Source: Planctomycetota bacterium (GTDB lineage: Bacteria; Planctomycetota; SZUA-567; H5-PLA8). From it: a DNA stretch of 64,000 nucleotides. A program made the translations under genes and the position numbers. The notes beneath the pieces are model-generated. The model ran no database searches, had not been told where the DNA came from, and saw only the letters and a list, made by a program, of their open reading frames with translations. The DNA lies in contig JBBRPR010000026.1 in NCBI GenBank assembly GCA_038227875.1, positions 41,930 through 105,929 on the forward strand, read 5' to 3'. Shown piece by piece: positions 1 to 64,000 of this stretch; positions within the stretch are counted from its first letter, which is position 1, and the number at the start of each line of letters is the position of its first letter.

Positions 1-1466
1 TTGGCGAGGAACGCGCGCGCAATCGCGATGCGCTGGCGCTGGCCGCCGGACAGTTTCACGCCGCGCTCGCCGACCATCGTGTCGTAGCCCTTGGGCAGCT
101 TCTCGATGAATTCGTGCGCGTTGGCGTCGCGGGCGGCGCGTTCGGCTTCTTCACGCGTGGCGCTGGGCCGGCCGAAACGGATGTTCTCCAAAATGGAATC
201 GTTGAAGAGGAAACTTTCTTGCAGCACCATGCCAATCTGGCGGCGCAGCGACGATTGCGTTACGGATTTTAAATCATGCCCGTCGATGCTGATCGAACCG
301 GATTGCGGATCGTAAAAACGCGGAATCAGATTCAGCAGGGTGCTCTTGCCCGCGCCGCTGGGGCCGGCCAGGCCCACGCGCGTTCCGGCCGGGACGCGCA
401 GGGAGAGGTCTTTAACGATGCCGTTGCGCGAGGCATAGTTGAACGAGACGTGATGGAAGACGACTTCGCCTTTCACCTTCGGCAGTTCGATCGCGTTGGG
501 CGCGTCGCTGAGTTCCGGCTTGGTGTCGAGCAGATCGAAGACACGGCCGCCCGCGGCGCTGGCGCGCTGTAGCATGTCGTTGATTCCCGCGATGGAATAC
601 ACGGGACCGTACAATTGCCACCAGTAGCCGCGGCACGCAACGAGAACGCCGACCGAAACTTCCTTGTTCATCACCAGGTACGCGCCGTAGCCGATGGAAA
701 TAAAGCTGCCGACGTGCGAGATGAATTGCACCGCCGGCATGAATTTCGTCCGCAGGGAGATACCGAGCAGATTCTGCATGAAGAACGCGCGGATCGTCTC
801 TTCGAATTTCGACGCCGCCTGTTCTTCGCGCGCAAAGGCCTTGACGCTCTGCACGCCCGTCAGATTTTCCTGCAGCTTGGAACTGACGTCGCCCAGCTTG
901 TCGCGCGCGGCGCGGTAGACGGGTTTCACCTTCTTGTTGTAACGGTACATCAGCGTGAAGGTGACGAACACCGGCGCGACCGTGGCGAGGCCCAGCTTCC
1001 AGTTGTAAAGGACCAGCACCACCGCGACGCCGATCATGCTCAGGATGTTGGAGAGAAAGCCGTCGATGCCGTTGATCACCACTTCCTGCAACGTATCGAT
1101 GTCGCCGATGACGCGGGAGATCAAGTCGCCCGTGCGCCGGTCATGAAAAAAGGAGAGGCTCTGCGATTGCAGATGCGCGTAAAGCGAGCGGCGCAGTTCG
1201 AGCACGAATTTCTGGCCGGTCCGTTCCAGCAGCCACGAGCGCAGTCCACCGCAGAAGGCATTGAGCACGCCGCAGCCGAGCATCGCGAGAATCAGCGGCC
1301 AGAAGAGATCCGTCTGCTTCTTGTCGAGCACCTGGTCGACCATCTTCTGCCAGAAGACGGGCTGCAGCAGCATTGCGCCGGTGCTCAGCAGCAGGCACAA
1401 CAGTCCCACCATCAGCGAGAGGCGATAGGGGCGCAGCAATTTCAAGACACGGTAGAGGACGGACAC
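1..1466 (-). CDS. ABC transporter, fused permease/ATP-binding (MsbA/exporter type); 3' end runs off the window
   Basis: Not in the ORF track. The reverse strand reads MSVLYRVLKLLRPYR from GTG at 1466, then TM segments, Walker A GPSGAGKS and signature VKLSGGQRQRIAIARAFLA at the window edge. Confidence 0.93.
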   Translation of the reverse strand, partial: MSVLYRVLKLLRPYRLSLMVGLLCLLLSTGAMLLQPVFWQKMVDQVLDKKQTDLFWPLILAMLGCGVLNAFCGGLRSWLLERTGQKFVLELRRSLYAHLQSQSLSFFHDRRTGDLISRVIGDIDTLQEVVINGIDGFLSNILSMIGVAVVLVLYNWKLGLATVAPVFVTFTLMYRYNKKVKPVYRAARDKLGDVSSKLQENLTGVQSVKAFAREEQAASKFEETIRAFFMQNLLGISLRTKFMPAVQFISHVGSFISIGYGAYLVMNKEVSVGVLVACRGYWWQLYGPVYSIAGINDMLQRASAAGGRVFDLLDTKPELSDAPNAIELPKVKGEVVFHHVSFNYASRNGIVKDLSLRVPAGTRVGLAGPSGAGKSTLLNLIPRFYDPQSGSISIDGHDLKSVTQSSLRRQIGMVLQESFLFNDSILENIRFGRPSATREEAERAARDANAHEFIEKLPKGYDTMVGERGVKLSGGQRQRIAIARAFLA

Positions 1467-1531
1467 GATTAAGGCGAAGCTCCTGGGACTGCAACGATAC
1501 TATATACCGAGGCGCTGATTTTTGTAGTTCC

Positions 1532-1555
1532 GTGGTCCGGGCAATCCTGCCCGGT
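1532..1555 (+). repeat. REP-like palindrome (variant of the GTAGTCCGGGCG family)
   Basis: GTGGTCCGGGCAATCCTGCCCGGT, with stem CCGGGCA/TGCCCGG. Confidence 0.5.
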
Positions 1556-1733
1556 CGCCGACGGACGCGCGCGACCCATTCAAGAGACGCGTTGCCGGTA
1601 GGAGTGATAGCTCACTTTCAAGATGGACCGGGTGGGACGCCAGGACCACGAATACGCACGTGAATTCGCGCGCGATTGCGGTCTAATGCTTGCCAGGAAT
1701 GTTTCACGAAATTCATCTGGAGCGCTCCACGCA

Positions 1734-2273
1734 ATGGCCTACTCCCTCTGCTGGCTTGCCGTTCACGGCAAGGTTACGGACATGATTCTCGATGAGCTGC
1801 AACTGCGCCGCACCGGCGAGCGTGAAAAGTCGGCGACGAAACTGGCCGGCGCGGAACTGCCGACAGGTTGGTACGTGGTCGTGAAGGATCAGGATGTCGA
1901 GCTGATGCGCGATCACCTGCTCAAAGAGATCTCGTTGCAGTGCGAATGCGTGGCGTGTTTTGTCGAAGACCGCTCGCACACGGCCAGCGCCGTCGGATGG
2001 AAGAACGGCCGCAAGGTCTGGTCGGCGCTCCATGACGGCCAGCAGGGCAAGGAACACCTGACGCTGCGCGGCGAATTTCCGGCGCTCTTTGGACCGATCC
2101 TGGAAGGCTTCAAAGCCAAACAGAAAGCCAGCGGCGGCGACTTTTACTTCGAAATTCCCATCGAGCTGGCGCGGGAAATCACCGGCTACCGCCACGACCT
2201 CCCGGTCGTCAGCAAGGAAAGTGAACCGTTCGAAATTCTGCAGTGGGTGCCGCCGCAGAAGGGTAAAAAGTAA
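1734..2273 (+). CDS. hypothetical protein
   Basis: ATG preceded by GGAG; MAYSLCWLAVHG...; GC3-rich codon usage. Confidence 0.7.
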   Translation: MAYSLCWLAVHGKVTDMILDELQLRRTGEREKSATKLAGAELPTGWYVVVKDQDVELMRDHLLKEISLQCECVACFVEDRSHTASAVGWKNGRKVWSALHDGQQGKEHLTLRGEFPALFGPILEGFKAKQKASGGDFYFEIPIELAREITGYRHDLPVVSKESEPFEILQWVPPQKGKK

Positions 2274-2276
2274 GGC

Positions 2277-3068
2277 TCAGTTGTCGGAGAGCCAGCAGCG
2301 CAGCCAGCGTTCGCAGGGCACCGTCCAGTTCTCGATCATTCCGGTGCCGTGTCCGCCCATCTGGTCGCGCACGTATTCGTATGGTACGCCGGCGACGCGA
2401 AGACTTTCGGCGTAGAGATCGGAATTGAGCGGCGGCACGCCGGTGTCTTCCGTGGAGTGAACGAGAAACGCCGGCGGAGATTCGGCGCTCACCTGCTTTT
2501 CGTTGCTGAACAACTCCACCAGCTCCGGCGTCGGATTGGGACCGAGCAGCCCCTGGCGCGAGCCGGCGTGGCCTTCGGGCCCGAAGGTGATCACGGGATA
2601 AATCAGGATCTGCCCGTTTGGCCGCGACGAGACGCGCTCGATCGGATCGGCCGACGCCGCATCCCCCGCGGTGAAGTGCGTGGCGGCGCTGCTGGCCAGA
2701 TGTCCACCGGCCGAGAAGCCCAGAATGCCGATGCGTTCGGGATCGATTTTGAGATCCGCCGCGTTTGCGCGGACCGTGCGGATGGCGCGTTGAACGTCGA
2801 GAATCTGCGCGGGGTAGTTGTACTTCGGAGCCAGCCGGTAGCGGAGCACGAACCCGGTGACACCGTTTTTCGCCAGCCATTCGGCGACGGGCGTGGCTTC
2901 GTGTGGCGCGAGGCGATGGTAGCCGCCGCCGGGACAGACGATCACGGCCGCGCCGGTGGATTCGGCGGTTGGCGAGATCAGTTGCAGCGCCGGACGATCT
3001 TCTTCGGCGTCACCTTTGGCGCCGGGCGCTCCGCCGGGCCACAGGTCTGTGTAAACGCGATCCACCAT
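2277..3068 (-). CDS. alpha/beta hydrolase (BD-FAE / acetylxylan esterase-like)
   Basis: CPGGGY, nucleophile GFSAGG, HSTED and GGHG motifs. Confidence 0.9.
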   Translation of the reverse strand: MVDRVYTDLWPGGAPGAKGDAEEDRPALQLISPTAESTGAAVIVCPGGGYHRLAPHEATPVAEWLAKNGVTGFVLRYRLAPKYNYPAQILDVQRAIRTVRANAADLKIDPERIGILGFSAGGHLASSAATHFTAGDAASADPIERVSSRPNGQILIYPVITFGPEGHAGSRQGLLGPNPTPELVELFSNEKQVSAESPPAFLVHSTEDTGVPPLNSDLYAESLRVAGVPYEYVRDQMGGHGTGMIENWTVPCERWLRCWLSDN

Positions 3069-3174
3069 TCACTGACTTCTCCGAAGCATTTCGCAAGGAT
3101 GAGGATATACTAATGCGGTCTTCACAGAAGACCAGAGTCTTGATTCGAAGTGCGCAAACCAGGAGATAACTTCC

Positions 3175-3390
3175 ATGTGCCGAATCGCCGGAATGATGCT
3201 CTTGTGCACGCTGGTGCTGGCCGGTTGCGGAAACAGCCAGGAAGTGAAGGACACCGTGACGGCGCCGGTCGATAACATTCAGAAAAATGTGGACTACCTT
3301 CAAGACACGCGCAAAGAACTGCGCGAGACGGCGGGCAAGAACGCGGATCAGACCAACAAGCAGATCGACGACATTCTGAAGAAGAAGTAA
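3175..3390 (+). CDS. small lipoprotein
   Basis: AGGAG RBS; hydrophobic signal ending in lipobox LAGC. Confidence 0.75.
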   Translation: MCRIAGMMLLCTLVLAGCGNSQEVKDTVTAPVDNIQKNVDYLQDTRKELRETAGKNADQTNKQIDDILKKK

Positions 3391-3413
3391 GGCGCGGCTT
3401 GATAATGTGGATA

Positions 3414-3562
3414 TCAAGGAGCAAGCGGCCGTTTGCTTGCTCCTTGCTCAGCGCCACGAATACTCCATTGAATACGCGTTCAGGTTTGAGACTATAAAAC
3501 CGCTTGCGCGAGAGTCGCGCGCATAACAGCAAGGAGCAAGCATACGGCCGCTTGCTCCTTGA
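3414..3562. repeat. inverted pair of 34-bp palindromic REP-like units
   Basis: TCAAGGAGCAAGCGGCCGTTTGCTTGCTCCTTGC at 3414-3447 and its reverse complement (1 mismatch) at 3529-3562. Confidence 0.85.
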
Positions 3563-3595
3563 CACACGACCAGCGTCGTTCCCAAGAGCTATCGA

Positions 3596-6040
3596 TTGAA
3601 GTCCAAACCCGCACAACCCGATCTTTTCGCCGCGCTCGAGCCGCCAGCGCCTCCGGTTGCGCCGGTTCCTGTTGCAAAATTGACGGGTCGCTTCGCGGAG
3701 ATCGCGGTCGAAGGGCCGGTGCGGGGGACGTTTACGTACCGGATTCCGGAACATTGGCCGACGCTGAGCCCCGGGGCGCGCGTGCTGGTGCCGTTTGGCA
3801 ATCGGACGCTGGCGGGATTCTTTCTCGGCGAGTTCACGCCCGACGACATTCTCCGCCAGAACATCAATCCGGAAAAGCTGAAAGCCGCCACCAAGGTGCT
3901 CGGCGGAGCCAGCGGCGTGCCGCTGCTCACGCCCAGTTTGCTCGCGCTGGCGCGCTGGATGGCGCGGCACTACGCCTGTCCGCTGGGCGCGACGTTAACG
4001 GCGATGTTACCCGCGGGCGTGAAGTCCGGCGCGGAGGGCGCGCGCATCCGGGTGGTCGTCGCGTTGAAGCCTGCTGCGGAATTGCTCGCCGAAGCGACCA
4101 CGCGCGCCAAGCGGCGCCCGGCTCAGTCGGCGGTGTTGAAGGCACTTGCGGCAGTGAGCGGTCCGCCGCTGGCCGCTTCGGAGTTGCTCGAGAAAGCGCA
4201 GGCTTCCGACGCGGCCTTGAAAGCGCTCGCGAAGGCCGGGTTCTTGAAAATCAGTGAAGTGCGGCCGGACGACGGCATCACCGACGACTCCGAACCGACA
4301 GAAGGCGAGTTGCACGATCTGTCGCTCAACGATGAGCAGCAGGCGGCGCTCAATCCCATTGAAGCGGCGCTAAGCGCCAACGTTTACGCAGGATTTTTGC
4401 TGCAGGGCGTGACGGGCAGCGGCAAGACGGAAGTTTATCTGCGCGCTCTGAAGACGGCGCTGGCGGCGGGCAAGCAGGGGATTGTGCTCGTCCCGGAAAT
4501 TGCCCTGACGCCGCAGACGGCGCGGCGGTTTCAGGCGCGGCTGGGGCACGAACGCGTGGCGATTCTGCACAGCCATGTCACCGGCGGCGAACGCGCCGAC
4601 GCGTGGCGCGCGATCCGCAACGGAGAAATCGATGTCGTCATCGGCGCGCGGTCGGCGCTCTTCGCGCCACTGCCGCGGCTGGGCATCATCGTCGTTGATG
4701 AGGAGCATGAGACGGCGTTCAAGCAGGAGAGCACGCCGCGCTATCACGCTCGCGATGTGGCTACGGAACTGGCGCGGATCACCAAGGCCGCGCTGATTCT
4801 CGGTTCGGCGACGCCGAGCCTCGAGTCGCTCCACGCCGCGCGATCCGGGGGGCTGCAGCACCTCCATTTGAATCACCGCGTCGCCAACCGGCCGCTGCCG
4901 CCGGTTGAGATTGTCGACCTGAACGTCGAGAACGTCGAAGCCAAGCGCTACACCTACCTATCGAGACGTCTGAACGCGGCGCTCGATCAGACGTTGAAGC
5001 GTGGCGAGCAGGCGATTCTTTTCATGAATCGCCGCGGCTTCGCGACGGTCGTGACGTGTTTGCGCTGCGGGTACACTGAGAAGTGCGAGCAGTGCGATAT
5101 CACGCTGACGACGCACCGCGGTTCGGAAAGCATCAAGCAGATGGCCGAGCACGCGCACGAGCGGAGCCTCGGTTTTCATGCGCGCTTGGAGAAGAAACCG
5201 GAACCGCCTGCGGAGACGTCGGAGTCGCTTAACTGCCATTACTGCAATTTCACCAAGCCCGTGCCGCTGGTATGCACGGGCTGCGGCGCGCCGGGGATCA
5301 AGTTCTGGGGGTTGGGTACGGAACGCGTGGAACTGGAGGTGAAGAAGGCGTTCCCGCATGCGCGCGTGGCACGCATGGATTCCGACACGATGGTCAAACG
5401 CACGGCCTACGCGGATGCGCTCACGGGTTTCCGGCAGGGGACGATCGATATTCTGGTGGGCACGCAGATGATTGCGAAGGGATTGGACTTTCCCAACGTG
5501 ACGCTTGTCGGCGTGGTGCTGGCCGATACGTCGCTGCACATGCCCGATTTCCGCAGCCGCGAGCGGACGTTTCAGTTGCTTGCGCAAGTCGCCGGGCGCG
5601 CGGGGCGGGGAGAGAAGGGCGGGATAGTAATCGTGCAGACGCACCTGCCGCAGGATCCGGCGGTACGCGCGGCGGCTCAGCACGATTTTGAAACCTTCGC
5701 GCTCGCGGAATTGAAAGAGCGCCGCGATTTCTCCTACCCGCCGTTCACCCGCATGGCGCGGGTGCTGATCCGTGGCAAAGATGCGGGGATTACAAAGACC
5801 GCGGCGGAGACCGCCGCCGCCGCGCTGCGCCAGCATGCGCTCAGCGATGGCACGCAGATTCTCGGGCCTTCGGAAGCGCCCATCGCGCGCATCGAAGGCT
5901 TCTTCCGCTGGCATATCGTGCTGAAAGCAAAATCGAGCGAGACGCTGGCGGAACTCTTCTCCGGCCCGACCGGCGATCAGCTTTCGAAACTCCGCGGCGC
6001 CGATGCAACGGTGGACATCGACCCGCTGTCGATGATGTAG
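3596..6040 (+). CDS. priA: primosomal protein N' (replication restart helicase)
   Basis: GVTGSGKTEVY, DEEH, SATPS, four CxxC pairs, GTQMIAKGLDFP, QVAGRAGR. Confidence 0.97.
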   Translation: MKSKPAQPDLFAALEPPAPPVAPVPVAKLTGRFAEIAVEGPVRGTFTYRIPEHWPTLSPGARVLVPFGNRTLAGFFLGEFTPDDILRQNINPEKLKAATKVLGGASGVPLLTPSLLALARWMARHYACPLGATLTAMLPAGVKSGAEGARIRVVVALKPAAELLAEATTRAKRRPAQSAVLKALAAVSGPPLAASELLEKAQASDAALKALAKAGFLKISEVRPDDGITDDSEPTEGELHDLSLNDEQQAALNPIEAALSANVYAGFLLQGVTGSGKTEVYLRALKTALAAGKQGIVLVPEIALTPQTARRFQARLGHERVAILHSHVTGGERADAWRAIRNGEIDVVIGARSALFAPLPRLGIIVVDEEHETAFKQESTPRYHARDVATELARITKAALILGSATPSLESLHAARSGGLQHLHLNHRVANRPLPPVEIVDLNVENVEAKRYTYLSRRLNAALDQTLKRGEQAILFMNRRGFATVVTCLRCGYTEKCEQCDITLTTHRGSESIKQMAEHAHERSLGFHARLEKKPEPPAETSESLNCHYCNFTKPVPLVCTGCGAPGIKFWGLGTERVELEVKKAFPHARVARMDSDTMVKRTAYADALTGFRQGTIDILVGTQMIAKGLDFPNVTLVGVVLADTSLHMPDFRSRERTFQLLAQVAGRAGRGEKGGIVIVQTHLPQDPAVRAAAQHDFETFALAELKERRDFSYPPFTRMARVLIRGKDAGITKTAAETAAAALRQHALSDGTQILGPSEAPIARIEGFFRWHIVLKAKSSETLAELFSGPTGDQLSKLRGADATVDIDPLSMM

Positions 6041-6154
6041 TGTCGCGTAATGGCTCTTGGGCCTGGCGGGAAGGCTGAGCTCCTTCCGCAACGTTACCCG
6101 GCTCGAATGAGCCGGGACGTTGTAGGTTATTCAATTGGGATGAATCATTTCGGC

Positions 6155-6391
6155 TCAGCTGAACGCGGCGTGATGCTGCTCGTGTTCCTGCTCCTGCAGT
6201 TCCTCATTCCGGATTTCCTGGACATCTTCGCCTGAAACAGATTCCGATCCGGATTGTTTGAGCGCTGGAATCGCGCCACAGCAGCAGCGCATCTGATCGG
6301 ATTCGAATTCGGAATACTCGCAACTGTGCGTGATCGTGAAACTCAGGCGGCAGGCCGGGCATTCGTAGATATCACCTTTTCGCGGCATCAT
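6155..6391 (-). CDS. small Cys-rich metal-binding protein (desulforedoxin-like pattern)
   Basis: AGGAG RBS; KGDIYECPAC...SC...RCCCG followed by an acidic Glu/Gln/His tail. Confidence 0.6.
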   Translation of the reverse strand: MMPRKGDIYECPACRLSFTITHSCEYSEFESDQMRCCCGAIPALKQSGSESVSGEDVQEIRNEELQEQEHEQHHAAFS

Positions 6392-6583
6392 GATTATTCT
6401 CCTTTGTTCGCGAGAGTTCTTTCCCTCGCACGCACATCATGGCTGCAAATTGAAGACCAGCGAATTGTTTGAACATCCGCAGGGCTGAGACGTCGAATAA
6501 TAGGAATTGTGAGACGGTTTTGAGTCGGTTGTCTTTGATATGCTGGTCGACTAACATAGAGGGCATTGGAGGCCCATGAATTT

Positions 6584-7549
6584 ATGAAAAGTATATATGG
6601 TCTGGCGGTCGTACTCGGCGCGGTGTGCGCGCTGCATGCCGCCGACGATCCCGATGCGGATTTCAATCTGCGGCTGGTGGACGCGGGTCGGAAGGTCATC
6701 TTCGATTACAAGCTTTTCCAGCGCTATAACGATGACAAGTTCAGCCCGGAAGCCCGGCTGAAGGAGATCAACGACCGCGTGACGGGGGATGACGTCACGC
6801 AGGACGAAATGGTCTCGCTGCGCCAGGAAAGCTGGTCGCTAAACGAAGCGGATTTCAATCTCAACACGGCGCGCAAACAGTTCCGCGACCGCCTCGCCAA
6901 GTCGATCACGGGCTACAAAGAGATCCGCGAGCAGTCGAAGGACAATCCGGCGATGAAGCTGCCGAAGGAAAGCGAGGCGGTGCTGATCAAAGCCGAACTG
7001 ATCTGCAAAAGCCCCGACAACCTGGCGCTCGACGTCACGCTGCCGTCGGATCTGATCAAGAAGACCAAGCCGAAGGAAACTCCCGCCCCCACGCCGAAAG
7101 CAGACGCGCCGAAAGTCGCCGGCGCGAACACGCCGCCGGGACCCGCGAAGACGGATGTGGTGCCGGCGGGCCAGTCATCCGGTAAGAAGGTCGATGGGGC
7201 AATGGTCGTCGCGCTGGGAAAATACAACACGATCCTGTTGGGCAAAGTTCATGGCGTATTGCAGCGCCGCGATGTTCCGGCCGGCGACGAACGCAAATGG
7301 ATGGTCGTGGTGGATGTGAAAGAACTGCTGCGCGGCAAGGCGATCCCGGGCAACTCCGTCTCGGTGTTCATCAACAGTCCCGCCGAGAGCTTTGCCACGT
7401 ACGAAACGGTCGACGACCTGCGCAACCGGCCATGCATTTACGCGCTGACGATTAAAGATGGAGTCGTCGGCGAAAGCGAAGCGCCGTTTCCGCAGCAGAA
7501 GTTCGACAAGGAAGATATCGATCGGCTGCGCGATGCTTTTAAAGAATGA
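6584..7549 (+). CDS. secreted hypothetical protein
   Basis: GGAGG RBS; signal peptide ending ALHA; central Pro/Lys linker. Confidence 0.8.
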   Translation: MKSIYGLAVVLGAVCALHAADDPDADFNLRLVDAGRKVIFDYKLFQRYNDDKFSPEARLKEINDRVTGDDVTQDEMVSLRQESWSLNEADFNLNTARKQFRDRLAKSITGYKEIREQSKDNPAMKLPKESEAVLIKAELICKSPDNLALDVTLPSDLIKKTKPKETPAPTPKADAPKVAGANTPPGPAKTDVVPAGQSSGKKVDGAMVVALGKYNTILLGKVHGVLQRRDVPAGDERKWMVVVDVKELLRGKAIPGNSVSVFINSPAESFATYETVDDLRNRPCIYALTIKDGVVGESEAPFPQQKFDKEDIDRLRDAFKE

Positions 7550-7600
7550 AGTCCGCCAGGCGTTTTAATCCTATTTATTGCCTGCATTGGAGCACCCCTG

Positions 7601-8560
7601 ATGAGAACCAGAATCAGTGCCTTGGTTTTTGTGTCTGTATGCTCAACTCTCCAGCTCAATGCATCCGAAAAGGTTGTTAGAACCATGGATTCGTATGACA
7701 TGGACTTCATCGATAGATATTTGAAGACATTTGATGAAGTCCAGAATCATAACAGTGAAAATCAAGTTTATTTGACCACTGCGAAAAGCAGTTTCGAACG
7801 CCAAATGGGGCTCGCTTTGAGCAAGAAAGACAAGCGCGCACCTGGCCGGTTGACGTACTTGGCCATGTTGAATGGTGGACCCCTGAAAGCCGAAGACAAA
7901 ATCGGATTAGGGCTCTCGGCACTTGCCGGAAACGATTTGAAAGCCACGTCCATGGGGGCAAAAAAAGTCTATCGTCCATCGGATATCTATATCTGGTTTA
8001 CCGCAAACAGTGAGAAATATGACGCGTGTCCTCAATTAGATGATTGGCTGAAAAGTCAAAGCGGAAAAGCAATGTTGACTGTACTGAACCGCCTCAAAAA
8101 ACTGGCGGAGGATAAAGCAGGACCCAACGCCAGCGATGCGCGCATGGCGTTTATCGATGAATACTTGAAAACGTGGGATGACTTTGCACAGGGCGCGAAC
8201 GAAAAGGCTGCGCTAATTCGAGAAGAACGGGATTCGTTCGAGTGTGAATTGGCTGAAGCCTTGACCCAGAAGGACAAGCGCGCGCCTGCGCGGTTGGTTT
8301 TTTCATCAGTGGTAACTGTAGGGATGCCGGTTGAGTTGGAGGGGGCATTGGGGGCGGCTTTTAAGGAACTCGTTGGGGAAGCAGTTCCCAAGACAACTTT
8401 TGAAGGTCGCGACTGCTATTTTTCAGCGGATCTTTATTTTTGGTGGCAGGAAAATAAAGCCAAGTACGAAGCTTCGCCGCTCTTTGACGAGTGGTCGAAG
8501 CGTGAGTTCGCTCAGAAATCCGTGATCCCGATGTTCGAAAAATTGCGGACCAAAAAGTAG
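7601..8560 (+). CDS. secreted hypothetical protein with a tandem-duplicated domain; lower GC than its flanks
   Basis: GGAG RBS; signal peptide; two copies of FIDxYLKT...KDKRAPxRL...DxYxW...KYxAxPxxDxW. Confidence 0.8.
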   Translation: MRTRISALVFVSVCSTLQLNASEKVVRTMDSYDMDFIDRYLKTFDEVQNHNSENQVYLTTAKSSFERQMGLALSKKDKRAPGRLTYLAMLNGGPLKAEDKIGLGLSALAGNDLKATSMGAKKVYRPSDIYIWFTANSEKYDACPQLDDWLKSQSGKAMLTVLNRLKKLAEDKAGPNASDARMAFIDEYLKTWDDFAQGANEKAALIREERDSFECELAEALTQKDKRAPARLVFSSVVTVGMPVELEGALGAAFKELVGEAVPKTTFEGRDCYFSADLYFWWQENKAKYEASPLFDEWSKREFAQKSVIPMFEKLRTKK

Positions 8561-8757
8561 AGAACAGTTGGCTCACATCGCCTACCGGACCTTCCGGAAA
8601 TTTTTCCTCAAGGTGTTCAGGGACAACTCTACCATTAGTGGTTCAGGCCAATTGGCCTTAAGGTCCCCCGGCAGTGGTCAAAAGCCAGCATGGGGACCGT
8701 GGTCTCCATGCTGACTTCCGCTCGTCCGCGTACGCTTTTGGATTCGCCGCGCGCGAA

Positions 8758-8793
8758 CGAAAAAACCCAAGGCTTGCGCCTTGGGTTTTTTCG
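8758..8793. terminator. bidirectional intrinsic terminator downstream of tal
   Basis: CGAAAAAACCCAAGGC-TTGC-GCCTTGGGTTTTTTCG. Confidence 0.85.
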
Positions 8794-8813
8794 TGCGAAC
8801 AGTTCGCGGTGAT

Positions 8814-9539
8814 TTACAGCTTGAAACCAGCCGCCGTGGAGTCCTTCAAGAACGTCTTGACGGTGTCCAGGGACAGGTCGTACAGGTCCTTGCCGACCCC
8901 GCCGAGCTTCTTGAAGATGTCGTGGGGGACGGTGATGATCTTGCAGCCGACTTCGTCAGCCTGGAAAATGTTGTGCAGCTCGCGCGTGCTGGCCCAGAGC
9001 AGTTCGCCCTTTTCGACCTTCTTGCAAAGACCCGCGCATTCCTTCATCAACGGAATCGGATCGCGGCCCGTGTCGGCAACGCGGCCGGCGAAGACGGAGA
9101 TGATGCTCGGCGCGCCACCCTTCAGCGCTTCGGTCACTTCGTTGCACTGTTCGATCGTGGTGATCGCGGTGACGTTCAGGTTCACGCCGGACTGGGTCAG
9201 CTTCTTGACCAGGTCCTTGGTCTTCGTGCCCTTGGTGTTGATGACCGGAATCTTGACGTAGACATTCGGGCCCCAGGTCTTGATCAGCGCGGCCTGGCGT
9301 TCCATTTCAGGGAGTTCGTCGGAGAAGACTTCGAAGGAGATGCTGCGGTCCTTGATGACCGTGAGGATATCCTTGGCGAACGCCATGTAATCGTGGATGC
9401 CGGCCTTGGCCATCAACGTGGGGTTCGTGGTGAAGCCCTTCACCCACTCATTTTTGTAAAGGTTGAGCATACCTTCTTTGTCTGCGCCGTCGGCGTAGAT
9501 CTTGACCTTGAGGTCCTTCAGTGAAGGGGCGTTCGACAT
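8814..9539 (-). CDS. tal: transaldolase (short Tal/Fsa type)
   Basis: IYADGAD, GFTTNPTLM, Schiff-base lysine in VYVKIPV, SVFAGR; AAGGAG RBS. Confidence 0.92.
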   Translation of the reverse strand: MSNAPSLKDLKVKIYADGADKEGMLNLYKNEWVKGFTTNPTLMAKAGIHDYMAFAKDILTVIKDRSISFEVFSDELPEMERQAALIKTWGPNVYVKIPVINTKGTKTKDLVKKLTQSGVNLNVTAITTIEQCNEVTEALKGGAPSIISVFAGRVADTGRDPIPLMKECAGLCKKVEKGELLWASTRELHNIFQADEVGCKIITVPHDIFKKLGGVGKDLYDLSLDTVKTFLKDSTAAGFKL

Positions 9540-9775
9540 CGGAAAAGTCTCCTTAGCAGGGGGTTTCTGTTCGTTAAGTGTGGAACACCCTAAACCGCTA
9601 CGCACGTAAATCAACGGTAAATTCTAGGCACATTATTAAGTGCGCCAAGTGACGTGCAGCAAGGTGTTTGGCCGAAAATTCGGCCTAAAAATGGTATCCG
9701 CGAACAATTCGGAACGCATGTAGCAGTTCTGAAGTTTCCGTGAATGCGAAGTATTCCCAGAAAATGGAAGGGCAA

Positions 9776-9869
9776 CTCTTGGCTCTTCTTGGCTCTTGGT
9801 TCCTGTCGGTTAGTCGGACGGACTTTGACTAACCGACATGTTCCAAGAAAGAGCTAAGAGCCAAGAGCC
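9776..9869. repeat. inverted heptamer tandem repeats (GGCTCTT/AAGAGCC) around a 12-bp hairpin
   Basis: CTCTTGGCTCTT...TGTCGGTTAGTC-N11-GACTAACCGACA...AAGAGCTAAGAGCCAAGAGCC. Confidence 0.8.
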
Positions 9870-9945
9870 GCCGCCCCACTGGCGCATTGTGCGGTCGCTC
9901 AGTAAACTATGGCTACATGGACACTTCCGGCCGGAGAACGAAGTC

Positions 9946-12900
9946 ATGAGCGCGGCGCCCAGTCAGGGGGCGAATGCGCCGGCTTCGGACGCGGCCAACG
10001 CGACGGTCCGCAGCGCCATCTTCGTGCTCTTCTTTCTTTCGGGCGCGTGCGGGCTGATTTACGAAGTCCTCTGGTGCCGGCAGCTCGGCCTGATTTTCGG
10101 CAACACGGTGCAGAGTCTTTCGGCGGTGCTCACCGCGTTTATGGCCGGGCTGGCGCTGGGGAGTTATCTGGCCGGGCGGCTGTGCCATCGCTTGAAACGG
10201 CCGCTGCTGGCGTATGGCATTCTGGAACTGTGCATCGGCGTCTACTGCGCGGCGCTGCCGTGGCTGTTCAGTGATCACGGACCGGTGATGCCGCTCTACC
10301 GCTCGTTGTACGGTGAGACCGGCAGCAGCACGCTTTCGATTTTTCGCTTCGCCATTTCGCTGGTGCTGCTGCTGATACCCACGACGTTCATGGGTGCCAC
10401 GCTGCCGGTGCTGTCGCAGTACATGTCGGGAATCAAAACGAGTCTCGGCCGCACCGCCGGAGCGCTCTACGCGGTGAACACCTTCGGCGCCGTCGCAGGC
10501 GCAGCCGCAACGGGATTTTATTTTCTTCCCTGCTTCGGAAAAATAGAGACCAACTGGATCGCCGTCGGCTGCAACGTCATGCTCGGCCTGCTCGCCATCA
10601 ATCTCGGCCTGCGCCAGGCGCTCGGCATGCTCCCCGCGAACTCTGCCTCCCAATCCCAAGAGCCAAAAGCTAAGAGCCAGGAGCCGACCCCGCTGCCTGC
10701 CGCGATCAAGCTCACCGTCGCCGCGTTCGCCATCACCGGTTTCGCTGGGATGGCGACGCAGATCGCCTGGACGCGCGCGATCAGTTTGAGCACCGGAAGT
10801 TCCACGTACGCGTTCAGCCTGATCGTCTCCGTCTTCATTTTGGGCCTGAGTCTCGGTGGCGCGTGGGCGGCGCGCGTGGCGCCGAAGATCGCCGACCCGA
10901 TTGGCGTGCTCGCGAAAATTCTGCTCGTGATTGGGTTGCTCGGGCTGGCGATTTCCACGCTGCTGGGCTTCGGACCGATTCTGTTTTTCTTTCTGCTCGC
11001 GTGGAGCAGCCAGTCGAGCTGGTGGGTGCTGTTGGTCGCGGAAGCGATCGGTATCGGGCTGATCATCCTGGTTCCCACCTTCCTGATGGGCGCGACGCTG
11101 CCGCTGACGATGCAGGTCGCCGCGACGTATCGTGAAAGCGCGGGGCGCACCGTCGGCACGATTTACTCCGTAAACACCATTGGCGCGATCCTGGGCAGCT
11201 TTCTTGGCGGGCTGGTGCTGCTGCCGCTGCTCACGATTCAATACACGCTCGTCGCCGCCGCATTGATGTACGCGATCCCCGGCTTGCTGTTGATGGGTTA
11301 CGGCGTGCAGAAGGGCAAATTCCGAAACCTGGGCCTGGCCGCTGTGTTGATTGGCGCCGGCGTCGTCTGCGCGCAGCCGTGGGATGGAAAAATCATGAGC
11401 AGCGGCGTGTACCTGCTCTACGATCCGCGCACGATCGCCGCGGCGCGGGAATTCCGGCTGCTCGATGCGCTACCGAACCTGAGCAAGGGGCGCGAGCTGC
11501 TCTACTATAAGGAAGGCGCCGCCGCGACGGTGGCGGTGACGGAGCTCGATACGCCTAAGGGCAAAGATCTGATGCTCTCCGTCGGCGGCAAGCCCGATGC
11601 CTCCAGCCGCGGCGATATGAGCACTCAGATCGGGCTGACGCTGGTCCCCGAACTGCTCCACGCCAAAGGTCCGCAGGATGTGCTGGTGATCGGACTGGGC
11701 TCGGGCGTCAGCGTCGGCGCGGCGCTTGCGCCGCAATCGGTGCAGCGCGTTGATGTGATCGAGATGTCGCCGGAAGTCGTCGAAGCTTCCGAAAAGTTCG
11801 CGCCGTTCAATGAGCTCACTTATGTGAAGTCGCCGCGGCCGTGGCTGGCGACGCCGAAGGTCGAGCTGCTGATCAACGACGGCCGCAACCATCTGCTGCT
11901 GACGAAGCGCCGCTACGACGTGATCGCCAGCGAGCCGTCGAATCCGTGGATGGCCGGCGTGGGGAACCTTTTCACGCGGGAAGCGTTTGAGCTTACGCGC
12001 GGGTGCTTGAAGCCCGGCGGCATCATGTGTCAGTGGGTGCACGGTTACCGGCTGGAAGTGGGCGATTTTCACAGCATCATCCGCACGTTTACGGAAGTTT
12101 ATCCGTACGCGCAATTCTGGAACGTGAGCGATGGCGATTTTCTGCTGATCGGGTCGGAAGAGCCGCTCGATCAGCCACTGGAGCGCCTGCAAACACGGAT
12201 GCGCGAACCGGCGGTTGCGCGCTGGCTGGGGAAAGTTCATTACGATACGGACGCGGAGTTCCTCGCCTGCTACCTGGCCGACAAACCGTTCCTGGAAGCG
12301 ATGACACACGACGCTCGGATTCACACCGACGACAATATGCTGCTGGAGTTTTCCGCGCCGCGTTCGCTTTACGCGCCGGTTCAGACGCTCAACGCCGGGC
12401 TCTTCAATCCCGATCCGGAAGAGATCGTGAAGCTCGGCGGATTGAGCCCCAGCGACACGCAGAGCTTTCAGGAGCGCCTCGACGGGTCGGTCAGCGCGCG
12501 TGAACACGAGCGGCAGGCGATGGAGCATCGCGGCGCATTCCTGGCGCACGTGAAAGCCGCACTGGAACTTTCGCCACTGCAACGCTGGGCCAACGACAAC
12601 AAGGACCTCGTCGATACTCAACCGGCGCCGCAGCCGCCGGCCGAGATGCTCGCTCAGATGAAAGCGCAATCCGACGCGAAGATAAAACAACCCTCGCAAC
12701 CCGAGGGCGTGCTCTCGGCGACCAATCTGCTCTGCGAACGCGCCGCGCTCGATCCGGGAAATTCACAGGCCAGAAGTGACGCGGCCGAAGTTCTGCTGCT
12801 CGCCGCAAAAGCGATCGTGGAGACCTCGCAAACCGGCGCCATTCATTTAAGCCGCGTCAGCCGCCGCATGGGCCGCGAAATTCTAAAACGCGGCGGCAGC

Positions 12901-12966
12901 GGTACGGCGCTGAATGAAGCGACGAAATTATTAAAAGAATTCCAAGCCGAAAGGCGTCAACCCTAG
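9946..12966 (+). CDS. fused membrane (MFS-like)/spermidine synthase family protein
   Basis: SGACGLIYEV and GATLP TM motifs (twice); VLVIGLGSG SAM site; NDGR; DVIASEPSNPW; HTDDN. Confidence 0.92.
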   Translation: MSAAPSQGANAPASDAANATVRSAIFVLFFLSGACGLIYEVLWCRQLGLIFGNTVQSLSAVLTAFMAGLALGSYLAGRLCHRLKRPLLAYGILELCIGVYCAALPWLFSDHGPVMPLYRSLYGETGSSTLSIFRFAISLVLLLIPTTFMGATLPVLSQYMSGIKTSLGRTAGALYAVNTFGAVAGAAATGFYFLPCFGKIETNWIAVGCNVMLGLLAINLGLRQALGMLPANSASQSQEPKAKSQEPTPLPAAIKLTVAAFAITGFAGMATQIAWTRAISLSTGSSTYAFSLIVSVFILGLSLGGAWAARVAPKIADPIGVLAKILLVIGLLGLAISTLLGFGPILFFFLLAWSSQSSWWVLLVAEAIGIGLIILVPTFLMGATLPLTMQVAATYRESAGRTVGTIYSVNTIGAILGSFLGGLVLLPLLTIQYTLVAAALMYAIPGLLLMGYGVQKGKFRNLGLAAVLIGAGVVCAQPWDGKIMSSGVYLLYDPRTIAAAREFRLLDALPNLSKGRELLYYKEGAAATVAVTELDTPKGKDLMLSVGGKPDASSRGDMSTQIGLTLVPELLHAKGPQDVLVIGLGSGVSVGAALAPQSVQRVDVIEMSPEVVEASEKFAPFNELTYVKSPRPWLATPKVELLINDGRNHLLLTKRRYDVIASEPSNPWMAGVGNLFTREAFELTRGCLKPGGIMCQWVHGYRLEVGDFHSIIRTFTEVYPYAQFWNVSDGDFLLIGSEEPLDQPLERLQTRMREPAVARWLGKVHYDTDAEFLACYLADKPFLEAMTHDARIHTDDNMLLEFSAPRSLYAPVQTLNAGLFNPDPEEIVKLGGLSPSDTQSFQERLDGSVSAREHERQAMEHRGAFLAHVKAALELSPLQRWANDNKDLVDTQPAPQPPAEMLAQMKAQSDAKIKQPSQPEGVLSATNLLCERAALDPGNSQARSDAAEVLLLAAKAIVETSQTGAIHLSRVSRRMGREILKRGGSGTALNEATKLLKEFQAERRQP

Positions 12967-13005
12967 AAGCTGTTCTTGCGGCTTCGCGTGGGATAAAAAG
13001 CGGTC

Positions 13006-14034
13006 TTACGGCAAGGCAGCGTCGCGCTTGATCGCCAGCCGCCGCACGTCCGCCGCGCGCAGGGCGGCGAGCGCGGAATCCATGCCGGTCTTCGGTGCGT
13101 CGCCGCGGACGAGAATCACCGCCGACGGATGGTTGGTCTGATCGGCCGGCAGCCGCTTGCGCAGGTCTTCGACAGCTTCGAGCACGAATGGCTTGAAATC
13201 CGTCTCGGCGGTCTTCGCGCCGATGCGCAGTTGGAATCCCGCCGCAGTTTTTCCGGGGAGTACTTCGACGATCAGGCGCTCTTCAGCGTCGGGCGCTTCG
13301 ATCGGCTGACTGGGCATCAGTTTGTCGGCACCCGAAGAGACGAGGTCGTCGGCGATGTGGCGCGACTCCACCAATTTCGAAAATTCGAGCTCCGGGCAAA
13401 TCAGCAGCGGCCGGCGCCACGGCGTTTCGTCGGCCTTGGCGGTGTTGCGCGCGTACAATTTCATGAAGTAGCCGCAGGCGCGGCCGACAGGCAGTGAATC
13501 TTCCTTGATACCCTTGTCGATGCGTTCGAACAACTTCGAGCCCGGCGGACAGAGAATGCGCAGCGCGTAGACGTCGCGGGCCGAATCGATGAACACGGCG
13601 AGGATGATCGAATAGCCGGGCAGCTCGAATTCCGGCGGCAGTTCGACCTGTCGCGCTTCGATCACGATGCCGCGCGAGAGCGTCACGACCTGGCCGCGGT
13701 AGAGTCCCGGCTTGTCCATCAGGTTATCAAACGTGATTTTGTCGTTGGTATGCTTGCGCAGCTGATCCTGATTGGTCGATGCGACCTGGTGGAGAAACCA
13801 CTTATAAGGGGCGCCTTCCAGGATCGCGCTCTCTTCGAACTTATCGGGATAATAGTCTTCGACAATCTGCGCGAACAGGCGGCGCCGTTCGTCTTCCTCG
13901 TACTGGCCCGGGCGAATCTTGAGCGAGGAGGTCTTGCTATTACCGCCGCCGCTGTCATTGTCGACGGGGTGGTGGTTGCGTTCGCAGCCCGTGATGAGCA
14001 GCAACATCACCAGGATCACGCGCGTGTGTTTCAT
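13006..14034 (-). CDS. lipoprotein of unknown function with an ExbD-like C-terminus
   Basis: lipobox ITGC; C-terminal VILVRGDAP...ALRAADVRRLAI. Confidence 0.75.
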   Translation of the reverse strand: MKHTRVILVMLLLITGCERNHHPVDNDSGGGNSKTSSLKIRPGQYEEDERRRLFAQIVEDYYPDKFEESAILEGAPYKWFLHQVASTNQDQLRKHTNDKITFDNLMDKPGLYRGQVVTLSRGIVIEARQVELPPEFELPGYSIILAVFIDSARDVYALRILCPPGSKLFERIDKGIKEDSLPVGRACGYFMKLYARNTAKADETPWRRPLLICPELEFSKLVESRHIADDLVSSGADKLMPSQPIEAPDAEERLIVEVLPGKTAAGFQLRIGAKTAETDFKPFVLEAVEDLRKRLPADQTNHPSAVILVRGDAPKTGMDSALAALRAADVRRLAIKRDAALP

Positions 14035-14048
14035 AACGACTACTCCGG

Positions 14049-14687
14049 TCAAACCTGCGGTCGTAGCAATCGCTTCACGGCCGCATCAATCCGTTCCCGT
14101 GCGGCCTGGCATTCAGCGATCTCTGCTTCGGCACGCGTACGGCGGGTGGCATTCAATCCTTCTTTATCGTCCGTTGCGCAGTTGGAAATCACCTGAATTC
14201 CTGCACCGCGTGCGGCCGCTTCGAGAAAATATCCCGCCGCCGCAACATCGCCTGCGAGTCCCGGATTGACCACGCCGGCGAGTTCCTCAACCAGACGCAA
14301 GCCGACCCGGGCATCCGCAATGATTTTTTCGGGAATCTTCGTCGCTGCCTCGTTGCTTTCGGCGATCTTTTTGGAGCGCGCCGCCTTCTCCTCGGGCGTG
14401 GCGCGCGGGAGCTTGCGGGCTTCCGAGTAAGCGCAGTAGGCCTGGATGTCCGCCTCGATGCCGCTGACGAACAAGCGTCGCAGTTCGGAGAAACTGTCGT
14501 CGAGCTTCCGGGCCTGCGCTTCGACGGCCTTGAACTTTTCGTTTTCGGTGGTGTAAAGCGCCGCCATGCTCGCCAGCCCCAGCCCGAGCGCCCCGACGAG
14601 CGCGCTGGTGCTGCCCCCACCCGGCGTGGGCGTGCGGGAGGCGAGGTCTTCCAGAAATTTGCTGAGCGGCTGTTCGGGGTACGCCAT
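14049..14687 (-). CDS. cyclodeaminase/cyclohydrolase family protein (FTCD C-terminal domain, FchA-like)
   Basis: FLEDLASRTPTPGGGSTSAL, NPGLAGDV. Confidence 0.9.
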   Translation of the reverse strand: MAYPEQPLSKFLEDLASRTPTPGGGSTSALVGALGLGLASMAALYTTENEKFKAVEAQARKLDDSFSELRRLFVSGIEADIQAYCAYSEARKLPRATPEEKAARSKKIAESNEAATKIPEKIIADARVGLRLVEELAGVVNPGLAGDVAAAGYFLEAAARGAGIQVISNCATDDKEGLNATRRTRAEAEIAECQAARERIDAAVKRLLRPQV

Positions 14688-14785
14688 TTTTTTGAGTCTT
14701 CCTTGAGAGGTTAAACGTCGCTTTCCGACGCAGTCAATTTTAGCGTGCCGGAACGATTTTAACATAGGGAATTGGAAAGCAGTTC

Positions 14786-14961
14786 GTAGTCCGGGCGTCC
14801 CGCCCGGTCTAACCGAACCCAAGTCCAAAGGCGTCATTCTTGAGTGAGGCCTGATCTACCGCGAGAGCAAAGAGGACTTTGCTTCGCGGTAGATAAATTC
14901 AGGGGACGAAGAATGTTTATCGCCTTCGCCGAGGTCAGACCGGGCGAGCCGCCCGGACTAC
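14786..14961. repeat. inverted pair of GTAG-headed REP elements (REPIN-like)
   Basis: GTAGTCCGGGCGTCCCGCCCGGTCT (14786-14810) and AGACCGGGCGAGCCGCCCGGACTAC (14937-14961). Confidence 0.85.
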
Positions 14962-15015
14962 AAACAGCACGTCGCTGGCGCGGAGGAGCAGCGCGTATTA
15001 AGCTCCGCCCACATC

Positions 15016-16068
15016 ATGAAAATACTCGGCATTGAATCTTCTTGCGATGAGACTGCGGCGGCTGTGGTGGAAGACGGGCGCGCGGTGTTGTCGAATGTTG
15101 TGGCCAGCCAGTTTGATCTGCACCGGCCCTTCGGCGGCGTCGTTCCGGAACTCGCGGCGCGCGCGCACGCGGAGCGGATCACGGCGATCATTGATGAAGC
15201 GATGACCGTCGCGAAATGTTCGTCGGAACAGTTGGACGCGATCAGCGTTGTCAACCGGCCGGGCCTGGTTGGCGCATTGCTGGTGGGCGTCGCGGCGGCC
15301 AAGGCGCTTTCGATCGCGTGGAACAAGCCGCTGCTGGGCATGGACCACATCATGGGGCATGTCTACTCGCCGGTGCTGGCGGGTTTTGACCGCTTTCCGC
15401 ACATCTCGTTGATCGTCTCGGGCGGCCATACGTGTCTTTACAAAGTCAACACGCCGCTGTCAGTCGAAGTCCTCGGGCAGACGGCCGACGACGCGGCCGG
15501 CGAAGCGTTTGACAAAGTGGCGAAGATGCTCGACCTCGGGTTTCCCGGTGGGCCGGCGCTTTCGAAGCTGGCCGACCAGGCCCCGCCGGAAGACCGCCGC
15601 ATCTTCGCGGACTTCGGACAGAAAGCCGCCGACGCGCACACCAAGCCAGCCGATGCGCTCGACTTCAGCTTTTCGGGATTGAAGACGGCCGTCTACTATC
15701 ATCTGCGCGGTACCAGCCGCGGACGCGGCCCGTTGCGCGAACTCTCCGCTCAGGAACGCGCGTCGGTGGCGGCGAGTTTCCAGGAAGCCGCGTGCGAGAT
15801 CATGGTCAACACCACGCTGAACGCGTGCCGCGTGCACAACATTCACGCCGTCGCCGTGGCGGGAGGCGTGGCCTGCAACCGCCGTCTGCGCGATCTGTTT
15901 AAAGCGCGCGCGGCCGAACAGAACCCCCCGGTCGAGGTCTTCTTTCCGCCACCGGTGCTCTGCACGGACAACGCGGCGATGAACGCCGGGTTGGCGTATC
16001 ATCGGCTATTAAAGGGAGAGCGCGATTCGCTGGAAATCGACGCGGATCCCACGCCGAAGCGGAGCTGA
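15016..16068 (+). CDS. tsaD: tRNA N6-threonylcarbamoyltransferase
   Basis: LGIESSCDET, GGVVPELAARAH, HIMGH, SGGHT, DDAAGEAFDK, FSFSGLKT, CTDNAAM. Confidence 0.98.
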   Translation: MKILGIESSCDETAAAVVEDGRAVLSNVVASQFDLHRPFGGVVPELAARAHAERITAIIDEAMTVAKCSSEQLDAISVVNRPGLVGALLVGVAAAKALSIAWNKPLLGMDHIMGHVYSPVLAGFDRFPHISLIVSGGHTCLYKVNTPLSVEVLGQTADDAAGEAFDKVAKMLDLGFPGGPALSKLADQAPPEDRRIFADFGQKAADAHTKPADALDFSFSGLKTAVYYHLRGTSRGRGPLRELSAQERASVAASFQEAACEIMVNTTLNACRVHNIHAVAVAGGVACNRRLRDLFKARAAEQNPPVEVFFPPPVLCTDNAAMNAGLAYHRLLKGERDSLEIDADPTPKRS

Positions 16069-16086
16069 GTGACCAGAACGAACGGA

Positions 16087-16227
16087 TGGGATCGGGGATC
16101 GGGGATCGGGCATCGGTCGTTGGGAATCGCTGTCGCAATACTACGCTTCGTTTTGTTGGATTTGGTTTTTGAAACTGCGTCTACATTTTTTAGCAGCGCA
16201 TTCCCATTGCCCGATGCCCGATCCCAT
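16087..16227. repeat. inverted heptamer tandem repeats (GGGATCG/CGATCCC)
   Basis: ATGGGATCGGGGATCGGGGATCGGGCATCGG ... CCCATTGCCCGATGCCCGATCCCAT. Confidence 0.75.
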
Positions 16228-16415
16228 CAGTTCGTTCCCTTCTAGACGTGCATCAAGGACCCACATCATGTGCAGTCTTTGTTAGGGCGAATATTTACTT
16301 ATTCGTATTGATTACAGTTGCATTGACAGTAAGTCGAAATATTGAATGGAAACTGATTTTCATGCGTCAAATAAGGACTGTTGTGATTCGAAACTCTGCG
16401 AAAGGATGTCACGAA

Positions 16416-18551
16416 ATGCGTAATGTGCTGTTAGCAGGCGTAGTTGCGACTCTCGGGCTGGTCTGGTCCGGGCACGCCGTCGCCTCGGAAGGGTTCGACG
16501 ATTTGGCCAAGCTCGCCAAGTCGGGCGTCAACGATGATGTGATGCTGGCATATATCGATGCATCGCCCGTTGCTTACGAACTGACCGTGGACGAAATTCT
16601 GTTCTTCAACGATTTGGGCCTCGCGCCGAAAGTCGTTGCCGCTGCGGTGAAGCACGGCAAGGAACTGCGCGCCACGAACCCGGCGCCTGCCGCGCCCGTC
16701 GCCGCCGACGATCCGCCCGCTCCGCGTCCCGCTCTGGCTCCTCCGCCGGCGGCTCGCCCGGTGGTGGACAATGGCGACGTTGAAAATGTCAACGACCCCG
16801 TGCCGATCACGCAAGCTCCCGTAACCACGATTTCGGAAGCGCCGCAGGAAGTCTATTCGACCACGACGGTCGTAGCGCCGCCGCCGGAACAGGCCAACCT
16901 CTCGTTCTTCTACGATGCGCTGAGCCCGTACGGCTCGTGGATCAATCTGGATGGCAACTACGTCTGGCAGCCGAACACGATCTCTGTCGATCCCAACTGG
17001 CGGCCGTACTGCCAGCGCGGACATTGGGTCTACACCGACGCAGGCTGGGCGTGGCAGTCGGATTACTCGTGGGGCTGGGCGCCGTTTCACTACGGCCGCT
17101 GGTCGCGCCACGATCGCTACGGTTGGGTGTGGTCTCCGGACACCACCTGGGGTCCGGCGTGGGTCTCCTGGCGCAACGACGGCACGCATGCCGGCTGGGC
17201 GCCGTTGCCGCCCCGCACTCGCGTTGAAGCGGGCGTGGGTCTCCACTTTGGCGGCAAGCATGTCGCGGTGGACCTGGACTTCGGCATCACTGAACGCGAC
17301 TACACGTTCGTTCCCGTCGAACACGTCTGCGAAACAAATCTGACGTCCTACTACGTCCGCGGCGGCGAAGTCTCGATCGTCTACAATCGGACCAGCTACG
17401 TGCGCGACAACTACAGCTACGATCACGACCGCGTGTTCAACCGCGGCATCTCGGTGGAATTTGTGGCCGAACGTTCGCACCGCGAAATTCGCCCGATCAC
17501 CATCGTCGACGTGAACGTGCAGGTCGGTGCGCCGATCCGCGGCACCACCGTGACCAACAGTTCGTTTGCCGTTTACCGCCCGGCGATCAAGAACGAAGCG
17601 CCGATCAATCCTGAAGTGGTCGCCGCGCGCCGTGAAGAAGAAGCCAAGCGCGTCGCCATCCGCCAGCAGGCCGCGACGGAGAAGGCCGCGATCCGCCAGC
17701 AGAATTCGGTGGACCGCACCGCCGCTCGCCAGGAAGCCACCACCGCTGAAGTGCAGGCCCGCCGCGACGCCGAAGCCCGCAAGGTTCAGGCCGCTGCCGA
17801 AGCTCGCGCCGCCGCCGCCGAAAGCCGCGCGCAGACCAAGGAACAGCGCGATGCAGAAGTTGCTGCGCGCGAACAGGCTCGCCAGGCCGCTGAAACCAAG
17901 GCGAAGGAATCGCGCTTGGACAACGCGGCCGCGCGTCAGGCTGATGCTGAAGCCAAGGCGCAGGCCCGCCGCGATGCCGAAGCCAAGGCGGCAGCTGCAC
18001 GGCAGGACAACACCGCTGCGCGGCAGGCCGATCTGGCTGCCAAGGAGCAGGCGCGCCGCGATGCCGCCGCGAAGGATCAGGCTGACGATCAGGCCCGTGA
18101 ACAGGCCCGCCGCGACGCCGCAGCCAAGGCCGCCGCCGAACGCCAGCAGAACGCTGCTGCGCGCAAGGCTGACGAAGATGCGCGCGAACAGGCACGCCGC
18201 GATGCGTTGGCCAAGGCGCAGGCCGACCGCCAGCAGGCCGCTGAAACCAAGCGCGAACAGACCAACGACGGTTCCGAAGCCCGCAAGGCCGACCAGCTGG
18301 CCAAGGAACAGGCCCGCCGCGACGCCGAAGCCAAGGCCGCCGCCGATCGCCAGGCCAACGCTGCCGCTCGCGAACAGGCTCGCAAGGAAGCCGCCGCCAA
18401 GGAAGCCGCGGAAGCACAGGCCCGCAAGGATGCCCGCGCCGCCGCCGCCGCTGCGCGCAATCCCGCCAGCGACGGACAGCCGGATCCGAACAATCCCAAC
18501 GATCCGGACAATCCGAAGCCGAACAAGAAGAAGAAGAAGAACGACGACTGA
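16416..18551 (+). CDS. secreted Trp-rich (DUF6600-like) protein with a long Ala/Arg/Glu/Gln coiled-coil tail
   Basis: signal peptide; FYDALSPYGSW, WRPY..GHWVYTD.GW.W.SDY.WGWAPFHYGRW, WGPAWVSW; repeated QARRDA units. Confidence 0.88.
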   Translation: MRNVLLAGVVATLGLVWSGHAVASEGFDDLAKLAKSGVNDDVMLAYIDASPVAYELTVDEILFFNDLGLAPKVVAAAVKHGKELRATNPAPAAPVAADDPPAPRPALAPPPAARPVVDNGDVENVNDPVPITQAPVTTISEAPQEVYSTTTVVAPPPEQANLSFFYDALSPYGSWINLDGNYVWQPNTISVDPNWRPYCQRGHWVYTDAGWAWQSDYSWGWAPFHYGRWSRHDRYGWVWSPDTTWGPAWVSWRNDGTHAGWAPLPPRTRVEAGVGLHFGGKHVAVDLDFGITERDYTFVPVEHVCETNLTSYYVRGGEVSIVYNRTSYVRDNYSYDHDRVFNRGISVEFVAERSHREIRPITIVDVNVQVGAPIRGTTVTNSSFAVYRPAIKNEAPINPEVVAARREEEAKRVAIRQQAATEKAAIRQQNSVDRTAARQEATTAEVQARRDAEARKVQAAAEARAAAAESRAQTKEQRDAEVAAREQARQAAETKAKESRLDNAAARQADAEAKAQARRDAEAKAAAARQDNTAARQADLAAKEQARRDAAAKDQADDQAREQARRDAAAKAAAERQQNAAARKADEDAREQARRDALAKAQADRQQAAETKREQTNDGSEARKADQLAKEQARRDAEAKAAADRQANAAAREQARKEAAAKEAAEAQARKDARAAAAAARNPASDGQPDPNNPNDPDNPKPNKKKKKNDD

Positions 18552-18578
18552 GTCGATCACTGTTGTAATGCCGAATAC

Positions 18579-18614
18579 AGCTCGGGGACCGGAAACGGTC
18601 CCCGAGCTTTTTTT
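18579..18614 (+). terminator. intrinsic terminator
   Basis: AGCTCGGGGACCG-GAAA-CGGTCCCCGAGCT followed by a T run. Confidence 0.9.
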
Positions 18615-18712
18615 CACGCGTGCAATTTCTGCCACTATTTAATTTGTAACAACAGCCGCCTAGAATGGTTTAGAATGAGTGATTCCAACTGGGCGTGAGG
18701 GCGGACCGCGGC

Positions 18713-21700
18713 ATGCAGGCGCAGCTTCGAAGACTGATACTCGTATTCTGCGCCGCCCTGCCTGTTTTTGCCGGAGAGGTCCCGTCGACTCCGCCACCTG
18801 CAACCGCTGCCTTTATTTCCGACCTCAAGCAGAAGTTCGAAACGTTTGGCGACTGGTCGTTGACGCAGAATCGCAAGACCGATTCGCGATCGCTCAGTTG
18901 CGAGGGCGCGAATGTGTGGGACCTGCGCTCTTTTCGCACGCTCACCATTCGCGCCGCCTGCCGCAGTACTGAAGCGGTGCTGATCCATCTGCGCTGGCGC
19001 ATCACCAGCAAAGCGGGCGGTCTGTACGAAGTGGATCGGCCCGTGGCGCTCAGCGCACTGGCGCCCGTGGACGTCCAGCTTCCGCTCACGCCGGAAGCCG
19101 GGACGCTCATTCCCGTCGGCCATCAACGCCCCTGGGACGACCTGGCGGCCGCGGAAGTCACCGCGCTGGAATTGCAGGCCGAATGGCGCGCGCCGTACGT
19201 GGTTGAAACGGCGCCGATCACGCTGAGCCAGCTTGCGCTCGAATCCCGCGAAACCGCGCCGATAACGCCAAAACTCCTGGACCTTGAACTCTCCGCCGTC
19301 GGAAAGAATTCGCGCGCGAAAGCGGTGTTGAGCTTCCGCATCGAGCCGCCGCCGGCCGATCCGTTCGCGGTGGAGGGTGCCGGCGACGTCCGCGTGATCC
19401 AGCCCGACGGCACGGAAGTGCTGGCGTGGCTCGACCAGAAAGATACCGGCGTCAACGACGGCAGCGCGGAACGGAGCATCGCCGTGGGACATTCGGTCTG
19501 GCGTGCGTTCGTGAATTCCGGCGACGCCGGCGCGCGCTTCCAAATCCGCAGCGGTTCGCGCACGTGGTCGGTGCGCGGATTGCCATTGATGCCGGCCGCG
19601 GAGCTCTCACCGGAAACGCATTATCGATGGCAACCGGAGTTGCGTATCGACGGTCCGGAATTTCCGGGCGCGCTGTCCGCGTTTCCGCCGGCGCGCGTGC
19701 TCGATGGCCATGGCGTGTGGTTGGCGGCGCCGGAATTGGCGAAGGGCGCAAAGCACTGGCGGCCGGTGCCATTCTGGAATGCCGCATGGAATCGCTTCGA
19801 CGGCTTTCGCGCGGTGAACTTCGCCGATGCTCAGCGGCTGGACGCGGAACTCGACGCACTGGCCAACGAGAAAACCGCACTACCGCTCGACATTCTTCCC
19901 GGTGAAACGCTGGGCGTCTCGGGACCGTTCAACTGGCATTCCCATCTCCTGCGTGAACAACTGGCGACGCGCGGCGCCGTCTGCACGGATGCGGCGGCGT
20001 TAGCGTTTTATCAACGCTGGATGCGCTACTGCATCGCGCGCTACGGCGCGTCGCGCGCGGTACGGAATTTTGCGATTACCACGGCGCTCAATGCGCCGGA
20101 GGTTGCGGCCTTTCACGTCAAGCTCGCGGAGTGGCTCAGCACGCTGCCGCACGATCCGGACGTGCCGATCGTCAGCACCGATCCGCTCGCCGTGCCTTTT
20201 GAAGAGACCGGTGCCGTCGAGAATTTCGAGAAAACGTCCGCGTCGCCGCTGGTCCGTTGGCATGCCGACCTGCGCGTTCAGCGCGCATCGGTCGCGCTGC
20301 TTCCGGCTGGAAAGAGCGGGGAACCGGCCAGCCTGGAAATTAAAGCATACGATCCCGCCGCGACTGCGCTGGCCGTGGCGGGCACCTACCAATTCGGAGC
20401 GCCGCGCGTGGTTGCAGAGAGCGACGGCCTGACATTCGATCTCTTCGTGCCCCAGGATGCGCCGCCGGATCTCCGTGCCGGCGTACATTTGTGTACGCTG
20501 AGCGGCGATTGGTTCGACGCGGTCTTTTCAGAACTGCTGCGGCCCGGCGAATGGAACCGTTTCGTTCTGGACCTCACCGCACAGAACCGCAACGCGCTCC
20601 ATTGTGTGACCGGCGCCGAAAACTGGTCGGAGGCGAATCACGCGCGGCTCAGCGAACTGGGTATTCATTGCTTCAGCACGCACCCGTCGTTCACGGCGCG
20701 CGGCAAGGTTCAAGTGCTGACGCTGCGCGTCGGTCCGATTCGGGGCATCCGCTTCCGCCCTACTGCTGGAGCCAGCGACGACATCGCGCTCTCGGCCAAT
20801 GCGGCGCGCACCTGGCCGCCGGAAACGCTGCAGGCGCTGAGCAACTTCGATGCGCGCGACATGGAATTGCTCAATCCATGGCAGGCCGACGGGCGGCTGG
20901 GCAAAGCGTCCGGCGCGTCGCTCTACCGCGCCGGCCCGGATAACAAAACGTGCTTCGAAGTCCGCGCGACGGATGCCAAGACGCTGGCGATCGGCGCGGT
21001 CGGCCGCTACCTCTTCGGCACGGCCGGTGATTTCTCGAATGCTGACACGCTGGTCTACGATCTCTGGATTCCTGCCAACGCGCCGCCGGACCTCCGCACC
21101 GGAATTCACTTTGTCGACCAGGATGGGCGTTGGGTCGAGACGGTGTTGCAGGCCCCGCCGATGCCCGGTGAGTGGACCACCTTTGCCGTCGACCTCACTT
21201 CAGCGAACGTGCAGCGAATACACGCCTTTCCGGCCGACGAGCAGTGGAAGCCTGGCGCGGTGAAGCGGTTTTTCGAGGTGGGCGTACATCTATTCAGCAC
21301 GCATCCCAACTGGATCCCGCGCAACGAGGGCGCGCCGTTGCCGTTGTCGCTGCGTGTGGCCAACATCCGTGCCGTGCGCGCGCTGCCGCACACCGTCATT
21401 GCGCCACAGGTCGCGGAGACCGCTCCGCGCGGCGCGCCGACGCGGGTCGCGTCGCTTTCCGACACCAAACCCGCTGTCTACGCGTGGTTCGCCGACGAAC
21501 GGACCGGTTCGCCGTGCAATGGGCAGATCACGGTTAACGAAGGGTTCACGATTTTCACGCTGACGGCGACGCAGGTAAATCCCAAGTCGCTGTGCCTGAC
21601 CGCGAAAGATTCCGGCCGCGCCGCGCATTGGGATCAGCCGGCCAACGACAATCTGTTTTCCGCTGATGCGCTGGTCTTCCAAGTCTGGTGCCCGGCAGAG

Positions 21701-23899
21701 CAGCCGCCCGGCCGTGTCGGCGTGCACTTCCGCGACCGCAATGGGCTCTGGTTTGAAACGCTGCTGCCCGGAACACTCATTCCCAATGAGTGGACGACGT
21801 ATGGCGTCGACCTCACGGGATCGAACGTCCATCAACTGAAGGCTGTCGGACACGTTGCGCCCTGGACCGACTACAGCCGGCAGCGCGTCGGCGAACTCGG
21901 CATCCACATCTTCCCGCCGCCGAATTCCGGACCGCCGTCGAAATTCGCCTTCGAGACCCGCGTTCGCGATGTTCACACCGTCGCGTTCGAAAGCATTCAG
22001 CCGCGTAAGAGCACGACTATTACGCTATTTGATCCGGAGGCGCAGAAGGAACTCCCGCCAGGCGGCGCCGCCGCGAAGCTCACGCGAGGTGACTTGTGGG
22101 AATGCCACGCTTTGATCAACCGGACTTTCGAGAATCCGTTCGATCCGCGCGACTGCGATCTCACCGCGCTGGTCACGACGCCCTCAGGAAAAGAGGTGCG
22201 CGTCCCGGCGTTCTTCAATCAGCTCTGCCGCCGCCACGAATCGAAACCCGGCGGCGATGAAATCGTCGAACCTTTCGGCCCGGAATTTTTCACCGTTCGC
22301 TTTCGCGCCACGGAGGCAGGACCGCACCGCGTCTGCATCGAACTTCACGACGGCGGAAAGTACGAGATCAGTTCCGAAGGCCATAACCGCGTGCACTTCA
22401 CGCCGGGCCCCGTGGCGGCGCGATTGGACCTGGCCAACCCCGCGTTTGTCGTCGGAGAACGCCCGGCCGGGCAAGCGGCGTTTCACGGCTTCATGCGCTG
22501 CGCGGCCGACAAGCGGCATTTTGAATTTGAAGACGGTACGTTTTTTTATCCGATTGGGCCGTGCCTGCGCAGTCCCAGCGACACGCGCGTGCCGTACATC
22601 GATCATGCGAAGTGGAACGGCAACGAAATCGCGCGCATCGGCCGGCGCGGCACGTACCAGTACGATGATTACATGGCCGAAGCCGCGAAGAACGGCGTTT
22701 CGTGGGCGCGCGTGTGGATGTGTTCGTGGTGGGGCGGCCTGGAATGGCGGCGCGACTGGCCCGGCTTCCAGGGACTCGGCCGCTACAATCTGCTCAACGC
22801 CTGGCGCATCGATCACGTGCTGGATCTGGCGGAAAAGTATGGCATCGAAATCAATCTGTGCCTCACCAACCACGGCCAGTTTGCGCCCAACGTCGATTCC
22901 GAGTGGGGCAACAATCCCTACGGCTCGAGCTTTGGTGGACCGCTGCAAGCGCCGCGCGAATTCTTCACGCGGCCGGAGGCGAAAATTCTCCACGAGAACA
23001 AGCTGCGCTACGTCGTCGCGCGCTACGGCCATTCGCCGGCGGTGATGGCCTGGGCGCTCTTCAGCGAGTGCGAATTCACGCAGGAATATGGCGAGCATGA
23101 AAACAATTCACCCAACGTCTGCGACTGGCACGCGGAGATGGCGAATTTTTTGAAGGACCTGGATCCGAACAAGCATCTGGTGACCTCGCATTTCAGTCAT
23201 CCACACCACGGCATTGATGTACTGGCGATTCCTGAAATGGATTTCGCGACCAGCAACGCCTACTCCGCGTTTGGCGAATTGACCGGTCGCTTCGACGCCG
23301 CCGAAGCGCTGGCGTCGTACTGGGGCGGACGCGGCGGATTCAAAGGCTTCATCGCGTACAACAAACCCGCACTGGTGGAAGAACAGGGCCGGCACTTCAT
23401 GGGCGGAAACGCGAACACGAAGGAGAATCTCAACGCCGATCTGCACGCCGGCATCTGGGGCTCGCTGGTCCAGCCGCTTTCGGGCGCGACCGGGTATTGG
23501 TGGTGGCTGCACCTTCATTTCGACCAGAAATGGAAAGCGTACAAGCCGTTCGCCGATTTCATGAAGGGCGAAGACCTGCGCCCCGCGCCGGGCGAGAAGG
23601 TACTCGAGCCCGCGGAACTGACCGTCTCAAACGCGCAGCTTCACGCGCGTGCACTGCGCTCCGCCGACCGGCTGTATGTCTGGGTCTACCACAACAACAT
23701 GCCGATCAACGGCGAGACCAATCCCGTCGCCGGCGCGACCGTGCAGATCACGGATTTGAGGCCGGGCAATTACCACGTTCAGTTCTGGAATACGTACAGC
23801 GGCGAGATCATCAAAAATCAGCAGATCACGGTTTCTGGAAGCTACACCCTGGCGTTGCCGGTGGTGGACCGAGACCTGGCGATCAAGATTTTGCCGTGA
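18713..23899 (+). CDS. large secreted DUF5060/GH5-like glycoside hydrolase with repeated CBM-like domains
   Basis: signal peptide; NPFDP...TPSG.E..VPAFF (DUF5060-like); LRYVVARYGHSPAVMAWALFSE; LVEEQG; YWWW. Confidence 0.8.
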   Translation: MQAQLRRLILVFCAALPVFAGEVPSTPPPATAAFISDLKQKFETFGDWSLTQNRKTDSRSLSCEGANVWDLRSFRTLTIRAACRSTEAVLIHLRWRITSKAGGLYEVDRPVALSALAPVDVQLPLTPEAGTLIPVGHQRPWDDLAAAEVTALELQAEWRAPYVVETAPITLSQLALESRETAPITPKLLDLELSAVGKNSRAKAVLSFRIEPPPADPFAVEGAGDVRVIQPDGTEVLAWLDQKDTGVNDGSAERSIAVGHSVWRAFVNSGDAGARFQIRSGSRTWSVRGLPLMPAAELSPETHYRWQPELRIDGPEFPGALSAFPPARVLDGHGVWLAAPELAKGAKHWRPVPFWNAAWNRFDGFRAVNFADAQRLDAELDALANEKTALPLDILPGETLGVSGPFNWHSHLLREQLATRGAVCTDAAALAFYQRWMRYCIARYGASRAVRNFAITTALNAPEVAAFHVKLAEWLSTLPHDPDVPIVSTDPLAVPFEETGAVENFEKTSASPLVRWHADLRVQRASVALLPAGKSGEPASLEIKAYDPAATALAVAGTYQFGAPRVVAESDGLTFDLFVPQDAPPDLRAGVHLCTLSGDWFDAVFSELLRPGEWNRFVLDLTAQNRNALHCVTGAENWSEANHARLSELGIHCFSTHPSFTARGKVQVLTLRVGPIRGIRFRPTAGASDDIALSANAARTWPPETLQALSNFDARDMELLNPWQADGRLGKASGASLYRAGPDNKTCFEVRATDAKTLAIGAVGRYLFGTAGDFSNADTLVYDLWIPANAPPDLRTGIHFVDQDGRWVETVLQAPPMPGEWTTFAVDLTSANVQRIHAFPADEQWKPGAVKRFFEVGVHLFSTHPNWIPRNEGAPLPLSLRVANIRAVRALPHTVIAPQVAETAPRGAPTRVASLSDTKPAVYAWFADERTGSPCNGQITVNEGFTIFTLTATQVNPKSLCLTAKDSGRAAHWDQPANDNLFSADALVFQVWCPAEQPPGRVGVHFRDRNGLWFETLLPGTLIPNEWTTYGVDLTGSNVHQLKAVGHVAPWTDYSRQRVGELGIHIFPPPNSGPPSKFAFETRVRDVHTVAFESIQPRKSTTITLFDPEAQKELPPGGAAAKLTRGDLWECHALINRTFENPFDPRDCDLTALVTTPSGKEVRVPAFFNQLCRRHESKPGGDEIVEPFGPEFFTVRFRATEAGPHRVCIELHDGGKYEISSEGHNRVHFTPGPVAARLDLANPAFVVGERPAGQAAFHGFMRCAADKRHFEFEDGTFFYPIGPCLRSPSDTRVPYIDHAKWNGNEIARIGRRGTYQYDDYMAEAAKNGVSWARVWMCSWWGGLEWRRDWPGFQGLGRYNLLNAWRIDHVLDLAEKYGIEINLCLTNHGQFAPNVDSEWGNNPYGSSFGGPLQAPREFFTRPEAKILHENKLRYVVARYGHSPAVMAWALFSECEFTQEYGEHENNSPNVCDWHAEMANFLKDLDPNKHLVTSHFSHPHHGIDVLAIPEMDFATSNAYSAFGELTGRFDAAEALASYWGGRGGFKGFIAYNKPALVEEQGRHFMGGNANTKENLNADLHAGIWGSLVQPLSGATGYWWWLHLHFDQKWKAYKPFADFMKGEDLRPAPGEKVLEPAELTVSNAQLHARALRSADRLYVWVYHNNMPINGETNPVAGATVQITDLRPGNYHVQFWNTYSGEIIKNQQITVSGSYTLALPVVDRDLAIKILP

Positions 23900-23961
23900 C
23901 CTGTGTAGCCATGGCTACACAGGTCAATTTGACATACCTTGTTGACCATGGTCGACAAGGT
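23897..23961. repeat. two tandem palindromes
   Basis: perfect 30-bp TGACCTGTGTAGCCATGGCTACACAGGTCA, then ACCTTGTTGACCATGGTCGACAAGGT (1 mismatch). Confidence 0.8.
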
Positions 23962-24012
23962 GGGACGCCCGCGATACGATGATCGCACTTCATCCCACCG
24001 CGGAGTGCGACC

Positions 24013-24837
24013 ATGAAATACGCCATCTGCAATGAATTGTTCGAGGGCTGGACGCCGGAGAAGGTCTTCGATTACGCCGCGAGCATTGGCTACCACGGCA
24101 TCGAGATCGCGCCGTTTACGCTCGCCGACGACGCGCGCCAGATTTCCACGGCGCGGCGGGCGGAATTGAAAGCGGCAGCGCGCAAGGCGGGGATCGAGAT
24201 CATCGGGCTGCACTGGCTGCTGGTGAAGCCCGCGGGCCTGCACCTCAATGGCCCCGACGCGGCAGTGCGCAAAAAAACGGAAGAATACGTCGAAGCGCTG
24301 ATCGAACTATGCGCGGACCTCGGCGGCACGATCATGGTGTTCGGCAGCCCCAAGCAGCGCACTGTGGCGCCGACGGAAACGTTCTCGGACGCGTTCAAGC
24401 GCAGCGTCGAGATTTTCTCGCGGCTGGCGGAGAAAGCGGCGGCGAAAAAAATCGTGATCGCGTTCGAACCGCTCGCGCCGAAGGACAATTGTAATTTCAT
24501 CAACACGATGGCCGAAGGCTCGCTGCTGGTCGAAGCGGTGAATTCGCCGGGTTTCAAACTGCATCTCGATGTTAAAGCGATGAACGGCGCGGAGAACCGC
24601 CCCGTCGCCGAAACCATCCGGCTGGAGGGCGGCAAGCATCTCGCGCATTTCCACGCCAACGATCCGAACCTGCGCGGGCCCGGCATGGGCGAGATGGCGT
24701 ACGAACCGATCGCCGAGGCGCTGACGGACATTCAGTACACCGGCTACGTCTCCGTCGAAGTCTTCGATTTCACACCCGGCCCGGAACGGACGGCTGTCGT
24801 CAGTCTCAAAACCCTGAAGCGAGCATTCGAAGAATAG
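24013..24837 (+). CDS. sugar phosphate isomerase/epimerase (D-psicose/D-tagatose 3-epimerase-like)
   Basis: GIEIAPF, VFGSPKQR, AFEPL, HLDVKAM, HFHAND, SVEVF. Confidence 0.9.
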   Translation: MKYAICNELFEGWTPEKVFDYAASIGYHGIEIAPFTLADDARQISTARRAELKAAARKAGIEIIGLHWLLVKPAGLHLNGPDAAVRKKTEEYVEALIELCADLGGTIMVFGSPKQRTVAPTETFSDAFKRSVEIFSRLAEKAAAKKIVIAFEPLAPKDNCNFINTMAEGSLLVEAVNSPGFKLHLDVKAMNGAENRPVAETIRLEGGKHLAHFHANDPNLRGPGMGEMAYEPIAEALTDIQYTGYVSVEVFDFTPGPERTAVVSLKTLKRAFEE

Positions 24838-24851
24838 AGGAGCAATCGTTC

Positions 24852-26018
24852 ATGGCTCAAACTCTGTCGCTGGTTCTCAACGCCGGGCGCCACGCGCGCT
24901 ACGATGCGCCAATCGTCACCGATCTTGGTGCATCGCTGGCGGGACACACGTACGCGAAGCTCACCGAGAAGGACACCGGCCGCGCGATTCCCTGCCAGAT
25001 TGACGGCACGAAACTGGTTTTTCTGCTTCCTGGAATCGGTGCGCGCGACGAACGCAAACTGCTGCTGGAACTCGGCGCCGAAGGTTCGCGCCACGGCGGC
25101 GTGAAGCTGACCGATGGCGGCGAGAAGGGCTTAAGCATCGAGGTCAACGGCCGGCCCTTCACCACGTACCGCTACCTGCCGCAGGGCGAATTTCCGATCA
25201 AGGCGCGGCCGTTCTTTTATCCGGTGCTCGGCCCCGGTGGCATCGGTATGACGCGCAATTACCCGATGCGCTCCGACGTGCCGAACGAAAAGCACGATCA
25301 TCCGCACCACCGCGGGCTGTGGGTAGCGTTTGGCGACGTCAACGGCACCGACAACTGGTCGGAGGAAAAAGGCCACGCGTTTCAGACGCATCAGAAGTTC
25401 ACGGAGCTGGTTAACGGGCCGGTCTTTGGCCGGTTCGTCGAGACGCTCCATTGGGAGAGCAACGACCGCAAGAAGGTCTGCGAAGAGATCCGCACGTTCA
25501 CGACGTGGAATCTGCCGCACGACAGCCGGATCATCGATCTCTCCGTTTCATTCGTGGCCAGCGAGGGCGAGGTCCGTTTCGGCGACACGAAGGAAGGCGG
25601 CATCGTCGCCATCCGCGTGCCGACGAGCATGGATGGCGAGCGGACGGGCACAATCGAGAACGCCGCCGGCGGTGTCGGCGAAGGCGAAACGTGGGGCCGC
25701 AGCGCGCATTGGGTCGATTACCACGGCACGGTCGAAGGCCAGCACGTGGGCGTCGCGATTTTCGATCACCCGCTGAACCTGCGCCACCCCGCGCCTTGGC
25801 ACGTGCGCGATTACGGGTTGTTTGGCGCCAATCCGTTTGCGCACAGCTACTACAAAGCCTCGCTGCTGCAGAACGGTGGATATTTTGTGCCAAAGGGCGA
25901 GTCACTGACGTTCAAGTACCGCGTCTACCTGCATCGCGGCGACACGCGGCGCGGCGACGTGAGCGCGAAGTGGAGCGACTATGCGTTTCCGGCGGGGGTG
26001 AAGGAAGTGAAGGAGTAG
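24852..26018 (+). CDS. DUF6807 ('PmoA family') protein, probably carbohydrate-related
   Basis: PFFYPV, DHPHHRGLW, FGDTKEGG, WHVRDYGLFGANPF. Confidence 0.85.
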   Translation: MAQTLSLVLNAGRHARYDAPIVTDLGASLAGHTYAKLTEKDTGRAIPCQIDGTKLVFLLPGIGARDERKLLLELGAEGSRHGGVKLTDGGEKGLSIEVNGRPFTTYRYLPQGEFPIKARPFFYPVLGPGGIGMTRNYPMRSDVPNEKHDHPHHRGLWVAFGDVNGTDNWSEEKGHAFQTHQKFTELVNGPVFGRFVETLHWESNDRKKVCEEIRTFTTWNLPHDSRIIDLSVSFVASEGEVRFGDTKEGGIVAIRVPTSMDGERTGTIENAAGGVGEGETWGRSAHWVDYHGTVEGQHVGVAIFDHPLNLRHPAPWHVRDYGLFGANPFAHSYYKASLLQNGGYFVPKGESLTFKYRVYLHRGDTRRGDVSAKWSDYAFPAGVKEVKE

Positions 26019-26021
26019 CGG

Positions 26022-26639
26022 CTACTCTTTCTCGCCCCAGCGCGGTCCCAGATCGTGTTCGACCTTTAAGTGGTCCAGCACGCGCGCGACCACGAAGTCG
26101 ACCATGTCGGCGACGCTCTGCGGCTTGCCGTAAAATCCCGGCGCGGCGGGGAGCACGGTAACGCCGAGCTTCGCCAACGTTAGCAGGTTCTCGAGATGGA
26201 TCGCGGAAAGCGGCGTTTCGCGCGGGACGATCACCAGCGGGCGGCGCTCCTTGATCATCACATCGGCGGCGCGCTGGATCAGGTCGTCGCTGATGCCGTG
26301 CGCGATCGCGCCGACGCAGCCCATCGAACACGGCACGATCGCCAGCGCTTCCAGACGGAAACTGCCCGAGGCCAGCGGCGCGGCGACGTTGTCGCACGCA
26401 TGAAAGGTGAATTTCTTGTCGTGCGGAATTCCCAGCGCGTCGGGATTGAAATTGGCCAGGTCGACGTTGACGCCGTGCTCGAGCTTCAGGACCTTCTGCG
26501 CGCTGGGCGAGATCGTGAGATGAACTTCCAGGCCGTCGGCTTTCAGCAGTTCTTCGAGCACGCGCAGGCCGTACACCGCGCCACTGGCGCCGGTGATGCA
26601 CAGGCCGATTCGCTTCCGATGCCATCGCGCTGTTTTCAT
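26022..26639 (-). CDS. ubiX: flavin prenyltransferase
   Basis: ITGASGAVYG, ASGSF, PCSMG, RAADV.IKERR, PRETPL, PAAPGFY. Confidence 0.96.
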   Translation of the reverse strand: MKTARWHRKRIGLCITGASGAVYGLRVLEELLKADGLEVHLTISPSAQKVLKLEHGVNVDLANFNPDALGIPHDKKFTFHACDNVAAPLASGSFRLEALAIVPCSMGCVGAIAHGISDDLIQRAADVMIKERRPLVIVPRETPLSAIHLENLLTLAKLGVTVLPAAPGFYGKPQSVADMVDFVVARVLDHLKVEHDLGPRWGEKE

Positions 26640-26642
26640 GAT

Positions 26643-27059
26643 TTAGAATTTCACCTCGATGACCTGCGTGTACGTCGCTTCGATCCCATGTTTCGTTTCA
26701 ATCGCGCGGATCGCGCTCAGGAATTTTTCGTAGAGCGCGTTGCGCTGTTCGTCGTAGGTCGTGTCGCAGAAGTACATGCGGCAGCCCAGCGCGCGGTGCT
26801 CACGGACACCGCAGAGCTTTCCGTTCAGAAACGGGCACGACCCGCTTTCCGCCAGCGCGCGATCGGCCGGCACGCCGGCGTTCGCCATCTCGGCGGCTTC
26901 CAGCGCGGTGACGTAGAGCCGATGACCGTGCGCCACGAAATTGCAGCAGATGCCGCGGGCGTCGCAGTGGCGGCGGAACGGTTCCAGTTCCGCCGACAAC
27001 CGCGCGTACAGTTCGCGCAATTCCGCAAACGCCGTCGCGGGAATCGCGGCAGTAGCCAT
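26643..27059 (-). CDS. YkgJ-like cysteine-cluster protein
   Basis: CDARGICC...CPFL...C..REHRALGCRMYFC. Confidence 0.75.
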   Translation of the reverse strand: MATAAIPATAFAELRELYARLSAELEPFRRHCDARGICCNFVAHGHRLYVTALEAAEMANAGVPADRALAESGSCPFLNGKLCGVREHRALGCRMYFCDTTYDEQRNALYEKFLSAIRAIETKHGIEATYTQVIEVKF

Positions 27060-27061
27060 CC

Positions 27062-27961
27062 TTAGTGCGAATGACCCTTTGCATTGCCCGCGCCGATCAG
27101 CACTTGTTCAGCCTGGTAGCTGGAGCGCACGAACGGTCCGCACGCGGCGGCGCTGAAGCCGATGCTCAGGGCGTACTCTTCGTAGCGTTTGAAGACGTCG
27201 GGATGAACATGCTCGGCGACCGGCAGATGCGTCTTCGACGGCGACAGGTACTGGCCGATCGTCAAAATATCGCACGCATGCGCGCGCAGATCGCGAATGA
27301 CCTGGAGCACCTCGTCCTGCGTTTCGCCGAGGCCGACCATCAGTCCGCTCTTGGTGGTGACGCCGGGGTCCATGCGCTTGGTCATCTGCAGGACGCTCAA
27401 GCTGCGGCGGTAATTGCCTTGCGGGCGCACGGGTGTATGGAGGCGCTCGATGGTCTCGGTGTTGTGATTGAAGACGTTCGGTTTGGCTTCGACGACCGTG
27501 CGGATGCACTCCTCGCGCGCGTGGAAATCAGGGACGAGCACCTCGATCACCAGTTCCGGTCCGCAGAACTGGCGCACGGTTCGGATTACGCGCGAAAAAT
27601 GGTCGGCGCCTTCGTCCTTCAAATCGTCGCGCGCGACGCTGGTGATGACGACGTGCTTCAAGCCGAGCTGCTTGGTGGCCTGTGCCACGCGGGCGGGTTC
27701 GTCGGCCAGCGATTCGAGGGACTCGCCGCGACCGGTCTTCACCGCGCAGAAATTACACGAACGCGTGCAGCTTTCGCCCAGCACCATGAACGTTGCCGCG
27801 CCGCGCGACCAGCATTCGCCAAGGTTCGGGCACTCCGCCGACTGGCAGACCGTGTTCAGTTTCAGGTCTTCCAGAATGCGGTGGGTCCGCGAATCGTACT
27901 GCGCCGGCCAGGGTTTTTTCAGCCACGCCGGAAAATCTTTGGCTCGCTTCACGTCGCTCAT
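27062..27961 (-). CDS. lipA: lipoyl synthase
   Basis: CQSAECPNLGEC, radical-SAM CTRSCNFC, TSVARDDL, GPFVRSSY. Confidence 0.98.
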   Translation of the reverse strand: MSDVKRAKDFPAWLKKPWPAQYDSRTHRILEDLKLNTVCQSAECPNLGECWSRGAATFMVLGESCTRSCNFCAVKTGRGESLESLADEPARVAQATKQLGLKHVVITSVARDDLKDEGADHFSRVIRTVRQFCGPELVIEVLVPDFHAREECIRTVVEAKPNVFNHNTETIERLHTPVRPQGNYRRSLSVLQMTKRMDPGVTTKSGLMVGLGETQDEVLQVIRDLRAHACDILTIGQYLSPSKTHLPVAEHVHPDVFKRYEEYALSIGFSAAACGPFVRSSYQAEQVLIGAGNAKGHSH

Positions 27962-28185
27962 GGCTAACTTTTATCGCAAGGCAGCCGATAACTCAAGAAG
28001 ACGATGAACTTGCATGCTCGCATGACGCAATTCGTCCAGCGCCCGGCAGCTTTGTCCGGCGACTCGTCGCAATTTGTCACACTATAATATTGTTGGAAAC
28101 GACGTTTATTTGTGTTCAGGAAATTGGGAATCACAAATTGAGTAGCGGCGAGCCTTTAAAAAATTTTAATTAGGCTGTGTAGATA

Positions 28186-28200
28186 TGGGCACGTATTTGC
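28186..28200 (+). promoter_or_regulatory. possible sigma-54 (-24/-12) promoter of the pilin gene
   Basis: TGGGCACGTATTTGC fits GG-N10-GC but matches the TGGCACG box imperfectly. Confidence 0.35.
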
Positions 28201-28283
28201 CTCATACCCATTATTCCACTTCTGAGTGGCAAACATTTGGATGGGATGGAGCGTGCCTCCGCCCTACAGTAAGGAGAACTCGC

Positions 28284-28844
28284 ATGCGTAGTAAGGGGTT
28301 TACTCTCATTGAATTGATGATTGTCGTGGCGATCATCGCCATCATCGCGGCTATTGCCATTCCCAGTTTGTTGCGATCGCGAATGGCGGCGAATGAAACG
28401 GCGGCTGCGGCGGCGTGCAAGGCCTTTGCCGAAGCGCAGGAGATCTACCATCGAACGGATTATACCAAGTCTGCCGTACTGCAGTACTCGCAGCATCTGT
28501 CCGGTGTGAATAGCCTGCTGGGCATCAGCGGCGAACTCGCGCTGATCGACAAGACGTTTGCCACCGCGGAAGGCCCGGCGACGTCGGCCACTCCGAAGGC
28601 CGGTTACGTTTTTACGGTGATGACCTCACAGGGCTCGGCCGCCACAGGCGGTGCGCGCAACTATGTCGTCAACTCGTTCATGACGCTGGGGTACTCCGTC
28701 AACGCCGTGCCGGGCGCGTGGGATAGCACAGGACGCGACCAGTTCATCATCAACAACAACGGCACCATTTTTCAACAAGACACTGGCAACTCCACCTTGT
28801 TGACGCTCTTCAATCCCAACACCAACTGGGTTCCGACGCAGTGA
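28284..28844 (+). CDS. type IV pilin-like protein (prepilin N-terminal cleavage/methylation motif)
   Basis: AAGGAG RBS; MRSKG|FTLIELMIVVAIIAIIAAIAIP. Confidence 0.93.
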   Translation: MRSKGFTLIELMIVVAIIAIIAAIAIPSLLRSRMAANETAAAAACKAFAEAQEIYHRTDYTKSAVLQYSQHLSGVNSLLGISGELALIDKTFATAEGPATSATPKAGYVFTVMTSQGSAATGGARNYVVNSFMTLGYSVNAVPGAWDSTGRDQFIINNNGTIFQQDTGNSTLLTLFNPNTNWVPTQ

Positions 28845-28876
28845 TCGAACGCTCGCCCAGGAAGATTGAGAAAATC

Positions 28877-28899
28877 AAGCGGCCGCAAGGCCGCTTTTT
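28877..28899 (+). terminator. intrinsic terminator after the pilin gene
   Basis: AAGCGGCC-GCAA-GGCCGCTTTTT. Confidence 0.85.
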
Positions 28900-28940
28900 C
28901 ACGGCGACCTTTTTTGGCGGGCTGCTAATATCTCTTGATC

Positions 28941-29996
28941 ATGAGACACCTCAACTGGCATGGCGAAAAAGCGCCGGAACTGGTCTTTCAGGAACTCGCG
29001 GATTATTGCCGCACGACACCGTTTGAGGCGGACGTCTTCGGAAAAGGCGTATCGCTCAACGCGTTCGAAGCCCGCGTCGCCGCACTGCTCGGCAAGGAAG
29101 CGGCAGTCTTCGTCCCCAGCGGTGTGATGGCGCAGCAGATCGCGCTGCGCATCTACGCCGATCAGACCGGCCAGCGCACCGTCGGCGTGCATCATAGCAC
29201 TCACGTGGAGACCAACGAACAGCGCGCGTACGCGCATCTGCACGGTCTGCAGCTGCGGCATCTGGGCGGCAAGAACGCGCCGATTTACGCTCAGGATCTC
29301 CGCGACTGCGGCGAACGGCTCGGCACACTGCTGGTCGAATTGCCGCTGCGCCGCATTGGCGGCATTCTGCCGGAGTGGGCACCGTTGCAGGAACTGCTCG
29401 GCGCCGCACGCGAACGCGGGCTGAAATTGCAGCTCGATGGCGCGCGCCTGTGGGAAGCGCAGGTGTTCTACGACCGGCCGCTGGCTGAAATCTGTGCGGG
29501 GTTCGATTCGGTGTACGTCTCTTTCTATAAGGGCCTGGGCGGAATTGCCGGCGCAATGCTGCTGGGCTCGGCCGCGTTTATTTCAGAGGCTCGCGTCTGG
29601 CAGCGTCGCCATGGCGGAAATCTGACGACGCTTCATCCGCTGGCCGTCTCAGCGCAGATGAGTTTGGAGAAGCGGCTGCCCAAAATGAAAGCGTACCGCG
29701 ACCGCGCGGTGTTTCTGGCCGCAGCGCTGAAGCCGCTGGGCAACGTCGTGATCAAACCCGGGCCGCCGCAGACGAACATGTTTCATCTTTACGTCAACGC
29801 GACGCAGGAAAAACTGGAGGCCGCGCATCGCCAGATGATGGAGCGCGATGGCGTGAAACTCTGCACGTTTTTTTTGCCGTCGGACATCCCCGGCTGGACG
29901 TACACGGAAGTGGTCGCCGGCGATGCGACGCTGGAATTTTCGGACCGCGAGGCACTGGAAGGGTGGGGGAAACTGTTGGCATGGGCGGCAAACTGA
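28941..29996 (+). CDS. low-specificity threonine aldolase (PLP-dependent)
   Basis: PSGVMAQ, LDGARL, SFYKGLG (PLP lysine). Confidence 0.9.
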   Translation: MRHLNWHGEKAPELVFQELADYCRTTPFEADVFGKGVSLNAFEARVAALLGKEAAVFVPSGVMAQQIALRIYADQTGQRTVGVHHSTHVETNEQRAYAHLHGLQLRHLGGKNAPIYAQDLRDCGERLGTLLVELPLRRIGGILPEWAPLQELLGAARERGLKLQLDGARLWEAQVFYDRPLAEICAGFDSVYVSFYKGLGGIAGAMLLGSAAFISEARVWQRRHGGNLTTLHPLAVSAQMSLEKRLPKMKAYRDRAVFLAAALKPLGNVVIKPGPPQTNMFHLYVNATQEKLEAAHRQMMERDGVKLCTFFLPSDIPGWTYTEVVAGDATLEFSDREALEGWGKLLAWAAN

Positions 29997-30721
29997 AGGG
30001 CCTCTATCTCGAAGACCTGACCTGGCCCGAAGCCGAAGCGGCGTTTCGTGAGTACACCGTCGCCGTGCTGCCGGTCGGAGCGCGGACGAAGGAGCATGGT
30101 TTCCATCTGCCGCTAAAGAACGACTTCGTGATCGCGGAGTACCTTGCGCGGCGCGTGACGGAAAGTTGCCGCGTCATCACGCTGCCGACGGTGCCGTACG
30201 GTTACTACCCGGCGTTCGTGGAGTACCCGGGATCGGTCAACCTTCCCAAAAAGGTCTTTCGCGACACGATCTGCGAAATCTGCCGCTCGATCGCGGCGCA
30301 CGGTTTGAAACGAATCTACGTGCTGAACACCGGCATCAGCACCAATACGCCGCTGAAGCTTGCGCGGCGCAAGTTGCTCGTCGAAGGCATTGCGTTCGAG
30401 TACACCGATCTGCATCAGACGCTGACCCAGCTCAAATCCACACTGTTGACGCAGCAAGCCGGGACGCACGCCGATGAACTCGAGACGTCGATGATGCTTT
30501 ACATCGCGCCCGAAATTGTAAAGTTGGCGAAAGCGAAAAAGGACGTCCATCCCAACAAGGGCCCCGGCGGCCTGACGCGAAATCCCAGCGCGACAACGGG
30601 CGTTTATTCGCCGACCGGCGCATGGGGCGACCCGACGCTCGCCACGCGCAAGAAGGGTGAGATTTACATCGAGGCGCTGGTGAAGGAACTGATCGCCGCG
30701 GTGGAACGCATGCAGGTGTGA
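29981..30721 (+). CDS. creatininase / creatinine amidohydrolase family protein
   Basis: KEHGFHLPLKND, YPGS, HADELETS, GDPTLAT. Confidence 0.9.
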   Translation: MGGKLKGLYLEDLTWPEAEAAFREYTVAVLPVGARTKEHGFHLPLKNDFVIAEYLARRVTESCRVITLPTVPYGYYPAFVEYPGSVNLPKKVFRDTICEICRSIAAHGLKRIYVLNTGISTNTPLKLARRKLLVEGIAFEYTDLHQTLTQLKSTLLTQQAGTHADELETSMMLYIAPEIVKLAKAKKDVHPNKGPGGLTRNPSATTGVYSPTGAWGDPTLATRKKGEIYIEALVKELIAAVERMQV

Positions 30722-30724
30722 TGT

Positions 30725-30785
30725 TGGTGCCACTGGCACGGCCGATCCTTCCCTACGCTCAGGGCCGTCCGTGCCAGTGGCACCA
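30725..30785. repeat. REP-like 17-bp inverted repeat
   Basis: TGGTGCCACTGGCACGG ... CCGTGCCAGTGGCACCA. Confidence 0.8.
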
Positions 30786-30854
30786 CTTGCGCTTTGACTG
30801 TTCCAACACATGACTAGTCGCTATAGTTCTCCGGCGTGTTGAGGAGGGTGGGTG

Positions 30855-31682
30855 ATGCGTTGGATGCTGTGTATTCTGGTGCTGGTGGTGACAGGTTTTT
30901 CCGTCGCGGCTGAAGACAAGCCGTCAGATCTGAAAGTGGAAGCCAGCGGGCTGCGCGTTATTGCGCCGTTTTCGGTCAATGACGAAGCGCTTAACGCCTT
31001 CGGCAGCCGCACGCCGGGCACCACGGCGACGCTGCTGATCACCTCACCGTCGGATCGCATCGTTCACTTCGATCACGCCTCCAGCACGATTACCCGATTC
31101 ACAGACGACAAGGGCAACGATCTGCTCGCCAAACCGGCCGGCCCCGCGACACCCAATCCTGAAAAAATTGTCCAGCAGGGCTTGGCACTCTTTCCGCAGA
31201 TCTCCAAAGACGGCAAGGCCTGCGCCGTGGAAGTCAACGCGCCGGTGCTTCCCGCCAAAGGCAGCACCTCGATCAAACTCGCCGGAACGCTGACGCTGGT
31301 CTGCGCGTCGGCGACGAAGGAAATCGTGCAGAAAGACGTCCCGGTCAAGAATGGCAGCAAGATCGATGCTCAAAAACTGGCGCTGACGCTCGTGCAGGTC
31401 GGCAAGCCGCTGGTCGGCGACGAACCGCTCTCGATCACGCTCCGATCGCATGAAAGTCTCGACGATCTGGCCGACGTGAAATTCTTCAAAGCCGACGGCA
31501 CGGAGATCAAATCCCGCAGCGTGGGTGGTCTGAGCAAAATGGCGGTGCTGGGCGAACTGACCGTGGAATGGTGCTTCAACCTCGCCGAAATGTCGGACGC
31601 CGTGACGATCAAGCTCTTTGTCTGGTCCGACCGGCAGGTCAAGAAGACGAACTTTGAACTGACCATCGGACCTGGACTGTAG
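30855..31682 (+). CDS. secreted hypothetical protein
   Basis: GAGGAGG RBS; signal peptide ending SVAA. Confidence 0.8.
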   Translation: MRWMLCILVLVVTGFSVAAEDKPSDLKVEASGLRVIAPFSVNDEALNAFGSRTPGTTATLLITSPSDRIVHFDHASSTITRFTDDKGNDLLAKPAGPATPNPEKIVQQGLALFPQISKDGKACAVEVNAPVLPAKGSTSIKLAGTLTLVCASATKEIVQKDVPVKNGSKIDAQKLALTLVQVGKPLVGDEPLSITLRSHESLDDLADVKFFKADGTEIKSRSVGGLSKMAVLGELTVEWCFNLAEMSDAVTIKLFVWSDRQVKKTNFELTIGPGL

Positions 31683-31754
31683 TTGCGCGAAGAATTTTCC
31701 AAGGAGTGGTCTATAGTCAACATGCCGCAAATTTGCGCCAGCATGACGTGAAAT

Positions 31755-31785
31755 AAAAAGCCCCCTCTTTCGAGGGGGCTTTTTT
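31755..31785. terminator. bidirectional intrinsic terminator
   Basis: AAAAAGCCCCCTC-TTTC-GAGGGGGCTTTTT between convergent genes. Confidence 0.9.
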
Positions 31786-31815
31786 CTACTGCTCAACTTT
31801 CACATCTCTATTTAC

Positions 31816-33315
31816 TCACTTCCCCTTCGGCGCGTCCGGTGCGGCTTTCGGGGCGTCCTTGGGAGGTTCCGGGGCTTTCGGCGCATCGGCCGGCGCGTCG
31901 TTGTGATGTTTGCCGCCGCCGTACTTTTCGTCGAGCCACTTGCCCCACTTCGGAATGTCCTGTTCGAAGTCCATGCCCGTGATGTACTCCAGCGTTTCGG
32001 GAATCTTCTTCTTCAGGTCTTCGGGCGTCTTCTTGTCTTTCAACAGGTAGAACAGCGATTCGATCGCTTCCTTCTTCTGAGCGTCGAACTTCTTGCCTTC
32101 CAAGGTCCGCATGGCATACACCGCGGACGCCTTCACTTCCATCGCTGGGTCTTCATCCGTCACCGTAACCAGCAGAGCGGCACCATCCGAAGCGGCTTTC
32201 ATATCCATAGCCTTGGCCTTTTTCTGTGTCGTCAGGACGTTGCGTGTCGCACGGACCACGGCGATGCGGACGTCTGTGTTCTTCGACGGCTGCTTCAAGT
32301 CCAGACAATCCTTGTAGGCCTTCTTCAGCGGTTCCAGCGCGTCGATGGTTCCGATGACGCCCAGCGCATGGATGCCGCCGATGACCAGTTTGATTTGTTC
32401 GGACTTGGCGACGATGTCCTTGATCGGCTGAAGACCTTCACGTGCGGCCGAACCGTTTCCGTTCTGAATCAACTGCGCCAACGCATCCATCACGTTGATC
32501 TTCAGATCGTCAGAAGTCTTCTGGTCCGCGAGCAGTTCGATCAATTTCCGGATCGTGGCAATGCCAACCTTGTCTGCGGCAGTGGCCACTTTCTGGATCA
32601 GCACAGAGAGCGCGCTGGCTGCTTTTTCGCGCACGTACGAATCCTGCTCGTTCAAGATGTCGACGATAATCTGGAGGCCTTCGAGGTCACCGAAATCGCC
32701 AATCGCCAGGATACATTCGTTGCGCAGGCCCTGATTTTGTTCGTTTTTGTTGCGTGCAATGTCGACCAGTGCGCGGAAGCCCACGTCTTTATCCTGAAGT
32801 CCATCGGCCGACAAAGTCTGTCGCCAGACCTTGACCACTGCGCGGCGGACGGGAGCCGATTCTCCGCCCACACCATTCCCGGGCGCGTTTTTTAGAATCG
32901 CGGCAAACGGTTGAATGGTCTTGTTCTTCGATTTGTGATCACGCGTGACATTTGTTTCTAACGTGCCCAGCGTAAGAATCGCCGCGACGCGAACCGACGG
33001 GTCGTCGTCAACCTTGGTGGCGATGTCGAGCAGTCCTTCGACCACCTTATTATCGCGTTCCTGTTCGGGCGATACTCCGCCCAAGCCCTTGATCAGCTCT
33101 TCGCGCTCCTCGGAATCCTTCTGCGGATTCTGCGCGCCGGTGATCTTCTCTGCAACGGTTGGCTCCTTCTTTACGGGAGCTCCGCCGCCGCCCTGTTCGC
33201 CTGCGCACACGCGCAACGAACTGGTAGCGATTGTCAGACTCAAGCAGGCCAGCAGGATGCCCAGCAGCCCGCGCAAATTCGTCTTGAACACTTTTCGTAC
33301 CTCCACAATCGCCAT
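31816..33315 (-). CDS. exported HEAT-repeat protein
   Basis: N-terminal hydrophobic segment; repeated D..VR.AA...L helical units; LEYITG.DF...W.KW. Confidence 0.85.
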   Translation of the reverse strand: MAIVEVRKVFKTNLRGLLGILLACLSLTIATSSLRVCAGEQGGGGAPVKKEPTVAEKITGAQNPQKDSEEREELIKGLGGVSPEQERDNKVVEGLLDIATKVDDDPSVRVAAILTLGTLETNVTRDHKSKNKTIQPFAAILKNAPGNGVGGESAPVRRAVVKVWRQTLSADGLQDKDVGFRALVDIARNKNEQNQGLRNECILAIGDFGDLEGLQIIVDILNEQDSYVREKAASALSVLIQKVATAADKVGIATIRKLIELLADQKTSDDLKINVMDALAQLIQNGNGSAAREGLQPIKDIVAKSEQIKLVIGGIHALGVIGTIDALEPLKKAYKDCLDLKQPSKNTDVRIAVVRATRNVLTTQKKAKAMDMKAASDGAALLVTVTDEDPAMEVKASAVYAMRTLEGKKFDAQKKEAIESLFYLLKDKKTPEDLKKKIPETLEYITGMDFEQDIPKWGKWLDEKYGGGKHHNDAPADAPKAPEPPKDAPKAAPDAPKGK

Positions 33316-33582
33316 CCCATTAGTGCTCGTTGTGCACTAAAACAGCATGACGGGAGCATGTTGGGAAAACTGCAAGTTTGTAAAGCAATTAACTGCACGC
33401 TGTCAACACCGAAAAGCGACGGGCCCAGTTTCGCTCACTCATTCGACTGCATCTTGCGCAATACATTACAGACATTCAGACGGAATTAGCAGCGCCGCGT
33501 TTAGAACTGCTTTACATCGCGGGGTTGCGTGGTAAGCTACTCTCCTTTCCAAATCCCGAAAAGTTGGCGTAGAAGGCGGGCC

Positions 33583-34602
33583 ATGCTGTACAAAAACGTC
33601 TGCATCGAAGCGTTCGGCTACGAATTACCTCCTAATATCATCACTTCAGCGGCGATTGAGGACAAACTCGCGCCATTGTACGAGCGCCTGAAGCTGCCTC
33701 ATGGCCGTTTGATGATGATGAGCGGGATCCGGGAGCGCCGTTTCTGGAACGTCGGCGACACGCCCAGCCAGGTCAGCGCCCGCGCCGGCGCCGTGGCGCT
33801 CAAGAATTCCGACGCCAAGCCCGGCGAGATCGAAGTGCTGCTGCACACCTCCGTCTGCCGCGATTTTCTCGAACCGGCGTCGGCAACGCTCGTCCACAAA
33901 ACGCTGGGCCTTTCCCCCGACGTGATGGTCTACGACATTTCCAACGCCTGCCTCGGGTTCCTCAACGGCATGGTGACACTGGCCAACATGATTGAACTCG
34001 GCCAGGTCAAGAAGGGCATGATCGTCGCCGGCGAAAGCAGCCGCCAGCTGGTGGAATCGACGCTCGAATCGCTGCTGCAGAATCCCAACGTGACGCGCGA
34101 CAGCATCAAGGAAGCGTTCGCTACGATGACCATCGGCTCCGGCGCTTGCGCGCTGGTGATGGCTCACGACAGCGTCTCCAAGTTCGGCCACCGCCTGATG
34201 GGCGGCGCGGTGCAGTGCGCGACGGACTTCAACCACCTCTGCCGCGGCAACGCCGGCAACATGGCCACCGATTCCGAAACGCTTCTGCAGGAAGGTTGCA
34301 ACCTCGCTCGCAACACGTGGGCGAAGACCTGCAATCTGCTCGGTTGGACCAATTCGATGGTGCAGCGCGTTTTCTGCCACCAAGTCGGCATTGCTCATCG
34401 CAAGCTGCTCTACAAGACGCTCGAACTGGAACAATCGAAGGACTTCTCGACGGTCGAATACCTCGGAAATACCGGCTCAGTCTCGCTGCCGACGACGATG
34501 GCCATCGGCACCGAACAATCGCCGCCCAAGAAAGACGACAACATCGCCATGCTCGGCATCGGCTCGGGATTGAATTGCCTGATGCTCGGCGTGAAATGGT
34601 GA
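33583..34602 (+). CDS. oleA: OleA-type thiolase / 3-oxoacyl-ACP synthase III (head-to-head condensation)
   Basis: DFLEPASA (Glu base), ISNACLGF (Cys), CHQVG, LGNTGS, GIGSGLNC. Confidence 0.85.
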   Translation: MLYKNVCIEAFGYELPPNIITSAAIEDKLAPLYERLKLPHGRLMMMSGIRERRFWNVGDTPSQVSARAGAVALKNSDAKPGEIEVLLHTSVCRDFLEPASATLVHKTLGLSPDVMVYDISNACLGFLNGMVTLANMIELGQVKKGMIVAGESSRQLVESTLESLLQNPNVTRDSIKEAFATMTIGSGACALVMAHDSVSKFGHRLMGGAVQCATDFNHLCRGNAGNMATDSETLLQEGCNLARNTWAKTCNLLGWTNSMVQRVFCHQVGIAHRKLLYKTLELEQSKDFSTVEYLGNTGSVSLPTTMAIGTEQSPPKKDDNIAMLGIGSGLNCLMLGVKW

Positions 34603-34612
34603 GAGTTACGGC

Positions 34613-34697
34613 AATTTTGAATTCTTAATTGTCGCAAGCGCTGGAAAGACGCCGATTGCAGCGCAATTCAAAATTAAGAATTCAACATTAAAAATTC
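34613..34697. repeat. inverted AT-rich heptamer repeats (TTGAATT/AATTCAA)
   Basis: AATTTTGAATTCTTAATT ... AATTCAAAATTAAGAATTCAACATTAAAAATTC. Confidence 0.75.
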
Positions 34698-34715
34698 TCA
34701 GTCAGAAAGCTTTCC

Positions 34716-35588
34716 TTGAACGACATCCCCCTTTACCCCTTCACCTCCCACACTATCCCGTTCAACTACGGCAAGCTCCGATACCACTTCGTCGACGACG
34801 GCCCGCGCACGAATGCCCGCGCGGTACTGATGCTTCACGGCAATCCGACGTGGAGCTTCTACTACCGCAATGTGATCAACGCGCTGAAAGGCGAGCACCG
34901 TTGCATCGTTCCCGATCACATGGGCTGCGGACTTTCCGATAAGCCGCAGGATTATCCGTACACGCTCCAGCAGCACATCGCCAACGTGCGCAGCCTGATC
35001 GAACGGCTCGACGTGAAGGAACTCGACCTGGTGCTCCACGACTGGGGCGGCGCGATCGGCATGGGGCTGGCGATGCAGATTCCCGAACGCATCCGCCGCA
35101 TCGTCGTGCTGAACACCGCGGCGTTTCTCTCGCCGCGGATTCCGTTCCGCATCGACATCTGCCGCACGCCGGTGCTCGGTGATTTTGCGATCCGGGGGCT
35201 CAACGCGTTCGCCAAGGCGGCGCTCTTCATGGCCGTCGCGCGCCGCGAAAAACTGACGCCCGAAATCAAAGATGGCCTGTTGCTGCCCTACGATTCATGG
35301 GAAAATCGCGTCGCGATCTTACGGTTCGTGCAGGACATTCCGATGACGCCGCGCCATCCCACGTGGAAGCTGATGCAGGACATCGAAGCGGCGCTGCCGC
35401 AGTTCAAGAATCGAAAGATGATGATCTGCTGGGGTATGAAGGACTGGTGCTTCGACAAAAGCTTCCTGAGGACCTGGCGCGAAAAATTCCCCGACGCGGA
35501 AGTCAACGAATTCGCCGACGCCGGTCATTACGTCCTCGAAGACGCCTGGGAGCAGATCGCGCCGAAGATCAGTGCATTTTTGCGCTAA
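34716..35588 (+). CDS. oleB: OleB-type alpha/beta hydrolase (beta-lactone decarboxylase, haloalkane dehalogenase fold)
   Basis: HGNPTWSFYYR, HDWGG, WGMKDWCF, GHYVLED; directly after oleA. Confidence 0.82.
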   Translation: MNDIPLYPFTSHTIPFNYGKLRYHFVDDGPRTNARAVLMLHGNPTWSFYYRNVINALKGEHRCIVPDHMGCGLSDKPQDYPYTLQQHIANVRSLIERLDVKELDLVLHDWGGAIGMGLAMQIPERIRRIVVLNTAAFLSPRIPFRIDICRTPVLGDFAIRGLNAFAKAALFMAVARREKLTPEIKDGLLLPYDSWENRVAILRFVQDIPMTPRHPTWKLMQDIEAALPQFKNRKMMICWGMKDWCFDKSFLRTWREKFPDAEVNEFADAGHYVLEDAWEQIAPKISAFLR

Positions 35589-35684
35589 GTCAGTGAATTT
35601 TCATTTTTCATTCGTCTGTTCACAATCCTGAAACGTCCATTAGAACACTGTCTTGGTTTGCCGCCCCGACAAAAGGACGTTGCC

Positions 35685-37001
35685 ATGCGGATATTCGCGC
35701 GTCGTTTTCTTCTGACGATACCCACCGCGCTCGCGGCGCTTACCTGCTCGGCCGCGACAACTCCGCAGCCTCCGCCTCCATCGCCCGAACCGGAACGTCC
35801 GGCCTTGATCGGCGCGACGAACGGCAACCGCGTGGAAGCGCAGAACGAATTCGCTAATACGAACTACGACGAAGTCGTCCGCGACCTGCTCACCAATCTC
35901 GACAAAAGCTTCGCCGCCGCGATGGACAGCGCCATCAAACTCGGCGGTCTCGGCAAGCGCGCCGCTCCTCCGCTGATCGATACCATCGCCGCGTACTACC
36001 TGCGGATGAAAGAAGACCGCAAAGCAAAAGTCCCCAACCCCAAGGCCCCGGTCAATGAACAAGTCGTGCTCTACAGCGCCATCGCGTTGGCGCGGATCAA
36101 ATCCGGCGATGCCGCCAAGGCCCTGCTGCCGCTGCTGCAGGACGAAAAGCTGATCACCAACATTCGCTATACCTGCGTCACGGCCAACGGAATGGAGTAC
36201 TCCGACGAAGCCGTCGCGGTGCTGCAGAAACTCGCAGCGAAGGATTCCGACATCGAACTGCGGCGCAAGGCGTACAATCGGCTGACGTCGATGCCCAAGC
36301 AGTGGCTGGCCTCGGAAAAGCTGTTCTTGGAAGCGCTCGACGATCCCGACCTGGACATCCGTACCATCGCCGCAAAGCAATTCTACTTCGCCGCGCCGGT
36401 CTACCGTGATGCGATCGGCACGCTTGTGGCCTTCGTCGAAAAAGAAAACAATGATGCACCGCGCATCCAGGCCGTCCTGGCCATCGCCCGCATGCGCGCC
36501 AGCGAAGCGGTGCCGTTTCTGCTGCGCCTGTATTCCAACGAACAGACGCCGCAAAAAGTGCAGCAGCAGGCGCTTCGGGCGATCAACGACATCGCCGGCA
36601 TGAATTTCAAGGATGGCCCTGCGCTCCAGGCTTGGTGGACGAAGTATGGCGAGAAGCAGTACGGCAAGCTTGAAGTGATGCTGAAAAAAGATCCTGCCGC
36701 AGGTGAAAAAACGGCCGCCACCGCTGATAAAACGACCGACAAGGCGCCGGCAAAAACCCCTGATGGCGCGCTGGAAAAACAGCCCGTCAAAACTGCCGAC
36801 CCGGACAAAAAGTCCGCCGACACAGTAACACCGCCCGCACCGCCTGTTGCACCGGTTCCGCCCAAGACCCCGCCGCCGGCTCATCCGCTCAAAGCGATGC
36901 CGCTGGACCCGGTGGATGGCGAAATCGTGCGCCCGGAACGTAACCCCGACGCCCCGCCACCGGTTGAAAAGAAAGAGGACGTGGACGCCGGGAAAAAGTA
37001 G
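35685..37001 (+). CDS. exported HEAT-repeat protein with Pro-rich termini
   Basis: AAGGA RBS; signal peptide; ALDDPDLDIRTIAA-type repeats. Confidence 0.82.
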   Translation: MRIFARRFLLTIPTALAALTCSAATTPQPPPPSPEPERPALIGATNGNRVEAQNEFANTNYDEVVRDLLTNLDKSFAAAMDSAIKLGGLGKRAAPPLIDTIAAYYLRMKEDRKAKVPNPKAPVNEQVVLYSAIALARIKSGDAAKALLPLLQDEKLITNIRYTCVTANGMEYSDEAVAVLQKLAAKDSDIELRRKAYNRLTSMPKQWLASEKLFLEALDDPDLDIRTIAAKQFYFAAPVYRDAIGTLVAFVEKENNDAPRIQAVLAIARMRASEAVPFLLRLYSNEQTPQKVQQQALRAINDIAGMNFKDGPALQAWWTKYGEKQYGKLEVMLKKDPAAGEKTAATADKTTDKAPAKTPDGALEKQPVKTADPDKKSADTVTPPAPPVAPVPPKTPPPAHPLKAMPLDPVDGEIVRPERNPDAPPPVEKKEDVDAGKK

Positions 37002-37028
37002 TCCGGGAACACCGAGACAAATGGTGCG

Positions 37029-38072
37029 ATGAATTCTCCAGCAGCGACCACCGCACCGATGCCGGGCCCGCGCGCCGGGCTTTCGGCGTCCGTTCCAGTG
37101 CCCGCCAATTTCGCGCAGCTTGCGGCAACGGTGATTCTTGCGCTGGCGCTGAGCATGCTGCTCTTTGCGCTCTGGGATGGTCGCGTCCCTGCCGTTGCGC
37201 AGTGGACCGCGCGAGAATGGCGCGTGCTGCCGTGCGTCAGCATCTATCTGGTCACGGCTGTGATGGCACTTTGCATCCAGTCGGCCATTCCCAACGAACG
37301 CCTCGTGCTGTACGCCGGACTGCTGGCCTTGAGCACTTCGGTGGCGCTGCTCTCGCTGCGTCCTGAACCCGCGCCGCGCACGCCCACCTTCGAACGACGC
37401 TCTATAAAGGGAGAACCCGCGCCGCCAGAAAAGGCCGAAGTGGCGGAGAAAGTGCGCGGTATCCGCGCAGCGCCGACGACGGTCTTCAACTTCATCGGTT
37501 TCGCCGCCGCATTATTTTCGGCAGTGTTGCTCGGCACGTGGTTGGGACGCGGTATGCGCCAGCCGCTGCATTTTCTGATGCTCGTGCTCTGCGCCGTTTC
37601 AGGTAACGCCTGGATGGCAACCGTGGGGCTTGGTCACGATCCGGCGGCCTCATACGCGTCCAGCGGTGTGTTAAGCCTGCTCAGTATTCCCTGGCCCAGC
37701 GGCGCGCCGGCGAATTTCTGCCCGACCGTACTCGAGTTGCTGGTGCTCTGCACCGTGCTGGAAGGCGCGCGCGTGCTCAAGCTCCACCGCTTCTCGATGT
37801 TCCTCGGCGCTGGCGCCGGTTATTGCGGCGGCGCGTTTCTCGCTCTGGATCCGTGGCCGGCCTGGCCCGTCCCCGGCGTGTTGATGTGCGCGTCCGGTAT
37901 CCTCATCGCGTCGTGGCCCGACCTCCGCATCACGCGCCGCGATGTGTTGAAATCGATCCTCGCCAGTCTTTCGCTGCTGGTCGTGCTGCTGGCGCTCACG
38001 GTCCTGCGCCAGCGCCTGGTCCCCGAGCCGGAACCGGTGCAGGATGTGTTCCGCTACAAAGGAAGCACCTGA
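37029..38072 (+). CDS. integral membrane protein
   Basis: about 9 hydrophobic segments. Confidence 0.75.
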   Translation: MNSPAATTAPMPGPRAGLSASVPVPANFAQLAATVILALALSMLLFALWDGRVPAVAQWTAREWRVLPCVSIYLVTAVMALCIQSAIPNERLVLYAGLLALSTSVALLSLRPEPAPRTPTFERRSIKGEPAPPEKAEVAEKVRGIRAAPTTVFNFIGFAAALFSAVLLGTWLGRGMRQPLHFLMLVLCAVSGNAWMATVGLGHDPAASYASSGVLSLLSIPWPSGAPANFCPTVLELLVLCTVLEGARVLKLHRFSMFLGAGAGYCGGAFLALDPWPAWPVPGVLMCASGILIASWPDLRITRRDVLKSILASLSLLVVLLALTVLRQRLVPEPEPVQDVFRYKGST

Positions 38073-38084
38073 GGAGTAGCTGTG

Positions 38085-38146
38085 AGTTTCAAGTGTTGAG
38101 TTGTGTTGCAATTGGGCCTCGCACTCTCAACTCAAAACTCAAAACT
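38085..38146. repeat. inverted heptamer repeats (TTGAGTT/AACTCAA)
   Basis: GAGTTTCAAGTGTTGAGTT ... CTCAACTCAAAACTCAAAACT. Confidence 0.7.
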
Positions 38147-38184
38147 GTCGTGTTAAATTCCATCCTCCCGATAAAACTGGTCCT

Positions 38185-39588
38185 ATGACCTTGGCGCAAA
38201 TTCCGGCAATCGTTTGGATTGTGATCGCGTGGATCTACGGCGCGATGCTCGGCAGCTATGTCAACATGGCGGCGTACCGGCTGCCGCGTTATATCTCGAC
38301 GGTGACGCGCACGCGTTCGTTCTGCCCGAAATGCAATCATCAACTTTCGATCTTCGAAAATCTGCCGATCATCAGCTTCCTGGTGCTGCGCGGAAAATGC
38401 TGGCATTGCAAAGCGCCGATTCCGTCGCGGTATCTCTGGGTGGAACTGATCGTCGCTTCGCTTTCCGCGCTCGCCGCGTATCAGTACTTTGCGCTGAATC
38501 TCGGCTTTTCCGGACCGATGCCGCTGGCCATTCTATTCATACAGCTGTTCCTGATCGTGGACCTGGTGCTGCTCTCCGTTGTCGATTTGGAGATGTGGAT
38601 CATTCCCTGGCAGACGACGCTGCCGTGGATTGTCGTGGGCCTGATCCTTGCGCCGATATTTCCCGAACTGCATCAGTCTGCGACGCAGTGGTTTCCCTTT
38701 GAACCGCGCCTGAACGCGTTCATCGACAGCTTCACTGGCCTGGCGCTCGGCGCTGGAGGCCCCTGGGCCGTCGGCATCCTCACCACCATCGGCTCGTTTG
38801 CGTGGTTCAAATTCCGCCAGGACCCGCGCCGCCCGCTGGAAGGCATGGGCGACGGCGACACGCATTTGATGGGCATGGTCGGTGCGCTGCTGGGCTGGAA
38901 GCCCGCGCTGCTCACGCTTTTTCTCGGCGTGATCATCGGCGCGACAACCGGCCTGGCGAAAATCTGGTACGAACGTTTCCGCCACTGGCAGCTCGGCGAC
39001 AAATACAAACCGTGGCAGCCGACGTACGAACACATCGAAGAACCCGCCGGCGCCGATCAGAAACCGTCGCACGCCTTCTGGATTCTGCTGGTCATGGGCG
39101 TAATCGTGATGATCTTCGCCGGATTCCTCTACGAACGCAGTTACTCGACGTTTGACGGCGCTCCGTCGCGCGGCGATGAAATGTCCGATCGCACTCTGTT
39201 TCAGGCCTACGACATGCGGCTGCTGCCGGTGCTGATGATGTTCCTGCTGGCGATGCTGCTGGTCTTCGCGTTCCTCTTCAAGTCGTACCTCGCGCGCATC
39301 GACCTGCTGCCGCAGGGCGATATCGTCGAGAAGGATGATGGCAAGAAAGAAGAGGTGCTCGAAGGTAATTACGTTCCGTTCGGTCCGTCCCTGGCGCTTG
39401 GCGCGCTGCTGGTTGCGCTTTACGACCCGCTGCTTCGCGAAATCGCGTACTGGTTCGCGACCGGAACATCGAAGCAACTGCCCACGCTGCCCTACCGGTT
39501 TCTTGCTGACGGCTTCGTGATTCACTGGCTCACCACGATCCTACAGGGATTTAACGCACTGACTCAGAAGCTAATGGGTGGTCAATAG
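38185..39588 (+). CDS. pilD: prepilin peptidase (A24), extended form
   Basis: GSYVNMAAYRLP, RSFCPKC, CWHC, VVDLE, GMGDGD, VPFGPSL. Confidence 0.9.
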   Translation: MTLAQIPAIVWIVIAWIYGAMLGSYVNMAAYRLPRYISTVTRTRSFCPKCNHQLSIFENLPIISFLVLRGKCWHCKAPIPSRYLWVELIVASLSALAAYQYFALNLGFSGPMPLAILFIQLFLIVDLVLLSVVDLEMWIIPWQTTLPWIVVGLILAPIFPELHQSATQWFPFEPRLNAFIDSFTGLALGAGGPWAVGILTTIGSFAWFKFRQDPRRPLEGMGDGDTHLMGMVGALLGWKPALLTLFLGVIIGATTGLAKIWYERFRHWQLGDKYKPWQPTYEHIEEPAGADQKPSHAFWILLVMGVIVMIFAGFLYERSYSTFDGAPSRGDEMSDRTLFQAYDMRLLPVLMMFLLAMLLVFAFLFKSYLARIDLLPQGDIVEKDDGKKEEVLEGNYVPFGPSLALGALLVALYDPLLREIAYWFATGTSKQLPTLPYRFLADGFVIHWLTTILQGFNALTQKLMGGQ

Positions 39589-39603
39589 GACAGGGAGGTC
39601 TCC

Positions 39604-40119
39604 GTGGTACGACGCATTCTCATTTCAACATTCCTCTGCGCGATTGCCTTGCAACTCCGCGCGGAAGACGCGGCCACCGCGCAGATCAAGAAGAAGGCCG
39701 AAACGTGTGCGACGGCGATGCAGAAAGGTGAATTCGAGAAAGTCGCCGAACTGACGCACCCCAAAGTAATCGAAATTCTCGGCGGCAAGAAGAAGGCCGC
39801 GGAGACCATGGCCTCGGTCATGGACGAGATGGAAACGCAGGGAATCTCCATCGCCGAATACACGGTCGGCAACGTTTCGGAGATCGTCACTGATAACGAC
39901 AATCAGTTCGCCATCGTCCGCACCACGATGAAGATGAATTGTCCCAAAGGCATTCTGACGCAGAACAGTTTCCTGGTCGCGATCTCTTCCGACAAGGGCA
40001 AGTCGTGGACGTTTGTCGACGGCAATGCCGTCGATCAGTTGAAGCAGATCAACTTTTCCGTGCCCAAGGCGCTGAAAATTCCAGAGCGCGAAGAACCGGT
40101 GCTCTCGCCGAAAAAATAA
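39604..40119 (+). CDS. secreted hypothetical protein
   Basis: GGGAGG RBS; signal peptide; AISSDKGKSWTFVD. Confidence 0.8.
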   Translation: MVRRILISTFLCAIALQLRAEDAATAQIKKKAETCATAMQKGEFEKVAELTHPKVIEILGGKKKAAETMASVMDEMETQGISIAEYTVGNVSEIVTDNDNQFAIVRTTMKMNCPKGILTQNSFLVAISSDKGKSWTFVDGNAVDQLKQINFSVPKALKIPEREEPVLSPKK

Positions 40120-40124
40120 CCGCG

Positions 40125-40964
40125 CTACTTCGCATTCCAGCGCCGAGCCGCCAGCCGATACGCGCGGGGACTCTGCCCGCAGGCGGCTTTGAATAAGCGG
40201 CTGAAATGGAATTGATCCGCGAAGCCGCTACGCTGCCCGACTTCAGCGATCGACGCGTCACTGGCCAGCAGCAACTCCTGAGCGCTCCGCAGTCTCAGCA
40301 TCTGCAGATAGTGCAGCGGCGCATGCCCCGTCGCCCGCCGGAACGTGTCGTGAAAGCGGCTCTCCGATAAAAACACGCTCCGCGCCAGCTGCCCGCGCGT
40401 GACCCGCTCGGCCAGATGAGCCTGCATGTAATCCAGCGCCGGCTGGATGCGCGCGTGTCCTGAAAGCAGCGCCGCCGCGCTCTCCTTCAGCCGCGCGTGC
40501 CGGAGCAGCAGTCGCAGCGTGCGAAAATTCAGCTCCCGGCGCTGCGCAATCGCCGCGAGGCTGTGCGGCTCGGAACTCTGAAGCAGCGCTACTTGTTGCA
40601 CGACCACCGCGCCGATTTCCTCGCCGGTTTTACGCGGCAGCACCAGCGGGATCTCAACGACTTGGAACAAGTCCACCGCGCCCAGCACCGTAAAGCGCAT
40701 ATGCGACCAATGGTAGACCGTTGACGTTCCGGGATCATTGCGCGAACGCTGCAGCGCGTTGCTGGGCACCGCGTAGCCCCCGTGGGGCGGCACATACACC
40801 GGCACACGTCCCTCCAGTTGCATCGTCACGCGACCGCCCGCGGCTTGGCCGATCACCGCGCCGGGATAACGCGTCCAAGGATCGTTCAGACAATGCCGCT
40901 CGACGCCGCAGCGTAGCAACTGAACATCCAGCGACTGTTCCCACGCGGTGAGTGGAACTTCCAT
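40125..40964 (-). CDS. AraC family transcriptional regulator
   Basis: LARSVFLSESRF...GFADQFHFSRLFK...SPRAYR. Confidence 0.93.
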   Translation of the reverse strand: MEVPLTAWEQSLDVQLLRCGVERHCLNDPWTRYPGAVIGQAAGGRVTMQLEGRVPVYVPPHGGYAVPSNALQRSRNDPGTSTVYHWSHMRFTVLGAVDLFQVVEIPLVLPRKTGEEIGAVVVQQVALLQSSEPHSLAAIAQRRELNFRTLRLLLRHARLKESAAALLSGHARIQPALDYMQAHLAERVTRGQLARSVFLSESRFHDTFRRATGHAPLHYLQMLRLRSAQELLLASDASIAEVGQRSGFADQFHFSRLFKAACGQSPRAYRLAARRWNAK

Positions 40965-41079
40965 CGGTTTCTCCGGACAGTACAATCCGACATAAAGTCG
41001 ATATTCGCCACTATGGAATTAATACTGAGAATAGCGCATAGTGTCTCCCGAAGACAACCTTCATTCAGGAGAAAACAGC

Positions 41080-41919
41080 ATGTCCAGTTCAGTTGCAGAA
41101 TACGACACTAAAACAGCCGTGGTGAGTAACGAGGACCGTTTCCTGTTCGACCTGCAGGGATTCATTCTGCTGCGCGGTGTACTCTCGCCGGAAGAATGCC
41201 GGAACTATCTGGGTGTAATCGAAGAACTCGAGAACCTTCCGCACGACGACAAAGCGCGGCGCGAGAAGCTCAACCCGACCGGTCGTCCCAGCCAGCCCAC
41301 GCTCGAAAACAATACGCACTCCAAGCGTTTGAACGGATTGCTGCGCCTCAATTCCGCGTTCGATGCGCTGATCGCACATCCCGGGGTTGCGCCGTATCTT
41401 GAAGCCTTCATGGGGCAACCGCAACTGGTCAACACGTGGTCGATCTCGAAATTCAAAGGCCAGGACAGTGGCGGCTGGCATCGCGGCGTCTCGCCGATTC
41501 AGTACAGCTGCCGCGACGGCAATATACGCAGCGCGATGCTCAACACCGTCTGGTTCCTGACCGATAACGGTCCCGAGGACGGTTGCGTCGTCGCGCTTCC
41601 CGGCGGCCACAAGAGCAACCGCGATCTCGACTGGGGCAAGTATAAGGGCCTGGCCATGCCCGGCGCGCGCCCGATCACCGGCCAGCCCGGCGACGTCTTT
41701 CTCTTCTCCGAAACCGTGCTCCACAACGGCCTGCCCAAAACCACGCCCGGCCGCCGCACGAATCTCTACTACAACTATACCACGCGCGATTTCAACGTGA
41801 TGACCTTCTCGCCCGAGCATAACTTCCACTTCTGCATGCCGCCCTCGGTCCGCGCTCGATTCACACCCAAGCAACTCGAATACACCGAGTGGATGCAGTA
41901 CATGCAAGCAACGGAATAG
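41080..41919 (+). CDS. phytanoyl-CoA dioxygenase (PhyH) family Fe/2OG oxygenase
   Basis: AGGAG RBS; FDLQGF, WHRG, WFLTD, PGGHK, PGDVFLFSETVLHNG. Confidence 0.88.
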   Translation: MSSSVAEYDTKTAVVSNEDRFLFDLQGFILLRGVLSPEECRNYLGVIEELENLPHDDKARREKLNPTGRPSQPTLENNTHSKRLNGLLRLNSAFDALIAHPGVAPYLEAFMGQPQLVNTWSISKFKGQDSGGWHRGVSPIQYSCRDGNIRSAMLNTVWFLTDNGPEDGCVVALPGGHKSNRDLDWGKYKGLAMPGARPITGQPGDVFLFSETVLHNGLPKTTPGRRTNLYYNYTTRDFNVMTFSPEHNFHFCMPPSVRARFTPKQLEYTEWMQYMQATE

Positions 41920-41920
41920 T

Positions 41921-41983
41921 AACGATGAACGATGATTAATGAACGTTGGATAAAAATTCGGAACGCGAAATTTGCGTTCCGAA
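41921..41983. repeat. heptamer repeat (AACGATG) followed by a REP-like hairpin
   Basis: AACGATGAACGATGATTAATGAACG; TTCGGAACGC-GAAATTT-GCGTTCCGAA (41957-41983). Confidence 0.6.
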
Positions 41984-42017
41984 GTTTCATGTGGTCAAAT
42001 GGTGGCTGTAGTTTTTC

Positions 42018-42184
42018 ACAGGGCGACGTGCTTTCATGGAGGACAAGATTATGCGTGCTTTCTGCGCTCCCAACCACGTCCTCCATGTTCGCGCCTGAAT
42101 CCTTCTTACTCTCACCAGCTAAGAATGGCCTGATCGCTCTTGTGAGCGGAGCGCGGCGTGGGGTCACATCCACATCCGCGGCGC
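42018..42184 (+). ncRNA. candidate structured leader or ncRNA upstream of the rbfA-like/rtcB pair
   Basis: perfect 10-bp stem CATGGAGGAC/GTCCTCCATG with outer CAGG/CCTG; CTCAC/GTGAG; GCGG..GTGG/CCAC..CCGC. Confidence 0.35.
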
Positions 42185-42206
42185 ATGCCGCAAGGAGCGC
42201 AGTGTC

Positions 42207-42566
42207 ATGTCGTATGACAAAGAAGAAAAGCGCGGCCAACGAGGCCATCGGGCTCAGCGCATCGAACGCACCGTTGCCGACGTGTTGGAATATGAAATCC
42301 TGCCAGCGCTGGAAAACCCGGCGTTGGAAGAACTGCATGTGTTGCGCGTCGAGGCTTCCAACAACCTCGCGAGCCTGCAGATCGCAATCGTACCCAAACG
42401 CAAGGAAGTTCCGCAACCTCCCGAAGAAATCCAGGCGGCGCTGACCTCAGCAGAAGGCTTCGTCCGCTCGGAACTCGCCGGAATCCTGCGCATCAAGCGC
42501 ATGCCGGTGATCCGGCTGCGCTACATTCCGCTGCCGCTATACGGGGCGGAAGGCGGTGGCGCATGA
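42207..42566 (+). CDS. ribosome-binding factor A (RbfA)-like paralog
   Basis: AAGGAG RBS; RAQRIE...LENPAL...VLRVEASNNL...AEGFVRSELAGILRIKRMPVIRL follows the RbfA pattern. Confidence 0.78.
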   Translation: MSYDKEEKRGQRGHRAQRIERTVADVLEYEILPALENPALEELHVLRVEASNNLASLQIAIVPKRKEVPQPPEEIQAALTSAEGFVRSELAGILRIKRMPVIRLRYIPLPLYGAEGGGA

Positions 42567-43708
42567 AGCAGATCTTCGCGCACCCACAGTTGGTGCCGTT
42601 AAAAATCTGGGCGGAGAAAGTCGATGCGGAGGCGCTCCAGCAGTTGCAGCGCCTCGCGCGTTCGGAGTTGCTCGCGGGGCCGGTGGCCGTCATGCCGGAT
42701 GTTCACAGCGCCGGCGCCGTCTGCGTCGGCACGGTCCTCGCCACGGCGAACGTGGTACTGCCCACGGCCGTCGGGGAGGACCTCGGCTGTGGCATGGCCG
42801 TCGAACGGCTGCCGCTCGCCGCGAGCCATTTCTCGCGGGCGCAATTGGAATCGATCGTCGCAACTGTTCTTAAAGCAGTGCCCGTCGGCCGGCGCAGTCA
42901 CGCCACACCGCGTGAATTTATCCAAGGCAGCGCGCTCAGCACCGGCGCGCTGCAACACGCCGCGGAGTACCTCGGTCCGCGCCAAGTCGGCACGCTCGGC
43001 GGCGGCAACCACTTCATCGAGTTGCAACGGGACGCACACGACCGGCTGTGGGTGACGGTGCATTCCGGTTCGCGCGGCGTCGGCGCGGCGATCGCGTCGC
43101 ATCACGGTCGCGTGGCGGAAGCGAAGTCCGATCGCAAGCTGCCGTTTTTGCGACTCGGTACGTCAGAAGCTGACGCGTTCTGGCTCGACCTGGCGTGGGC
43201 GCTGGCGTTTGCCGAAGAAAACCGGCGTCGCATGCACGCGGCCGTGCGGCGCGTGCTCTCCGCACTGTGCAATGAGCACGTGGAAGCCGCCGAACGCTTC
43301 GACGTCGCTCACAATCTGATCACGCGCGAAGTTCACGGCGGTCGGGAACTCGTGATTCACCGCAAAGGCGCCATGCCTGCCGCGGCCGGCGCGCGCGGCA
43401 TCATTCCCGGCTCGATGGGTACTATCAGCTATATCGTGGAAGGACTCGGCAGCGACGCATCGTATCACTCGTGTTCGCACGGCGCAGGGCGAGCTCTCCC
43501 GCGCGTCGAGGCCCGGCAGCGCATCTCGCCGGCCCAGTTGCGCCGCGAACTTCGCGCCGTCGTGATCCCCGCCGATCCGCGCCTCGTACGCACGCTCGTT
43601 GAGGAAGCGCCCTCGGCCTACAAGCCGCTCAAACGCGTGTTGGCAGAGCAGGCCGACCTGGTCCGGCCGATGCTGCGATTGGAACCGTTGGCGGTGATTA
43701 AAGGATGA
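42563..43708 (+). CDS. rtcB: RtcB family 3'-phosphate/5'-OH RNA ligase
   Basis: MPDVH, GEDLGCGM, GTLGGGNHFIE, HSGSRG, AHN, HRKGA, PGSM, SCSHGAGR, EEAPSAYK. Confidence 0.95.
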   Translation: MKQIFAHPQLVPLKIWAEKVDAEALQQLQRLARSELLAGPVAVMPDVHSAGAVCVGTVLATANVVLPTAVGEDLGCGMAVERLPLAASHFSRAQLESIVATVLKAVPVGRRSHATPREFIQGSALSTGALQHAAEYLGPRQVGTLGGGNHFIELQRDAHDRLWVTVHSGSRGVGAAIASHHGRVAEAKSDRKLPFLRLGTSEADAFWLDLAWALAFAEENRRRMHAAVRRVLSALCNEHVEAAERFDVAHNLITREVHGGRELVIHRKGAMPAAAGARGIIPGSMGTISYIVEGLGSDASYHSCSHGAGRALPRVEARQRISPAQLRRELRAVVIPADPRLVRTLVEEAPSAYKPLKRVLAEQADLVRPMLRLEPLAVIKG

Positions 43709-43720
43709 AACCGAAAGACG

Positions 43721-43761
43721 TCATTTTGACCTCCGTGCCAATGGCACGAAGGTTAAAATGA
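43721..43761. terminator. long hairpin between convergent genes (terminator or REP-like)
   Basis: TCATTTTGACCTCCGTGCCA-A-TGGCACGAAGGTTAAAATGA. Confidence 0.6.
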
Positions 43762-43791
43762 CCCTAGGGCCAACTGGCCCGCGGGTGTTCG

Positions 43792-44412
43792 CTACAGCGC
43801 ACCATCCAAACTCAACTGCCCATATGTCGCCACCTTCGCGTCGCGGACGTTGTCGATCGGAACCGGCGTATCGTTGCGCACTTCCGCCCCGGCAAAGGTG
43901 CATTCGATAATCGCGTTGGACACCGGCAGTCGCTTGAGCACCAATCGCGCGCGCGGCGTCATGCCTGCGATACCCGACGCGGCAATCACGTAACTTTCCT
44001 GATCGGACGTCGCAATCAGCAGCGCCTCGCGTTTTTGAACGGCCTTGGCCGACACAATCTCCGTAATCGCGATCTCTTCAATCCGCTTGGCGCTCAGATC
44101 GGCCTCAAAGCGCGGCTTGGACGTCCAGTTCTGGACCAGCGATGCGTCGCGCGAAAAACGGTAGACGGCGTACAGCGAGACGCTCAGCGAACTCAAATAC
44201 GCCGCGGTCATCGCGAAATCGTTGCCTTTCAGCAGCGCGCGCATCAGCGGGCCGAAGAAGATCATACCCAGCGCGCTGATCGGCAACGCCAGCACCACCA
44301 GCATCATGTAGATGAGGATCTTCGCGGCGGGACCGCTGTTGTCCGGGACGCGATCGGCTTCGATCTTCTGGCGTTCTTCCGGCGTAAAGTTGCGTTCAGT
44401 AATCTTCAGCAT
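43792..44412 (-). CDS. membrane hypothetical protein
   Basis: two TM segments; GC3-rich codon usage. Confidence 0.7.
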   Translation of the reverse strand: MLKITERNFTPEERQKIEADRVPDNSGPAAKILIYMMLVVLALPISALGMIFFGPLMRALLKGNDFAMTAAYLSSLSVSLYAVYRFSRDASLVQNWTSKPRFEADLSAKRIEEIAITEIVSAKAVQKREALLIATSDQESYVIAASGIAGMTPRARLVLKRLPVSNAIIECTFAGAEVRNDTPVPIDNVRDAKVATYGQLSLDGAL

Positions 44413-44521
44413 GCGTATCGAAAACCATACTACCGACGCGGCCCGATTTCGCCACATTGCCTTCACGAGTGCGCATGGTATTGTTCATTTTTTCTCACAT
44501 ATATCGCGCGAGGCAACTCCT

Positions 44522-45262
44522 GTGGCAGCGACGGCACTCATCCTTGGCGCATCTGGAACGATCGGCGGCCGCGTCGCCTCCGAACTGATCAATCGCGGCT
44601 ACGACGTCGGGTTGCACTATCACGCTCATTCCGCGCCTTGCGAAAAACTGGCCGCGGACGCTGCATCACGCCGACTCAACGCCAAATGCTACGTGGCCGA
44701 CTTCCAGGATCCACAAGCACCGACGGTTCTCGCTCAAGCATTCCTGAAAGATTTTTCGAAAATCGACGCGCTGGTCTGCGCCGCCGGCGTCGTCCACGAC
44801 GCGCCGCTGCTGACGCTCAAAGACGATGACCTCCGCGGAGTGGTGAATGTCGACCTGCGCGCGATATTTCTGGTGCTCAAAGCTTTCTCGCGGCAGTTCA
44901 TGAAGCAGAAGTCCGGCGCGATCGTTGCGCTCTCGTCGCACGCGGGCGTCAGCGGGCGGGCCGGGGGAGTGGCCTACGCGATGGCGCAGAGCGGCCTGCA
45001 GGCGCTGATCAAATCCACCGCGCGCGAATGGGGCGCCTTCGGCGTGCGCGCCAACGCTGTTTTGCCCCCGTTTGTCGCCGATTCCGCCATGGGCCGCAGC
45101 GCGTCGCCGGAATTCGCCGCCGCCGTGAAAGCCAAGCGTGTCCTGAAAACCGAGACCGACGGCGCCGCCGCCGTGGCGTTGCTGGTCGCCAGCCTGCTCG
45201 AAAACCCGTCGATCTCCGGCCAGATCCTCAGCGCTGACAGTCGCGTGCTTTCCCTCTCGTGA
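44522..45262 (+). CDS. SDR family oxidoreductase (FabG-like)
   Basis: LILGASGTIG, CAAG, SS, YAMAQ (K of YxxxK replaced), VRANAVLP. Confidence 0.88.
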   Translation: MAATALILGASGTIGGRVASELINRGYDVGLHYHAHSAPCEKLAADAASRRLNAKCYVADFQDPQAPTVLAQAFLKDFSKIDALVCAAGVVHDAPLLTLKDDDLRGVVNVDLRAIFLVLKAFSRQFMKQKSGAIVALSSHAGVSGRAGGVAYAMAQSGLQALIKSTAREWGAFGVRANAVLPPFVADSAMGRSASPEFAAAVKAKRVLKTETDGAAAVALLVASLLENPSISGQILSADSRVLSLS

Positions 45263-45305
45263 ATTCTGTTTCGCGGGTACCTAAAGAGCTGTATAGTTTC
45301 CCCTT

Positions 45306-47075
45306 GTGACCGACGCCACGGCCCAGTCCCTCGACGCCAAACGAGACGTACAGCGCATCCTTGCTGAGCGCCTGTATCCGCTGGGCGTGTTGCTGCGTTT
45401 CCGCGTCCGCGCCATCACCAATCAGATCCGTAACATCCGCCGCGAATCGATGTTGAAAATCGTCGTCGTCACCACGCTTGGCGTCGGTTTCTGGGTCGGG
45501 TTGTTTGAACTGTTTCTCTACGGTTTCCAATTCGTCAACGATAACGCCGGCGTCGCGCGGCCGTACTTGATCCACCACATTCTCAGCCTGTTCTTCATGG
45601 CGCTCTCGTTCATGCTCGTTTTTTCCAACGCGGTCATCGCGCTGCAAAATCTGTTCAAGGAGCAGGAGACCGCGTTTCTTTTCTCCCTGCCCGTGCGCCA
45701 CGACACGATTTTTCTCTACAAATTCATCGAATCACTGGTCTTCTCGTCGTGGGCGGTCTTTGCCGCCGGATTGCCTTTGATGCTCGCCTATGGCATCAAG
45801 TCCGATGTCGACTGGTACTTTTATCCGCTCGTGCTGTTGTTCATGCTGCCATTTGTCGTACTCCCCGCCGCGCTCGGAACGCTGCTGGGATTGCTCTTGA
45901 TGGCCATCGTCCCACGGCATGGTTATAAGGTGCTCGGCGCGATGGTCGTGGCGCTCGTCGGCTGCGCGATCTACCTGTACGTCACGATTTTCCACTCGCC
46001 GGCCGCGTACATGAGCGGCTACGGCTCGTCGGAAATCCAGGCCAGCGTGCAGCGCGTGCTCGGCCGCCTGAACTTCACGCAGCACGTCCTTACGCCCAAC
46101 TATTGGATTACCGAAGGACTGCTCCGCGTCGGCGACGCCAAGCCCGACAGCCTCAATGCCGGCGCGCTGTTTTTCGGAGCGTTGATGACCAGTGCGATGT
46201 TCTTCCTCTCGCTGGGTTGGTTCCTTTCCGGCTCGATGTACGCCGCGACATACTCCTTCGCCAGCGGCGGAAGTTCCGTGCGCAGCATCGGCAGAAAATC
46301 GTGGGTCGAATGGTTTTTCGCGCCGGCGTCCGCGCGCTGGCCGCAGATCATGATCCTGGTGGTGAAAGACGTGAAGACGTTTCTGCGCGACCCGACCCAG
46401 TGGTCGCAGGTGCTGATTTTCTTCGGCATCCTTGGGCTGTACATCGGCAACCTGCGGAACTTTTCGTATCCGCTCGATCAGCCCTTCTACCAGAACCTGA
46501 TTTCGTTCCTGAATCTCGGCGCGACCTGCATGACGCTGGCGACGATGACCAGCCGCTTCATTTTTCCCCTGATTTCGCTCGAAGGCCGCCGATTCTGGGT
46601 GCTGGGCCTGGTGCCGCTCGACCGCCGCCACGTGATGATCTCGAAATTCTATTTCGCCTTCAGCGGCTCGCTCCTGCTGGTGGTGATTCTCGTCCTGCTC
46701 TCCAATTACATTTTGCGCGGCTCGACGTTTGTGCTCGGCATCCAGCTCGTCACGGGCGTGTTTATCGCGATGGGCTTGAGCGGCCTGAGCGTCGGCATGG
46801 GCGCGATTTTCCCCAGCTTCAACGAACGCAACCCGTCGAAGATCGTCTCCGGTTTCGGTGGCACGCTGACGCTGATTCTCGCCATCGGCCTGGTGATCGT
46901 GAGCATCATTTCCGAAGGCCTCGTCTGCCACCGCTACCTCGGCCCCATCCCCGACGAAGCCCACCTCAACTGGATGATCATCGCCTCCCTCGCCGGCATC
47001 GCGCTGCTCAACACGCTCGCCGCGTACATCCCCATGCGCTTGGGAATTCGCGCGCTGAGGCAGGTTGAGTTTTAG
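45306..47075 (+). CDS. putative ABC-2 type transporter permease
   Basis: many TMs; ETAFLFSLPV, KDVKTFLRDPTQWSQ, RFIFPLISLEG, GMGAIFPSF. Confidence 0.85.
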   Translation: MTDATAQSLDAKRDVQRILAERLYPLGVLLRFRVRAITNQIRNIRRESMLKIVVVTTLGVGFWVGLFELFLYGFQFVNDNAGVARPYLIHHILSLFFMALSFMLVFSNAVIALQNLFKEQETAFLFSLPVRHDTIFLYKFIESLVFSSWAVFAAGLPLMLAYGIKSDVDWYFYPLVLLFMLPFVVLPAALGTLLGLLLMAIVPRHGYKVLGAMVVALVGCAIYLYVTIFHSPAAYMSGYGSSEIQASVQRVLGRLNFTQHVLTPNYWITEGLLRVGDAKPDSLNAGALFFGALMTSAMFFLSLGWFLSGSMYAATYSFASGGSSVRSIGRKSWVEWFFAPASARWPQIMILVVKDVKTFLRDPTQWSQVLIFFGILGLYIGNLRNFSYPLDQPFYQNLISFLNLGATCMTLATMTSRFIFPLISLEGRRFWVLGLVPLDRRHVMISKFYFAFSGSLLLVVILVLLSNYILRGSTFVLGIQLVTGVFIAMGLSGLSVGMGAIFPSFNERNPSKIVSGFGGTLTLILAIGLVIVSIISEGLVCHRYLGPIPDEAHLNWMIIASLAGIALLNTLAAYIPMRLGIRALRQVEF

Positions 47076-47083
47076 GGAACGGA

Positions 47084-47172
47084 GTCATTGGTCATTTACG
47101 GAGAGCGATAGACAGGCCCTTCGATTTGCCAGCCCGCTCCTCGTAAATGAAAAATGCCCGATGACCAATGAC
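47084..47172. repeat. inverted heptamer repeats (GTCATTG/CAATGAC)
   Basis: GTCATTGGTCATT ... AATGAAAAATGCCCGATGACCAATGAC. Confidence 0.65.
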
Positions 47173-47178
47173 TCCGTT

Positions 47179-47640
47179 TCACCCATTTCTCCCGCAGCAC
47201 TTCTTAAACTTCCGCCCGCTCCCGCACGTACACGGATCGTTCGGCATCGTCTTCTTCTCCGCCCGTAGGGTGTGTGTCGGAATAATCGGGTCCTGATCGT
47301 CGCTGGCCGGTTGTTCCCGACTTGGGCGCGCTTGCGGTTGGCCGGGCGCTTGGAATTTCGGGCTCTGCCCCGCGTCGCGCGCCTGCTTTTTGGCTTGAGC
47401 TTTCTCCATCGCCGCAAGCTTCAATGCTTCCGGCGGGAGTGAATCGGTGCCGAGGACCGTACAGAAATACGGCTCGACGCCGCTCATCAACGCCGACGCT
47501 CCCGCCCGCTTCGCCGCGGGATTGGGAGCGAACTTGCCGCACTCCATCCGCGTGTAATCGTCGGCATGACAGCAGGGCCGCCCGCCTTGCAGATCGAAGC
47601 CCAGGTGCGGGCAACTGGGAGTGCCTACCATTTGGTCCAT
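47179..47640 (-). CDS. SEC-C metal-binding motif protein with an N-terminal Cys cluster
   Basis: PNDPCTCGSGRKFKKCCG; N-terminal CPH...PCC...C...C. Confidence 0.85.
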   Translation of the reverse strand: MDQMVGTPSCPHLGFDLQGGRPCCHADDYTRMECGKFAPNPAAKRAGASALMSGVEPYFCTVLGTDSLPPEALKLAAMEKAQAKKQARDAGQSPKFQAPGQPQARPSREQPASDDQDPIIPTHTLRAEKKTMPNDPCTCGSGRKFKKCCGRNG

Positions 47641-47644
47641 GCGT

Positions 47645-49270
47645 CTATTGCCCCTTCGCCTTCGTCGTGTCCGGCTTCTCGTTTTTCGCGAACCAGTTCA
47701 GCAGCACTTTTTTGCGGTCGGTGTCGGTCGCCGCGGGTGTGTGATGATCTTTGTCGACCGGCAGATTTTCATGCTCGACGCTCCAGCCCGGCCATTCGCG
47801 GTAGGCATGGTACGACCAGTCCCACCCGTATTCTTCGAAGATGCTGACGCAGTCTTCCAGATACCTCGCCGCGCCTGGCGCCCAGCGGATGGCGCTGAAT
47901 TCGCCGACGTAAATGTGAACATTGTACGCGCGCTGAAAATCGCGCACCGGCTGCAGCACTTTTTTCAGAGCGTCCTTGTCGTACTGCTTGCCGTCAATCG
48001 TGCCGGGGTAGGTGATGCCCACCGTTTTGCTGAAGACGCCCTGATGCGTAAACGTGTGCGGCGTATACATGTGAACCTGGTAGACGACGTTGGGCACGTC
48101 AATGGGCGTCAGCCATGCGAACGCTTCCGGCGAATCCCAGTTCTCCGATTCGATGATGATCGCCGTCTTCGCATCGATCGCGCGGATCGCCCTGGCAGCG
48201 CGAACTTGCGTGGCGAGGCTGTCCATGCCCGGCAGCGTGAGCTTGTTGCAGGTCGGCTCGTTGACCAGGTCGTAACCCCAGACCGCGGAATTGTCCTTGT
48301 AGCGTTTGGCGATCTTCTCCCAGACCGCGACGAAATGGTCCTGGTACTTCTTTTCGTAGAACATCGCCATGTCGCGATTTTCGTCGCGTCCGCCGGGTGG
48401 CGAATGCAGATCGATCACCGCCTTGATGCCGTACTTTTTGCACGCCGCGAGCGCCTGATCGAGCTCGTCGAGACGGCCGTTGAGCCACGAGTCATATTCG
48501 TCGAGGTCCCGCTCCGTGCCGTTCTGCCCCCAGTTGCGCGTGATCTGCCAGCGGATCAGATTTGCCTTCCACTCCATGCCAAGATTGCGCAGATCCTCAT
48601 CCTTGAACGCATTCGGCGACATCACCCCGCGCAATCGCGGCAGATCGTGTCCCTTATAAGGAGGCGCGGCCTTGGGATCCGGCTCCGGCAATATCGGCGA
48701 GCGAGTCCGCAAGATTTTCGCGCGAAGTTCCCGGAACCACGCCTTGCCCGAACTGTCCTGAAGACCCAGGCAGATTTCCCCCGCGCCGGCATCCTCGGGA
48801 ATCGGCACCGCGAAGCTCAGCGTTTTCCAATCGAATGTTCCAAAGACGTCGGTCTGATTCACCCAACGCTCGCCGCTCGCCGCTTTGAAATGAAGCATGA
48901 ATTTGACGCCGTTGTAGCCGTGCTCCGGCCGGGAAACGCCGTCCGCTTTTGCCTGGCCTTCGAATTCCAGCGACAGCCCGCGGTACGGCGTCAGGTCGAT
49001 CGGCAGCGCAATCATCTGTGCCACCGGCCGAGCACCCGCTGTCGCTTCCGCGGCCTCGACGCGCAAACTCATTGCGGCTTTCGGCCCGTCCGGCGTCCAG
49101 GTGGTGCTGGGCAGCAGTTTCCACGTCTCGCGATCCGCTGGCGTATCGAAGTCGATCTTCAACACCGTCGCTCCGCGCTCCAAGGCTGGAGCCGCAGCTT
49201 CGCCCGCCGCGGCGGCAAACCCACCCGCGAGCGCCAAAATCAGAATCCATTTCAAAATCGTCGCATTCAT
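47645..49270 (-). CDS. secreted glycoside hydrolase family 5 with an N-terminal CBM-like domain
   Basis: signal peptide; IDLHSPPG, YDLVNEP (acid/base), HMY, VGEFS (nucleophile). Confidence 0.92.
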   Translation of the reverse strand: MNATILKWILILALAGGFAAAAGEAAAPALERGATVLKIDFDTPADRETWKLLPSTTWTPDGPKAAMSLRVEAAEATAGARPVAQMIALPIDLTPYRGLSLEFEGQAKADGVSRPEHGYNGVKFMLHFKAASGERWVNQTDVFGTFDWKTLSFAVPIPEDAGAGEICLGLQDSSGKAWFRELRAKILRTRSPILPEPDPKAAPPYKGHDLPRLRGVMSPNAFKDEDLRNLGMEWKANLIRWQITRNWGQNGTERDLDEYDSWLNGRLDELDQALAACKKYGIKAVIDLHSPPGGRDENRDMAMFYEKKYQDHFVAVWEKIAKRYKDNSAVWGYDLVNEPTCNKLTLPGMDSLATQVRAARAIRAIDAKTAIIIESENWDSPEAFAWLTPIDVPNVVYQVHMYTPHTFTHQGVFSKTVGITYPGTIDGKQYDKDALKKVLQPVRDFQRAYNVHIYVGEFSAIRWAPGAARYLEDCVSIFEEYGWDWSYHAYREWPGWSVEHENLPVDKDHHTPAATDTDRKKVLLNWFAKNEKPDTTKAKGQ

Positions 49271-49310
49271 ACGCGCGAGCCTAATACGCCCAGCCAACCC
49301 GCGCCAGCGC

Positions 49311-49341
49311 GCCGTTTGTAGTCCGGGCGACCGGCTCGGAC
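49311..49341 (+). repeat. GTAG-headed REP copy
   Basis: GCCGTTTGTAGTCCGGGCGACCGGCTCGGAC. Confidence 0.75.
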
Positions 49342-49361
49342 AATCAGAGTCCGTCGCCTCA

Positions 49362-49471
49362 TGTAGTGCACTGTAATATCAAGTCTGTAGCCACGATTGA
49401 TAGAGTTTTCCATCGACTCGGCACTTTCGACGGTGTAATACGATGGCACAGATTATAGTACAGAGCTACAG
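49362..49471. promoter_or_regulatory. probable operator array in the divergent GH5/regulator spacer
   Basis: repeated TGTAR-type boxes: TGTAGTGCA, TGTAATATC, TGTAGCCAC, TGTAATACG, TATAGTACA. Confidence 0.4.
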
Positions 49472-49482
49472 AGGTCGTGCCC

Positions 49483-50577
49483 ATGAAAGCCACCGAGACT
49501 CACGGTTCCGCCCAGATCGCTGCGACACTGAAGAACCGCATGATCGCCGGCGAGATTCAGCTCGGCGCGTACCTCTCCAGCATCCGCACGCTCAGCCACG
49601 AATTCGGCTGCGCGCCGCTCACGGCGCAGCGTGCGCTGAAGCTGCTCTCAGACGAAGGCCTCGTCGTCGCCGAACCCCGCCGTGGCTACCGCGCCACGCG
49701 CCACGGCATGATTCCGAAAACGCACGAGACCGTCGCCTTTCTCGAACTCACGACCGGCTTCGAACGCTACATCGGCGAGCTTTACCACGCGCAGCTCTCC
49801 GCGCTGCAAAACCAGGCGCTGAAACGCGGCTGGATCTCCGCGGTGCTGCCGTATCAGGGCCAGTCGCCGGAGGTCATCGCCGAACAACTGCGCAACATGG
49901 GTGCGACCGCGTTGATTCTGCAGGACATCGGCGACCAGTTTCCACCCGGATTTCCCTCTGCGTTAATGGCGCTGGGGCTGCCGACCGTCGGGCTGGATGA
50001 ATCGTCGCGCGCTCCGGGCATGGACCTGGTGCTGCGCGATGAAATGCAGGGCGCCGCGCTGGCCGCGGAGCATCTCATCCGCAAAGGTCATCGTAAAATC
50101 GGTTGGTACGGGCCGCTCAAAGTCACCTTTAACTCCCGAAGACGCTTCGCAGGCGCGGCCGAAGCCTTGATGCGCGCCGACATCTCCATCGACGCGCAGG
50201 GCTGGCGCGAGATCGACGACGCGTCCGACACCGCCGTCGCGCGAAAATATCTACAGCGCGCCGACAGGCCGCGCGCGATCCTGGCGCTCTGGCAGAGTTC
50301 CGCCCGCGCCCTGGCGCGCGCCGCGCGCGAATTGGGGCTCAAGCTCGGCGAAGATTTGGAACTCGTCGGCTGGTCGCTCGACGAACATCTCGACAGCGAC
50401 TACATCGCCGACTGCCCCGAGCTGCGGAAAAAGTGCGCCGCTGTGACCTGGTCCCTGACCGATGTCGCTCACTCCGTCTTCAACCGCATCGAAGACCGCC
50501 GCCGTGAGCCCGGCCTTCCCACCGCCAAACTGCTGCTGCCGATGAAACTGCGCGTGCCGGCCGCAGTGCGGAAATAA
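49483..50577 (+). CDS. GntR-HTH / LacI-type sugar-binding transcriptional regulator
   Basis: SIRTLSHEFG..PLTAQRAL..L..EG...PRRG, followed by a periplasmic-binding-fold GAALAAEHLIRKGHRKIG. Confidence 0.92.
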   Translation: MKATETHGSAQIAATLKNRMIAGEIQLGAYLSSIRTLSHEFGCAPLTAQRALKLLSDEGLVVAEPRRGYRATRHGMIPKTHETVAFLELTTGFERYIGELYHAQLSALQNQALKRGWISAVLPYQGQSPEVIAEQLRNMGATALILQDIGDQFPPGFPSALMALGLPTVGLDESSRAPGMDLVLRDEMQGAALAAEHLIRKGHRKIGWYGPLKVTFNSRRRFAGAAEALMRADISIDAQGWREIDDASDTAVARKYLQRADRPRAILALWQSSARALARAARELGLKLGEDLELVGWSLDEHLDSDYIADCPELRKKCAAVTWSLTDVAHSVFNRIEDRRREPGLPTAKLLLPMKLRVPAAVRK

Positions 50578-50593
50578 CGGAGCTTAAATTTTC

Positions 50594-52816
50594 ATGCTGA
50601 TCAAGCGTCGTCTACTCTTCGCGCTGCTGTTTTCGATTCTTTCCGCCGCGTGCATGGCGGGAGAGGCCACTGCGGAATTCCTCGAGGATCCGAAGTTCGT
50701 CCCGCCCGAACCGCTCGCGCGCGGCAAGGAGTATCGCCCACCCGGCTCGCCCATCACGACGGAAAAGCAGCCGGTCATCTGGGCCTGGCGCCTGACGCTC
50801 GCCGACGGCTCCGGGCTGGCGTTCGGCGGCCGTTCGCTGCGCACCGAAGACCCGGCCGTGCACACGCAGATACGTCAGAACGGTGAATGGAAATCGATCG
50901 TCGACGAACTGCGCACGAAAAATCCACTGCAGCCGCACCATGACGCGCTGGCCGCGCTGCGTTGGCCGCTGCTTCACATCACTGGCCTTGCGCGCCAGGT
51001 TTATTTTCAGGGCCGCGATGAAGCCGCGGAGAAAGCGTTCCTGGAAAAAGAAGTCGCGCCGAAAGTTTCCGAGCTTACCGCCAAACTCAAAGACGCCACC
51101 GCCGCGCTCGCCAAATCCAATGGAGCCGACGCGTACTGCGCCGCTCAAGTCGCTCTGGCGCAGGCGCATCTCGCCAAAGTTACTCCGGCGCTCGACGCGC
51201 TGGGCACACATATCGCCGGCGAAAAGCTCGACGCGCTCCGCCAGGCGCGCATCGAATTGGAAGAAGCCGCCGATGCGCTCGACGCCGAACCGCCGGTGCG
51301 CGCGCACAGCAAAATCGCCTATGACTCCAAGAGCGGCCTCTTCGCGATCTTCGGCGGCGACCACCTCGATTACCTCTCCAACGATCTCTGGAGTTTCGAT
51401 CCCAAAGTGCAACGCTGGCAGCAGCGCCATCCCAAGACCGCTCCCGAACCGCGCGCGCTTCATTTTCTGGACAGCGACGGCGCAGGAAAATTGAAACTGC
51501 GTGGCGGTTACCTCTATGGCGGCCGGGCCGGTTTCGAAAGTACCTACGGTCACGCTGGCCCCGACGAATGGATTTACGATCTCGCCGCCGATACTTGGAC
51601 TGGCCCGGCCGGCGCGCAAGCTTCCGCCGGTGATCTTCGGCAGTACCGCCAGGGCAACGCGATTCCGGATTTCTTCACGCCCGCGCCGCGTCCGGACGCC
51701 ATTGCCGCGGCCAAGACACTGGCCGATCTTCCCGCCAACGCGTGGGTGGATCTGAAGCCCGCGCGCCGCTTCACGTGGAACCGCGATTGGGGCACGCTCG
51801 CGTTCGACACCGACCGCGACGAAATTTATTGGTACACCGGCGGCCACTCCGCCTATCCCGGCAACGACGTCGCGCACTACTACCTGGCGACTAATTGCTG
51901 GGATCAGCCGGTCGAGACGGAACTGCCGCCCGGTTACATCGGGTCCAACGAGGCGATGATCGGCTGGAGCTTCAACCACCGCCCGTTCATGGGCCACAGT
52001 TACGCTTCGTACGCTTACCATCCGCTGCTGCATAAAATGATCGTCAACGGCCGCCAGACGCTCAACGGCAAGGCTCACGACGCCAACACCTATGTCTACG
52101 ATCCCGACCACGGCGACTGGCAGGAACGCAAACCCACGCCCATTAGCTTCGACCGCCACCACGCCAAGCTCCGCTACATTCCAAATTTCGGCATGATCAC
52201 CTGGTACGCCGACAAACTCTGGAAGTTTGATGACGCCGCGCTGACATGGAGTGCGCTGGACGTGAAGGGCAAGCTGCCCAGCACGATCTGCGATCACAGT
52301 GGACTGATCTTCGACGCCAAGCGCAGCCGCATCCTCTTTTTCAGCGGCGGCAGCTACAGCGGCGTCCCGTATTCCGGCGAAGTTTTTGCGCTGGCGATTC
52401 CGTCACTGGAAGTGACGTCGTTCAAGCCGGAAGGCTCCGAGCACATCGAAGCGCTCTCCTGTTTCAACGCCAAAGGTCAGAAGCAGGATCCCGCTGTCGT
52501 TTGGGTCCTGCGCGAAGTCGCGCACCATCCCGATGCCGATCTCTTCCTCTTCGGCTCCAAACTTTCCGGCGGCTACATGGCCGCGCTCGACGCGAAGACC
52601 AACCGCTGGGTCGGCCTGAAAATCCCCGGCCCATGGCCAATGGGCCTGAGCGCCGGCCTGACCTACGACGCGAAGCGCGACCGCTTCATCGCCGTCGGCA
52701 CGCGCGCCGACGTCTCCGCGTTGAAACTCGACGTCAAATCCGTCGAACTAAAAACCTTCGCCGAGATCGCCGCCGAAAACCCCAAGCCCCCGCCGCCCGC
52801 GCCCGCCGCGAAGTGA
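50594..52816 (+). CDS. secreted kelch/galactose-oxidase-like beta-propeller protein
   Basis: signal peptide; repeated YD....IFGG...DLW.FD....W units. Confidence 0.8.
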   Translation: MLIKRRLLFALLFSILSAACMAGEATAEFLEDPKFVPPEPLARGKEYRPPGSPITTEKQPVIWAWRLTLADGSGLAFGGRSLRTEDPAVHTQIRQNGEWKSIVDELRTKNPLQPHHDALAALRWPLLHITGLARQVYFQGRDEAAEKAFLEKEVAPKVSELTAKLKDATAALAKSNGADAYCAAQVALAQAHLAKVTPALDALGTHIAGEKLDALRQARIELEEAADALDAEPPVRAHSKIAYDSKSGLFAIFGGDHLDYLSNDLWSFDPKVQRWQQRHPKTAPEPRALHFLDSDGAGKLKLRGGYLYGGRAGFESTYGHAGPDEWIYDLAADTWTGPAGAQASAGDLRQYRQGNAIPDFFTPAPRPDAIAAAKTLADLPANAWVDLKPARRFTWNRDWGTLAFDTDRDEIYWYTGGHSAYPGNDVAHYYLATNCWDQPVETELPPGYIGSNEAMIGWSFNHRPFMGHSYASYAYHPLLHKMIVNGRQTLNGKAHDANTYVYDPDHGDWQERKPTPISFDRHHAKLRYIPNFGMITWYADKLWKFDDAALTWSALDVKGKLPSTICDHSGLIFDAKRSRILFFSGGSYSGVPYSGEVFALAIPSLEVTSFKPEGSEHIEALSCFNAKGQKQDPAVVWVLREVAHHPDADLFLFGSKLSGGYMAALDAKTNRWVGLKIPGPWPMGLSAGLTYDAKRDRFIAVGTRADVSALKLDVKSVELKTFAEIAAENPKPPPPAPAAK

Positions 52817-52846
52817 GCTGTTTGTAGTCCGGGCGGCCCGCTCGGA
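52817..52846 (+). repeat. GTAG-headed REP copy
   Basis: GCTGTTTGTAGTCCGGGCGGCCCGCTCGGA. Confidence 0.75.
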
Positions 52847-52891
52847 GAAGCGAGGTCCGGCTACTCTCCCTCGTGGGGTCCATGTTGCTGG

Positions 52892-53092
52892 TCACCACGG
52901 CGGATTCAGAAAGAAGTCCTGAGCACTCAAGACCGTTACAAACGTCCCCATTAGAATAGAAAGCCAATAGAAAATTTCCGACTCGCTGCGATGGTGAACT
53001 CTCCACATGCGACCGAAATACTGCCCGGTCAGAAGTGAATAGCCGGTCATGGACCCGGCGAACAAAGCAACAAGCAGAGTTAGAAACTGCAT
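52892..53092 (-). CDS. small two-TM membrane protein, AT-rich
   Basis: GGAG RBS; two hydrophobic segments flanking HRSESEIFYW. Confidence 0.5.
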   Translation of the reverse strand: MQFLTLLVALFAGSMTGYSLLTGQYFGRMWRVHHRSESEIFYWLSILMGTFVTVLSAQDFFLNPPW

Positions 53093-53239
53093 TCAACTCT
53101 CCAGCGCGAAATCACGCACTTCATCACACATTCGTATAACGGTCCCTGCAGTCAACTAACCACTAACGCGTCCGCATTTCAAGAATGACGTCACGTTCTC
53201 TAACTCTGCTTCACAGTCTTGTGCGCCGACGCGCAGGAC

Positions 53240-53324
53240 GCCCCAACCGGGCGCAATGTGAAAGCCCGGCAACGCCCCGGGAAAATTAGCACGTGGAATC
53301 TCCACAGCTCTGAAAGAGCGAGAT
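53240..53324 (+). repeat. degenerate REP-like element
   Basis: GCCCCAACCGGGCG..AGCCCGGCAACGCCCCGGG..GCTCTGAAAGAGC hairpins. Confidence 0.5.
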
Positions 53325-53409
53325 CGGATCGCTCTGCAGGAACAATTTTAACGCCACGCTTTGCGCAAGAAAACACCCGCTTACGCGTTAATCCAGCAGA
53401 GCGAATCTT

Positions 53410-55062
53410 ATGCAGACACGCCACGCGGACCGTATCGCCACCGGAATTACCAACGTCTCACTGGTAGCCATGGTCGGCGCGTTCAGTATTCGGTTCCTCC
53501 TCTATGGGGAAGATCGTTTCTGGAATGCGATCGCCGAATCGCAGGGCATCGCCGCGTTACTGGGCATGTTGCTGGCCATCTCGCCGGCCTTGTGGCTCTG
53601 GCGAACGTGGATGCTCACGCGCATGCCCGCTTCAACGCGTTCCGTTCGGTGGAGATTCGTTGCGGGACTGTTGAGCTACTGGCTGCTCTGGCTGGGGCTG
53701 CTGCAAGCGCTGGTGATGCGCTTGCCGTTTAGGGAATGGTTTTCGACTCACGCACTGCCTGTCTATCTACTGCTCACCTGCGCTCCGCCCGCGGTGCCGT
53801 GGCTGATGTCCACGATGAAGTGGCTTCGTGGCAAACGGCTAACTGGCGCGAATACAACCGGACTGTTTCACGCGCCGTGGTTTTCGAGCGCCGCTGTCGC
53901 CACGTTGATCTCGCCGCTTGTCCTGCTCTATGGTGGCGCGCTGTACCACAGCTGCTGGACCCCCAGCTTTCTACAACGGCCGCTTGTCTCCTCGTTCAAG
54001 AACATCCGATGCTACACATTTGAGGAGGGCGAAAACACGCGCTGGTTCCTCTGGCACCACGTCCAAGCCTACTGGGCGCTGCCAGCCGACGTCCGCGCGT
54101 GGGCCGCGCGCCGTTGTTTAACGCCCATCTCGACTGAGAACACGCTCGAAAGCCTGGCGGTCATCGAGGCGGCGAGCCGCTTTGGAGATATCCAGTACGT
54201 ACCGGAAGTCACCGCGCTGGCGCTTGACCGCTCGGTGAATGCAGAGATCCGTGCGATGGCGCTGAACATCGTTGAGAACGAATCCGCTTCGCAGGCGGCT
54301 CGCATCGCGCTTCAAATTCACGATGAGGACCGTAACGACAGTTTGGAGAAGTACGCCGCGCGGATGATGGTGCCAGCCGCGGATAAGGAGACGCTAATCG
54401 CCGCCTATTCTGGTCGTTGGCGCTGGGAGATGTGCGAAGGATTGTTTCCTCATTACGTGTCGACTAGAACCAGTCCCGGTACCGAGGCAATCCGCTCCCT
54501 GCTCCAAAGGGACTTGGAATCCAGCCGGGATCCAGAGCAGGTAACGCGACTCCTGACCTACCTGCATCGCGACGCCAAGCCCGGCGTGGACGCCATTGCC
54601 CTGCGGCGTTCTCGCGATTCCAACCCCGCCATCCGGAAAGCCGTGGCGTGCTTTTTTATGGACTGCCAATGGGACGAGCCGGACACCTGTGCGACAATCC
54701 TCGAGCAGGCGTTGCATGACGAAAACCCCGATGTACGCGCAACAATCGTCACGGGAGCCTGCGAAATCCTCCAGTGCCATTCCTTGGTGCGGACTGCGCA
54801 GACGAAAATTCTGGAACAAGCACAAGAGGACATGAGCCCCGAAGTCCGCGCAACGCTTGCGCGGCGCCTGAGCCGCCAATGCTATTATTATTATTACACT
54901 CCCGAGCTCAAAACGCTCCAAGCCTCGCTGCTCAACAAACTGGCCGCCGACTCTGCGCCGGAAGTGCGCCAGGCCTTTCTAGACGCGCTCGCCGATCCGA
55001 AGCAATTCGAGTACATGCCCGAAGTCCGCGCGGAAGTTCAAGCCATCTTGGCGAAAAAATGA
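53410..55062 (+). CDS. membrane protein with C-terminal HEAT repeats
   Basis: about 5 N-terminal TMs; DSNPAIRKAVA, DENPDVRA, DMSPEVRA, DSAPEVRQA. Confidence 0.8.
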   Translation: MQTRHADRIATGITNVSLVAMVGAFSIRFLLYGEDRFWNAIAESQGIAALLGMLLAISPALWLWRTWMLTRMPASTRSVRWRFVAGLLSYWLLWLGLLQALVMRLPFREWFSTHALPVYLLLTCAPPAVPWLMSTMKWLRGKRLTGANTTGLFHAPWFSSAAVATLISPLVLLYGGALYHSCWTPSFLQRPLVSSFKNIRCYTFEEGENTRWFLWHHVQAYWALPADVRAWAARRCLTPISTENTLESLAVIEAASRFGDIQYVPEVTALALDRSVNAEIRAMALNIVENESASQAARIALQIHDEDRNDSLEKYAARMMVPAADKETLIAAYSGRWRWEMCEGLFPHYVSTRTSPGTEAIRSLLQRDLESSRDPEQVTRLLTYLHRDAKPGVDAIALRRSRDSNPAIRKAVACFFMDCQWDEPDTCATILEQALHDENPDVRATIVTGACEILQCHSLVRTAQTKILEQAQEDMSPEVRATLARRLSRQCYYYYYTPELKTLQASLLNKLAADSAPEVRQAFLDALADPKQFEYMPEVRAEVQAILAKK

Positions 55063-55065
55063 TCC

Positions 55066-55227
55066 CTACCGCTTCGTCGCCCCCGGCTTCGTAAAATACA
55101 CCGCCACAAATACCACCAGCAGCGCCGCGATCAGGCCCGCGTCTGCGCCGAGACGGATTCGGCTGAAGACAAAACCGAGCGTCGCGCCGATTGACGCGAC
55201 GGTTACAATCATCAATGTCGCAAGCAT
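55066..55227 (-). CDS. 53-aa two-TM small protein directly after secY (below the ORF-track cut-off)
   Basis: MLATLMIVTVASIGATLGFVFSRIRLGADAGLIAALLVVFVAVYFTKPGATKR*; ATG 3 nt after the secY stop. Confidence 0.65.
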   Translation of the reverse strand: MLATLMIVTVASIGATLGFVFSRIRLGADAGLIAALLVVFVAVYFTKPGATKR

Positions 55228-55230
55228 GCG

Positions 55231-56580
55231 TTACCCCCCGCGCCGGCCCTTGATCTTGCCTCCGCGCTTCAAGAATCCGTCGTAACGTTCCATCAGCATG
55301 TGCGATTCGATGCGCTGCACCAGATCCAGGGCGACGCCAACCACAATCAACAGCCCCGTGCCGCCGAAGAACTGCGAAATCGTGTCGGAAACGGGCAGCG
55401 AGAAACGGATGATCTGCGGCACCACGGCGATCAGCGCGATGAAAATCGCGCCGGCCAGCGTGATCCGGTTCATGACGGCTTCCAGGTAATCGCGCGTGTC
55501 GTTTCCAGGCCGGATCCCAGGCACGAACATGCCGTACTGTTTGAAGTTCTCCGCATGTTCCTTCGGATCGAACAGTACCGCCGTGTAGAAGTACGAGAAG
55601 AAAATGATCAGCATCAACTCGGCGCTCACGTATAGAAACGAGCCGATGACGGCAAACTGCATCATCTTCTGCCACCACATAATCGGAATGCGCGACAACA
55701 TCAGCGGCAGAATCATCAGCGACTGCGCAAAGATAATCGCGATCACGCCGCCGGCGTTCAGTTTCAGCGGCAGGAAATGCTGCTGCTTGAAGCCCACGGA
55801 CGTGCGCCGCGACGTCTGCATGGGAATGCGCCGCTCCGCTTCCGTCACGTAAACCACCGCGACCACCATCGCCAAGAACAAGGCGACCAGCATCAGGATC
55901 TGGCTGGGCCCGATCTTCGAAGGATCCGTGGCGTCGATGGCCGGATCGAATTGGCGCGCGATTTCTTGTATGGCGCTGGGTAAGCGCGACAGAATGTTGA
56001 TTTGAATGATCAACGAGACACCATTGCCCAGTCCGAATTCGTCGATCTGCTCGCCCAGCCACATCAGAAAAGACGATCCGGCGGTCAGTAAAATCACCGA
56101 ACTGAGCATGAAGCCGACTTCATTCCCGACGACGACCATCGGTACGCCGTTGACTTTGTTCCCTTTAAGCGTGGTGCAGATGATGATCGATTGGATCAGG
56201 CATAACGCGGTGGCCGAATAGCGCGTCCACTGCTCCAGTTTGCGCCGGCCGCTCTCGCCTTCCTTGGCGACCTTTTGCATCGCCGGAACAATGGCGCTCA
56301 AGAGCTGAAAAATAATCTGAGCCGAAATATACGGCATGATGCCCAGCGCGAAGACCGAGGCGTTCTTCAAACCTCCGCCCGCGAACAAGTCCAGCAACCC
56401 CAGGACGTCGCCGAGGCCCGTTCCGCGCGTTCCGCTGACCATGCTCGCCACGGCCGCGTGGTTGATCCCCGGCAATGGAATAAACACGCCCACTCTGCAA
56501 AGGACCAGCAGTCCCAGCGTCCACAGCGTTTTGCTGCGGAGCTCCGGAATACGTGTGATGTTTCGAAAGGCTTCAATCAT
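55231..56580 (-). CDS. secY: preprotein translocase subunit SecY
   Basis: FALGIMPYISAQII, WLGEQIDEFGLGNGVSLII, LKLNAGGVIAIIFA, VPGIRPG, GGTGLLIVVGV. Confidence 0.99.
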   Translation of the reverse strand: MIEAFRNITRIPELRSKTLWTLGLLVLCRVGVFIPLPGINHAAVASMVSGTRGTGLGDVLGLLDLFAGGGLKNASVFALGIMPYISAQIIFQLLSAIVPAMQKVAKEGESGRRKLEQWTRYSATALCLIQSIIICTTLKGNKVNGVPMVVVGNEVGFMLSSVILLTAGSSFLMWLGEQIDEFGLGNGVSLIIQINILSRLPSAIQEIARQFDPAIDATDPSKIGPSQILMLVALFLAMVVAVVYVTEAERRIPMQTSRRTSVGFKQQHFLPLKLNAGGVIAIIFAQSLMILPLMLSRIPIMWWQKMMQFAVIGSFLYVSAELMLIIFFSYFYTAVLFDPKEHAENFKQYGMFVPGIRPGNDTRDYLEAVMNRITLAGAIFIALIAVVPQIIRFSLPVSDTISQFFGGTGLLIVVGVALDLVQRIESHMLMERYDGFLKRGGKIKGRRGG

Positions 56581-56827
56581 CTGGACGTCAGCACCCCCAA
56601 CAGGATTCCCGAACGTTACCGTGTCGCGGAGGCACTACAAGGAAAAATGCATTGGACCCCTTATAATATAAACAGGACCCAATATAATTCGCTTGTCGTG
56701 CAAGAAGGGGTCCGTCGGCAACTCGACGGAACTGGCGAGACCTCAGATGAAAATTTAGGTATTAAAGAATACACAAAGCCTATTCCACGGTCTATTATTA
56801 AAGAGTGTCGTAGTATTGCGCTCTGAA

Positions 56828-56925
56828 AATCGCATAGCCAGGCAGGACTTCACGAACCGCCGGCAATCGAGCTTCTCGTATGGTCAGGCCAACGAGGAAC
56901 TCTACTGCCGGCGTCCCATGCGATT
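56828..56925. ncRNA. long nested hairpin, candidate ncRNA (strand unknown)
   Basis: AATCGCAT/ATGCGATT, GGAC/GTCC, GCCGGCA/TGCCGGC, GAG/CTC, TTCTCGT/ACGAGGA and TGG/CCA, all nested. Confidence 0.45.
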
Positions 56926-56990
56926 ACGCCAACCGCCGACGAAGTACAATAATAGTGTTGTACGGGAAAACACCAAACACCATCAAATGC

Positions 56991-57012
56991 GTAACAAAAT
57001 GTAACAAAATGT
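56991..57012. repeat. tandem 10-mer GTAACAAAAT, possible integrase arm-binding sites
   Basis: GTAACAAAATGTAACAAAATGT about 130 bp upstream of the integrase remnant. Confidence 0.5.
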
Positions 57013-57142
57013 TTCTGTTATTCCTTCTCCTCTTTAACTATGCGTAGATGGATGCCAATAAGGGGCAAACTAACGGGGTAAAATAAATGTGGAATCCGTT
57101 CGAATTACGGCTATACCCTGCGCCGACGAATAGAGGTAGACC

Positions 57143-58450
57143 ATGCCGAAGACGACGATACATCCACGAATTTCGGTAGTGTCATCGAAGTCGCGCGGCG
57201 GCCCGTGGCGGTTGATGTTCGACCATCCGTTGAACGGCGGCCAGGTGAGGCGGTCGACGCGCGCGCGCGATTTCCGCGCGGCTACCGAACATGCGAAACT
57301 CTTTTCCAGATTGCTGCGCGACGTCGACCGCTGGAACAATCGGCCCTACTACATCTCCGAAAACTTGTGGGTTGGGTCTGAATCGGCGACGACTCGGAAC
57401 ATTCCGTAGAGGACGCGGCGCAGGCCGTCGCGGCGAAGACGACGGAACTAGCGCAAGATAAGTTCTGGCGCGAGGCCAACGCGACGCTAGACGCGGGCTT
57501 CGGCGTCGGCCTCGACACCTTCGCAAACGTGCTGGTGCGTGGCGATACATCGAAGCTCAAGAAGATAATCAGCGACGCCGTGACTCCATCCATGGGCGGC
57601 TCACAAAGCGAAGGCCGAAGCAAAGCGGATCATCGACGAGGCGACAAAGCTAGCGGACGAAAACAAGACGCTACGCGATACCTTCGCCACTCTGACAACG
57701 AAGGTCAAGCGGCTTGAGGCGCGACTACTCGACGGCGGCGACAGCATTGCAATAGCCTACGTCTCCAAGACCGTGGCGCAGGCCGTTGACGATTACTTCG
57801 TCGGCAGCGACAAAGGCAGCAACGCCAGCGAGCGCTCAATAGCAAACATGAAGCCTTTCCTCGAGCGCTTTGAGCGATGGCTCGGCGCGGGAAAGATGAT
57901 CGGCGACGTGACGCCTGACGACGCGAAGCGGCATCTAATCGACGTGCTGGACGGCAAGCTCAAGGGAAGAAACGCCCCGAGTCCGGAGACCGTTCGCAAC
58001 GTCGGCCAGCTCATCAATACCTTCATGCGGCACTGCAACTCGCGCTGGGATGATTCGGTCATCCAGAAGTGGAGCAAAATGAACTGCAACGGCCACTACG
58101 ATGAAGCCGTCGTCAATCGCCTGTGGCTGGACCAAGAGCAGGTCGACAAGCTATTGTGGTACTTGCCGAAGTATTGGCGCGACGTGGCGGAACTCCAGTG
58201 GTCCGGCGGATTACGACCGGAAGAACTCTACAACCTCCAGACGGAGAACGTCGAGCTTGACGACATGCGAATCCGCGTTGAGCGTTTCGCCAATGGCGAC
58301 GGCAAGACCATCTGGCAGCGGAAGACGAAGAACTCCACGGGCGACGTTCCCGTCTTGGCCGACTGCAAGGCGACGCTGGCGCGCCTCGTCAAGGCTGGGA
58401 CGTTCCTACTATTCCCGTTCGATCCGGAAGCCAGCGGCACCGATCTATGA
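57143..58450 (+). pseudogene. tyrosine recombinase/integrase remnant (two frameshifts, 3'-truncated)
   Basis: GAGG RBS; N-terminal WRLMFDHPL.G..VRRST; box I GGLRPEELYNL; KTKNS..DVPV; no HxxR/Y box II. Confidence 0.8.
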
Positions 58451-58715
58451 CCAGCTTCAGGTGCTCGCGCAGCAGCGGCCGGTAGTCGGGATGCGCGCAG
58501 TCGTCGATAATCAGTGCGGCGCGCTCGCGCGGGGTTTTTCCGCGGAGATCGGCCACGCCATATTCGGTCATGACGACGTGAACAGAATGTTCCGTGTGGT
58601 CGGTATGCGAGAACATTGGGACGATCGGGCTGATCGTGGCGGTCTTTGGCCTCCGATGGGCGGGTGAAGATCGACAGCAACGCATTCTGCGCGAAGTCGC
58701 CGTACCCGCAAATCT
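58450..58715 (-). pseudogene. C-terminal fragment of acetyl-CoA hydrolase/succinyl-CoA transferase
   Basis: GYGDFAQNALLSIFTRPSEAK, frameshift, then ISPIVPMFSHTDHTEHSVHVVMTEYGVADLRGKTPRERA..II..CAHPDYRPLL. Confidence 0.85.
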
Positions 58716-58750
58716 TCCCCGAAATCTTTGAAGTGAAAAGCGACCTCATT

Positions 58751-61324
58751 CTATTTAATCGCTTTTCCGCTCTTATTAACAATTGCTTTATAGGTGGCGG
58801 TGGTGGCGCCGGTGAAGAGATACGTCTCTCCAGACGAGGACACGAGCGCAATACCCACGGGCAATGTTCGGATTTGCCCTTTCTTCGGGGTGGTTTCGCT
58901 GATCAATCCGCTGGAGGCGAGATACGGTCCGAGCTTTTGATTTCTGATACGGAATTGAACCACGCCTTCCGTGGAGGATTTGGGCAGCGCCAATTTGAGC
59001 GAGAGCCCGATTCCTGTTGCAATCCCCTTAGAATTTAGAGCCAATTTTGAACTGCTGTATTCGCCGACCACAATGGCCATGGAAGATCCGGCAAGTTTGA
59101 AGCCCGGGGGAAGAGCTAGGGTGAAATTGGCCTGCAGTGAATCGTGCCCAAAGGTGGCAAAGTTGAGGAAAGCGCCGAATTTGTTCGTTTGAAGCGATGT
59201 GGTATCGGTGACTACCGGGACGGAGGTAGGAGTCGTTGGATCATTTCCAACGATAGTGTTCAGAATTCCGGTGAGATCTGGCATCACCGAAACGGTGACG
59301 ACCACGCTGCCGGTAACTCGATTGCCTTGGGCATCGGCGATGAGGACGACTACGGTGTAGGTGCCCGCGGCGGAATAAGAATGCGACGCCGTGGTGCCCG
59401 TCGATCCATCGCCATAATTCCAGATATAGGTCAGCGCATCGCCATTCGAATTGGATGCCGCCACACTGAAGTTTACGGTTTCGTTGATCTTCGCCGGATT
59501 CGGCGTAGCAGCGGGCGCAGAAGTGATGGCCAGAATTCCCGTCGATCCCACGCCAACCCCACTGCTGACAACTTGGGTCTCGATGCCTTCGCTGGGATTA
59601 TAAAACGTGCCGCTGGAGGAAGTTTCCAATTTGACAGCTCGGACCAAATAATAATAAGTAGCACCCGTGGGCGTGATGTCATCATAGAAAAGAGTAGGAA
59701 CAATGGCTGACGAGACGCGGGTAAATGGACCGCTGGAATTGGCGCTGCGGTACACGTGGTAGCCGGCAATATTCGAATCCGAAGAGGGGCTCCACGTCAG
59801 ATTCGCAATCAATCCAGTCGATGCCGCGTTCAGGTTCGAGGGAGGCAACACCGGATACATCCGCAGTGTGGGGTCTCCCATCAACGCGACATGGACGCCG
59901 CGGCCGGAACGATTCGTCGGGTAAAGGCCATTGTTGTTTTGGGTGACGACAGTGCTGTACCCAATTGTCTCGCCCAATGCCATGTGATGAAAATACCAAT
60001 TGGGACGGCCAGCCCAGACGCAGGTGAGACCGGCTGTGTGCGCTCCCAAGGGGGCACGCAGATAGTCGGAGCCGCAATCCCAATCACCCAGATAGCTGCC
60101 GAAAGCCATGTAGAACGCGGCTTGAGGATCCTGCTGAGCGAAATTGTCCGTTTTGCCGACACCGTTACACTGATAGAAGAAGCCCGGGCCGCACCCATAG
60201 GCCCAAAGATAGGATTGCGAACTGAGCGTGCCAAAGAATTGCGAGGTGTTCGCAGTCTGATCGGCGCTGTTAATGGACGTAATATTGGAGGCGCCAAACA
60301 TCGGCGCGAAATTGCGGAATCCGTTGGCCGCGAAGGCCTCACCGTTAAACGTGCCGAAATTGTCGTCGACGATGGCTCTGCGATTGAGACTGATTTGGCC
60401 GGTCCTGAACTTGTGATCCTTATTGAGGTAATTTTTGAGCAGATCCGTCTCCGTCAATGGGGCGAACTGCGGTAAATCATGAAGATCGACTCGGCCGACC
60501 TGCAGGGTAACGTCGGCAGGGAGTGTGGACTGATCGAATTTTCCGTCGCCCGGCGTATTGTAATTCGCCTGCGAGTTGTCGATGCGCGCACTGCTGCTGG
60601 TGTCGTTGACGGAATTGTCGGTCCAACTGCCGTTCATCGAGGCGTAATAACTATCTGCGCCCCAGGCGCCCTTATGATCGCTATGCCCGTCCGGATTAAT
60701 GTCACCCGAATAAGGAACTGGTACATGTCCGAAGAGCAAGACCGCTTTGACGTTGGCGGGGTCAGCGAGGTAATCGTTAGAAATGAGGGATTTGACGCTG
60801 GTGACTGAATCTCCGCGCCCGACATCGTGCCGAATCACCTGCCAGCCGTCGCAAATCAAATCCGACTGCAATTGCCCGAGCTCCGTTGGCATTGAGCCTG
60901 AAATACTGTTGTCGACAATCAGGATCAGCTTTCCATGCAGATCCTGCATTGGAACGCGAATGCCGGAAAAAACGAATCCCGTTCCGAAACTTCCATTAGT
61001 ATCAATTGAGTATTCGTAGGCTGTACCGACCGAAACATTTGTATCGGTCCAGTTCGTTGCAGATCCTGGCAACGCGGCAATGGGACTCCCAAATGAACTG
61101 TCGCTTTTTGCTTTGCGATAGATGCGGTATTGGGATGGCGTCACTGTGGGAGCCGGCCATCGCAACGAAATGGATGGCGGGACCTCCGTGACGTCCGCGC
61201 TGACCTGCACTGCGTAATCCGACACTTGTTCCGCGTAAACACCTGTGAATGGAACCATCAAGACACAAGCCAGAATACAACGGGTACAGAACGTATTGGT
61301 GTGCACGCTATTCGCCTCTCGCAA
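58751..61324 (-). CDS. secreted FN3/PKD-domain protein with a gingipain(C25)-like core; exact start uncertain
   Basis: signal peptide; AVLLFGHVPVPYSG, QVGRV, MGDPTL; FN3 (LTWSPS..IAGYHVYRS); PKD (YIWNYGDG..HSYSAAGTYTV). Confidence 0.8.
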   Translation of the reverse strand: MREANSVHTNTFCTRCILACVLMVPFTGVYAEQVSDYAVQVSADVTEVPPSISLRWPAPTVTPSQYRIYRKAKSDSSFGSPIAALPGSATNWTDTNVSVGTAYEYSIDTNGSFGTGFVFSGIRVPMQDLHGKLILIVDNSISGSMPTELGQLQSDLICDGWQVIRHDVGRGDSVTSVKSLISNDYLADPANVKAVLLFGHVPVPYSGDINPDGHSDHKGAWGADSYYASMNGSWTDNSVNDTSSSARIDNSQANYNTPGDGKFDQSTLPADVTLQVGRVDLHDLPQFAPLTETDLLKNYLNKDHKFRTGQISLNRRAIVDDNFGTFNGEAFAANGFRNFAPMFGASNITSINSADQTANTSQFFGTLSSQSYLWAYGCGPGFFYQCNGVGKTDNFAQQDPQAAFYMAFGSYLGDWDCGSDYLRAPLGAHTAGLTCVWAGRPNWYFHHMALGETIGYSTVVTQNNNGLYPTNRSGRGVHVALMGDPTLRMYPVLPPSNLNAASTGLIANLTWSPSSDSNIAGYHVYRSANSSGPFTRVSSAIVPTLFYDDITPTGATYYYLVRAVKLETSSSGTFYNPSEGIETQVVSSGVGVGSTGILAITSAPAATPNPAKINETVNFSVAASNSNGDALTYIWNYGDGSTGTTASHSYSAAGTYTVVVLIADAQGNRVTGSVVVTVSVMPDLTGILNTIVGNDPTTPTSVPVVTDTTSLQTNKFGAFLNFATFGHDSLQANFTLALPPGFKLAGSSMAIVVGEYSSSKLALNSKGIATGIGLSLKLALPKSSTEGVVQFRIRNQKLGPYLASSGLISETTPKKGQIRTLPVGIALVSSSGETYLFTGATTATYKAIVNKSGKAIK

Positions 61325-61519
61325 GAGATTTTTAAAACTTTGATATCTTTAGACGAGAAGATTTGGATTGCACGATGTTTTTATGTCGAAGCTCCGAATT
61401 TTTTCGGGCGCGGTGAATATTTGACATTGCGCAGGTTCAAACGCGACAAATATAGTAGGTCGACTGAAATATATGTCTTTCGAGGCCACTGATTTTCATA
61501 GATAGAGTTGAGACGAAAG

Positions 61520-61534
61520 TGGCACTTTTTTTGA
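61520..61534 (+). promoter_or_regulatory. sigma-54-like promoter
   Basis: TGGCAC-N5-TTGA about 110 bp upstream of the CDS at 61646. Confidence 0.45.
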
Positions 61535-61645
61535 TACATGCCATGCGACGTTTTTCCTCCGACGTGCTTCCGAGTCATACGAAGCAGCACGGCGTTCCTA
61601 CGAAAAACGCATGCTTGTTCGCTATCTGAAGAGGAGGAATTGATT

Positions 61646-63118
61646 GTGATTAAGAGGCTGATTCTCGTCGTATTGTCCGCATTCTTCCTTCTGCCAACCG
61701 AAATTCGGGCAGAAGAAAAGGCATTCATTCCGGACCAGGATAAACAACGGGATGCTGAACGAACAATTAAAGATGTATTTAAATCTGATTATGCGAAACG
61801 CCTGCCCGGAGAAAGGCAGGCCTTAGCTCAAAAGTTATTGCAACAGAGCATAGACACCAAGTTTGATCCCGTCTCAAAATACGTCCTTCTTAAGGAATCA
61901 ATCACGGTTGCCGCACAAGCTGGAGACATCGACTTGGCAATGTTGTCGGCCGATGAATTGGATAAGAACTATGCGGTGGATTCCATCGCGATAAAGATGG
62001 ATGCCTTGGCCAAGGCCACCGGAGTGGCGACAACCGTCGCAGCGAACAAGGCGCTCATCGCTCAATATGCAAGTTTGCGAGACAGCGCTCTGGCGCTCGA
62101 TAATTATGACCTGGCGTCGCGGCTCGGAGCATTCGCCGAAAACTCAGCCCGCAAGTGTCAGGATCCGGCTCTGGTTTCGCAAACGCAAATCCGGAACAAG
62201 GAGGTTCGTGAGTCGCAGGAAGAATTCGACAAAGTGAAGCGTGCGATGCAGGTGCTCAAAGACAAACCCGACAATCCTGAATCCAATCTTGCCGCTGGCC
62301 GATATTTGTGTCTAACGAAAGGCGATTGGGAGAAGGGATTACCACTATTAATAAAGAGCAGTGACGCAACGCTGAAATCCATCGCGTCGAGAGAGCTGGC
62401 CGCGCCCTCCGATCCAACGGAGCAGGTGGCGATCGCCGACGGGCTGTGGGATCTTGCTCAAAGAGAGTCGACTACAGGAAAGAAACAGCTAACTCGACAC
62501 GCCAGCGTCTGGTATGAAAAGGCGCTGCCGTTACTCACAGGTTTCGAAAAAACGAAAGCGGATTCACGAATAACCCGGCAAATTGACACGGAGAATCTAC
62601 CCGGACTGAAGATGGTGTCGAACCGGAAGGTGATCGCCAATACAATATGTATTGTGGCAGACGATTTCGTAGTGGAAGTCTATTTGAATGGCAAGCCCGT
62701 GCCCCCGGAAAGCCGAAAATTTGTAACGGAATCGTTCGGAGCGACTACTGAAAAGGTCGAAGTGGACGTGCACGACGGCGACTGGCTGGTCTTCAACGTC
62801 GTTAATAATAGATTGCGGTGGGGTGGAGCGTATTATTTTGCGACCGCCGGCGTTCTAGACAATGGAAGCATCGCCTTCTCGAGCAATTATCAAGATCCAC
62901 TCTGGTCAGCGTGCGACAACATTAGTGAGGTGTCGCAGTTTATCGCTGATCCAGCCTACGGCGCAGACAAGCACACGGAGAAAGTAACCAAACCGTGGGG
63001 CGAAGGCGATCGGCAGATTAAATCTCTCGCTCCCGAGTGGAAAGGCACTCCGATCTGGGGAAAGTCGCGCAATACCTGGATCAAGTATAACTGCCGCGCA
63101 AAGATTGGCCCTCAGTGA
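61646..63118 (+). CDS. secreted helical-repeat protein with a C-terminal beta domain
   Basis: GAGGAGG RBS; signal peptide; NLAAGRYLCLTKGDWEKGLPLL...ADGLWDLA; ADDFVVEVYLNG. Confidence 0.82.
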   Translation: MIKRLILVVLSAFFLLPTEIRAEEKAFIPDQDKQRDAERTIKDVFKSDYAKRLPGERQALAQKLLQQSIDTKFDPVSKYVLLKESITVAAQAGDIDLAMLSADELDKNYAVDSIAIKMDALAKATGVATTVAANKALIAQYASLRDSALALDNYDLASRLGAFAENSARKCQDPALVSQTQIRNKEVRESQEEFDKVKRAMQVLKDKPDNPESNLAAGRYLCLTKGDWEKGLPLLIKSSDATLKSIASRELAAPSDPTEQVAIADGLWDLAQRESTTGKKQLTRHASVWYEKALPLLTGFEKTKADSRITRQIDTENLPGLKMVSNRKVIANTICIVADDFVVEVYLNGKPVPPESRKFVTESFGATTEKVEVDVHDGDWLVFNVVNNRLRWGGAYYFATAGVLDNGSIAFSSNYQDPLWSACDNISEVSQFIADPAYGADKHTEKVTKPWGEGDRQIKSLAPEWKGTPIWGKSRNTWIKYNCRAKIGPQ

Positions 63119-63570
63119 AACGTCGTGACGCTGATGTGAATATTGGTTACCGATTTTGTCGTTAACTTTTACTTTTTTGCTCGCAAAACCGTAATGAAAC
63201 CGGTGACGGCTTTGCTGAAATTGGATTTCCATGCTGCCCAGTTTCGTATGGCTTTGATCGAAATCAGATATCCTGCATCCGAATTTCAGCCCATTGAATC
63301 CTTCAAAATCCACCGACGAGAACGTGTCTTGTGCAAAGCGCGTGTAAAGAGAATGTGCATTGACCGATTTTCGGAAAGCTCACAGTTTTTTGAGCCACGG
63401 CCAGCTTGATTCCACTTGTATTTTCGCTGTTCTTTCTTGTGCAGTTCAAAATTGAATGCAAGGCAAATATCGGAACGCTAAATGCTATGTCACACTCGGC
63501 GGGCGATTGCAATCACTGTAAAATCGATGCAGATTTCCTCAGATTTCAACGTGCGTCAGGAGGTACTATC

Positions 63571-63783
63571 ATGACTCAATGCCTAGCCGATGATCACTAC
63601 CCTTCAGTAGGAGAGGGCGTAATTGCGATGATTGCCGGTCGCAGACAGGACTGTCGCGTCCACGCCCGATATCACGATGGACCTTTCGTATTGTTCGCAG
63701 TCACGGATGCCAATGGCAATATCCATTTCGACTTGCTGCCGCACGCGGTGAGCAAACCGACCTGCGACGCCATTTCTCGATGA
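63571..63783 (+). CDS. small hypothetical protein (70 aa)
   Basis: AGGAGG RBS 7 nt before the ATG. Confidence 0.5.
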   Translation: MTQCLADDHYPSVGEGVIAMIAGRRQDCRVHARYHDGPFVLFAVTDANGNIHFDLLPHAVSKPTCDAISR

Positions 63784-63974
63784 TCCATCTTGAAACAGTA
63801 GTCGACTCGTCAGCATAAAACTGTGCCGCATTACACGTCACCCGACGTTCGGGAAGTCCTTGTCGTACTTCCCGAGTCTGACTCACGCTTAATTAGTATT
63901 AGTGGTTGAGTAAATCCTCCTCCCTTGCGGCGGCGTAGGTCCGCCAGAAGGGATCGTTATGCAGGAGGAAAGTA

Positions 63975-64000
63975 ATGGCCATCCATCGTCGGGGGCTGAA
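63975..64000 (+). CDS. start of a gene running off the window (MAIHRRGL...)
   Basis: AGGAGGA RBS 5 nt before the ATG. Confidence 0.4.

Follow-up and report, generated by a model that had tools for sequence, protein, structure and literature searches.

A predicted RbfA paralog encoded in overlap with rtcB: a candidate two-gene module for 30S subunit repair in Planctomycetota

The window analysed here, a 64,000-nucleotide stretch of a Planctomycetota genome, contains a short gene with similarity to rbfA whose stop codon overlaps the start codon of rtcB, the gene for an RNA ligase, which raises the question of why a protein of the RbfA family should be encoded with an enzyme of RNA repair. The preliminary description of this locus had answered that the RbfA paralog may hold damaged 30S subunits open so that RtcB can re-seal the 16S rRNA, a function that we also predict. 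Its starting point, a 119-aa RbfA-like ORF that overlaps rtcB at 42563-42566, was confirmed by ORF coordinates and family scans, and the features on which the argument depends are as follows.

41957..41983, + strand: G+C-rich 12-bp hairpin, 38 nt past the stop codon of the upstream PhyH-family gene (terminator scan and folding)
42192..42197, + strand: Shine-Dalgarno-like AAGGAG, 9 nt 5' of the ATG of the RbfA-like gene (read from the sequence)
42207..42566, + strand: predicted RbfA paralog, 119 aa, ATG start (ORF list, family scans, AF2 model and Foldseek)
42548..42556, + strand: Shine-Dalgarno-like site for rtcB, GGAAGGCGG, 6 nt before the rtcB ATG (read from the sequence)
42563..42566, + strand: ATGA stop/start overlap (TGA 42564-42566 on ATG 42563-42565)
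42563..43708, + strand: RtcB-family 3'-phosphate/5'-OH RNA ligase, 381 aa, short form (PF01139 and motifs)
43720..43762, + strand: imperfect 19-bp hairpin, 12 nt past the rtcB stop codon (folding)

Family scans and structure prediction indicate that ORF 42207-42566 is a divergent RbfA. Its product matched the Pfam family RBFA (PF02033) marginally, at 35.0 bits (E 1.9e-8) against a gathering cut-off of 34.7, with residues 16-104 aligned to profile positions 6-89 of 105, and relatives of the protein scored 20-43 bits. With the NCBIfam RbfA equivalog TIGR00082 it reached 32.3 bits, below the cut-off of 51.15. An AF2 model (mean pLDDT 79) has the order helix-strand-strand-helix-strand, with a KH-like core of alpha1 (residues 14-34), beta1 (43-50), beta2 (56-63), alpha2 (72-94) and beta3 (101-106). 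When this model was compared with the PDB using Foldseek, ranks 1-17 were all RbfA proteins from bacteria or mitochondria, with TM scores of 0.63-0.77 on the target for ranks 1-9, the best bacterial matches. The model and these matches assign the protein to the type-II KH-like fold of RbfA, in line with the preliminary description.

The paralog shares with canonical RbfA not only this fold but also a basic alpha1 (R15, R18), the DP loop, the AxG-Phe motif and a basic loop before beta3 (K97-R98-x-P100), and a profile of the paralog family matched residues 7-102 of E. coli RbfA (E 7e-13). The AxG-aromatic site, A82-E83-G84-F85, aligns with A75-S76-G77-F78 of the E. coli protein, whose Phe78 stacks on 16S A1534-C1535 (PMC8177701). 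The motif is not invariant, as relatives carry AEGY, VERR (three close relatives) or ARPR (one) at the same site, where T. thermophilus RbfA has AERR. Unlike canonical RbfA, the paralogs lack the segment after beta3, with its conserved D-x-S and helix, as well as the acidic C-terminal tail. In an alignment with the RbfA of the same genome they stop 10-15 residues past beta3, the 119-aa protein ending in ...GAEGGGA. Conservation of the ORF at the protein level extends down to 38% identity, and an N-extended subclade features an extra conserved segment of ~40 aa. Binding of the paralog to the 30S subunit and the 16S 3' end is putative.

These same features bear on whether the target is ribosomal at all, since the KH-like domain could have been re-used for tRNA halves, mRNA or a small RNA and bring RtcB there. 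KH domains bind many single-stranded RNAs, and such a change of target would fit a score under the equivalog cut-off, the loss of the canonical C-terminal segment and the additional segment of the N-extended subclade. We regard it as quite unlikely, because the whole RbfA core is retained over the stretch that aligns with E. coli residues 7-102 and the top structural matches are all RbfA rather than generic KH proteins.

The second gene of the pair encodes a predicted RNA ligase with intact catalytic motifs. The 381-aa ORF scored 298.6 bits against PF01139, and its motifs MPDVH, GEDLGCG, GGGNHF, HSGSRG, HRKGA, IPGSMG and SHGAGR align with those of P. horikoshii RtcB and are invariant across 13 clade members. 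Residues D46/H48, D73/C76, N149-H150, H167, H266, H306 and R310, which were aligned with the P. horikoshii motifs, are presumably those with metal-binding and GMP-histidine roles. The ATGA overlap implies translational coupling of the two genes, and the Shine-Dalgarno-like site for rtcB falls where the RbfA-like gene encodes its Gly-rich C-terminus. The hairpin at 41957-41983 is present in a single copy in the genome, was scored as terminator-like on both strands by the terminator scan and is likely a terminator, in which case the pair would form its own transcription unit. Its counterpart at 43720-43762, also a single copy, stands between rtcB and a convergent gene (MFE -43.7 kcal/mol for a 96-nt stretch, z = -4.9). 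No T-run follows this hairpin and it was not called by the terminator scan; it is a possible bidirectional terminator. The intact RtcB motifs, the ribosome-binding site of the pair (AAGGAG) and the downstream hairpin had all been noted in the preliminary description and were recovered here. No leader RNA was matched in Rfam at E <= 1 across 41800-43900, and no sigma-70-like promoter was called across 40900-44000. The family scan assigned the neighbours of the pair to an AraC-type regulator, a PhyH protein, one ORF without a family and an SDR.

The RbfA-like gene is not the only one in the genome. A canonical rbfA (G000 C3:182307-182597) scored 94-95 bits on Pfam, and the paralog is ~21% identical to its product, which indicates that the 119-aa protein is an extra paralog and not the housekeeping RbfA. 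The preliminary description had expected a separate canonical gene next to infB; such a gene exists (95 bits), but it follows dnaN and dciA. The genome encodes four RtcBs, namely that of the module, an RtcB2 adjoining PrfH on contig C3, an RtcB paired with rtcA on contig C59 (the only RTC match in the genome) and a fourth RtcB. The true RtcB2 scored 449 bits with TIGR03073 and 502 bits with NF007153, while the module RtcB reached 170.2 and 192.7 bits, below the respective thresholds of 271.8 and 407. Neither rtcA nor rtcR was found among the genes flanking the RbfA-like/rtcB pair. The preliminary description had found no rtcA or prfH nearby; this stands for the neighbourhood, and the genome carries prfH, rtcB2 and rtcA elsewhere.

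No match to archease (PF01951) was found in this assembly, which is 88% complete. This lack, together with a tight translational coupling that is typical of enzyme-cofactor pairs, would suit a paralog that acts like archease, binding RtcB for guanylylation or turnover with no role in RNA targeting, and archease, too, is small and has its gene adjacent to rtcB. However, the archease fold is not known to be related to the RbfA/KH fold family to which the partner is assigned here, the conserved residues of the paralog family are those common to RNA-binding RbfA, and the other three RtcB paralogs of the genome have no RbfA-like partner. A cofactor role of this kind is therefore very unlikely.

The comparative data argue for a specific association between the RbfA-like gene and one clade of RtcB. 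An RtcB-first search, in which an RtcB profile was run on 401 genomes of the phylum, gave 23 matches at 466-595 bits, with the next tier at or below 359 bits, and an RbfA-like ORF abuts the RtcB start, upstream and on the same strand, in all 23, which come from genomes of 13 families. Several of the module genomes are closed (G190, G373 and G191, one contig apiece) and may derive from isolates. The question raised in the preliminary description, whether the RtcB clade keeps its partner across genomes, is thus answered in the affirmative. By comparison, an RbfA-like ORF lies nearby in 1 of 27 RtcBs of the next-best clade and in none of 77 RtcBs that represent the sister clade in other phyla. 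At 20 of the 23 loci the two genes share a 4-nt NTGA overlap, with 8- and 17-nt overlaps in two more, and a GGAGG-like site occupies the matching place in most of them; the clade RtcBs are only ~40% identical, yet the overlap is kept. Public contigs provided further clade members with an RbfA-like ORF (L070, L083 and L118), although in L118 a frame change breaks the copy in two. The RtcB tree places the 12 RbfA-linked rows and L118 in one clade (SH-aLRT 95), sister to the 77 RtcBs without an RbfA-like ORF and far from the PrfH-linked RtcB2 of this genome. A canonical rbfA (83-101 bits) accompanies the module in this genome, as it does in seven of eight module genomes examined.

If the two genes had no functional link, their adjacency would be an accident of history, or else the shorter ORF would go unexpressed. 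The marginal Pfam score favours this, but it is contradicted by the clade-specific association (23/23), the conserved overlap and Shine-Dalgarno-like site, the conservation of the protein to 38% identity and the confident RbfA fold, and we consider it scarcely credible. These comparisons indicate that the adjacency of the two genes is not due to chance.

A functional link could also be one of timing. The paralog would then be a factor for 30S assembly or quality control under stress that re-matures 30S subunits, or withholds them from translation, during or after RNA damage, while RtcB repairs RNA independently and the operon reflects co-expression. Canonical RbfA suppresses translation by immature 30S (PMC7145577). 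In addition, RbfA-like proteins of the paralog type (70-77 bits with the family profile) occur without the clade RtcB in two genomes (G179 and G383), one of which also has a canonical rbfA, so the paralog type is not strictly RtcB-dependent and can act without RtcB. Against this, a common timing is seldom enough by itself to preserve a 4-nt overlap at 20 of 23 loci with ~40% identity, and it rarely gives a clade-specific partnership in 23/23 cases with 0/77 and 1/27 in neighbouring clades. We rate this sequential arrangement as unlikely.

Flanking genes are unrelated across 22 loci, with no recurrent family among 59 flanking ORFs, so the RbfA-like/rtcB pair itself is the conserved unit. No toxin, immunity or regulator gene recurs beside the module in these loci, and none of 72,556 plasmids and 50,697 phages matched the paralog by tblastn; together with the absence of a recurrent neighbour family, this ruled out a mobile or conflict context. 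A search for longer homologues representing fused RbfA-RtcB proteins gave none at E <= 0.001, which is weak evidence. One 253-aa metagenomic protein (P0022) has an RbfA-like N-terminus that continues as RtcB-like sequence, apparently through a frame error where the two genes overlap.

PrfH gave no match in 89 loci of the RbfA-linked and sister clades. Across the 401 genomes it was found above the cut-off in five, two of them among the 23 module genomes and three among the 378 others; these genomes are few and closely related. PrfH-RtcB2 occurs together with the RbfA-RtcB module in this genome and in G006, so the two modules are not simple substitutes. The term 'PrfH-independent', used in the preliminary description, suits the 21 of 23 module genomes that lack PrfH above the cut-off but not this genome and its relative, which carry both, and it is a statement about gene content only.

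We judge the odds to be even that the paralog attaches to the 3' end of 16S rRNA in free 30S subunits that have been damaged and offers the break to RtcB; 30S binding, the lesion repaired and direct contact with RtcB are each predicted. The dedicated paralog and its own RtcB clade would constitute a self-contained RNA-repair module of two genes, with stop/start coupling on one mRNA supplying both proteins in fixed proportion. The conserved KH surface of the paralog would engage the 3'-terminal 16S nucleotides at the mRNA exit channel of the free 30S. When canonical RbfA occupies this site, the h44/h45 linker and the upper end of h44 are held in an unfolded state. If the subunit had been cut in its 3' minor domain, the paralog would prevent the severed 3' fragment from leaving, leave the broken ends exposed and bar the damaged 30S from translation. 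The candidate cut is a colicin E3/CdiA-type break at A1493/G1494 or, alternatively, one of MazF type shortly before the anti-Shine-Dalgarno region. RtcB, with GTP, would then seal the 2',3'-cyclic-phosphate and 5'-OH ends. RtcB2 can repair 30S subunits that are free; in 70S the lesion is out of its reach, and PrfH is needed to free the subunit (PMC9304027). The 16S 3' end that MazF removes is re-ligated by E. coli RtcB (PMC5416887).

We put forward more tentatively, as somewhat doubtful, a specific form of 30S repair in which the paralog is a fragment holder. Holding on to the terminal 16S nucleotides, it would tether a ~45-50-nt 16S 3' fragment to the 30S body with the h44/h45 linker unfolded, and RtcB would re-join the fragment without release-factor-like rescue, making the pair a second, independently evolved ribosome-repair system for free subunits and for lesions or stages outside PrfH-RtcB2.

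Some observations run against 30S repair by the pair, namely the variation of the AxG-aromatic motif among relatives, the missing segment after beta3, the occurrence of the paralog type in two genomes where no RtcB of this clade was found, and the lack of a conflict context and of plasmid or phage copies. Should the lesion be the same as that of PrfH-RtcB2, the two modules of this genome and G006 would also be redundant. Complex prediction from RtcB and RbfA-like alignments gave a score of 0.00 in two runs without controls, and has no weight either way. A role in joining 16S rRNA from which an intervening sequence has been excised was rejected, as the 16S genes of five module genomes are 1519-1558 nt long and cover the whole Rfam model; the 16S gene is absent from this assembly itself.

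The RbfA-RtcB pair counts as a variant of known ribosome-directed RtcB modules. Like RtcB2-PrfH of E. coli ATCC 25922 (PMC9304027, PMC9223846, PMC13166195), it is a two-gene operon with a short RtcB whose partner is a paralog of a core translation factor binding the small subunit near the decoding region, and RtcB2 works on free 30S (PMC9304027). In contrast to that system, where a release-factor paralog is encoded downstream, the RbfA paralog is encoded upstream, and the module has no peptidyl-tRNA hydrolysis function, which would restrict its action to already free subunits. With the RtcB-RtcA(-RtcR) operon and Ro/Y-RNA-linked RtcB it would share the ligase chemistry predicted from its motifs, but the pair has no rtcA, rtcR or Ro gene as a neighbour.

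To our knowledge, PrfH-RtcB2 is the only ribosome-repair system characterised, and through it lethal cleavage in the decoding centre proved to be reversible. Literature searches, whose reach did not extend to the principal survey of the genes around rtcB (Burroughs & Aravind 2016, NAR 44:8525), returned no description of an RbfA-RtcB pair. If the pair does repair 30S subunits, ribosome repair would seem to be commoner and more diverse than has been assumed, the RbfA fold would gain a role outside biogenesis, and a minimal two-protein system (119 + 381 aa) would be directly testable on cleaved 30S. If the paralog is in addition a fragment holder, bacteria would have recruited paralogs of core translation factors more than once to guide RNA ligases. 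For annotation, a short RbfA-like ORF that overlaps an rtcB start should not be equated with the housekeeping rbfA.

A variant of the module was found at one locus (L154), where a SpoU-family RNA methyltransferase gene lies between the RbfA-like gene and rtcB, an arrangement that fits an RNA, possibly rRNA, target. Pnkp-Hen1 RNA repair combines repair with 2'-O-methylation. Its enzymes are unrelated and the L154 arrangement is confined to a single locus, but there, too, a repair enzyme (RtcB) is joined with an RNA methylase.

The RbfA-like gene and rtcB are arranged as tightly as the preliminary description had claimed: the TGA of the 119-aa ORF and the ATG (42563) of the 381-aa ORF have three bases in common, and a GGAAGGCGG stretch formed by the final codons of the upstream ORF (…GAA GGC GGT GGC GCA TGA) lies 6 nt before the rtcB start. 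The ribosome-binding site and downstream hairpin attributed to the pair were both located.

Features of the RbfA-like/rtcB locus (window positions)
40125–40985, − strand: AraC-type regulator, neighbour
41041–41919: PhyH dioxygenase gene, neighbour upstream of the pair
41957–41983: 12-bp hairpin downstream of the PhyH-family gene
42192–42197, + strand: AAGGAG, 9 nt ahead of the 119-aa ORF start
42207–42566, + strand: RbfA-like ORF, 119 aa, read from sequence
42563–43708, + strand: RtcB ORF, 381 aa, read from sequence
43720–43762: 19-bp hairpin downstream of the RtcB ORF, z = −4.9
43792–44466, − strand: ORF without family assignment, neighbour
Further neighbour gene of the pair: short-chain dehydrogenase

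No further copies of either hairpin were found in the genome and, given these single-copy flanking hairpins and the gene layout, the pair looks like a separate bicistronic unit. Across window positions 42400–43800, the G+C content of rtcB (0.65–0.67) is somewhat above that of the flanking 5 kb (0.55–0.63).

As had been claimed, the small protein belongs to the RbfA fold family. It scores 35.0 bits against Pfam RBFA (cut-off 34.7), a profile of nine close relatives matched RbfAs in the PDB with E values down to 9e-7, and a 30-sequence profile reached them at E of about 1e-13, spanning E. coli RbfA residues 7–102. Its AlphaFold model (pLDDT 79) has the order α1-β1-β2-α2-β3, and ranks 1–17 of a Foldseek search against the PDB are all RbfA. 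It is 21% identical to the genome's own RbfA and retains the basic α1 (R15, R18), the DP loop, A82-E83-G84-F85 and K97-R98-x-P100. Retention of AxG-Phe matters because, in the 30S–RbfA cryo-EM structures (PMC8177701), 16S residues 1531–1533 pass the AxG and A1534–C1535 stack on Phe78. All canonical parts beyond β3 are missing, the C-terminus being a Gly-rich tail. As this region is absent and the NCBIfam rbfA equivalog test failed (32.3 bits, below the cut-off of 51.15), the protein should not be annotated as a housekeeping RbfA. The paralog has few relatives: among 1.84 billion representative proteins, 23 matched at E ≤ 1e-10 and four at E ≤ 1e-30, and a 5.8-billion-protein collection held three near-identical homologues.

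The large protein belongs to the RtcB family (298.6 bits). Its MPDVH, GEDLGCG, GGGNHF, HSGSRG, HRKGA, IPGSMG and SHGAGR motifs align with P. horikoshii RtcB and are invariant in 13 clade members, in keeping with the reported retention of metal- and GTP-binding motifs.

The source assembly (G000; 9.3 Mb, 176 contigs, 88% complete) also encodes a canonical RbfA at C3:182307–182597 (95 bits). The predicted second rbfA is therefore present, but downstream of dnaN and dciA rather than next to infB. Four RtcB genes occur in four different contexts: adjoining rtcA on contig C59, alone on C102, directly followed by PrfH on C3, and with the RbfA-like gene in the window (C26). The window gene thus comes on top of the canonical RbfA, in a genome well supplied with RtcBs. 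The stated absence of rtcA and prfH holds for the pair's neighbours, both being encoded elsewhere. The C3 PrfH exceeds its equivalog cut-off (231 > 167), as does the C3 RtcB those of the RtcB2 models (449 > 272; 502 > 407). By eye, a vWA/Ro-like ORF lies close to the C59 RtcB. A PhyH-family dioxygenase gene adjoins both the paralog and the canonical rbfA (L001 135–752, the C3 locus) in differing orientations, probably by coincidence, since the genome has many such genes.

Conservation of the pairing was followed from RbfA in 40 relatives, then with a profile over 401 genomes of the phylum. The paralog was found in 5 of 16 same-family genomes among the relatives (38–52% identity), with RtcB immediately 3′ in all five. 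Over the 401 genomes, close hits scored 159–186 bits and two scored 70–77 bits (G383, G179); the rest were at ≤43 bits, and the bulk of these look like canonical RbfA. Beyond the close family, 4 of 24 loci (L029, L031, L039 and L045) carry longer, N-terminally extended RbfA-like ORFs (listed at 138–162 aa) that overlap an RtcB of 370–382 aa. A fairer test was to start from RtcB, using a 13-sequence profile on the same genomes. This gave 23 hits at 466–595 bits, then a gap to ≤359 bits, and every one of the 23, from 13 families, has an RbfA-like ORF on the same strand ending at the RtcB start. Next-tier RtcB loci had an RbfA-like ORF in one of seven returned (L154, ~1 kb upstream) and in none of 20 more within 2.5 kb. 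An NTGA overlap forms 20 of the 23 junctions (19 ATGA, 1 TTGA), most of them preceded by a GGAGG-like site at 6–10 nt, and two others overlap by 8 and 17 nt. At the G010 junction (L014/L134, G010:C84), the RbfA-like ORF lacks the usual stop and continues in a different frame through ~100 codons of rtcB. A frameshift or an assembly error could account for this, or the long overlap could be real. These comparative data confirm and greatly strengthen the original observation.

When the window RtcB was used to scan the genomes of 185,579 species, 80 loci were kept, and a clear upstream RbfA-like ORF is present in two of them: L083, which is labelled delta-proteobacterial, and L070, from a Planctomycetaceae MAG. 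To judge from L070, the one named clade member belonging to the same group, the phylum is probably Planctomycetota. In L118, an Acidobacteria MAG contig, the RbfA-like gene ahead of rtcB is divided over two frames (432–894) and could be a pseudogene or sequencing error. PrfH was found in none of 89 loci examined, and no recurrent family emerged among 59 ORFs flanking 22 loci of the RbfA-like/rtcB pair.

A quick maximum-likelihood tree built from 93 RtcBs groups 12 RbfA-linked sequences and L118 in one clade (SH-aLRT 95), whose sister group is 77 RtcBs without the partner; the remaining three G000 RtcBs fall outside on long branches. The clade splits into two subclades (support 99 and 100) matching short and N-extended partners. 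N-extended partners (L130–L150) share a conserved ~40-aa N-terminal segment (…L..LC.E.GPDDG.DPR… then K..QLC.Q…), for which no family match was found.

Canonical RbfA (83–101 bits) was detected in seven of eight module genomes tested (G001, G006, G012, G014, G409, G345 and G373) and not in G010 (91% complete). The paralog type is not strictly bound to the ligase, since at least two genomes have it without the clade RtcB: G179, with a canonical RbfA and a best RtcB match of 72.5 bits to the C-terminal part, and G383, with only the paralog type (26 bits on Pfam). Their loci, L023 (G179:C146) and L022 (G383:C22), score 70–77 bits on the family profile; the next ORF in L023 resembles, by eye, a QueE-type radical-SAM enzyme. 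With the partner present at all 23 clade ligases, a lack of any functional link between the two genes is highly improbable.

In its logic, a translation-factor paralog with a dedicated short RtcB, the module resembles PrfH-RtcB2. However, it falls outside that family because its RtcB is well under the RtcB2 model cut-offs and PrfH is lacking. No description of an RbfA–RtcB pairing was found in the literature searched, although the RtcB-neighbourhood survey of Burroughs & Aravind (2016) might mention one; by title, the RbfA-like and paralog literature listed concerns mitochondrial ribosomes/RBFA or canonical bacterial RbfA.

The proposed 16S/30S repair role is plausible but unproven. According to PMC9304027, RtcB2 mends 16S cut between A1493 and G1494 on free 30S only, has no access to the cut in 70S and depends on PrfH for subunit release. 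RbfA binds only 30S, at the mRNA exit channel, grips 16S nucleotides 1531–1535 and keeps the h44/h45 linker (A1502–G1505) and the top of h44 unfolded (PMC8177701). After MazF has cleaved off the 3′ end of 16S, E. coli RtcB is able to ligate it back on (PMC5416887). An RbfA-type protein would be the best-placed factor to secure the short 3′ piece of a cut 16S and keep the break exposed, which the ligase, produced in step, would then seal; we give this reading about an even chance. It is weakened by the loss of the canonical C-terminal part, by the variability of AxG-Phe in the family, by paralogs occurring without RtcB, and by the presence of PrfH-RtcB2 in G000 and G006 (of the 401 genomes, 5 have a PrfH above the cut-off, including two of the 23 with the module). 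That the paralog and RtcB act sequentially without targeting is possible but rather unlikely. A non-ribosomal RNA target seems unlikely. No archease was found in G000 (88% complete), leaving room for an archease-like cofactor role for the paralog, which we consider quite improbable.

The next-tier locus L154 (G244:C77) is a three-gene variant with abutting starts and stops: an RbfA-like ORF (50–469; 139 aa, 77 bits on the subclade profile, no Pfam hit), a SpoU-family RNA methyltransferase (469–1395; PF00588, 68 bits) and an RtcB of the neighbouring clade (1402–2610). This gene set recalls repair-plus-methylation systems. Separately, a ~100-nt element with inverted ends (…GGAGTCATTGGTCATT … AATGACCAATGACTCC…) lies at window positions 47074–47178. 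As many as 59 genome-wide matches were found for its right end, and the rtcB-rtcA pair on C59 is likewise bordered by copies. The element probably represents a miniature mobile or REP-like repeat.
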